From: Macrostomum lignano
Lineage: Eukaryota
Direction: 5' to 3'
Assembly: GCA_002269645.1 (NCBI GenBank)
Contig: NIVC01001838.1
Span: 1-64,000 of the forward strand
DNA length: 64,000 bases
The position numbers were made by a program, and so were the translations under genes. Positions 1 to 64,000 of this stretch are shown here, in pieces; position 1 is the first letter of the stretch, and the number at the start of each line of letters is the position of its first letter. Under the pieces are notes generated by a model that saw only the letters and a program-made list of their open reading frames with translations, did no database searches and was not told where the DNA came from.

Positions 1-125
1 GGATTCTGGTGTGGCCTACAGTGAGGCCTGGGATTCTGGTGTGGCCTACAGGTGAGGCCCCCCCTGGGATTCTAGTGTGGCCTACAGGTGAGGCCTGGAT
101 TCTGGTGTGGCCTACAGGTGAGGCC
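1..125 (+). repeat. About 30-bp intronic tandem repeat (ggattctggtgtggcctacaggtgaggcct)
   Basis: About 4 visible units upstream of the ANAPC4 acceptor at 134. Confidence 0.9.
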
Positions 126-134
126 TTGTTGCAG

Positions 135-3100
135 ATTGAGCAATGCGGAACCAACCCAACTCCAAGCCAGCTGGCCATTTCTTCTTGAACCCAGCGACGG
201 ACGGCTGCGGCACCTCAGCCTGGAGGATGGCAGCGTGCTGCACGAGGACTGGCTGACCGCGCCGGCAGGACAGCGGCTGGCGACTCAGCCAACGAGGGCC
301 CGGCGCTGTGCAGCCACTGGCCTGCTGGCAAATCGACAGTTCACCGAGCGCGTGACTCGGGCTGGCGAGGCTCTGCCGGTCTTTGGCCGACCTGCTCGGC
401 GGTGCATCGTCCGGCGCTTCGTCATCGTCTTCGACGTCGACAACTGGCGGCGGCGGCGTCGTCGACTGGACGGCATCGCGTCGAATCGAGCGTCAGCTGA
501 GCTGCTGGCAGTGGCCAGCCGCCTGTGGATTCACACTGCTGCTAGCCTACGGCATCTGCCGGCTGTGCCGACTGTCGCTTGACCAGCTGTGCCCCGGCGC
601 CTGTGTCCGGAGCAGTACCGGCCAGTGTCTGTGCTGGTGTCGGACAATCTGGCCAGGGTTAGCTTGCTGGCTAGCCGGAGGGCCGGCAGCAGGCCGTGCT
701 GCAGTTCGACACGGGCCTGGCCGAGGCGGGACGCTACGAGAGAGTCAGGCGGGTGGCGCTGACCGTGGTGCAGCTGACCCAGCTGACTGCCGGACTGCGG
801 CGCTGTCTGAAGGAGATGACCGAGTGCTGGGAGGACTCGGTTAGTGCTGGGTTGGGAAGGGGAGCAAATTTAACCTCGAGTTCGAGACCTCGCTTTACTA
901 ATCATCCAAGTTTTTGGATTCTGCGTCTCTGAAGCAATTTTTTTATAATTCCAGATCCCCAGGTTGTTCTTCTGAAAACAAGGTTAATAATATCCTTTGA
1001 ATCCTAGGTAATCTTTCGTGCCCTTGTTAATCCTCCCAATCCTTGGTTAATCCTTCCAATCCTTGGTTAATCCTTCCAATCCTTGGTTAATCCCTCTAAT
1101 CCTTGGTTAATCCCTCTAATCCTTGATTAATCCCTCTAATCCTTGGTTAATCCTTCCAATCCTTGGATAATCCCTCTAATCCTTGGTTAATCCTTCCAAT
1201 CCTTGGTTAATCCCTCCAATCCTTGGTTAATCCTCCTAATCCTTGGTTAATCCCTCTAATCCTTGATTAATCCTTCCAATCCTTGGTTAATCCCTCTAAT
1301 CCTTGGTTAATCCTTCTAATCCTTGGTTAATCCCTCTAATCCTTGATTAATCCTTCCAATCCTTGGTTAATCCTTCCAATCCTTGGTTAATTCTTCCAAT
1401 CATTCGTTAATCCCTCTAATCCTTGGTTAATCCTTCGAATCCTTGGATAATCCCTCTAATCCTTGTTAATCCTCCTAATCCTTGTTAATCCCTCTAATCC
1501 TTGATTAATCCTTCCAATCCTTGGTTAATCCTCTAATCCTTGGTTAATCCTTCAATCCTTGGTTAATCCCTCTAATCCTTGATTAATCCTTCCAATCCTT
1601 GGTTAATCCTTCCAATCCTTGGTTAATTCTTCCAATCATTCGTTAATCCCTCTAATCCTTGGTTAATCCTTCGAATCCTTGGATAATCCCTCTAATCCTT
1701 AATTAATCCTTCCAATCCTTGGTTAATCCCTCTAATCCTTGATTAATCCTTCCAATCCTTGATTAATCCCTCTAATCCTTGGTTAATCCTTCCAATCCTT
1801 GGTTAATCCCTCTAATCCTTGATTAATCCTTCCAATCCTTGGTTAATCCTTCCAATCCTTGGTTAATTCTTCCAATCATTCGTTAATCCCTCTAATCCTT
1901 GGTTAATCCTTCGAATCCTTGGATAATCCCTCTAATCCTTAATTAATCCTTCCAATCCTTGGTTAATCCCTCTAATCCTTGATTAATCCTTCCAATCCTT
2001 GGTTAATCCCTCTAATCCTTGATTAATCCTTCCAATCCTTGGTTAATCCTTCCAATCCTTGGTTAATCCCTCTAATCCTTGGTTAATCCTTCGAATCCTT
2101 GGATAATCCCTCTAATCCTTGATTAATCCTTCCAATCCTTGGTTAATCCCTCTAATCCTTGATTAATCCTTCCAATCCTTGGTTAATCCCTCTAATCCTT
2201 GGTTAATCCTTCCAATCCTTGGTTAATCCTTCTAATCCTTGGTTAATCCTTCTTATCATTGGTTAATCATCATAATCCCAGATCCCCAACTAAACCAAAA
2301 GCTCCAAACCCAAACGCTCAGGTGCACGAGCTGGACCAAAAGTTCGCCGACTACAGCAAAGACAGAGACGAATACGCATTGGCAATGGGCGAACCGGAGT
2401 GGCAGCTGCGCACGGACCTGATGGCGCTGCTGCTCACCGGACATTGCCACGCGAAATTCCGCGAATTCCTGTGCGAAGGCCTGTCCCGGGCCGGGCTGGT
2501 CCGCATCGGCCGCGGCATCGAGACCAGCCTGTGCTCCGTGCAGCGGCACAATGCCTGCCAGCTGCAGACTCTGCTGTTCGCCTTGATTTTCCACCTGGCC
2601 GAGCTGGCCGACTGCGCCGCTACCGGCGTCGCCGATCTGGGCAAAGGCGATGACGAAGTCGATGAGGAAGGCGGAGAGAGCGGCGACGAAGGCGAGGACG
2701 ATCTGGGCGAAAGGCGTCTCGAAGCCGAGGCGAGCGACGACGATGGCGAGCTTGCAGAAACTGGGAACGGCGACGCCCAGCTTGGTGAGAGACTACTATT
2801 AGTAGCTAATTGGAATGTGTGAGTTAAATGTATAGGATTTACACCGTAGCAACAAAGATTTCCCTAAAGCAACGGAGAATTTCGCCATAGTAATAGAGCA
2901 CTTCTCCCTAGCAACACAACTTTTCGCCATAGCAACAGATGTTTCCTACATAGCAACAGTTTTTCGTCATAGCAACAAGACTTTTCTCCCTAGCAACACA
3001 GCTTTTCTCCATAGCAAGAGCTTTTCTCCATAGCAACAGATGTTTCCTTCATAGCAACAGAGTTTTTCTCCATAGCAAGAGCTTTTCTCCATAGCAACAG

Positions 3101-4793
3101 AGGTTGTCACTGTAGCAACAGTGCTGCTTACTTCATAGAAGCAGTGGTTTTTGCACTTCAATTTTGTACATGCGAAGTTTGTTAACGTTCACGTAAAGAT
3201 TATACTTTAACTGTTATTCATAATTGACCGCAATGTCGGCCCAATTTCTTAGAAAGCATCCTTTATTCACGCCTGTCATCCTCTCCTCTACGCAGGCGAG
3301 CTCAGCCGCCGCCGGGCCGCCGACGCGCTGACCTACGCCGGCAGCGCCCTGGCCAAGTCCCTCGAGCTCGGCTCAGTAATCGAGCGCACCAGAGACAGCC
3401 TGCGCGCCTTCTGCGAATGGCTCTACGTGCAAATCCTGCGCCTATCTAAGGAGGCCGTGCCGCGCGCGCTCCAGCGCACCACCGTGCAGCGGCGCCGGCT
3501 AGTGATCGACTTTATTCGACACCAATTGGCCGACGGCGCCGCCACTGGGGGGCAGCGCCGATTCCGACTCGAGTTGGTGGGACAGTACCTGGCCGACGAG
3601 CCGCTGGCCTCCGTGCCCGACTGCCCGACCGTCTGGCAGCAGGTGCTGGAGCGGCATCTTCAGCGGGAGGCTTGGACTAGCGGGCATCGGCGGCAGCGGC
3701 GCCTGTTGCGCGCTTGCACGCTGGTGCGCCCGGACACGGAGGCTTCGCTGGCGCAGTGTCTGGAGCGCCTGTGCGACCGGGTTGACGCCGCCTGCCGGCT
3801 GGTTGAGCCGCGCCGGGTTCGCCTGCTGACAGAGCCGCCTGTGCAGCCGGTGTCCGGTCTGCGACCGCTGGCTCAAGGATTCATAGGCAGACAGGTGAGC
3901 AAGACCTGATGCTGAACATCGCTTTAATAATGGAAATCGAGTCCAGGACCTCGCTTTAATATGGGAATCGAGTCTAGGGACTCTCGCTTTAATATGGGAA
4001 TCGAGTCTACGACCTCTCGCTTTAATAGGGGAATCGAGTCTAGGACCTCTAGCTTTAATAGGGAAATCGAGTCCAGGACCTCTCGCTTTAATAATGGAAA
4101 TCGAGTCCAGGACCTCTCGCTTTAATATGGGATATCTAGTTCAGGCGTTTTAAGTCTCATTTTTTTCATTAAAATCGAGTCCACGACCTCTCTGTTCTAA
4201 TAAAAACCATATCCAACCCTCAGGCGCTGTACCACGCGCTGCTTCTGCACCCGGACGGCTGCACCGGCCTGCTGTTCCGCCAGGGCCCCGACGGTTGGTG
4301 CGGCCTTCGGTTTCGCTGCTCTTCCGACAGCGACGGCGCCCTCAAATTGGTGGACGCCTGCCAGCTGGACGCCAAGCAGTTCGCCTGTCTGCTGGCCGGG
4401 CCAGAAGGCGCGTCGGCCACGTCTTCACTTGTCGTACTGCCGCTGGCCGCCTTCAACGAGGCCGATTGGTCGCCGCCAACGGCGTCCCCGGAGTCGGCAG
4501 CCGCCGGCCTCAATGATTCGTCGATCGTCGAATTGGCCGATCGGCTGGGCGAGCGACTTCGCGCCGACAATCTGCCTGGCTGCGGCATCGCTGTCGCAGC
4601 TGAGCGCCGCCTGATGGTCTCCGTGCTGTTCGCCTGCCACCGACGGCTGCGCGTCTGCCTGCTGGAGCCCTTCAGCGAGGACGACGACGACGATGAAGAA
4701 GGCGGGGCGGCAGACGATGCCGACCGGGACGAAGAGGACCACGTCGCGAACGTTTCCGCAATGTCGGCAACGGCGCCAATGGAACAGAACTAA
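135..4793 (+). CDS. ANAPC4: Anaphase-promoting complex subunit 4, 5'-partial. Exons about 135-839 (several frameshifts), 2322-2784, 3296-3894, 4224-4793
   Basis: Segments resemble human APC4: FTLLLAYGICRL (IELYAYGMFKI), LKEMTECWEDS-VHELDQKF (MCEAWEEILMQMDSRL), SVIERTRDSLRAFCEWLYVQILRL (QVIDSSMKNFKAFFRWLYVAMLRM), FRLELVGQYLADE (FNVERVGQYLKDE), RRLRVCLLE followed by an acidic tail. GT-AG introns with matching phases. AATAAA near 4898. Acidic insertion at about 2644-2784. Confidence 0.9.
1023..2270 (+). repeat. 20-bp intronic minisatellite (taatccttggttaatccYtc) with a 240-bp higher-order repeat
   Basis: Directly visible. The variant ttcttccaatcattcg recurs at 1391, 1627 and 1867. Confidence 0.97.
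2846..3115 (+). repeat. Degenerate intronic repeat, about 22-25 bp, with a CATAGCAAC core
   Basis: Repeated (c/t)agcaac cores separated by ttttct-like spacers. Confidence 0.8.
3920..4190 (+). repeat. About 36-bp intronic tandem repeat (tcgctttaata..ggaatcgagtc.aggacctc)
   Basis: About 7 units visible. Confidence 0.9.
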
Positions 4794-5116
4794 TTAATAT
4801 CTCTTTTATGCTACTTAATTTCCACACTATTAGTAGCATGGTGTGAAAATAACATTTTGTCAGTAAAGTCGCATTTTGTCAGTGCAAAATATACAAATAA
4901 ACGACTGAACAAGCTTATTGAAAACGTCAATGCTGTTTTACTTATAAAACATATGCAACAGATGCTGTTAAAGTTTGACTGCTTTTATTAATCATTAATG
5001 TAATTATTGTTGAACATGACGAACATGGGTATGGGTGACCAAGTAATGTTTTTACTAATGGATAAGCAGACGACAGTCCAAATGAATGCAGAAACAAAGC
5101 AGGGGTTGCCACGCGG

Positions 5117-6130
5117 TCAGGCCGAGCTGATGTTGAACCGGGCCGCTCGCAGCTGCAGCTTCTCCTCGTTGGTTGGCGGCAGGTTGAACCGATCGGCGCG
5201 CGCCTTCAGCCTGGCAGCCTCGGCGTCCGCCTCAGCGGCCGGCTTGGCCAGCCCGAATCGCTCCGCCCGGATGCGCAGCCGCTCCGCCTCCGCTGTCGAC
5301 GAAGCTGCGGCGGTGGTGGCGGCGGCGGCTGGAGCGGCTCCGCTGGATGCGGCAGCGAGGCCGAACCGCTCGGCCCGCTTGCGCTTTCGCTCTTCGAGCT
5401 CCTCGGCGCTCGCGCCATCGCCACCGCTTGCTCCGATGCCGAATCGCTCGGCGCGCAGGGCCTTCCGCTTCTCCATGTCTTCGGCGGAGATCCCGTCGCC
5501 GCCGCCTCCGGTGCCAAATCGTTCAGCGCGTAGGGCCTTTCGCTTCTCGACATCGTCAGCTGAGGCGCCGGCGCCGAATCGTTCGGCGCGCAGAGCTTTG
5601 CGCTTCTCCATCTCGTCGTTGGTGGCGGCAGCAGCGGCGCCGAATCGCTTGGCTCGCAGGGCCAGCAGCTCAGCTTCGCTCGGCTTGCTTGCCGCTGCAG
5701 GCTTCGGCGGAGAGGCGGCCGGAGGAGCGGCGGTTTCCGGAGCAGCAGCGGCAGCGGCGGCGGCCCCAGCCGGCTGGGTGAGTCGGACTTTCTTAGCTGA
5801 GGAGGCGGCCTCGCTGTTGGCCGTAGCGGGTGCCGCCGCGCCTTCGCTAGCAGCGGGTTTCGAAGCAGCGGGAGCAGCAGCAGCAGCCGCTGGAGCCGCC
5901 AGCTTCAATTTTAACGGCGGCACCACAGCCGGTTGCGGGGCTGACGTTATGGCGTCCCCTTCCAGCAGGCTGTCTTCGGCCCGCTTGACCAGCAATTCAT
6001 GAAGCCGCTCGACCAGCTCCTTCTTTGAGCCCGTGACTGGCAGCTCGGCCGCTTTGCACTGCTCTTTGAGCTCCTTCAGTTTCATCCGACTCAAATCTTC
6101 AACGCTCGGTACGTCGGTCGATTCGGACAT
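5117..6130 (-). CDS. SARNP: SAP domain-containing ribonucleoprotein (SARNP/CIP29/Tho1 family), 337 aa from ATG 6130
   Basis: N-terminal SAP motif LSRMKLKELKEQCKAAELPVTGSKKELVERL, then repeated RAxRF(G/N) motifs typical of Tho1/SARNP. Minus-strand AATAAA at about 4984-4989. Confidence 0.9.
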   Translation of the reverse strand: MSESTDVPSVEDLSRMKLKELKEQCKAAELPVTGSKKELVERLHELLVKRAEDSLLEGDAITSAPQPAVVPPLKLKLAAPAAAAAAPAASKPAASEGAAAPATANSEAASSAKKVRLTQPAGAAAAAAAAPETAAPPAASPPKPAAASKPSEAELLALRAKRFGAAAAATNDEMEKRKALRAERFGAGASADDVEKRKALRAERFGTGGGGDGISAEDMEKRKALRAERFGIGASGGDGASAEELEERKRKRAERFGLAAASSGAAPAAAATTAAASSTAEAERLRIRAERFGLAKPAAEADAEAARLKARADRFNLPPTNEEKLQLRAARFNISSA

Positions 6131-6194
6131 GACTGGCTGGATCTGGCTGCAACCGGGTTGGAGGTTGGTCATTGCGTCATTCACTCAGGCACAT

Positions 6195-6950
6195 TCACTA
6201 AGAGAAGAGGCAGATTCACTAAGAGAAGAGGCAGATTCACTAAGAGAAGAGGCAGATTCACTAAGAGAAGAGACAGATTCACTAAGAGAAGAGACAGATT
6301 CACTAAGAGAAGAGGCAGATTCACTAAGAGAAGAGGCAGATTCACTAAGAGAAGAGGCAGATTCACTAAGAGAAGAGACAGATTCACTAAGAGAAGAGGC
6401 AGATTCACTAAGAGAAGAGGCAGATTCACTAAGAGAAGAGGCAGATTCACTAAGAGAAGAGACAGACTCACTAAGAGAAGAGGCAGATTCACTAAGAGAA
6501 GAGGCAGATTCACTAAGAGAAGAGACAGATTCACTAAGAGAAGAGGCAGATTCACTAAGAGAAGAGGCAGATTCACTAAGAGAAGAGGCAGATTCACTAA
6601 GAGAAGAGGCAGATTCACTAAGAGAAGAGACAGATTCACTAAGAGAAGAGGCAGATTCACAAAGTAGAAGAGGCAGATTCACTAAGAGAAGAGGCAGATT
6701 CACTAAGAGAAGAGACAGATTCACTAAGAGAAGAGGCAGATTCACTAAGAGTAGAGGCAGATTTACAAAGGGAAGAGGCAGATTCACTAAGAGTAGAGGC
6801 AGATTTACAAAGGGAAGAGGCAGATTCACTAAGAGAAGAGGCAGATTCACTAAGAGTAGAGGCAGATTTACAAAGGGAAGAGGCAGACTCACTAAGGGAA
6901 GAGGCAGATTCACTAAGAGTAGAGGCAGATTTACAAAGGGAAGAGGCAGA
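6195..6950. repeat. 21-bp tandem repeat (gaggcagattcactaagagaa) between EIF3F and SARNP
   Basis: Directly visible, changing to an alternating 42-bp pattern after about 6740. Confidence 0.97.
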
Positions 6951-7311
6951 TTCTTAATAGAGCAGTTTGAAGGAGAGAAATGACAGTGGATCCTTGCCAG
7001 TATAAAACTAATAATAAAAACTTTAAGCAATAACGCAACAATATCACCGAATTCATAGTTCCTTTCCGAACTTCGAGCCGATCAGAAAGCTCGAATAAAA
7101 CAGTTTATTTCTTGTTTTAATTTCTGTCGGTTTTTTGTTTCTGTTTGTAATCGAATGCTAACACTGTTTAAACACCGTTTGCAAACGCGCGCACACACTA
7201 TAGCGGTTCTGTTGTTCATATTTTCTTATAATGAGTCACATTGACGCCACTCCGAACCAACCCACACCGAAACGGAAAACACAGCTGGCAGGCGGGGGGG
7301 GGTTAACAGTG

Positions 7312-9072
7312 TCACATAGCTATTAGCTTCTCGTTGAAGTCGAGATGGGTTCGAATCATTGTGGTCAGGTAGGACAGCATCAGCAGGTCCTTAGTTGATG
7401 AGTTCACCATATCGTCGAATGTCTCTTTGTCCAATTTGGGCACCGTGTTGACCAGCTGGGCTAGGGATCTGCCCAGCTGCGGGTCCGCCTTCTGCTGGTC
7501 AGTTAGCACGGAGTCGACGTAGGCAATCACCTGCGGGTGCGTTTGTCAGGGAGTTGTGGCCATTAGAGGCGATTCTCATGCTGGGTTTGGGCGATTCTCA
7601 TGCTGGGTTTGGGGCGATTCTCATGCTGGGTTTGGGGCGATTCTTATGCTGGGTTTGGGGCGATTCTCATGCTGGGTTTGGGGCGATTCTCATGCTGGAT
7701 TCTGGGGGATTCTCATGCTGGATTCTGGGGGATTATCATGCTGGATTCTGGGGGATTCTCATGCTGGGTTTGGGGCGATTCTCATGCTGGGTTTGGGGCG
7801 ATTCTCATGCTGGGTTTGGGGCGATTCTCATGCTGGGTTTGGGGCGATTCTCATGCTGGGTTTGGGGCGATTCTTATGCTGGGTTTGAAGTGATTCTCAT
7901 GCTGGGTTTGGGGCGATTCTCATGCTGGATTCAGAGAGGTTATTTGGTTTGGATTAAATAGCAGCAATCTTATTTAAACGGCGCATGAACCCACCTGCTC
8001 CAGCATTCGAGACAGATTCCTGGCAGCCGAACGCACATTGCCAACATCGTCTAGCAGGCTGACGGCACGTTTAATATTGTTCCTGCCGCTCTGCATCACC
8101 CGACAGGCGGCGGCTTCGTCATCGTAGGCCTCGTTGCGAAGCTCGATTGGCACAAACATTGTGCCCTTGGTCTTGCCTGGAACGCCGAACGTGGTGCTGA
8201 CGAAAGCTCGAAATTGCATTCTTGGCCGGCTGTCGTCAACCTCGGCGTTAACTAGCATGTGTACAGGCCTGCGGCATTCTCGCGAGTAATAGTCGTGTAT
8301 GAGCACCGATGGAGCTCGGATGCTGGAGCCGGTGCTGAACCAGCCTACAATAGACTCGCCGGGATTGGCTTTGCGATGCAATTCGAACATGGCCCGCTGG
8401 AATTCTATGTCAATGGCGGCGCTGTCCTCGGATTCGCTGTGCGGCACAGAGAAACAATTTGTAGCCGTCACCTGGCCTTTGCTGTCGCTGCTGCCTGCTC
8501 GGTTGAGTAGTTGGTCTGACTGTTATCGATTCCATCCTATCTTCTGTCTGTCTGTCTGTCTGTCTGCCTGCCTGCCTGCCTGTGTGTCTGCCTGCCTGCC
8601 TGTGTGTCTGTCTGTGTGTCTGTCTGCCTGTCTGTCTGTGTGTCTGTCTGTCTGCCTGCCTGCCTGTCTGTCTGTCTGTCTGTCTGTCTGTCTGCCTGCC
8701 TGCCTGACTGTCTGTCTGTCTGTCTGTGTGTCTGTCTGTGTGTCTGTCTGTGTGTCTGTCTGCCTGCCTGCCTGTCTGTCTGTGTGTCTGTCTGTCTGTC
8801 TGTCTGTCTGCCTGTCTGTCTGCTTCAGTGCGTCTGTCTGTCTGTGTGTCTGTCTGTCTGTCTGTCCGTCTGTTGGTCTGTCTGTACATTATCCCATCTA
8901 TCTGTCCCGTCTCCTGACTGCCTTCCCGCATGCACAGTGAGCACTCACCTAGCAGAGTGCCAATCACTTGCAGCTGGTTCTCTGGCCGGCGCTCATAAAA
9001 GTCAATAATTTGTAACAGCACAGTGGGGTGCACCCGCAGCTGCAGAGCCCCTGAACTACTGCTTACTTTAGC
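7312..9072 (-). CDS. EIF3F: Eukaryotic translation initiation factor 3 subunit F. Exons 9072-8949, 8494-7995, 7530-7312; no ATG in these exons
   Basis: MPN-domain motifs RVHPTVLLQIIDFYERR, VIGTLLG, TNCFSVPHSES, IVGWFSTG, SVLIHDYYSRE and C-terminal DLLMLSYLTTM..NEKL match eIF3f. Exon lengths 124+500+219 = 843 nt keep the frame. Confidence 0.93.
7565..7932. repeat. 23-bp intronic tandem repeat (gcgattctcatgctgggtttggg)
   Basis: Directly visible, in the last EIF3F intron. Confidence 0.96.
8545..8885. repeat. (CTGT)n-type microsatellite in an EIF3F intron
   Basis: Directly visible. Confidence 0.97.
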
Positions 9073-9745
9073 CTGAAAAAGTTTTTAGTAGTATATATGC
9101 TTGATTTGAATGTAATATTAAAAATCGCATAAAGGTTAGTGTGTTTGATACTATATACAAAAATCTTACATATTACAATAGGGGTCAAATCATAAAAATA
9201 CAATCAATTACAATTTTTTTACACAATTTTACAAATTTGGATATTTAAATTTGACATAAATTTTTGGTATATCCTTGCATTTTTTCTAATATACAAAAAC
9301 AATCCAAAAAAGATCAATACAAGTGTGGCCTAGCCCAATATTATACTTTTATATTTTTATATAGTTTTTATAGGTTAGGACATAGAGATAGCCTATAGCA
9401 TATAGATAGCACATAGTGCACATATACATGTGCAATAATTGGCCAAGTCAGCCAATCTGGCTGACCAATTTGGCGGCCAACCAAGGTAAGTTGCAAAAAT
9501 GCCCACCCGAATAAATACCCAAGTAATACTAAGTAGATAACAAGGCATTTTGTCTTAATAGGATAGTCACAGTTACTCCTGCCATTCACCCAAAGCTGCT
9601 TAATTCTGCTTTAGGGTTTTTTACATGTAAGTCACATTTTTGGCCAAAAACGTTCTTTATTAATGTTTATTCTCTATTCTCTATTAATTCTTTATTATGA
9701 TAGAAAAAAGATATTTATATAGATACCTATCTGGTACACTTTGAA

Positions 9746-9925
9746 CAAGGGCGGATCCAGAGAGGAGGCCAAGGGGGCCATGGCCCCCCCCCCTTAACTA
9801 TGGCCAAAGAAATTTTGATCATACTTTTTTGACCTGCTACTATGCCAGGTCTATTTTCCAATATAGGGTTGTAATGCTTGGTATAGCTTGGCCCCCTTCT
9901 CAAAAATTTTCTGGATCCACACCTG
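9746..9925. mobile_element. hAT-type MITE, about 180 bp
   Basis: Imperfect TIRs CAAGGGCGGATCCAG / CTGGATCCACACCTG and an 8-bp TSD actttgaa / actttaaa (7 of 8 match). Confidence 0.75.
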
Positions 9926-10665
9926 ACTTTAAAATATGTTAGTATACTTAGAATTCCTCATATTCATTACAATTGCACTTTTTAGTATAATATGGTAGTG
10001 TTAAACTAATAAGACTAAGGGACTAAGGGGTAGTATTAAACTAATAACTAAACTAAATAGTATCATCTTTATATGCTTTGAAACCTTAAATTTGAAAGCT
10101 AGTCATGAAACCCCCAAAGGCTTAATGCACAAAATATATAATGATGTTCCCTTATCATTTATTATTCTTTGCTCCCTTTTCTTTATATTGCTTGCCTTGG
10201 CTTAAGTTCTAAATTCCAAGGACTTAAAAGTTCCTTTTATTTTTTGAAATTGGCAATATTTATTCATCTCTAACCCTTTTTAGATGCTAATCACTTTGTC
10301 AATTAGCATTTTGTCAAATGGTTGACTATTTGGTAAGGGTAGCAGTATTTGCAATTGACAAAGTGACTATTTGAATTTTGGCAAGGGTAGTAGTATTTGC
10401 AATTGATGAAGTAACCTTGTTTTTAATTATATTTACTTTGATACCAAATGTATATAGAGAATTGAGCTTGAAAAAAGTATTAATTTGTGATTATAAAAGG
10501 TTAAATTCATATTTAGTTATTTAGATTTATTCATAAATTGTTTATCATTGTTTATTATTCTTTTTAAAAAAACATTTATACTTTATTGTAATTCAATGTT
10601 GAAATTCAAGTTTTAATTTGAATTAAAATCATTTAAAAAATTCAAACATAGGCCTATTACAGTAT

Positions 10666-11804
10666 TAGTGTTCCGCCGCCGCGAGTTTCGACCTCCGTAA
10701 CCGTAACCGTAGCCGTAAGAAAGAAGCAACTTCCGTAGCCGAATTTTGCCGTCATTACGGGCTAAAAAAAGTCCGTAACCGTAATTTGCCGTAACCGTAG
10801 CCGTAATGTATAACAAAAATTGATATTTTTGCATGAAAAGTAGGGCAGACAGAAAAGGACAGATAAAAAGGATAAAAGGATAGCAATAAAACCTACTTGT
10901 TGTTCGTTCATGCATTAATATTCATTTATTTTTTCGTAAATATAATATCTTATCAAAGTATTCTATAGCATTGTTGTATGCAATTGTGTGCTTGGTGCCT
11001 TTTTCAGTTTTCTGTGTCGTGATTCTGTTTTGTTTCGCTACAATATGAATATATGACTGACGTGCCAAGGTCAATGTGTATGTTTAATATCATTAAATAA
11101 ATATATGAATTTGTTCAAATAAAACTGCTTCAAAATTTCCGATGACTAAGAAATTGCATGTTACATTTTTTCATTTTCATTTTATTGCATTGTCTATTGT
11201 ATTGTCTTCTTTGGTTTCAATCAATTTTCAATCATAATTCATATTCTTATCCTATTAGTATTTATTTAGTATTTCCTTATTAATATTCTTTCATCCTTAT
11301 CCTCATAATCTAAATCTAATATCCTATTTTTATGCTAAGGAGCTAAATGCTACATATGGCTAAGAAATAAGAATGCCAGATTCTTAGTCTCTTGTAGGCT
11401 TTGACTGGCTCTCTCTGTCTCGCTGCTATCATGCTATCGCTATGCTATGCTATGCCGTATGCCTAATGAGAAAATTCGTGGAAAAATTTGTTTTTCATTT
11501 TCAAGAAGTTTCGTAGATATTTAGAAACTTAACAAATGTAAAAAATAATAATAACTAGTAAAACAAAATGAAAACTGGTTGAAGTTGATATAAAAAAATT
11601 CTTTTATAACACTAAACAGTTAAAAATAAATAATTTTTGTTACGGCTACCAATTATGGCAAGTCTAGAAAAATCTCCGTAATCCGTAACCGTAACCGTAA
11701 GCTCAAAATATGTCCGTAACCGTAATCCGTAATGAAAACACGGCTTCAAAAGTGTCGTAGCCGTAATTTGCCGTAGCCGTAGCCGTAATTACGGCGGAAC
11801 ACTA
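10666..11804. mobile_element. Non-autonomous DNA transposon, probably hAT, with subterminal (CCGTAA/CCGTAG)n repeats
   Basis: 13-bp TIR TAGTGTTCCGCCG at both ends and CCGTAR repeats inside both ends. TSD unclear: aggcctat follows the right end and also occurs 8 bp before the left end. Confidence 0.75.
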
Positions 11805-12952
11805 AGGCCTATGTTATATATTTTATTTGGAAACAACACAACATAGTAAGGCCTATGTTGCACTTTGAAATTAATTAAGGGGGCTAACCTGCTTAATCTG
11901 TTTCATTTATATAAAAAAGTTAACAGAAGAAATTTTGGCATAGATACAGATGCAGCTATCAACATATATACATAATACAATTATACTACAAATATACTAC
12001 AATACTATATATAGGCCTATACATAACATAATCAAGGGCATAGCCAAAAGGGGGGATAAAGGCCTAAGGGCATGTTCCCCGGAAGGGGAATTTTTTACTG
12101 CCTTTGTATTTTGCTTCCATTGCTTCCATTAGAGATAGGGCCTATATTTAACATGTCATTAGCATCAGGCCCTTGGTCTATAAATACAATAAGACATCAT
12201 TCAATTAACTATTATTTCAATCTATTGTAGCATAGGCCTAGACCTACAGTTATACATACGCCTTACGCCTAATCTCCCACAAACCTTATCAGATGAAACT
12301 ATTACTATTAGGCCTACGCATTAACTAATTCTATCCCATGTGTATACTGTGTAGTCTATGGAATACAACTGTTATTTTGAGTTTTTAACTCTTTATGGCT
12401 TAATTTTTGTATCCTTCAGGCAAACACAGGCAGAATTGCCAGGTGACGTCGTCGACATCCTTGCGCTACACACACAGCCAAAAATTAAAATTTCGTTCAA
12501 AGGCAATTTCTCTCTTCAATCGTGTTATTAAGGAAAAAGCCAGTTAATGTGTAAAAATCATTCGTTTTAATTAGATTTAGTTTTTTATTTTTATATCCTA
12601 ATAAACAGCCTTTTAATTTTTGGTTAAATCTCCAAAAACGACGTTTATTTTTTGTTAAGCTGACTACATCATTTAAAAAAATTGGTTTACAATAATTGGA
12701 TTGATTATTTTCACCTATATCTGCCCAGAAATTCTACTATTAAGTAACACCCCACGAATATGTTCTGTAAAACTCATTTAAAAAACAATTTAAAAAAATC
12801 TGTATTTACAGCTGCGTACCCTACAAACTCGTTGCCCCTGACAGGCTAGTGACATGTACGACTCCTTCTCATGACTGATGTATGAGGCTACCCGAGCTAA
12901 CTGTTGTGTATTGCAAAGGCATGCGATGCGTAGGGGTAGTTCGGGGACAGCG

Positions 12953-13048
12953 TTTCTAGAAACTTCCACCGCGGACTTGTTTACGCATAGTTCCAGAAGT
13001 TTCCTTCCCCGGTCTTTCTAGAACTTTCCTTCCCCGCGTGCATAAATA
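12953..13048 (+). promoter_or_regulatory. Three perfect heat-shock elements plus a TATA-like box
   Basis: TTCtaGAAacTTC (12954-12966), TTCcaGAAgtTTC (12991-13003), TTCtaGAActTTC (13016-13028), then CATAAATA at 13041-13048. Confidence 0.75.
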
Positions 13049-13515
13049 TACGAGCCGCCCTCCTATTGGCCAAGCCCTCTTTTGGTGCCACTGAGCGCCC
13101 GGATAATTATCTATCTTGTTTCTGCGTTCGTTAATTCAACAACAGAACACTAACAACATGTTTTTTTCTGGGGCAGAAGCAAGTTTTAGCAGCCCAATTT
13201 AATTTCAATAAAGTGTACCTAATTTGCTAATAGCGGACAAAATCAGATACATGTACACATGTACATGTATGCTGGACAGGGGTGTCGGAATCGGGGGGGG
13301 GGGGGGGCTGAAGCCCCCTCCCACTTTTTGCCATGATCCAGCAAGTGCCCTTTTTGAATTTTAAACAAGTGTCGACTGGTTTTGGGCTCTGGCTCTTCTG
13401 AGTCTTGGAAGCTAGTGGGGTATCAGCTGATATAATACCCGTAGTTCATGTTGTTCTCAATCTCCATTCCACTACAGTTTTTATCTACTGTGCATAAGCC
13501 TTGGTGCTTTTAGTG

Positions 13516-14574
13516 CATTGGTCAGCAAACTTTTCACCTAAAGGGCCAGATTGAGAACCTAGCGTGGCGCAATGACTGCCCTTCTGGGTTTGCTTCGCTG
13601 GGCCCCCGTAAGCAAAATGCGCCCATGAGTCCCTGACTGCAGGCAAGAGAAGGGAGAGAGGATAGGGAATAGAGTAGAGAATTATATGAGCGTAGGAGAA
13701 AGGAGAGGCAAGGAGAGGAGAAGGAAAGGAAAGACAAGATGAGAGGAGAGAGGAGAGGAGAGAAGAGAGGAGAGAGAGGGGAGGAGATGAGAGGAAAGAG
13801 AGGAGAGGGGAGGGGAGGAGAGGAGAGAATAGGAGAGGAGAAGGAGAAGGAAAGGAAAGACAAGATGAGAGGAGAGAGGAGAGGAGAGAAGAGAGGAGAG
13901 AAGAGAGGAGAGAAGAGAGGAGAGAAGAGAGGAGAGGAGAGGAGAGGAGAGGAGAGAAGAGGAGAGAGGAGAGGTGAAGGAATAAAGGAGAAGAGAGTAG
14001 ACGAGAAGAGAGATAAAATTGGAGAGGGGAGATGGACGAGGAGAGGAGAGACGAAATAGGAGAGAGAGGAGAGAAGAGGGAAGGGAGAAGAGAATGGAGA
14101 GAAAAGGGAGAGGAGAGAGGTGAGGAGATGAAAGGAAAGAAAGCGAGGAAAGGAGAGGGGAGGAGAGGAGAGGAAGAGGAGAGGAAAGAAAAGATGAGAG
14201 GAGAGAGGAGAGGAGAGAATTGAGAGGAGAGGAGAGAGGAGAGGAGATGAGAGAGGTGAGGAGAGTTGAGAGGAGAGGAGATGAGAGAGTTGATGAGAGG
14301 AGGGAAGAGAGGAGAGAAGAGGAGAGGAGAGGAAAGGAGAGAGGAGAGGAGAGAGGTGAGGAGAGGAAAGGAGAGAGGAGAGGAGATAGGTGAGGAGATG
14401 AGAGGAGAAGAGAGAGGAGAGGAGAGAATATGAGAGAATATGAGAAGAGAGCTGAGAAGAGACAAACATCGAGCGGGCCGGATTGCTATTGTGAAGATTT
14501 AAAGGATCTGAGGGCCGGATAGAGAGGCTTTGCGGGCCACATTTGGCCCTCAGGCCGGAGTTTGCCAACCCCTG
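13516..14574. mobile_element. hAT/Charlie-like MITE with an internal GA-rich expansion (about 13650-14465)
   Basis: Ends CATTGGTCAGCAAACTTTT..AAAGGGCCAGAT and GGCCGGAGTTTGCCAACCCCTG resemble Charlie/MER58 termini. 8-bp TSD ttttagtg / ttttagta with central TA. Confidence 0.85.
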
Positions 14575-15250
14575 TTTTAGTATTCAGCCCTTTCACTTTT
14601 GGCGTCTCTGATCGAAATTCCGAGTGCGCCGCAATCCCAAGACCTCAACCGCTGCTGGCGCTGCAACCAAAATTGCTAAAATGCCGTCAGCTAAAAGAAT
14701 AAAGAGACAGTGCCAAGAGGAACTGAAGGATTTTACTATATAAATTGATAATGCAATTTTCGCAATTAGTTGCGCGATGTTTGAATCAGTTAAAAATTCA
14801 AACATTTTCAGACTTTTGGCCACTTCCAACTCAAAATTTAATATCGGCCTGGTTGTCACAATTTCACAAACTGATATAACAGCAGGAGTTTGGGTGCCTT
14901 TAGATTTAAAGAAATTATTTGCAATGTGCCCTCCCATCAATAGCCCCCCCCCACTTGCAACTTTCCGGTTGACATCATACGACTTTCAGGAGGCAAACTT
15001 TCCCGGCCCTGGCAACTTTCCGACTGGCAACTTCAGCTGGCAACTTCCAGGTTGGCAACTCTCCCACGCCAAACATGCAGTACATGTGCATACGCGCGTG
15101 TGTACATGTACGTACTGAACTAAAGTACATGTACATGTACATATACTGCTGTCTGTCGCGTCGTCGCGGGGGGACAGGGGCTGGTCCCTCTAGTAAAGAA
15201 TGGGGGGGGACATGACAATTATGCTTGTCCCCCCTCCACCCCACCTTAAT

Positions 15251-15740
15251 TGTGGCGCGTTTTGGAAATCAATTTTGTTTCAGGACGCTAAAAAGGAACT
15301 GTGGCGCTGAAATATGAAGTGCCTTCGGCGCTAAATGCGTGTTCTGCGACGTTAAAATGAGCTCAACAACACCGGCCGATTCTCAAAATACATGTACTGT
15401 ATACATGTATGTAGCTTTTCAAAACATGTACATTGGAATTTAGTCATGTACATGTAAAATTCTTGGCTCTGCTGCCCCCCCAGCATAAAATCCATGGCGG
15501 CCCACCTTGTGGCCCGTTGTGGAAATCAATAATTTTGTTTCCGGACCGTGCTAAAATTTAGCACCTGCGGCGCTAAAATGATAGTGCCTTCCATTCGGCG
15601 TTAAAAAAATAAGTGCGAAGACAACAACCGACTCTCAATATGTAGATTCTCAAATCATATGTGTAGCAATTTAGTCATGTATACATGAAATTCTTGGCTT
15701 TGTCTCCCCACCAAAAAATCCATGGGGACGACGCCCCCCC
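15251..15740 (-). mobile_element. Two diverged tandem copies of a MITE-like repeat, related to the copy at about 28600
   Basis: About 15251-15505 and 15510-15740 share ggaaatcaat..ttttgttt, ggcgct.aaat, atttagtcatgta and aaaatccatgg. Their ends match the reverse complement of caggggcgtcgccatggatttt at 28600. Confidence 0.6.
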
Positions 15741-16098
15741 CGTGTGTAATGTACCATCGTTACACATTACATTGTACAATTTGCGCACATACATTTACAT
15801 GCATAATATATTGCTCTGATGGTAGCATAATAACTAATATACAGGTGGAAGTTTTGTGAGAGACACACTAGTACATGTTGTACATGTATGTACAAAATAT
15901 GTACATGTACGTACAATGTACAGCGCAGGAGTGCTCTCTATTTTTGATCTATACATTGCGGTGAAAACAATGAAATGTATTTTTACATAGCAACAGAATA
16001 AAGCTTGCTGCATCGAGATGTACATGTATGTTTAACCCCACATATTTACACGACAAAATATACCACCACAGAATGTATACTACTGTACGGGTCAAAAC

Positions 16099-16114
16099 GG
16101 CCCTTTTCAGGGCC
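16099..16114 (+). pseudogene. Orphan histone 3' stem-loop with no histone CDS upstream
   Basis: Perfect GGCCCTTTTCAGGGCC. Its downstream flank (acatttaat..aa..ctta.actc, ggtct.gttaaaat) is homologous to the H3 3' flank. Confidence 0.8.
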
Positions 16115-16558
16115 ACTACATTTAATAAAGGCTTATACTCAATACTCATCGCTGCATGGACCTTGCAATCACTCTCGTTAGTTGGGATATGGTCTAGTTA
16201 AAATAAGTACACTGTACACCGCTTTTGTGTAATTCTATGGCATAATATGGAATTACATGTATGTTGTAGTAGGAAGACATGTAGCTCGTAGATATATTTT
16301 TGTCGTCATTGAATTGTGGCGAATATAAAATATATTATATGATACAATTTCTGACAATTAGGCTTATCGACCGGCTTCTCAACTCTCTTGACCTGAGTTT
16401 GAACTTGAAGTGGAAGACCAATTCACAATTTTCCTTTCCGAACTTATACCGATTACCGAGTCGAGTGTTCAACAACTTACCCTCCACTGGACTTTTTCAG
16501 CATAAGTTCTGGTCATTCTACTTAAAGTAGTAGTATAAATACAGCTGAAGAAAAATGA

Positions 16559-17143
<585 letters not shown>

Positions 17144-17225
17144 GTTGCCGCGTTAGCAGCTAAGTGACTAGATCAGCAGTAATCCTGCTGAGTTAAGCTG
17201 TCGATAGAAACCTGAACGTTAAAAC

Positions 17226-17241
17226 GGCCCTTTTCAGGGCC
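17226..17241 (+). terminator. Histone mRNA 3' stem-loop of H3
   Basis: GGCCCT-TTTC-AGGGCC preceded by AAAAC and followed by ACCAC. Confidence 0.97.
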
Positions 17242-19162
17242 ACCACATTTAATGAAATCTTACTCGTCTGGGGTGTGGTCTGGTTAAAATGAGAGGAATT
17301 ATTAGTACGAATCGTACTATGACCCTTCACTTACACTGATACTGAAGCCGGTCAAGCAGAACAAAAGCATTATGCCAATTACAAGCACGTAGCTCTACTC
17401 TTGCATTTGTGTATATAAATATACGATTTCAAACTACACCTTTCAAGCACAATTTTATTTTTAGGCTAACTTAGTTACTGCCAACAATATTGTAAATAGG
17501 TTGTGTGGATGATTTTCATTCGCTTGTATTGTATAGTAAAGTGCTTGTATATTCTGCAGCTTGCTATGTTAGGTCAGCATCTTTTAAGGTAGTTTCAGCA
17601 TGACTAATATATCCAAATTTTCTAAATCCATAATATTGAAAATTAGTCTAAAGTCAACTCTCTGAGGTCTAACAGTAGTTAAAACAAGCAAGGGCAGGAC
17701 TAAATACATTTTGCAATGCGTACAATAATAAGTCACTGACTCTTACAATAGTATACATTAAAGTTAAACTAATATTTAAACACCGTACTGTACTAAATCG
17801 TTCGAAGCTTTTCACATTGTCTGTTCCGTTTTCAGAATCGGTTCCAGAACCGTGTTCTAGTTCTGGTTGAGATTAGATCGAGAAAATTTCTCGATCTGTT
17901 GTCATGTTTACAGATGTTTACAGTAAAATATATTTAAAATCGTCAATTTTTATTACTTTTATATTATTAATCTGTTTTTTTTTCATATCCAAGACTGGCA
18001 AGAGGGAACAAAGACAAGGAAAGACAAATTATAAAGACCGACAAACAAAATGGGTTCGAACTCGTCGAAGCTTTTCATTTTCCTACCGCGATTCTGGTTT
18101 CTGGAATCGGAATTATTCTGGTTCTGGGACTGGAACCAATCTTCGTGAAAAGCATATTTTTGAGTTTAAGTTTTGCAACTCAAAAGTTCAATCCCAAAAT
18201 TTACAAAGTACATTTATTACCGTAATAGGCCTTGGAAATAAAATGCTGTTCAACTTATTGTTTACAATCTTAAACTGGTAGTTAAAGAGAAATCTACTAC
18301 TTAGTCTAAACTCAAAAGCCACGGTAAGTTGCCTGTTCAGTCTATTACACTACACATTCATTCGGCAGGCAGCAACCACTCGCCTGCTACAGAATGATTC
18401 TGTTTTGACAATTGCCGATGTATAGAATGCATCGGGTCATGTCCCCAGTGTCCCCCTGGGCTACGCCCCTGTGCACATTCAAATGGAAGTGATTCTTCCC
18501 CAGGACTGAGTACTCGTCGTATTAAACTCGCAGTACGCGTACATTACGACTACCCTGAATACATGTGTATGCATGTACATGTATGCTTTAGCATGTACCT
18601 GCAATAACTTATTAAAGGTTATTAATTAGAGTGTTTTGTTTAATTCAAATAAAAATAGCATTTGTTTATTCAATTTTATTGAATGAATCTGGCGACATTC
18701 GACAAGACAACTTAACCAAGTTAACTACTAAATCCCCAGATTAATTGGGTCATTAATTAGCTTTATTAGTAACTTCCGACTTGTGATGGGGTGAACTTGC
18801 CCATCAAATTCTGTTTTTTTACTAATGGAAGTTAAACGCAGTACATGTAAAACAGAGAGCATTCAAGGCAGAATAGTTGAATAGATTTATATTTAAGTTG
18901 GATTGCAGAAATAAACGTGCATTTAAATTAAGTTTAACAACTTGCATGTAAGCTTACTGTAAGTAGAAAGAGACGAACATTAAATTGTATTTAATCAGAT
19001 GATTCTCTTTCAGCCAATAAGAGAGCTGGTCGTTGCCTAGGCCGTTGCTAAGAAAATTTCTGTGTTGGATTCGTATATAAATGTTAGGCCTGTCGCCTTA
19101 GTTCTTAAATCAACGATTTCACTTCATCTCTAGTCTTTAAATTCAATTCAGAAGAATTCAAC

Positions 19163-19543
19163 ATGTCTGGACGTGGCAAGGGTGGCAAGGCCAGGAGCAA
19201 GGCAAAGACTCGCTCGTCTCGCGCGGGACTGCAATTCCCGGTCGGCCGTATTCACCGTCTGCTGCGTAAGGGCAACTACGCTGAGCGCGTTGGTGCCGGC
19301 GCTCCGGTGTACCTGGCCGCTGTGCTGGAGTACCTGGCTGCCGAGGTGCTCGAGCTGGCTGGCAACGCTGCTCGTGACAACAAGAAGACTAGGATCATCC
19401 CACGTCATCTTCAGCTGGCCATCCGCAACGACGAGGAGCTGAACAAGCTGCTGAGCGGCGTCACCATCGCTCAGGGCGGCGTTCTGCCCAACATCCAGGC
19501 CGTGCTGCTGCCTAAGAAGACAAAGGTGCCCGGCAAGGCCTAA
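19163..19543 (+). CDS. H2A: Histone H2A, canonical, intronless
   Basis: SGRGKGGK...[19 protein letters not shown]...[16 protein letters not shown], with CCAAT (about 19013) and TATATAAA (about 19073) upstream. Confidence 0.99.
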
Positions 19544-19639
19544 TTAAGTGTGGCTCTGCACCGGAACTACCAGTGACCAGACTGCATTTAGTGGCGTCTA
19601 ACCTTATCAAATGACGCAATAAATCACGAACGCTAAAAC

Positions 19640-19655
19640 GGCCCTTTTCAGGGCC
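19640..19655 (+). terminator. Histone mRNA 3' stem-loop of H2A
   Basis: GGCCCTTTTCAGGGCC followed by ACCA; an AATAAA lies just upstream (about 19618). Confidence 0.97.
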
Positions 19656-20172
19656 ACCAAGCTCGCATGATGTCTGACAGTCTCATTAGACTCTTAGAGT
19701 CGAGTATTTTAACTTTATCAAAATCTAATTTAAAGGCTAGGTTAGCATAGCATGTCCTGAAATTTAGCATAGTACGGCAAAAGATAGCAATGCTCAATAC
19801 GAAAATAAGAATAATTATTAGTAAGTTAACTCCTGTCAGGTAGCCAAAGACCCAAGCAGTTGGTATAATTTCGTATTTAATTCCGTAGGGCTTACGATCT
19901 TTAAAAGATCTACTAGAATTCATGCAACGCAAGGGGGCCGTTCCCCGGCCCTGGTTCACAACTAGCAGTGCAGTTTCATTTTGACAGTACACGCTAAAAG
20001 CCTAAAACTATAAGGCTCTTTCACATTGCAATGCCACCATTCATCAAGTTAACTCAATTTCACACCTCACAAAATTTCTATTAATAAGCACTGATCACGC
20101 TTTCATAAATTTTTACTGGTGATAAAATGGGTCTGGGGTCTGGTAGTTTGTGATATGACTGACAGACAATTT

Positions 20173-20188
20173 TGCCCTGAAAAGGGCC
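20173..20188 (-). pseudogene. Orphan histone 3' stem-loop on the minus strand, one stem mismatch
   Basis: Minus strand reads AAACGGCCCTTTTCAGGGCA. No histone ORF upstream on that strand. A second truncated AAACGGCCC lies at about 20282-20291. Confidence 0.7.
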
Positions 20189-20969
20189 GTTTAACTAACT
20201 TGACTGATAGTGATAGGTTTAGGTGTTTAGTGATGATGATGATACGACGCCACGCCACTATCAGCAGACGTTACTGTCGGGCCGTTTAAGTCATATCTGT
20301 TTTACATTATCGATCTAGCAGTTCACACAATGTCAATCATAAATAATAAATGTAATATTAGAATAACTAGAATACTATATTTATTAAAACAATTGCCTGA
20401 ACGATCATAAATGAATCGGATGCGTCTTAGGGACGTTCGTCCTGCGTACGTTCTAAAAATGCCCACGATTTTCCATTGGGGGGGGGGTCAATTGAAAGAC
20501 TCGCTGCTTCAATTCATGCTGAGACCAACAATCAGAATTTTTTGGGATTTATACATGTACATGCATTTTGCCTGCTGGGGGCCGATTTTGATTTACGATA
20601 GCCTGGCTACTTTTCACTTGCTTTTGCAGAGAGTGTTTTATCTCAATTTTTGACAGCTTCATGATGTACAGCATGATCCTCTATAGCTCCTGTTGGCTGT
20701 TGCTTTTGACGCATGACTGGCGGAGGCATTATATTGCTTAGCTTTTTCCCTGTCCCTGTTAAGTTTCCTGAAAATTTCAGGTCCCGACGGAGAGAGAATT
20801 TTGAGGTTTTGGGAGGCCTTCAAAACCGCTAAAAAGACTAGCTGCGAGAAATGAAAGCGAGTTCGAAAAATTTAGCGATTATGAAGTTTCGCGTTTGTGA
20901 TGAAGCAAGTGCTTTCTTTCAGCGGTTATGAAATTTCGCGTTTTTTAAACCTATGCACTTTCTGGAGCT

Positions 20970-21100
20970 CACCCAATCAGAGTCCAGCTAGTCATCCCAG
21001 GATCGACCAATCAGAAAATTCAACATTGAGTATAACAAAACGGCTGGTCCAATCAGAAATCTCTTGATATACACCGCGGCCTCTCGCGGGGATAAAAATG
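20970..21100 (+). promoter_or_regulatory. Orphan promoter-like element with three CCAATCAGA boxes
   Basis: CCAATCAGA three times between about 20973 and 21057, then GATAAAAA near 21090. No convincing CDS follows. Confidence 0.55.
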
Positions 21101-22951
21101 CGCCTTGTATTCGATCAGCGGTGATTACTGTACATGTACATGTATGTATTCAGAGACAGTCGCCCTGCATGCAGCTAAACTTTAAATGCTCAAAACACCA
21201 GATCAGTTGCACTTTAGAATGATATAATTTTTCGCCAGGTTGTTCGAATTGGTCTTTAAAACATGATGCAAAGTTGGGCGCTAATCTACATGTACATGTA
21301 GGAACAGCAGGCCCGTGTACCATGTAGAGAAACGGCTTAATTTATATGCAATATTTAATTGCAGTCAAAATGAATAAAGTTTCAGTTATTTCAATTATTG
21401 CTTCGATGAACGGTTTACTATAGCTGCTATAGTTACTTGCACAGCTCCACAGACTGCATATACTGAATCAGCTAGGGTACAGTTTTCGCCAAGCACATGG
21501 TCCCAAGAGCACTATAGTGTAAGATAAAAAAATTTTAAAAAACAACGGAGATATAGCACCATTTTGTACAACTGACAAAATTTAACACATTGTTTAAAAT
21601 TGACCAATATGTTGAATTAATTCCTTGTTTATTTAAATGCTGTGCTTATTTAAGCCTTAAGTGCCTCACAAAGGAACAGGCAATCACATAATACCGTGTA
21701 CATGGAGAAGAGCTAGAGGGATGTGGGAAGAGAGAAGAAAGGCCGGGGAACATGACGGAGATTGGTAAAGAATGAGGATAAGGTTTTCGATGTGATAAAG
21801 AGGAAAAAAGAAGAAAACTAGTTAATAGTAAGAGAAATCAAATGAGGCAGAAGATAGAGATTTGAAAATTTAGAGTAAGAGGGAAAGAATGAAAAGAGAA
21901 GAGGAATTGGGAAGAACAGCATTGGGGGCTTGACCATCTGTCAGGAGTGAGAGGCCAGAGCGCTAAGTGATTCGTGTCTGCGTACCCCTCTGAGGCCCAA
22001 AAATCCTGCGTTCTACGGCTCGTAGAAGAAGGCCCCCCGAACCATGATCACATATATGCAACTGATGAAATAAAGTCTGCAGCTGGCAAATGTCGTTTTG
22101 CTGAAAGTCACAAAAGGCCCTGCGCGAGGGTTGGGTGCAGCACGTGTGTACATGTTGTATGCACAATATCCAAGCTGTACAGTGTAGTAGTTCTCAGGAG
22201 TCAGTGGAATGGGGCAGAATTGCTAGTTGTGAGACGAGGTCGCCGATGTCAGGGTGCACACAGACCTATTTATATTATTATAGTATTTATGTAGTAAAAG
22301 TTCAACATCACAATAATGCACGTACATGTACATGTACATGTAAGATCACATATGCCATGCCATGCAATGTCCATGCTATATACAGTATGTTTTACATGTA
22401 GTTAATGTATTTTTAATGTAAATGCATGTGCAAGTGATGAGGACCACACCTAAAAATCTTAGAATTGCACCAGAATTCTCATCTCATCTTATCTTACAGT
22501 TATAGTAGTCTACATGTACATGTGGCTCAGGGTTTTCCTTTATTTCTCTTTATTCTCGGACCTATTCTAGCTATCTAGGACACTGTAGTGTACAACGCTT
22601 AAACCAGAAAAAAAGTTTTTTACACTCCAAAAAACACCCCCGAAACAAGACGCATCTTAGATCGACATGAAATTGCCGGAGAAAAAATCGCTGATTGAAA
22701 ATTGCGACAGAAATAATGGGGCCACAGTATGGGTTTTATTACTGACGCGACTAAACTAAAAAGTGCGCGGGCGAGGCGGACACAGGTTAGGGAAAAAAAG
22801 CATCCATAACAACTCGTAAGAGGGAGCTGCTCTGACAGATTTACACTCAAACTGCTGCAAGATTTCTGACTGTGCGAATACCACGGAATCGGGGGGTTCG
22901 GGGGGATGTACGGGAGACAATGTTATTTTAGAGAAAATAACCGACACAGCG

Positions 22952-22983
22952 CCGTCCAAAGCGGACGGTTGGAAAAAAACTAG
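22952..22983 (+). mobile_element. Helitron-like 3' terminus (hairpin + 11 nt + CTAG)
   Basis: CCGTCC-aaagc-GGACGG at 22952-22968, an 11-nt spacer and CTAG at 22980-22983. The next base is A, not the canonical T, and no 5' end was identified. Confidence 0.45.
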
Positions 22984-23018
22984 AGTTAAACATTTTATTA
23001 ATACCCCTCATCAGCCGG

Positions 23019-26000
23019 CTACCATGCCCGCTGTTGTAAAAGTTGTCGGGCAGCAGCTGACGGCCTGAACCTGGCTCTGCGGCTCAGCTGCTCGCTCTGA
23101 GCGGTCGACGCCGCTGATGACATTCTAAAGCTACTGCTCACGGTGTCGTCACCGTCTGCAGGGATTTGACGACCGCCGTAATTGGACCGCTGCCGCCTGC
23201 TGCTCCTGATTCGTCTGCGTCCATTGCACAGTGCAGTATCTGCTGTTTTACCGCTGCCGCTGCCGCCGCCGCTGCTCAGCTTGCAGATCTCCGGCGTTTT
23301 CAATCGGCCCAGTCGGCCAAGTCGGCGATCCGCTACTGTGGTGACTGTGGGAACAGCTGACGGCCTGCCGGCTTGCGCTAGCAGCCTTTCGTACTGCAGT
23401 CTGCAGCTCTTCGCCTTCATTGGGTTAGTAGACTGCTCGGCAGTGACGATAGTCTGCAGCTGGTCCTGATCGGAGCTCAAGACATCCTCCAATTCGTCAT
23501 CGCTGGCATATTGGTGTTCGTATCGCGGCCGCCGTTGCTGCTGCTGCTGCTCCTCCTCCTGCTGCTGCTGCTGCTGTTGTCGCCTTTCCTGTCGTCGCCG
23601 CGTTCTCTGATGCCGCAGTACCAGTTGCTGCTGCTGTTGCTGCTGTTGCTGGTGAACAGACTCAAAATTACTGCATTGCTGTTCATCGTACGAGGCTTGG
23701 CCAGTTGAGCTCCTGTGAAAAATGCATGCGGTCGAGTTTTTTTTAATTTGAGCGGAATATTTTCTTGTTGAACTTTTCTTCCAGATCCTTCAGGTGGGTC
23801 TGTATTCCTTCCTGATCCTTCAGGTGGGTCTGTATTCCTTCCTGATCCTTCAGGTGGGTCTGTATTCCTTCCAGATACTTCAGGTGGGTCTGTATTCCTT
23901 CCTGATCCTTCAGGTGGGTCTGTATTCCTTCCTGATCCTTCAGGTGGGTCTGTATTCCTTCCTGATCCTTCAGGTGGGTCTGTATTCCTTCCAGATACTT
24001 CAGGTGGGTCTGTATTCATTTCAGATCCTTCAGGTGGGTCTGTATTCATTTCAGATCCTTCAGGTGGGTCTGTATTCCTTCCAGATCCTTTAGGTGGGTC
24101 TGTATTCCTTCCAGATCCTTCAGGTGGGTCTGTTTCCCTTCCAGATACTTCAGGTAGGTCTGTATTCCTTCCAGATACTTCAGGTGGGTCTGTATTCCTT
24201 CCTGATCCTTCAGGTGGGTCTGTATTCCTTCCAGATACTTCAGGTGGGTCTGTATTCCTTCCAGATACTTCAGGTGGGTCTGTATTCCTTCCAGATCCTT
24301 CAGGTGGGTCTGTATTCCTTCCAGATACTTCAGGTGGGTCTGTATTCCTTCCAGATACTTCAGGTGGGTCTGTATTCCTTCCTGATCCTTCAGGTGGGTC
24401 TGTATTCCTTCCAGATACTTCAGATGGGTCTGTATTCCTTCCAGATACTTCAGGTGGGTCTGTATTCCTTCCAGATACTTCAGGTGGGTCTGTATTCCTT
24501 CCAGATACTTCAGGTGGGTCTGTATTCCTTCCAGATACTTCAGGTGGGTCTGTATTCCTTCCAGATACTTCAGGTGGGTCTGTATTCCTTCCAGATACTT
24601 CAGGTGGGTCTGTATTCCTTCCAGATACTTCAGGTGGGTCTGTATTCCTTCCAGATCCTTCAGGTGGGTCTGTATTCCTTCCAGATCCTTCAGGTGGGTC
24701 TGTATTCCTTCCAGATTCTTCAGGTGGGTTTTCATTTCTTCCAGATCCTTCAGGTGGGTCTGTATTCCTTCCAGATCCTTCAGGTGGGTCTGTATTCATT
24801 TCAGATCCTTTAGGTGGGTCTGTATTCCTTCCAGATCCTTCAGGTGGGTCTGTATTCCTTCCTGATCCTTCAGGTGGGTCTGTTTCCCTTTCAGATCCCT
24901 CAGATGGGTCTTCTTGCCTTCTAGATCCCTCAGATGGGTCTTCTTGCCTTCTAGATCCGTCAGGTGGGTCTGTATTCCTTCCAATTCATTCAGGTGGATC
25001 TGTTTCCCTTAAATATTCTTCAGGTTGGTCTGTAGCTCTTCCAGATTCTTCAGGTGGGTCTGTATTCCTTCTAGATCCTTCAGGTGGGTCTGTATTCCTT
25101 CTAGATCCTTCAGGTGGGTCTGTATTCCTTCTAGATCCTTCAGGTGGGTCTGTATTCCTTCTAGATCCTTCAGGTGGGTCTGTATTCCTTCTAGATCCTT
25201 CAGGTGGGTCTGTATTCCTTCTAGATCCTTCAGGTGGGTCTGTATTCCTTCTAGATCCTTCAGGTGGGTCTGTATTCCTTCTAGATCCTTCAGGTGGGTC
25301 TGTATTCCTTCTAGATCCTTCAGGTGGGTCTGTATTCCTTCTAGATCCTTCAGGTGGGTCTGTATTCCTTCTAGATCCTTCAGGTGGGTCTGTATTCCTT
25401 CCAGATTCTTCAGGTCGGGCTTTATTCCTTCCAGCTCATTCAGGTGGTCTGTATTCCTTCCTGCAGATCCTTCAGGTGGATCTGTTTCCCTTCCAGATCC
25501 TCCAGGTGTGTCTGTATTCCTTCCAGATCCTTCAGGTGGGTCAGCTGTATTCCTTCAAGAATCTTTATGTGGGTCTTTATTCCTACCAGATTCTTCATGT
25601 TGGTCTTTATTCCAATTCCAGATTCTTATTCTTTTAGGTTCTGCCCTCGTCTCCATATCATACACGCGAGTCTCCACAATAGGAGCCCTTCATATACCCG
25701 TAGTAAGTAAGCCCCTAAATGTTTAGGATTGAGGCCAATAAAAGATATTTAGTCCAGCAGTACCTGGAGGACGCTAGCGGTTGTTGCTGCTGCTGAACAA
25801 GCTGTCGAATTGATGTTGGCGTCACCTGCACGCCGTCAGCTGAGTACTGCGCCAAGCACTGCTGGCACTGCCAGCCCGCCGGCGGCCGAGCTGCCGGCAT
25901 CGTCGGACTCTGCTGCTCAGAGCAACATGGAATCTCAGAGCAGTCGCCTTCACCATCGTGTCCGGCTCGGCTCGCCAAGCTTTGATCCCGGATGTCGCTG

Positions 26001-26245
26001 CAGTCCGCCGTCAGGCGCCGAGGCGTCCATCGGCATCGGCTCTGATTGGCGTAGATCGAACATCCGGCAGCGTTGTCGTCGTCGCCCTCTTCGTTCGCTG
26101 TCGCCGTTTCGCCGGACTGAGTGCCGCAGGCCGACGCGTGGTTGATCATCCTGACTGGACTCGGCTGGACCTGACAGTTGGCGTTGGAGACTGCGGAGGA
26201 GGTCAGGGGCGCCATCAAGATTCTCAATTCAGCGTCATAGTTCAT
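23019..26245 (-). CDS. Uncharacterised low-complexity, Q/S-rich protein. Exons 26245-25764 and 23712-23019 (391 aa if ATG 26245 is the start)
   Basis: Phase-2 GT-AG intron joins ...LASSR to SSTGQASYDEQQ... in frame (482+694 nt). GC-rich coding-like composition. Minus-strand AATAAA at about 22995. No recognisable domain. Confidence 0.7.
23777..25560. repeat. 30-bp intronic minisatellite (gatccttcaggtgggtctgtattccttcca)
   Basis: Directly visible, filling the 23713-25763 intron. Confidence 0.97.
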
Positions 26246-26346
26246 TATTTATAGTAACCTGGAATCGATCGATAACTGTTACTATTCGCAATGTTGAGCT
26301 ATAGACAGGCCTCCTCACCTGTCAGCTTTACCTTCCAAACATTCAT

Positions 26347-27515
26347 ATGAATCAATCCCCCTACCCACCTGTCCACTTCCCCCTACCCAATCTGTCCACT
26401 CCCCCTACCCACCTGTCCACTTCCCCCTACCCAATCTGTCCACTTCCCCCTACCCAATCTGTCCACTCCCCCTACCCACCTGTCCACTTCCCCTACCCAA
26501 TCTGTCCACTTCCCCCTACCCACCTGTCCACTTCCCCCTACCCACCTGTCCACTTCCCCCTACCCAATCTGTCAACTCCCCCTACCCACCTGTCCACTTC
26601 CCCCTACCCAATCTGTCCACTTCCCCCTACCCAATCTGTCCACTTCCCCCTGCCCACCTGTCCACTTCCCACTACCCACCTGTCCACTTCCCGCTACCCA
26701 CCTGTCCACTTCCCCCTACCCAATCTGTCCACTCCCCCTACCCACCTGTCCACTTCCCCCTACCCAATCTGTCCACTCCCCCTACCCACCTGTCCACTTC
26801 CCCCTACCCAATCTGTCCACTCCCCCTACCCATCTGTGCACTTCCCCCCACCCAATCTGTCCACTTCCCCCTACCCAATCTGTCCACTCCCCCTACCCAC
26901 CTGTCCACTCCCCCTACCCACCTGTCCACTTCCCCCTACCCAATCTGTCCACTTCCCCCTACCCAATCTGTCCACTTCCCCAACCCAATCTGTCCACTCC
27001 CCCTACCCAATCTGTCCACTCCCCCCTACCCAATCTGTCCACTCCCCCCTATCCAATCTGTCCACTTCCCCCTATCCAATCTGTCCACTCCCCCCTACCC
27101 AATCTGTCCACTTCCCTCAACCTAATCTGTCCACTCCCCCTACCCAATCTGTCCACTCCCCCCTACCCAATCTGTCCACTTCCCCCAACCCAATCTGTCC
27201 ACTTCCCCAACCCAATCTGTCCACTCCCCCTACCCAATCTGTCCACTCCTCCCTACCCAATCTGTCCACTTCCCCCAACCCAATCTGTCCACTTCCCCCA
27301 ACCCAATCTGTCCACTCCCCCTACCCAATCTGTCCACTTCCCCCAACCCAATCTGTCCACTCCCCCTACCCAATCTGTCCACTCCCCCTACCCAATCTGT
27401 CCACTCCCCCTACCCAATCTGTCCACTCCCCCTATCCAATCTGTCCACTCCCCCTATCCAATCTGTCCACTTCCCACAACCCAATATGTCCACTTCCCCC
27501 TACCCACCTGTCCAC
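26347..27515. repeat. About 23-bp tandem repeat (ccctacccaatctgtccacttcc)
   Basis: Directly visible. Confidence 0.95.
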
Positions 27516-27949
27516 TATCACCTGTTCACTAAGAAAATATTATGCAAGGCTGTTTTTTTTCATTTTTCTTCAGTCATTCATTCGTTGCCTTTATTCCAAC
27601 TGGAAGCTACACGAAATATAATACTGCTACAGTGCGGATCGCTGTAAATCTTACGAGAACTCATAGAAAGCGCCCAGCTACCTCAGGCCCTGCATATACA
27701 AAGTTGCAGGAAGCCTGATGTAAAGCCTTAGGCGATATCGTCCCTACAACCCCAGCGCTGAGGTAGTTATGTCCATTTCGAGCTTATGAAGTTTTGACGT
27801 TGTGAAATTTTCGAGTTTGTGAACCCCCCCCCCCCTCCTGAGCACATGCAAGCGCGCCAATGCTGTACACAAGCATGTACTCATACACGCATACAGGCAT
27901 GTACACTATCTGTGCCTTGGGGGGTTTGGCCGATATTTTGTGCACAAAC

Positions 27950-28015
27950 TCCAAATAAATGTGACCTGTACACAGAATCGAACCAGGGCTCGTGGCGGGA
28001 CGCGTTATTAGCGGC
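27950..28015 (-). mobile_element. tRNA-derived SINE-like fragment (second copy)
   Basis: Minus strand reads ccctGGTTCGATTCtgtgtacaggtcacatttatttggag. Confidence 0.5.
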
Positions 28016-28019
28016 TTAC

Positions 28020-29245
28020 ACAGTCCGGACGGGTGACTCGGAGCGCGCACTGGCTGGCACTGCCTTGTTGACCTGTCGCTCAAAGCTGCAAAAGCGGTCC
28101 TGTTGCCAGCGTAGCAGCTCATGGACTCCGCCGAACCTGCGGCGAATAATTCCTGCCGCTGAATCGCCTGCCGTCGACCGCCGCTTTTTCGACGTTTCTG
28201 GTGTCGCAGGCGACGCTCGCTGGGGAAATAATGCGACAGGCTGGAGTCCTGCGACACGGCGTCCGACGCGCAGCTGCGAACGTCGTCCGAGACAACCGAG
28301 CAGTCGTCCGAGGCTCGCAGGTCTGCCGCTTGCGCGTCTGGGTTATGCAGAGGGTTGGGGTGATAATTGAGGACTGCATGTACTTTGTACTAATTTGTTT
28401 CTTAGAAAATCATTACCACACTGGGTTTACGCGAATATTACAGAGGCAGATTCATACCTATGTGGGCCAACCTCCAGGGCACCGAAAGTGTACATGCCTG
28501 ACGATTAGAAAGTCGGGGCCGCTTGTGAGTTTGTGTACATGTACTGTATAAATGCCTGAATGTGTACCGGTATTGGCGCGCTTGTACTATATGTGCTCAC
28601 AGGGGCGTCGCCATGGATTTTATGGTGGGGGGGGACAAAGCCTAGACTTCAACATGTACATGAGAAAAATCCTACATTTCCATTATTTTTAGAATCGTGG
28701 TTGTCAGCACTCATTTTGACGCCGCAGGCACTCATTTTGGCGCCGCAGGCACTCATTTTGGCGCCGCAGGCACTCATTTTGGTGCCGAATGTGTTCGGCA
28801 CCAAAGGCACCCCTGTGAATTGTCAGGGGTGCCTTTGCGTCCGAATGGGCGAGCATTGCAAAAACCATGTATACAAGTCTTAAATTGCAGTGTTGTGGCC
28901 GTGAACAAAACCGGAACCTGCATGCATGGGTACTTTTTTCGCGATCGGACGACTATAAAAGTCCGAACACATCAACCGCTGAGCTACCCTGCCTGCGAAA
29001 CAGCCGACAGCAGTTTAAATAATTTGCTCACCCGGATGCAGGCAGTGCGACTGTGCAGCGCGGTGCTGTCTGCATGGGCCCAGCGAGTCCCACGAGTGAG
29101 TAGGCGCCTTGACAATTGTCTTTGAAGCGCAACGAATTCGATCACTGGACGGCATCGCGTTTTGTTCCGAGTCAAGCTTTGGCAGCGTGTGGTCGCTGTA
29201 GCGGCTGCCTTTCTTTAGAGCCAGCAGCAGACAGTGGGTGCTCAT
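28020..29245 (-). CDS. Two probable coding exons (29245-29032, 28337-28020) of unknown function; link to the 23-26 kb gene unresolved
   Basis: ATG ORF with a phase-1 donor (gtgagc) joins in frame to an exon reading DAQAADLRASDD...RHQKRRKSGG, ending at a gtaagc donor. I found no clean in-frame acceptor into the 26245 exon. Confidence 0.45.
28600..28800 (+). mobile_element. MITE-like repeat (CAGGGGCGTCGCC family) with an internal 21-bp tandem repeat
   Basis: Starts CAGGGGCGTCGCCATGGATTTT. The unit gcactcattttggcgccgcag (about 3.5 copies) matches the reverse complement of sequence at about 15565. Right end not defined. Confidence 0.55.
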
Positions 29246-32171
29246 AACGACTGGGTCCTATAGACTGCAATGATTTGTCATCTGACGTTTAAGTAGCGCG
29301 GTCTTGGATATGTAATGCACAGAAACTATTATACGTGTAACATTTGGCTGTGTTGCTGTTGTCAATAACATCAATTAGAAGCAATTGAAAATGTCTATGG
29401 TCGAAGCATGGCTAGAGGCGTAGCCAGCAATTTTTGGTGGTGGGAGCAGTGTGTATTAGAGAGAGGTGCCTGCTACATGTATTTTTGGAACCGCCGTTGT
29501 ATGGATATTTTAATGACGGGGCGCCATTTATTTAAGAGTGGGCGCCAGCACCAGGCAGCGCGGATGCCTCAGCTTATGATATCTTGTCCGTGCATAGCAA
29601 CGCCCGGCCCCTGTTCGATGCTGCCCTTCAAGTCTTTTTTATCAATGATACAGTACATTCAAGGACAACAGTGGTGCTTGGATATTTCATGTACATGCAC
29701 TCGCAGCAACTCACACAACATATGCATACTCAATACAACACACAAGAGTTTACATTTTACGTGTAGAAAATTTTATAAAATAATTATAATTCATAATTAT
29801 GTGTATATTCACACAACAAAAAATATAATCTAATAGCTACATGTTCCATACGCAGCACAGTAACATAGTACATGTCAAGCTAATACATATATTATGTTAT
29901 TATGTACTTGTACGTGTGTACTGTGGGTATCTGGAAATGTATATTACAGCTGTATAGAGTATTATTACATGTGCACATGTGTATGTGTAGGCCCAGCACA
30001 CAAAATCTAAATTACAAGGCCAGGCCGCTTTATAATGGTACACACACAGTCGCATTTAATAGTTACATACATGTTATGCATCATGCAGTTACGCGTTGAT
30101 AAGTGAACTGGCTGTCCATTCGTGAATTTGGGAATTCAGAAATAGACATTTTGGGAATTGTGAATTGTGAATTGCAATTGTGAATTGTACTTGTGAATCA
30201 TGTTCTAGTAGTAGTGTTGTATGTATGACAGTTTAACATGTATGGCAAAAACTCGCCAAAAAATTCAGTTTGCACTTATAGATGCTTAGGTGTTATATAT
30301 TATCCTTAAAATATACTACTGTATCCTCTTAGTGTAAACCATTTTACACTAAAGATTCTGCTCGTGGACATCGATACATATTTCAATGCGAATTCAGTGT
30401 TAAGCTAAATACGCTGAAGAAAAATTTAAAAAATTATTAAAAATACGAATATTTTCTATTTTACAATTCTTTAGATAAAAAATTGTTACAGAAAGTCGAG
30501 TTTTTTGTTATTACCAAACAATAAAAAACTTTCTTTGAAAGTGCAGGGCGTGCGAATGAATGCAACTTGACAAGTCCTCCAGTTGGTGGTACGTTAACTG
30601 CAATGCATATGGTATGGTGGCTGCGGGCGCCCTAAGGAGATATATTTTAGACGTTATGTATGCACACTGAAAGAAAAACATTTTTGTGGCACTACCTAAA
30701 TACATTTATTTTATATGAAATCACTTCTTATAAAAGAAGTTTTGATTTTTATATGTAGAGATTACAGGTCTCTATACTAATACTAGTTAGTAGGCCTAAC
30801 CATAATAATAATATGGGCTTATTTATTGAAGTTTTTGTGTTTACAATTTTTATAAAAAATATGCAATCAGCCCTAGCCCCATCTTAAAGGACAAACTGAC
30901 CCAAATTTTCTTTTCGCTTATTGGTAGATAACAAAGTGACTAGACAGACCTGGTCAGTGGTCAATTCAGGCATGCACTTGGCATTTTGTCAACTACTTAC
31001 TGGCTGATGCTAGTGCCCTGGACTCTTCTGGCAGTGGCAGTGTGGCCTAAATTTGCGCCTAGGCCCTGAGATGGGTGTAAGACCCTCCTTGGCCTTTGGC
31101 TATTCTCTCTTGTCTTACATGTTACTCCCTGCTACAGGCTAGCAACAATAGGCCTAGGGTCTAATAAAACAGACACAGCAACACTTTCTAGCCTATGTCT
31201 TAGAAATCTATGTCTTTCTATTCTATAGTATGCATGCACAGCTAGTATGTATAGAATCATGTGGAAAAGTTATTGTAAAGTAGAAAAAAGATAAAAAAGT
31301 TCATTTTTAATCATAAATTTCAAGCTTTCCAGATTTTTAAGCTCATAATAAAGCATTTAAACAAATCTTTGCATGCATCAATTTTCTACTATACATAGTA
31401 TTGCCAAAAAAGCAGAAAAATTAACCAAATGACTTGCCAAAAAGGGTCTATTATGCAATTCAAAAAGGTCATTTAAAGGTCATTTATTGTCATAATGTAA
31501 AAATGGTCATTTACTAGCTATATAGCGTTTGCCTATAGGTGCTTTACTATCTAGCAAATTGCTGCTTCTATTAATTAATTTTTGGTTCCTCTTTCTCTTG
31601 TTTTTTTCTTTTTGGTAGAAAATTTAGTCTATATTATATAAAAATCACTAAATGTTCTATTATTGTTTCAATTAATGTGATAAATTATGCAAAAGTGCCA
31701 GAAAAATTCTAGTATCTTCTGTGTCTTCTAAAGCATGCTGTCGTACCTCAAAGTTTATTTTTTTACTTGGTATAGTGTGTGCAATTGGTTTAAGCCTTAT
31801 TTGTTCTAGCATATATACAGCATGATCAGTTAATGTGGCTATTGCCCTACATGTATATTCTAATTGTTGTGTCTGTTCTATGTATTGGGAATATGAAAAG
31901 GATTGCTTTCAAGAAAAATTTTATAAATATTATGATTGAATTTTGAATTTTTACATGTTTAGTTATATAACTTTATCATTTCTATGATTCTATATTTATT
32001 TGACTTTCTCTATATGACCTATTGTCACCTTGGTTCACCTGTTGACTCAATGTTGGTTTCAATTATTAATATTGAATCATTAACTGGATAATAACAGCAG
32101 GGAATGCTTGTTTTCTTGATCTCAATGATTTGAATACCATTTATAATTTGCTATTTGCAGCTAGAACAAAA

Positions 32172-35100
32172 ATGGATGCAAAACAAGAAACAATATCCGT
32201 AGTGGTTCGTTTAAGACCCCTAATAGAGCGGGAGCTAAACAGCTGCTGCAAAGAGGAGTGGCTAGCTGAAGACTCTACAGTAAGAACTGCCGATGGCACC
32301 AAGAGGTTCTGCTTTGGTAAGCTTTAGTATCCGTGATGTTTATTTAATACCTGTTTCACTTATTTATAATCACATGTGGTGGTCTCCCGCAGATGGTGTC
32401 TATGGCAAATCTCACCAGACCCAAGCCTTGTACACGCAAGCTGTCAAGCCGATAGTAACATCCTGCATGGAGGGCGTCAGCGGTACAGTATTTGCCTACG
32501 GCCAGACCTCCAGCGGCAAGACGCACACAATGTATGGCAGCGTGCAAGATCCTGGCGTCATTGTGCTAGCCTTGAGAGATATATTTGCACTGCAGGTAAC
32601 TAGGATTCATCACTAATCATTAAATAGTTAAGCTTGTTAATTGCTTTTTTAATGTCGTATTGTGTTTCTGGTACGCTTGTACAAGAGCCATTTTATCACT
32701 TTTTCCATCTGTAACCTGTTGTCACTAACAAATTGATACTGTCTTCCACCACGCCAGGAAATGGCTACGGAGCGTGAATTTCTTGTCAGCATTTCCTTCT
32801 TAGAGATTTACAATGAGAGAGTGATCGATCTGCTCTCAAACGATCCGGACAAGAAGGTCTCCGTTATCATCGAGCGCACCAAGTCAACGCTGCGCAACGT
32901 CAAAGAGGAGATTGTGACTAGCGTTGATGAAGTGCTTAATCTGCTTAGCAAGGGCGAAGGTTAGACTTTTGGGATTAGTGTTGATTGTTCGCCAAGTTAT
33001 TAAACATTTTACTCTCCCGGATTCTCAGTTGCTGGGCCAGCCTCCCAGATCCTCAGTTGCTGGGCCAGCCTCCAGATCCTCAGTTGCTGGGCCAGCCTCC
33101 CAGATCCTCAGTTACTGGGCCAGCCTCCCAGATCTTCAGTTGCTGGGCCAGCCTCCAGATCCTCAGTTGCTGGGCCAGCCTCCCAGATCCTCAGTTGCTG
33201 GGCCAGCCTCCCAGATCCTCAGTTGCTGGGCCAGCCTCCAGATCCTCAGTTGCTGAACCAGCCTCTCAGATCCTCAGTTGCTGGGCCAGATTTCCAGATC
33301 CTCAGTTGCTGGGTCAGCCTCCCAGATCCTCAGTTGCTGGACCAGATTTCCAGATCCTCAGTTGCTGGGCTAGCCTCTCAGACCCTCAGTTACTGAGCCA
33401 GCCCCCAGATCCTCAGTTGCTGGGCCAGCCTCGCAGATCCTCAGTTACTGGGCCAGCCTCCCAGATCCTCAGTTACTGGGCCAGCCTCCCAGATCCTCAG
33501 TTGCTGAACCAGCCTCTCAGATCCTCAGTTGCTGGGCCAGATTTCCAGATCCTCAGTTGCTGGGTCGCCAGCCTCTCAGATCCTCAGTTGCTGGACCAGC
33601 CTCTCAGATCCTTTATTACGTTTACATGTAAATGTGATGAATGCTTAGCCATTAATGACCCCCACCCCCTACAGCCCAGAGACACATCGGCGAGACCAAC
33701 ATGAACGAGCGTTCAAGCCGATCCCACACCATCTTGCGGCTGGCCATCGAGTCCCGCTGTCGCGAGGAGGACGGTGTCATCTGGAACTCCGTGCTGGTTT
33801 GTCTTGACGATATTGCTGACAGTTGATGATCAGCTGATCAGAACACCAGATTCCACAACAGATCTATCAGATTCCACAACAGATCTATCAGATTCCACAA
33901 CAGATCTATCAGATTCCACAGCATATCTATCAGATTCCACAACAGATGTATCAGATTCCACAGCAGATGTATCAGAGTCCACAACAGATCTATCAGATTC
34001 CACAGCATATCTATCAGATTCCACAGCATATCTATCAGATTCCACAGCATATCTATCAGATTCCACAACAGATCTATCAGAGTCCACAGCATATCTATCA
34101 GATTCCACAGCATATCTATCAGATTCCACAGCATATCTATCAGATTCCACAACAGATCTATCAGAGTCCACAGCATATCTATCAGATTCCACAACAGATC
34201 TATCAGAGTCCACAACAGATCTATTAGATTCCACAGCATATCTATCAGATTCCACAACAGATCTATCAGAGTCCACAGCATATCTATCAGATTCCACAAC
34301 AGATCTATCAGAGTCCACAACAGATCTATTAGATACCATAGCAGATCTATCAGAGTCCACAACAGATCTATTAGATACCACAACAGATCTATCAGATTCC
34401 ACAACAGATCTATTAGATACCATAGCAGATCTATCAGATTTCACAATAATTCCGCAAATATTTAAGACTATAATTTAGCTCAGCCTTTCAAATGCAACAA
34501 AACTACTTGAAGTAGATAACGCTTGCAAATTGCCTTAATTTTCACTCAGAATCTTGTCGACTTAGCTGGATCGGAACGCGTATCGGAATCCGGCGCATCC
34601 GGCACTACGCTGAAAGAGGCGTGCAACATCAACTCCAGCCTGTCCAGCCTGTGCCTTGTCATCAGGCAGCTATCTGAGAACTCTTCGTGAGTAGGCTAAG
34701 ATGCTGCTTTCTGGATTGAATGCTCAGCGCATGATTCATAACTTATTACACTTGCCACTTTTTTAAAGTCATGTTTAAAACTCGATTCTTTTTCTAGCTA
34801 TATATCATTTCGCGATAGCAAACTGACCAGCATCCTGATGTCGAGTCTGGGCGGCAATTCAAGAACATTAATTGTTTGCAACATCACGCCTGCCGTGTAC
34901 GACCAATCGCAGCGGACTCTGAATGTAAGTTTTGCCTCTGCTGGATTCATAGTTGCTCTGTTAAATCTCAACCCAGTTCCGCAGAAATCCAAACTGATTC
35001 CACAGAAACCCGAACTGATTCCACACAAATCCGAAACCAGTTCCACACGAATCCAAACCCAGTTCCACAGAAATCCAAACCCAGTTCCACAGAAATCCAA

Positions 35101-38100
35101 ACCCAGTTCCACAGAAATCCAAACCCAGTTCCACAGAACTCCGAACCCAGTTCCACAGAAATCCAAACCCAGTTCCACAGAAATCCAAACCCAGTTCCAC
35201 AGAACTCCGAACCCAGTTCCACAGAAATCCAAACCCAGTTCCACAGAAATCCAAACCCAGTTCCACAGAAATCCAAACCCAGTTCCACAGAACTCCGAAC
35301 CCAGTTCCACAGAAATCCAAACCCAGTTCCACAGAAATCCAAACCCAGTTCCACAGAAATCCAAACCCAGTTCCACAGAACTCCAAACTAATTCCACAGA
35401 ACTCCGAACCCAGTTCCACAGAACTCCGAACCCAGTTCCACAGAAATCCAAACCCAGTTCCACAGAACTCCGAACTGATTCCACAGAACTCCTAACCCAG
35501 TTCCACAGAAATCCAAACCCAGTTCCACAGAAATCCAATCCAAAATCCCGCAGTTCGCGTCAATCGCCAAGACTGTGAAAAACAAGCCAGTAGTGAACGA
35601 GTCGGTTTCCGACGAGGCCTACAGAAAGCGTTTAGAAAAACAGATGGAGAGCCTAAAAGAGCAGCTGCTCAAGATGACGTGTCAGAAGGATCGGGTCGAG
35701 GCTGAAAACGAGCGACTCGTTCGTCAGATGGAGACGTCCAGAGTAGCGGACGAGAATCCGCGGTTTGGTCAGCTGGCCGAGGAGCAGCTGTCCGAGCGGC
35801 AGCGAGTCCTGCACCAGATGGAGACTCTGTCCAGGTCAGTGTTCTCCCATTTGTAATTGCGTATTGGATCCTACAATTTAACCACTAATCCTTCAGTCTA
35901 ACCACTGATCCTTCAGTTAAACCCCTGATCCTTCAGTTCAACCCCTGATCCTTCAGTTCAACCTCTGATCCTTCAGTTAAACCTCTGATCCTTCAGTTAA
36001 ACCCCTGATCCTTCAGTTCAACCTCTGATCCTTCAGTTCAACCCCTGATCCTTTAGTTAAACCTCTGATCCTTCAGTTCAACCTCTGATCCTTCAGTTAA
36101 ACCTCTGATCCTTCAGTTAAACCCCTGATCCTTCAGTTCAACCTCTGATCCTTCAGTTAAACCTCTGATCCTTCAGTTAAACCCCTGATCCTTCAGTTCA
36201 ACCTCTGATCCTTTAGTTAAACCTCTGATCCTTCAGTTAAACCCCTGATCCTTCAGTTCAACCTCTGATCCTTCAGTTAAACCTCTGATCCTTCAGTTAA
36301 ACCCCTGATCCTTCAGTTCAACCTCTGATCCTTTAGTTAAACCTCTGATCCTTCAGTTAAACCTCTGATCCTTCAGTTAAACCTCTGATCCTTCAGTTAA
36401 ACCCCTGATCCTTCAGTTCAACCTCTGATCCTTTAGTTAAACCTCTGATCCTTCAGTTCAACCTCTGATCCTTCAGTTAAACCCCTGATCCTTCAGTTCA
36501 ACCTCTGATCCTTTAGTTAAACCTCTGATCCTTCAGTTAAACCTCTGATCCTTCAGTTCAACCTCTGATCCTTCAGTTCAACCTCTGATCCTTCAGTTAA
36601 ACCCCTGATCCTTCAGTTCAACCTCTGATCCTTCAGTTCAACCCCTGATCCTTCAGTTCAACCTCTGATCCTTCAGTTCAACCCCTGATCCTTCAGTTCA
36701 ACCTCTGATCCTTCAGTTCAACCCCTGATCCTTCAGTTCAACCTCTGATCCTTCAGTTCAACCTCTGATCCTTCAGTTTAGTGTACCAAGGCACTCAATA
36801 GAGTACTATAGGTACTACAAATGGAGTAGTTAGAAATCACCGTTCATACAGAAATAAAAATTCTCATAAATTTTTGTCCCCACGAAGGTACTGCGGCGCC
36901 TCAGGTATAGACGATGGCGACAGTTCCACTGGCGACGTCCCCGCCATGCTGCTGCGCCGACGCACCTGGGCGCCAAACAGTCGCCGACAATTGCCAGATA
37001 GCGGCGCTCTGCGACGCTGCCTGCTAGGCGCCATCGGCGAAGAGCCACCGCCTCCGCCTCCACCACCGCCCCCGGCGCCTTCGTTACCCTCGCTGTCAAC
37101 AGCCTCGTCGCAGCAGCAGCAGCAGCAGATTTTCCCCCCAGTTGGAGCCGACAGCTTTGACGATAATTTTGTTAGCCAAAAGCTGACCGAATCATTTTTC
37201 CGGCGTCTGGAATGCAGTCAAATGGAGGCGTCTTCGTTTAGCATTGACGGCGTGACGGCCACTGTGAACAGGGACAGCCAGACTGAGTCTGAGTCCTGGC
37301 AGCAGCCGCAGCAGCAGCAACAACAACAGGAACAGCAGGTTCTGCTTCTGTCCCGCGTTGCCGAGCTGGAGCAGCAGTTGCAGTCCGCTTGCGGTGAATC
37401 GCAGCGCTTAGCTGCTCAACTCGAACTGGAGCAACGGAATACCAGCCGGCTGGCTGAGCAGGTGAGGGGTGGGGGTTCGGGTGGCTGAGGTGTGTGGGCG
37501 GAGGTTCGGCTAGCTGAGGTGTGTGGGCGGAGGTTCGGCTAGCTGAGGTGTGTGGGCGGAGGTTCGGGTGGCTGAGGTGTGTGGGCGGAGGTTCGGCTAG
37601 CTGAGGTGTGTGGGCGGAGGTTCGGGTAGCTCAGATAGGTGTGTGCAGAGGTTCAGGCAGCTCAGATAGGTGTGTGCAGAGGTTCAGGCAGCTCAGATAG
37701 GTGTGTGCAGAGGTTCAGGCAGCTCAGATAGGTGTGTGCAGAGGTTCAGGCAGCTCAGATAGGTGTGTGCAGAGGTTCAACAGCTATAATTGCTAAGTGT
37801 CAGCATAATCACGCACAGTGATGGTTCTGCCCATTGTCCAGGTGGCCAAGCTGGAGCATGAGAATGCCTCCCTGTGCGGTCGGATATCCCGCATGGAGGA
37901 GGAGGAGTTCATCGGCCTGGAGCTGCAGGCCGCCGAAGCTGCAGCGGCGGCTCTGGAGAGCAGCCAGCGCGAGGACATCGGCGGCAGCGACATCTTTGGC
38001 CGGCCAACTGTTCTATCGCCGAGAGCCGATGCGGAGTCGCTGGCAACGCCAGTAGTTGCAGTCCAAGCTGATGCAGTCTCTGATTCAGCTGCCGATGAGG

Positions 38101-41100
38101 CGCGGCAGCTGGCTCGCCGTGTCGTCGATCTGGAGCGTCAGCTGGTGGCCAGCACTCAGACGGAGGCTGCCGCAGACCTGGCTGAAGCGCCGCTGGTCCT
38201 CGCCGATGCGCAGGTTCAAACCGAGATACCCAGAGACAGCCCGTGGGAAGCCAGTTTAGAGAAAGCGGAGTCGCGCGCTAACGAAGCGGCGCAATACGCT
38301 TCGGAATTGGAGCAGCGGTTAATCGCGGCTGAGGCTCGAGCCGTAGAAGCGGAACTGGTTGCGGCGGAAGCTGCTCAGGGGCAAAGCCAGCTGCTGCTGG
38401 CGGCGAGGCACTGGACATGCAGGTATTCGGTATCGAAGCTGATGAATCAGGCGCTGGAGATACGGAGCAGTCGGTTGGCAACGCGGAATCGCGTATCGAG
38501 CAAGCTGAATTGCGCGCCAAGGAAGCGGAAGCACTGGTCATTGAAGAGCGGAAGCGCGCCAAGGAAGCAGAGGCGCGCAACGCGGAGGCGGAAACGCGCG
38601 CTAAAGAAGCGGAAGCGCTCATTTTGGAAGAGCGGAGCCGCACCTCGGAAGCAGAGGAGCGCGCCACTGAAGCCACGAATCGCTTATTGGAATCGGAGAC
38701 TCGCGCTTTGGAAGCGGAAGCTCGCTTAACCAGCTTAGAGACAAGCGCCTCGGAAGCGGAAGAGCTTGTCATCGAAGAGCGGAAGCGCGCTGCGGAAGCC
38801 GAGACGCGCGCCACGGAAGCAGAAACGCGTGCTACGAAAGCTGAAACACGCGTTACAGAAGCGGAAGCGCTCATCATCGAAGAGCAGAAGCGCGCTACGG
38901 AAGCAGAAACGCGCGCCGCGGAAGTGGAAACGCGTGTCACAGTAGCAGAATCACGCGCTGAAGAAGCGGAAAAACGCGCTGTAGAAGCAGAAACGCGCGC
39001 TGAAGAAGCAGAAGCGCTCGTCATTGAAGAACGAAATCGCGCCAAAGAAGTGGAAAACCGCTTATTGGAATCGGAAACTCGTGCTTCGGAAGCAGAATCT
39101 CGCTTAACCGAGTTACAAACTGACGTCATGAAAGCAGAGACGCGCGCCACGGAAGCAGAAGCTCGCTTAACGGAATCGGAAACTCGCGCCAAAGAAATAG
39201 AAGCTCGCACGTCGGAAGCGGAGCAGCGCGCTACGGAAGCGGAGCAGCGCGCTACGGAAGCGGAGCAGCGCGCTACGGAAGCGGAACAGCGCGCCACAGA
39301 GGCGGATAATCGAGCCACGGAAGCGGAAAAGCGACTTGCCGAAGCGGAACAGCGCGCCACAGACGCCGGCTCCGACGCGTCCGGCAGTCCGAACAAATCC
39401 GACGCCACGCTGATACCGGCCACGGAGGAGCAGCAGCGCCGCCTGGCCTGGACCGAGGCCCGGCTTTTGGACGCCGAGGCTCGAGCCGCGGCAGCAGCTG
39501 AGGAGTCTGACTCGATGCACGCCCGCTTCACCGAGCTGGCCGCAGCCGAGGCCGAGCTGCGCAATGAGCTGGCCAATCTGAGGCCGCTGCTGGAGGCCAG
39601 CGGTTTGGAGGCCATCAGACTGCAGGAGGAAAATGCCAAGCTGATTGCGGAGCTGGAAGAGTTCAGGTTGGGCGCTTTGGGTTTTTAGGGTGTAGGGTCG
39701 CCAGGGTCATGCGTACTTACATGTAGATCATCAGGGCTCAATTATTCATTAACTTGTGTCATCCAGGTTCATAAATATTTATTAACTTGGGTCATCCAGG
39801 TTCATAAATATTTACTAACTTAGGTCATCCAGGGTCATAAATATTAATTAATTTAGGTCATCGAAGGTCGTAAATATTAGTTATTTTAGGTCCTCAGAGA
39901 TCATAAATATTGGCTAATTTAGGTCATCAGTGGTCATAAATGTTGGTTAATTTAGGTCCTCAGGGGTAATAAATGTTGGTTAATTTAGGTCCTCAGGGGT
40001 CATAAATGTTGGTTAATTTAGGTCCTCAGGGGTCATAAATGTTGGTTAATTTAGGTCCTCAGGGGTCATAAATGTTGGTTAATTTAGGTCCTCAGGGGTA
40101 ATAAATGTTGGTTAATTTAGGTCCTTAGGGGTAATAAATGTTGGTTAATTTAGGTCCTCAGGGGTCATAAATGTTGGTTAATTTAGGTCCTTAGGGGTAA
40201 TAAATGTTGGTTAATTTAGGTCCTCAGGGGTCATAAATGTTGGTTAATTTAGGTCCTCAGGGGTCATAAATGTTGGTTAATTTAGGTCCTCAGGGGTCAT
40301 AAATGTTGGTTAATTTAGGTCCTCAGGGGTAATAAATGTTGGTTAATTTAGGTCCTTAGGGGTAATAAATGTTGGTTAATTTAGGTCCTCAGGGGTCATA
40401 AATGTTGGTTAATTTAGGTCCTCAGGGGTCATAAATGTTGGTTAATTTAGGTCCTCAGGGGTAATAAATGTTGGTTAATTTAGGTCCTCAGGGGTCATAA
40501 TATTGGTTAATTTAGGTCCTCAGGGGTAATAAATGTTGGTTAATTTAGGTTATCATAGGTCATAAAAAGTTTAATAAGCTATACGTGTAGACAGCCTTGT
40601 ACATTGTTAGTTTTCTAAAGAAAAATATTTTTCAAATCGTTACAAAGCATCAGCCCTAAAAGCCAGCTGTCTAGCTTATTTTCGAAATAAAAGTACATCG
40701 TGCACTCCCCACCCGACAAACAACAGGGAGCGCACCAGCAAGTACTGGTCGGAGGGCAGGCGCGGCGTGATCAACTCCGAGGTGCTCCGCCTGCAATCCG
40801 AACTGGACGAAGCTCTCGGCCAGCTGTCCAGAGAGCGGGCCGACCGAGCCCAGCTGATGTCGCTGGCCGAGGAGGAGAACGCCAGACTGCTCGCCCAGCT
40901 GGAGCAGCTCGAATCCGCCCGCTCGGCCGCTGCCGCGCCTCCGCCAGCGCCAACTCCGCCGCCTCCGCCGCCGCCGCAACCGCAGCCGTCGAAGCCGTCG
41001 GTCCGGACGGCCTGCACGCAGACGTTCGCCGGCTCCGAATGGATTGTGAAGGTCAGCTCGTCCACCATGACTTGCCCGGAGCTCAGGCGGCTGCAGCTTG

Positions 41101-43081
41101 ACGAAACCTGCCTGCACTCGGCTGTACAGACTGAGCGAGTGGCGGCCACCTCGCTCGATGCCCCGGCCGATGTCGAATGCCAGACTGCCATTGACAGCGT
41201 CGAGCTGCACCGTCTGGAAGGCCTGGCGGCTCGCCTGACGGACTCGGAGGCTGCGGCGGCCGGGCTGGAGTCGCGCCTGGCCGAAGCCAGCGAACAGCTC
41301 CTGGCCGAGCGGCGTCGGGTCGCCGCCGCCTTCAACGACATCGCCGCCCTGTACGAGCTGTCCGACGCCAGGAAGCGGGAGCGGGACCGCATGGCTGCCA
41401 ACTACAGCCGGGCGCATCGTCTGTGCCGCCGCGCAATCGCCAAGGCCTCAAATTTGAAGGCCAAGCTGCAGGTTCAGTTAGCCGAAGGCCGAACAATGTC
41501 CCTAGCCGACTACCATCAGCTTGTCAAGGCCGACGATTGCGGCGGCGACAATGCCGAGCTGCACCGCGAGCTGGCCGACGCTACCGACGCTTTGGCCGAC
41601 CTGCGGCGTGCGCTGGACAAGCGAGATTATTCTGACGAGGCCGGCGACACAGACTATCGAGCTCTGCTCATGACTGTACTGCAGGCCATCAGCTGCCGCG
41701 ACCAGGGCGTCCGCGTGGACCTCTTCCTCAGCCTGGACTCGGCTGTCAAATCGGACGAACGGCAGGCCGATCTGCGTCGGGCATTCTACGACGCCGTCGA
41801 AGCTGTCTCCGGCGCCGAGTACGAGCTCAGGCGGCTCAACGATAAAATTGAATCGTTGAAATCCGAGCTCAACCAAGTGGCCGCTATGCCGGACGAGATT
41901 GACAGCTCAGCGGCTTCAAAGCTGCAGGCCGAGCTGGCTGACGCCGCGGAGCGAGCCGCAGCTGCCGAGGTTCGCTGTTCTGAGCTGGAAAATCGGCTGC
42001 AAGCGACTGCTGAGCAGGTGGCAACTGTTGAGGCTAAGCTTGAGTCGGCTAAGACTCGAGCTGACGCTGCCGAATGCCGCTGTTCGGAGCTCAACAAGCA
42101 GCTGGCGATTGTTGCCGAGCGAGCGGCGGCATCCGAGACGGCGGCGGAGCGCGCGACAGCGGAATCGGACGAGCTTCGGTCTCGCTGCCAGCGGCTGACT
42201 GAGGAACTGGCGACTCTCGATGAGAAGAGCGGCCGGATGGGTTTGGCCTTCTCGGCCATAGTGGAGCGCGCCCAGGCCTGCCAGCATTGCGCCGCCGTTG
42301 TTCGTCGCCACGTTGTGCCGTCGCGCGCCACCGGACGCAACTCCGGCGAGGAGGCGTCGGCCGCCGCCGGCGGCAAGCAGCGACGCTCCGGGGGCCGCCG
42401 GTTGCTCGACTGCCCGTGCCGAACTCGGCAGCACAGCCGGTAGCTTCTGCCGCAGCGGTCACTGCTAGACTTCCTGGGACTGCCTCGGTCAAGTCTTTTC
42501 CCCCGCCTCCCCCGCCTGCGGCCAGGGAATACAAAGACTTCACCGACTCGAGGCTCAAGGAGAACAAAGACTCTACCAGCTCGATGCTCAAGGAGAACAA
42601 AGACTCCACTAGCTCGATGCTCAAGGAGAACAAAGACTCTACCAGCTCGATGCTCAAGGAGAACAAAGACTCCACTAGCTCGATGCTCAAGGAGAACAAA
42701 GACTCTACCAGCTCGATGCTCAAGGAGAACAAAGACTCCACTAGCTCGATGCTCAAGGCGCACACGGACTCCTTCAGTTCTATGTGCAAAGAAAACAAAG
42801 AGCCTACTAGCTATTTAAGTAAACAGAACAAAGACTCGGCCAGCACCGTATCCAAAGCGAAGGTTGATTTAACCGGTTCAGTATCGATAGAGAACAAAGA
42901 TTCAGCCAGTCCGCCAGTGTCCAGGGAGGCCGGTGGCGTAGCCAAGGCAACCGCAGAGCTATCAGGGAGGGCGTCATCAGCCGCAGCAGCAGAAGATGAA
43001 GGCGCACTAGCGGCTGACCCGTCAGGCAAGTACCAGATCCCCGAGTCTGCCCGCAACGATCCCCTCTGCAGGCAGTCTTAA
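32172..43081 (+). CDS. Kinesin-7 / CENP-E-like kinesin. Exons 32172-32316, 32393-32595, 32758-32959, 33675-33796, 34550-34686, 34798-34924, 35554-35834, 36888-37461, 37842-39666 (one frameshift near 38380), 40727-43081 (86-bp intron or frameshift near 42400-42525)
   Basis: Motor motifs [71 protein letters not shown] motif after the neck as in CENP-E, a long coiled coil and C-terminal CRQS. All intron phases are consistent. Family call from motifs, orthology untested. Confidence 0.85.
33015..36780 (+). repeat. Four different intronic arrays in the kinesin gene: 33015-33610 (about 28 bp), 33848-34445 (21 bp), 34970-35545 (22 bp), 35880-36780 (20 bp)
   Basis: Units cccagatcctcagttgctgggccagcct; tatctatcagattccacagca; aaatccaaacccagttccacag; aacctctgatccttcagtt(a/c). 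Confidence 0.96.
37462..37780 (+). repeat. About 29-bp intronic repeat starting at the donor site, two subtypes
   Basis: ggttcggctagctgaggtgtgtgggcgga, then ggttcaggcagctcagataggtgtgtgcaga. Confidence 0.93.
39770..40560 (+). repeat. 33-bp intronic minisatellite (taatttaggtcctcaggggtcataaatgttggt)
   Basis: Directly visible, degenerating toward its 5' edge. Confidence 0.96.
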
Positions 43082-43569
43082 CAGGAAGCACAAACTATTG
43101 AACCGATGCGTGCTACAATAATCTAACCTTTAATTCCCGTCTCAGTAGCGGTCTTATCTCCGAATGATTCAAATTTTAGGCAGCGCCCAAGCCCTACTAT
43201 TAACTGTACTATAACAACTAATCGTACTTGAAACTTTATTTTCTCAGTTTAATTTATTTTCTTATTTTTAGTCCACTTGCTATCGTTGCTATTGGAATAT
43301 TTGAATTATTTTCAATTCCAAGAAATTGCAGTTTTGGTGCTCAATACTTGCTGCATTTTGTGTGGGAGGCATTTAAACTCTTTTTTTAAATAAATTCATT
43401 ATTCTTGTGTTTGTTTGTTTACAAGCAATAAAACAGTCTTGTTAATCAGTCGGCTTCACTGCTAACAATATTTATTGTGCTATTTAAAATCAAAATGGCT
43501 TCATTTGCTGGCATCCAATTTGTGGAGTTTGCTTTGAGTCAACTTCTAGCAAATACTGTTTGACCACAG

Positions 43570-45000
43570 GTACTGATAATGGACAGGTGCTGACACTGTT
43601 AGATGGACAGGTGCTGACACAGACACTGTTGATGGACAGGTGCTGACACACACTAATGATGGACAGGTGCTGACACACACTGATAATGGACAGGTGCTGA
43701 CACTGTTGATGGACAGGTGCTGGCACTGTTAGATGGACAAGTGCTGACACAGACACTCTTGATGGACAGGTGCTGACACTGTTAGATGGACAGGTGCTGA
43801 CAATGTTAGATGGACAGGTGCTGGCACTGTTAGATGGACAAGTGCTGACACAGACACTCTTTATGGACAGGTGCTGACACTGTTAGATGGACAGGTGCTG
43901 GCACTGTTAGATGGACAAGTGCTGACACACACTAATGATGGACTGGTTTACACACACTGATAATGGACAGGTGCTGACACTGTTGATGGACAGGTGCTGG
44001 CACTGTTAGATGGACAGGTGTTGGCACTGTTAGATGGACAGGTGCTGACACTGTTGATGGACAGGTGCTGGCACTGTTAGATGGACAGGTGCTGGCACTG
44101 TTAGATGGACAGGTGCTGACACTGTTAGATGGACAGGTGCTGGCACTGTTAGATGGACAGGTGCTGGCACTGTTAGATGGACAGGTGCTGACACTGTTAG
44201 ATGGACAGGTGCTGGCACTGTTAGATGGACAAGTGCTGACACAGACACTCTTGATGAACAGGTGCTGACACACACTAATGATGGACAGGTACTGACACTG
44301 TTAGATGGACAGGTGCTGACACTGTTAGATGGACAAGAGCTGACACAGACACTCTTGATGGACAGGTACTGACAGTGTTAGATGGACAAGTGCTGACACA
44401 GACACTGTTGATTAACAGGTGCTGACACACACTAATGATGGACAGGTACTGACACTGTCTCATCATGTCTCATCTTGCTGTCAGAGCTGTGTCTGTTGAG
44501 TATGGCAGATCATGTCTCATCTTGCTGTCAGAGCTGTGTCTGTTGAGTATGGCAGATCATGTCTCATCTTGCTGTCAGAGCTGTGTCTGTTGAGTATGGC
44601 AGATCATGTCTCATCTTGCTGTCAGAGCTGTGTCTGTTGAGTATGGCAGATCATGTCTCATCTTGCTGTCAGAGCTGTGTCTGTTGAGTATGGCAGATCA
44701 TGTCTCATCTTGCTGTCAGAGCTGTGTGTGTTGAGTATGGCAGATCATGTCTCATCTTGCTGTCAGAGCTGTGTCTGTTGAGTATGGCAGATCATGTCTC
44801 ATCTTGCTGTCAGAGCTGTGTGTGTTGAGTATGGCAGATCATGTCTCATCTTGCTGTCAGAGCTGTGTCTGTTGAGTATGGCAGATCATGTCTCATCTTG
44901 CTGTCAGAGCTGTGTCAGTTGAGTATGGCAGATCATGTCTCACCTTGCTGTCAGAGCTGTGTCTGTTGAGTATGGCAGATCATGTCTCATCTTGCTGTCT
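43570..45000. repeat. Two abutting arrays: about 24-bp unit (43570-44458) and 47-bp unit (44460-45000)
   Basis: gatggacaggtgctgacactgtta; atcatgtctcatcttgctgtcagagctgtgtctgttgagtatggcag. Confidence 0.95.
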
Positions 45001-45743
45001 CTCGCCCATTCCCAAAGCACATGTTCTGCACCAGAATTGTTTTAAATTGATCTGGAGTATCGCTTATACTTTCTGCCACTAAAGTTGTTGAGTGGCTACG
45101 GGAACATGCGCAGCATATGCAAGCGTTTTATCAACCAGGCACTTCAGCATGCATTTTCCGTTCCACTTGGGCTTCCTTTGTAAAATCTATCGTGGGGGCT
45201 CCCGGATCAGCGACTGCATGCGGTCTCGCGCTAGCAAAGCTGTGAGTCAGTGAGCCTGCAAGTCAGCAACACTGCGGCTATCCACTGTGCAGGCCAGCCA
45301 TTGGCGTCACTATTGGCAACGCTGCTATCGGTAGTGACTGCAATTCGCCCTATACCTGTATGCGTCCCAGGCGCATCGACCGGAGCGGGGCAAATTGCAT
45401 TTTTAAGCTGACAAAATGCTTCCCCTCCGGCGTGCAGAGCGCTGGGGGGGAGGCTCACTCTGAATAGGCAGACGGGCGGCTTTGAGCTACCAGTGCCTGC
45501 AGCAGCCAGTCAGGCCGAGGGTACAGAGTCGCTCGATAACCATACGCTTGAAACAACAAAACTACCCCCAACTGCCTCTCCCCTCCAATTCTCAGGTGCT
45601 ACAAAGCCCCAGCCCCACTGAGCAGAGCTAAACCAAAAAACCGGCCCCTTCCAGTTATACACCTGGCCTGATCTGGGAAGTAGCTCATTGCTGCATGCAA
45701 GTGACAGTAGTCGGACAGGCTGCTGGTTAGCTAGGCTAAGCGC

Positions 45744-60149
<14,406 letters not shown>

Positions 60150-60182
60150 CGTCACTTGCGCGGGACTGGATAGTAGGCTCAG

Positions 60183-60719
60183 GTGAGTCATAATTGCTCA
60201 ACCAGGGTTTCTGACTTTGTCTCGTGGCTTTACTCTATGTGACTTTATTACGTCTGCCTCAGTCCATCAAGCTTATCAGCTCTCTTATCATCCTCTCTTA
60301 TCAGCTCTCTTATCAGCTCTCCTATCATCCTCTCTTATCGGCTCTATTATCAGCTCTCTTATCAGCCTCTCTTATCAGCTCTCTTATCGGCTCTATTATC
60401 AGCTCTCTTATCAGCCTCTCTTATCAGCTCTCTTATCGGCTCTATTATCAGCTCTTTTATCGGCTCTCTTATCAGCTCTCTTATCGGCTCTATTATCAGC
60501 TCTCTTATCAGCCTCTCTCTTATCATCCTCTCTTATCAGCCTCTCACTTATCAGCCTCTCTTATCAGCTCTCTTATCAGCCTCTCTTATCAGCCTCTCTC
60601 TTATCAGCCTCTCTCTTATCGTCCTCTCTCTTATCAGCCTCTCTCTTTATCACACAGTATATACATGAATTTTGTCTATGCATATAATACACATTTGAAT
60701 TCGTCTTTAAATATTCCAG
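60183..60719 (+). other. Probable 3'-UTR intron of the Kv gene containing a 12-bp tandem array
   Basis: CAG|GTGAGT donor 33 nt after the stop, candidate acceptor attccag at 60719, AATAAA near 60757. Confidence 0.55.
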
Positions 60720-61444
60720 CCACCGGACGTCACTCTGCTCAGCTTCTTGACGTACCAAATAAAACTCAAAATCAGATAAATATTTTGGCAAGAGAGTTAC
60801 TGTTTTAACTGTGTTATGCACTGTTTGCTGTTTCATGAAGGTTTTTTAACTCAATTAACCCTTACATAATCATTCAATTATTTTGTGCCTTCAAATTTCA
60901 CTATCATTTATCTATGATATTATAAACCTCTTAATATTTCAAAAGACGTTTCTCCTGCTAAAAGTGCCTGTTTGAAACGCACTTTTTATATCCGTCTAGA
61001 TGTTCCCGGACGTCGCGCACTACTGGGCAGTAGTTTTGATGCGCGTTGAATTAATATTTTGTTTTTAATAAACAGAAATTATTCTGTGCAAAAATGGTTG
61101 TTTTTATTTGCATTGCTGCTTCTTTAAAGTGTGAACAGTTGACAATGAATGAAATGAATACCGAGTCAGAAAAATAAATGCGTCACCTTGTTACAATGGC
61201 TACGAATCAAATTTTGCGTAATATTTATTTGCGAGGACCACTAAGAGGATAGAGCAGCTGAGCACTTGACTAGGCTGATTAAAGTAGTATAATAAGTGTT
61301 TTATGCTCAAATCATAGATAATCGCTTAAGTTTTTATAGGCGATATTTTGGCCATTATTCTAGCCTTTCTAGCCTATAGAAGTGATCGCAAGTCATCCAT
61401 GGACAGCTAAAGTCGAAAGACGCACCACAGCCCCCAGCCAAAAT

Positions 61445-61914
61445 TAATTTGGCCTTGCACGGAATCGAACCATGGGCACAGACACAGGAATAACTAGATG
61501 GGCCACTCAGGCACATATACTCAGGCTTTCCACTTTCAGTTCAGTAGCAAAGAAGAATACATAAGCTATTTTATAAAAAAGCCAGCTGAAATGACTGATA
61601 AGTTTAGAAGCCCAAGCTTGCAGGCGTAAACAGCTTGCTAATTGGTTCAGCAATAATGTACATTGGCCAGTCCACTGAAATGTACATGGCAGCTTTAGGC
61701 TGGAATTCAGAGAAAGGCAATAAAAATTGGGGCGGGCAGGGGTAGGGTTCCATGTGGAGTTTGAGGGTTTAAGCTTAGGGGGGGGGTAAGAGCCAAACAA
61801 GCCTGTCGTTAAATAAAATGATTCTGTTTAACTTACTACTGAACTGAAAGTAGCTTGCACGCAAATGTGCTGAGTGGCCCATCTAGTTATTTACCGCTGA
61901 GCCGCTCTGCCACC
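61445..61914 (-). mobile_element. tRNA-derived SINE split by an inverted-repeat element (61489-61891)
   Basis: A-box half GCGGCTCAGCGGTAA and B-box half GGTTCGATTCCgtgc are separated by a 403-bp insert bounded by about 27-bp TIRs (aataactagatgggccactcag(g)cacat). Confidence 0.65.
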
Positions 61915-62124
61915 GGTCTTAAATATTAGCATGAAACACAACACTGAGTTGCTGGTTGCTGAGTTGCTCCGCTTGTAATACGGAAGCATCCCAAATTTTG
62001 TTAATTTTTAGTTGAAAAGTTACTGTAGTATTAAGCAAGTAGTTAAACAAATGCAGTCAGCGCGCCCTATACTCTGCAGTATGTACAGTATGGTACAGAC
62101 AGCCATCTAGTTGCCGGGCAGCTG

Positions 62125-63921
62125 TCACACGAGTGTCTGGTAAACGCAATCGATTTCCGCTGCCTCTGCCGCGGACTTCGCGTCGCCTTGTCGGTGGCCA
62201 AAATAGCTGTGCCGCTTCTCCGCCGCGTTGCGACCGCTTTGGAATTCGTTTGGAGCCGGCTGGAACTGCTGGTACACCGGCTGTCTGTCGATGTTGTCCG
62301 CCGTGCCGATGATCTCCGCGTCAGTCCGGAAGGTCACCCGGCGCTTGGCGGCGGCGGCGGCGGCGGCGGTGGCTGGCGGAGCGACGCAGCTCACTGCGCT
62401 GTCGAATGAAGATCGGCGAGGCCGGTCGAGAGCAACCGATTGAAGCTGCGGTGCCCGGCTGCCCCGCGCCTGCTGGAGGGCGAGATCGTCCGTTGTGGGC
62501 TGATGACACCCCTTCCTCTCCCAACCTCCCTCTCCCAACCTCCCTCTCCCAATCTCCCTCTCCCAACCTCCCTCTTCCAACCTCCCTCTCCCAACCTCCC
62601 TCTCCCAACCTCCCTCTCCCAACCTCCCTCTCCCAACATCCCTCTCCCAACCTCCCTCTCCCAATCTCCCTCTCCCAATCTCCCTCTCCCAACCTCCCTC
62701 TTCCAACCTCCCTCTCCCAACCTCCCTCTCCCAACCTCCCTCTCCCAACCTCCCTCTCCCAACCTCCCTCTCCCAACCTCCCTCTCCCAACCTCCCTCTC
62801 CCAACCTCCCTCTCCCAATCTCCCTCTCCTAATCTCCCTCTCCCAATCTCCCTCCCCCAATCTCCCTCTCCCAATCTCCCTCTCCCAATCTCCCTCTCCC
62901 AATCTCCCTCTCCCTATCTCCCTCTCCCAACCTCCCTCTCCTAATTCCCCAATCCCAACTCCCACTCCCAACCTCCATCTCCCAATCTCCCTCTCCCTAT
63001 CTCCCTCTCCCAATCTCCCTCTCCCTATCTCCCTCTCCCAACCTCCCTCTCCTAATTCCCCAATCCCAACTCCCACTCCCAACCTCCATCTCCCAATCTC
63101 CCTCTCCCTATCTCCCTCTCCCTATATCCCTCTCCCAACCTCCCTCTCCCAATCTCCCTCTCCCAATCTCCCTCTCCCTATCTCCCTCTCCCAATCTCCC
63201 TCTCCCAACCTCCCACTCCCAACCTCCCTCTCCCAACCTCCCTCTCCCAACCTCCCTCTCCTAATTCCCCAATCCCAACTCCCACTCCCAATCTCCCTCT
63301 CCAAATATCGCTACCTCAAAACCCGGCAGCGAAGCCCCAGACGGCTCCAGTCGCAGGCTGCTCGGTCTCGTCCACCCCGGCGACTATCGGAAGACTCCTC
63401 GGAGGCTGGCAGCCTCTCCTCCGGCGCCATCGCGGGCGGCTTGCTCAAATCGGCAGGCAGACAGAGCCGCTGCTCACCAGGACAGGCTGCCGCGGCCGGT
63501 TGCTGCGCCGGCTGCGGTGAGAATTCGCGGCAGTAGCGGCGCATGCTGGGCACCGGCCGGCACGGCGCCCAGGCCTCCTTGGCGGCGTACAGGAAGGGGA
63601 TGTAGCCCACCTGGCCTGCGCCCGTCAGCACGAACAGCCAGCGCTTCCCGACGTGGTAGAGAGCTCGGACCAGCTGCCCGGCTGTCACGCTGAGCTCCCC
63701 GGGGCCGCTGGCCTCGAAGCTGAACAGGACTCGAGCTCGGACTCCTACCGGACGTTCTCGACGAGTGCGGTTGACTGTCTTTGTCTTCTTGACGGCGGCA
63801 TCGCCGCTGTCGGTGTCCGAGCTGCTGCTGCTGCTGCTAACACTGATATTGCTGCCGACTGGCTTCGAGATGGCGCCATCACTGGTGCCATTGCTGACGC
63901 TGCCGTGGTCGCCTGATGCAC
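62125..63921 (-). CDS. 3' part of an SH3-domain scaffold-like protein. Exons 63921-63315 (apparent frameshift near 63377) and 62499-62125; upstream exons outside the window
   Basis: ARVLFSFEASGPGELSVTAGQLVRALYHVGKRWLFVLTGAGQVGYIPFLY is SH3-like. The last exon has KRRVTF and ends YQTLV*. Acceptor tttatcacag at 63922. Confidence 0.7.
62510..63300. repeat. 15-bp C-rich minisatellite (ccctctcccaacctc) filling the SH3-gene intron
   Basis: Directly visible. Confidence 0.96.
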
Positions 63922-64000
63922 CTGTGATAAAGTGATGATGGAGCAGGTTGCTCTTGTTTCCTGGAATGCATGTTTAAATGTCCATCTGCTGAAGAAGCTC

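What the first reader, a model, noticed from the sequence alone, without database searches (positions are those of the whole stretch)
9030..9130. EIF3F has no start codon and may take its AUG from a spliced leader
Seen: the first coding exon starts in phase 0 right after tttttcag (9072) with AKVSSSSGALQLRVHP and has no Met. Adding one Met gives 281 aa, a normal invertebrate eIF3f length. I saw no ATG|GT micro-exon in the AT-rich 9.1-13 kb upstream. Established: flatworm spliced leaders end in AUG, which can act as the initiator (shown in Schistosoma). Inference: SL-supplied initiation of a core translation factor.
Basis: partly seen in the sequence, partly recalled or inferred. Interest (0 to 1): 0.7.

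Follow-up and report, generated by a model that had tools for sequence, protein, structure and literature searches.

The report
Spliced leader supplies eIF3f start codon
In the flatworm Macrostomum lignano the eIF3f gene has no start codon of its own and almost certainly gets its AUG from the trans-spliced leader RNA, a mechanism already well documented in flatworms, so this is a sound but ordinary example.

Summary
On the minus strand the acceptor tttttcag (9080-9073) is followed in phase 0 by AKVSSSS.... An in-frame TAA lies four codons upstream, and the first Met is residue 77, inside the MPN domain.

The window is Macrostomum lignano (assembly Mlig_3_7, contig NIVC01001838.1). My three-exon model equals GenBank PAA63483/PAA75367 (280 aa, named "partial").

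The species' single 35-nt spliced leader (SL) ends ...TTGCATG. Joined at 9072 it reads AUG-GCU-AAA, giving MAKVSSSS (281 aa). That N-terminus matches orthologues, most of which start "MA".

There is indirect transcript evidence. The assembly was polished with RNA-seq reads. In a near-identical second copy (NIVC01000888.1) the four bases before this junction are overwritten (TTTTCAG to TTGCATG, the SL tail). The neighbouring SAP-domain gene's acceptor shows the same in two copies. Cis-splice acceptors are untouched.

No upstream cis ATG exon stands out. The only candidate with a consensus donor lies inside an oppositely oriented histone cluster.

However, SL-AUG initiation is established in Schistosoma and Echinococcus and has been noted for Macrostomum. 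This is a new member of a known kind, of modest interest.

The parts
9073..9080 (-). 3' splice acceptor tttttcag used for SL trans-splicing. The last six bases, TTTCAG, fit the M. lignano trans-splice acceptor motif [T/C]TNCAG.
   Evidence: sequence; motif from PMC8629364; the SL tail TTGCATG replaces these bases in copy L002.
9085..9087 (-). In-frame TAA four codons upstream of the junction. With no ATG between it and the junction, the exon cannot be extended upstream to a genomic start codon.
8949..9072 (-). eIF3f coding exon 1 (124 nt, phase 0 at its first base, no ATG). It encodes AKVSSSSGALQLRVHPTVLLQIIDFYERRPENQLQVIGTLL plus the first base of a Gly codon. The donor is GTGAGT.
   Evidence: It is 100% identical to M. 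lignano eIF3f.
8495..8948 (-). Intron 1 (GT...AG), mostly a (TCTG)n microsatellite at 8543-8885.
7995..8494 (-). eIF3f coding exon 2 (500 nt). The acceptor is ccgagcag and the donor is GTGGGT.
   Evidence: The acceptor is the same in all three copies.
7531..7994 (-). Intron 2, containing a 23-bp tandem repeat (x15.7) at 7568-7928.
7312..7530 (-). eIF3f coding exon 3 up to the stop codon TGA (7314-7312).
7104..7109 (-). AATAAA, the likely polyadenylation signal of eIF3f, about 200 nt after the stop codon.
   Evidence: sequence only; the function is inferred.
6146..6153 (-). Trans-splice acceptor ggttgcag (6153-6147) and first exon base (6146) of the downstream SAP-domain gene. Its own ATG is at 6130-6128. 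This second junction shows SL-tail overwrites in copies L001 and L002.

Best explanation
The eIF3f pre-mRNA of Macrostomum lignano is SL trans-spliced at the acceptor tttttcag. The 35-nt leader CGGTCTCTTACTGCGAAGACTCAATTTATTGCATG is joined to base 9072 and everything upstream (the outron) is discarded. The mature mRNA then has a 32-nt 5' UTR made only of leader sequence. The leader's terminal AUG is read as the initiator, followed by GCU AAA GUA..., giving a 281-aa eIF3f that begins MAKVSSSS. Shown here: the gene structure, the lack of a genomic start codon, the reading frame, the fit to the acceptor motif, the fit of the N-terminus to orthologues, and an SL-tail imprint at the junction in a second genomic copy. 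Inferred: that the SL-joined form is the main mRNA, and that ribosomes start at the SL AUG. The second inference rests on analogy with Schistosoma (Cheng et al. 2006) and Echinococcus.
For: (1) The sequence shows acceptor plus phase-0 exon, an in-frame TAA at 9087-9085, and a first Met at residue 77 inside the conserved MPN domain.
(2) The organism is M. lignano: window 1-19072 is 100% identical to NIVC01001838.1.
(3) The SL ends in ATG. It is the only SL reported for the species and is attached to about 30% of genes (PMC8629364).
(4) SL plus exon 1 reads MAKVSSSSGALQLRVHP. Most aligned orthologues start MA, with 7-24 residues before the conserved (R/K)VHP block; here there are 13.
(5) The published trans-splice acceptor motif [T/C]TNCAG is met by TTTCAG.
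(6) The GenBank CDS starts exactly at the first base after the AG in all three copies. The same annotation starts the SAP-domain and ANAPC4 genes 1 nt (frame adjustment) after a CAG| acceptor. The pipeline behind it sets the boundaries of trans-spliced mRNAs from SL-read peaks (PMC5730564).
(7) Copy L002 has TTGCATG| where the others have TTTTCAG|. These are four consecutive changes at positions -5 to -2, out of only 11 differences in 600 nt. At the SAP-domain gene's acceptor, L002 has gTGCATG| and L001 has ttCATG|, against ttgCAG| in the window. All cis acceptors are unchanged.
(8) The assembly was polished with Pilon using STAR-mapped RNA-seq. These overwrites are therefore best read as traces of reads carrying ...GCATG joined to these exons.
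(9) Use of the SL AUG as initiator is documented in flatworms and noted for Macrostomum.
Against: I saw no raw read, cDNA or RACE product. The junction evidence is an inferred polishing artefact plus annotation boundaries. Only one of three copies carries the imprint at eIF3f. No poly(A)-type imprint was seen at the 3' end. A minor cis-spliced isoform that uses the same acceptor cannot be excluded, because flatworm acceptors are often shared between cis- and trans-splicing. The 7.6 kb upstream holds 134 phase-0 ATG...GT candidates, one of them with a consensus donor. There is no protein-level evidence for the start site.
Confidence: 0.88

Rival explanations
1. A genomic, cis-spliced upstream exon supplies the ATG, and exon 1 as seen here is really exon 2 of the main mRNA.
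For: The acceptor is an ordinary AG acceptor. The 9073-17200 stretch contains 134 phase-0 ATG...|GT candidates and one with a GTAAGT donor (ATG at 16516, donor after 16481, peptide MTRTYAEKVQWR), which is intact in all three copies. In parasitic flatworms acceptors are often shared between cis- and trans-splicing.
Against: The candidates are not enriched over shuffled sequence: 134 against 109 +/- 16 for all donors, and 1 against 3.5 +/- 2.2 for GTRAG donors. The one consensus candidate lies between a histone H3 gene and a histone stem-loop on the opposite strand and would need a 7.4-kb intron. Conservation between copies says nothing, because the copies are 95-99% identical throughout. The GenBank model has no upstream coding exon in any copy. 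The SL-tail imprint shows that SL-joined reads exist at this junction. Orthologue N-termini need no extra residues.
Confidence: 0.05
2. The TTGCATG in copy L002 is real genomic sequence. That copy would have captured the SL's ATG (for example by cDNA-mediated gene conversion) and now starts translation from a genome-encoded ATG without trans-splicing. The window copy could then be a redundant copy.
For: L002 reads ...AAAAACTTTGCATGGCTAAAG, with an ATG directly in front of codon 2 and no AG acceptor.
Against: The assembly was polished with RNA-seq reads. The same kind of overwrite, to different depths (CATG or TGCATG), is found at the next gene's acceptor in two copies, where it creates no useful start codon. 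Only positions -5 to -2 are changed, and position -8 stays genomic. That fits mismatches tolerated at read ends better than conversion by a cDNA carrying 35 nt of SL. Even if real, this reading still requires an SL-eIF3f mRNA as the template, so it supports trans-splicing at this site.
Confidence: 0.04
3. The gene is not translated from this position. It is either a 5'-truncated pseudogene copy, or translation starts at a non-AUG codon or at the internal Met77.
For: No ATG is present in the first 76 codons.
Against: All three copies keep an intact 280-codon frame with canonical splice sites. Between copies the coding differences seen are two synonymous changes at the start of exon 2 and one conservative replacement, M121L. 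No other eIF3f was found for the species in the protein search. Starting at Met77 would remove invariant MPN-domain residues, including H16, G39-G43, N55-F57 and H61. The four codons between the TAA and the junction (AAA CTT TTT CAG) include no near-cognate start codon.
Confidence: 0.02

Closest known systems
Schistosoma mansoni / S. japonicum mRNAs that use the SL 3'-terminal AUG as initiator methionine (Cheng, Cohen, Ndegwa & Davis 2006, J Biol Chem 281:733; seen here only through citing papers)
   Same: The flatworm SL ends in AUG. The last 7 nt, TTGCATG, are identical in S. mansoni and M. lignano. The recipient exon starts in phase 0 with no AUG of its own, and the SL AUG is needed to obtain the conserved N-terminus.
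   Different: The species is a free-living macrostomorph rather than a parasitic neodermatan. Initiation at the SL AUG has been shown experimentally in Schistosoma but is only inferred here. I could not see whether eIF3f is on the Schistosoma list.
Echinococcus granulosus SL-bearing cDNAs (PMC3510090)
   Same: [quoted passage not shown] For some, the SL AUG is required to match orthologue N-termini. SL-AUG use was conserved for 10 of 15 orthologues of the S. japonicum genes known to use it.
   Different: That study had cDNA evidence. Here the evidence comes from genome sequence, annotation boundaries and a polishing imprint.
M. lignano SL trans-spliced genes as annotated by TBONE (Wudarski 2017; Ustyantsev & Berezikov 2021)
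   Same: Same SL, same acceptor motif [T/C]TNCAG, a conserved housekeeping gene (the class in which trans-splicing is enriched), and likely operon membership together with the downstream trans-spliced SAP-domain gene.
   Different: Those papers do not analyse use of the SL AUG as a start codon. For most trans-spliced genes, including the two neighbours here, the gene has its own ATG and the SL AUG is out of frame.
slORFs in nematodes, Oikopleura and trypanosomes (slORFfinder, PMC9851317)
   Same: The reading frame begins inside the spliced leader.
   Different: Those leaders mostly supply near-cognate NUG codons and create alternative ORFs. Here a true AUG supplies the only start of the main, conserved ORF.

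Membership tests
Flatworm mRNAs initiated at the SL 3'-terminal AUG | The organism has an SL RNA whose leader ends in AUG directly before the GU donor. | tested here: met
   The M. lignano SL is CGGTCTCTTACTGCGAAGACTCAATTTATTGCATG, followed by GTAAG in the 109-nt SL RNA gene (PMC8629364). The organism was identified. No SL RNA gene lies in the window itself.
Flatworm mRNAs initiated at the SL 3'-terminal AUG | The 5'-most exon starts at a 3' splice acceptor of the trans-splice type. | tested here: met
   tttttcag|G at 9080-9073|9072. TTTCAG fits [T/C]TNCAG.
Flatworm mRNAs initiated at the SL 3'-terminal AUG | Transcripts exist in which the SL is joined at that acceptor. | tested here: met
   The evidence is indirect. 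The SL tail is written over the acceptor in copy L002 of an assembly polished with RNA-seq, with the same effect at the next gene's acceptor and none at cis acceptors. The annotated 5' end lies exactly at the junction in all three copies. Raw reads were not available.
Flatworm mRNAs initiated at the SL 3'-terminal AUG | The SL AUG is in frame with the main ORF, with no stop codon between. | tested here: met
   SL plus CDS translates to MAKVSSSSGALQLRVHPTVL....
Flatworm mRNAs initiated at the SL 3'-terminal AUG | The SL AUG is required: there is no alternative in-frame AUG near the 5' end, and the N-terminus matches orthologues only if the SL AUG is used. | tested here: met
   TAA lies four codons upstream and the first Met is residue 77. 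The alignment with 15 metazoan eIF3f proteins is.
Flatworm mRNAs initiated at the SL 3'-terminal AUG | Ribosomes actually initiate at the SL AUG (protein or ribosome-profiling evidence). | not testable with these tools
   This needs Ribo-seq, N-terminomics or a reporter assay.
eIF3 subunit F (MPN/JAB plus MitMem_reg) | An MPN (PF01398) domain and a C-terminal PF13012 domain, with orthology to metazoan eIF3f. | tested here: met
   The model is 100% identical to the UniRef/NCBI M. lignano eIF3f, which carries PF01398 and PF13012. It is 40-51% identical over 95-98% of its length to named eIF3f proteins from molluscs, brachiopods, vertebrates and others.

The most novel reading that the evidence does not exclude
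The ATG in copy NIVC01000888.1 (TTGCATG|GCTAAAG) is real DNA, not a polishing artefact. That would mean a spliced-leader tail was copied back into the genome from an SL-eIF3f cDNA. It would give one paralogue a genome-encoded start codon and free it from trans-splicing, a snapshot of how genes might escape SL-AUG dependence.
Probability: 0.04. Interest if true: 0.6.

Novelty: new member of a known kind. Interest (0 to 1): 0.25.

Why it matters
This is a clean example of a gene that cannot make its conserved protein without SL trans-splicing, and it comes from an early-branching free-living flatworm that is a transgenic model organism. It extends SL-AUG initiation beyond the parasitic Neodermata. 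It also shows why trans-splicing is hard to lose once genes have given up their own start codon.

There are practical consequences. Gene predictors and databases mishandle this gene. GenBank names it partial, UniProt A0A1I8HHL5 starts at LFQ inside the acceptor, and another UniProt model is a 3785-aa fusion. Reporter or knock-in designs for this locus must take the SL-derived AUG into account. The Mlig_3_7 reference also appears to carry SL tails written over some trans-splice acceptors, which can mimic start codons and paralogue differences.

Tried and rejected
(1) I looked for a conserved upstream micro-exon by comparing the three genomic copies. This was uninformative because the copies are 95-99% identical across the whole 10 kb.

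(2) I scanned 9073-17200 for phase-0 ATG...GT exons. There was no enrichment over shuffles, and the one GTRAG candidate sits inside an oppositely oriented histone cluster.

(3) I looked for SL-tail k-mers elsewhere in the window. The counts are at chance level, and only the two acceptor sites in L001 and L002 are convincing.

(4) I searched the window for an SL RNA gene and found none. Rfam found only two histone stem-loops.

(5) I searched papers and held supplements for Mlig006250 or EIF3F and found nothing. Cheng et al. 2006 is not held.

(6) I searched metagenome contigs for the exact SL-exon junction and got no hits.

(7) I looked for poly(A)-tail overwrites at the eIF3f 3' end as a second kind of RNA-seq polishing imprint and found none.

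(8) I rejected initiation at Met77, non-AUG initiation and a pseudogene; the reasons are given under the rival explanations.

(9) The "partial" label in GenBank is not itself specific evidence. The same annotation also extends the histone and SAP-domain CDSs 5' of their real ATGs. Only the position of the 5' end is informative.

Full report
**What is in the sequence.** The feature lies on the minus strand. Reading 5' to 3', the sequence is ...atatactactaaaaactttttcag|GCTAAAGTAAGCAGTAGTTCAGGG.... The exon starts at 9072 and translates in phase 0 to AKVSSSSGALQLRVHPTVLLQIIDFYERRPENQLQVIGTLLG, followed by a GTGAGT donor. Two more exons complete the gene. The coordinates are exon 1 at 9072-8949, exon 2 at 8494-7995, and exon 3 CDS at 7530-7312 with a TGA stop. 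All junctions are canonical GT/AG. The frame is closed by a TAA at 9087-9085, four codons upstream of the junction, and there is no ATG in between. The first Met of the 280-residue product is residue 77. The absence of an ATG|GT micro-exon between 9.1 and 13 kb also holds: the only ATGGT sites on this strand up to 17.2 kb are at 15757 and 17091.

**Source organism and gene.** The protein is 100% identical to eIF3 subunit F of Macrostomum lignano (PF01398 MPN/JAB plus PF13012). It is 40-51% identical to eIF3f of other metazoans. Window 1-19072 is 100% identical to GenBank contig NIVC01001838.1 of assembly GCA_002269645.1, Mlig_3_7. My model equals PAA63483/PAA75367 exactly. A second copy (PAA89681) differs only by M121L. 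Public models mishandle the 5' end. GenBank names the protein partial and starts it at AKV. UniProt A0A1I8HHL5 starts at LFQAKV, which reads back into the acceptor. A third model is a 3785-aa fusion.

**The spliced leader.** M. lignano has one reported SL, the 35-nt CGGTCTCTTACTGCGAAGACTCAATTTATTGCATG. It is found on about 30% of genes and comes from a 109-nt SL RNA gene with a GTAAG donor directly after the ATG (PMC8629364). The top motif at its trans-splice acceptors is [T/C]TNCAG, and TTTCAG here fits it. Joining the SL to 9072 gives ...UUGCAUG|GCUAAAGUA, which reads MAKVSSSS. In an alignment with 15 metazoan eIF3f proteins, most start MA and have 7-24 residues before the conserved (R/K)VHP block. 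The SL-initiated product has 13. Starting at Met77 would delete invariant MPN residues.

**Indirect transcript evidence found in the genome assembly.** Three near-identical genomic copies of the locus exist: L001 (NIVC01000142), L002 (NIVC01000888) and L003, which is the window. In L002 the acceptor reads ...AAAAACTTTGCATG|GCTAAAG instead of ...AAAAACTTTTTCAG|GCTAAAG. This is four consecutive substitutions at positions -5 to -2 that recreate the last seven bases of the SL. The two copies differ at only 11 positions in the surrounding 600 nt. The next gene downstream, a SAP-domain protein, shows the same effect at its first-exon acceptor. The window has ggttgCAG|CCAGATCC, L001 has ggttCATG| and L002 has ggTGCATG|. 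The cis acceptors of eIF3f exons 2 and 3 are unchanged in every copy.

The Methods of Wudarski et al. [quoted passage not shown] The simplest reading is that RNA-seq reads with a short SL overhang were aligned with mismatches and outvoted the genomic bases. The shallow, variable depth of the overwrite (3-4 bases, with position -8 still genomic) fits that better than a biological event. Either way, a molecule with ...GCATG joined to GCTAAAG must have existed. The fact that the same tail sits in front of two different genes is what defines a spliced leader.

**Annotation boundaries.** In this GenBank annotation the CDS starts are transcript 5' ends, frame-adjusted and left open at the 5' end. 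The H2A and H3 CDSs run upstream of their real ATG. The SAP-domain and ANAPC4 CDSs start one base after a CAG| acceptor. The eIF3f CDS starts exactly at the base after CAG| in all three copies. The pipeline behind the annotation (TBONE) sets the ends of trans-spliced mRNAs from peaks of SL-containing reads. Of the three neighbouring trans-spliced genes, only eIF3f lacks its own ATG. The other two have one 13-17 nt downstream of the junction, and there the SL AUG is out of frame.

**The rival: a cis-spliced ATG exon.** Between 9073 and 17200 there are 134 ATG-initiated open stretches that end in phase 0 at a GT, against 109 +/- 16 in shuffled sequence. Only one has a GTRAG donor, against 3.5 +/- 2.2 expected. 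That one (ATG at 16516, donor after 16481) lies between a histone H3 gene (16733-17143, plus strand) and a histone 3' stem-loop (16094-16139, plus strand). It is therefore inside a histone cluster of opposite orientation and 7.4 kb from the acceptor. It is intact in all copies, but so is almost everything else. A minor cis isoform cannot be excluded, because acceptor sharing between cis- and trans-splicing is common in parasitic flatworms. Nothing points to one here.

**Mechanism, and how much of it is shown.**
- Shown: the gene structure, the missing start codon, the frame, the motif fit, the N-terminal fit, the SL-tail imprint and the annotated 5' end.
- Inferred: the SL-joined mRNA is the main form, and the 43S complex starts at the SL AUG, 33 nt from the cap.

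The second inference rests on work in other flatworms. In S. mansoni the SL AUG is in frame in 28% of trans-spliced mRNAs and more than 40 cDNAs need it (Cheng et al. 2006, as summarised in PMC9851317). In E. granulosus 143 of 187 SL clusters were predicted full length using the SL ATG, and SL-AUG use is conserved across Neodermata (PMC3510090). All reported parasitic-flatworm SLs end in ATG (PMC12582326). The S. mansoni SL shares the terminal TTGCATG. Wiberg et al. [quoted passage not shown] I put 0.88 on this explanation.

**Novelty and score.** The mechanism is textbook for flatworms and is recognised in this genus. The locus is already annotated with its 5' end at the junction. No paper or held supplement that I could search names this gene. 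I therefore rate it a new member of a known kind, with modest interest (0.25).

The most novel reading left open is that the ATG in copy L002 is real, meaning a leader tail was copied back into the genome and gave one paralogue its own start codon. I give that about 4%. Genomic DNA reads would settle it.

**Searches that found nothing.** These were the search for an SL RNA gene in the window, the metagenome search for the junction, the look for a poly(A) imprint and the counts of SL-tail k-mers in the window.

Noticed in passing
L002 9996-9999 and 12911-12914; L001 13887-13889 (window equivalents 9077-9074 and 6151-6148): The Mlig_3_7 reference appears to carry spliced-leader tails (GCAT or CAT) written over the bases just upstream of trans-splice junctions. 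This is most likely a result of Pilon polishing with RNA-seq reads. The overwrites destroy the AG acceptor, can create false genomic ATGs, and look like differences between paralogues.
   Followed up: partly
window 6128-7109, minus strand: eIF3f and the downstream SAP-domain gene lie on the same strand and both appear to be trans-spliced. About 940 nt separate the eIF3f AATAAA from the next acceptor, and 767 nt of that is a 21-bp tandem repeat (6187-6953, x36.5). After subtracting the repeat they meet the published M. lignano operon criterion (under 1 kb).
   Followed up: partly
window 6146-6090, minus strand: On the SAP-domain mRNA the SL AUG is out of frame. It would open a 16-codon upstream ORF (MPDPASHVRIDRRTER*) that overlaps the gene's own AUG at 6130, a possible brake on its translation.
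   Followed up: no
window 16094-16139 (+), 16733-17143 (+), 17221-17267 (+), 19163-19543 (+): A histone cluster lies upstream of eIF3f in the opposite orientation: H3 with its 3' stem-loop, and H2A. The second Rfam histone stem-loop at 16094-16139 has no histone ORF in front of it, so it may be a remnant.
   Followed up: partly
window 8543-8885, 7568-7928 and 13694-14451: Both eIF3f introns are mostly repeat arrays: (TCTG)n x86 in intron 1 and a 23-bp unit x15.7 in intron 2. An AGGAG-rich low-complexity block of about 750 bp lies upstream. Array lengths differ between the genomic copies.
   Followed up: no
database entries for this gene: Public protein models are inconsistent. GenBank has a 280-aa protein named partial. 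UniProt A0A1I8HHL5 (283 aa) starts LFQAKV, translating the acceptor. UniProt A0A1I8H6C5 is a 3785-aa model that clusters with eIF3f and is probably a fusion of neighbouring genes.
   Followed up: no
L001 about 20557 and L002 about 19598, minus strand (outside the window): The annotated 5' end of ANAPC4 also sits one base after a cctcag| acceptor, with its own ATG 13 nt downstream and the SL AUG out of frame. Three adjacent genes therefore look trans-spliced, but only eIF3f depends on the SL AUG.
   Followed up: partly
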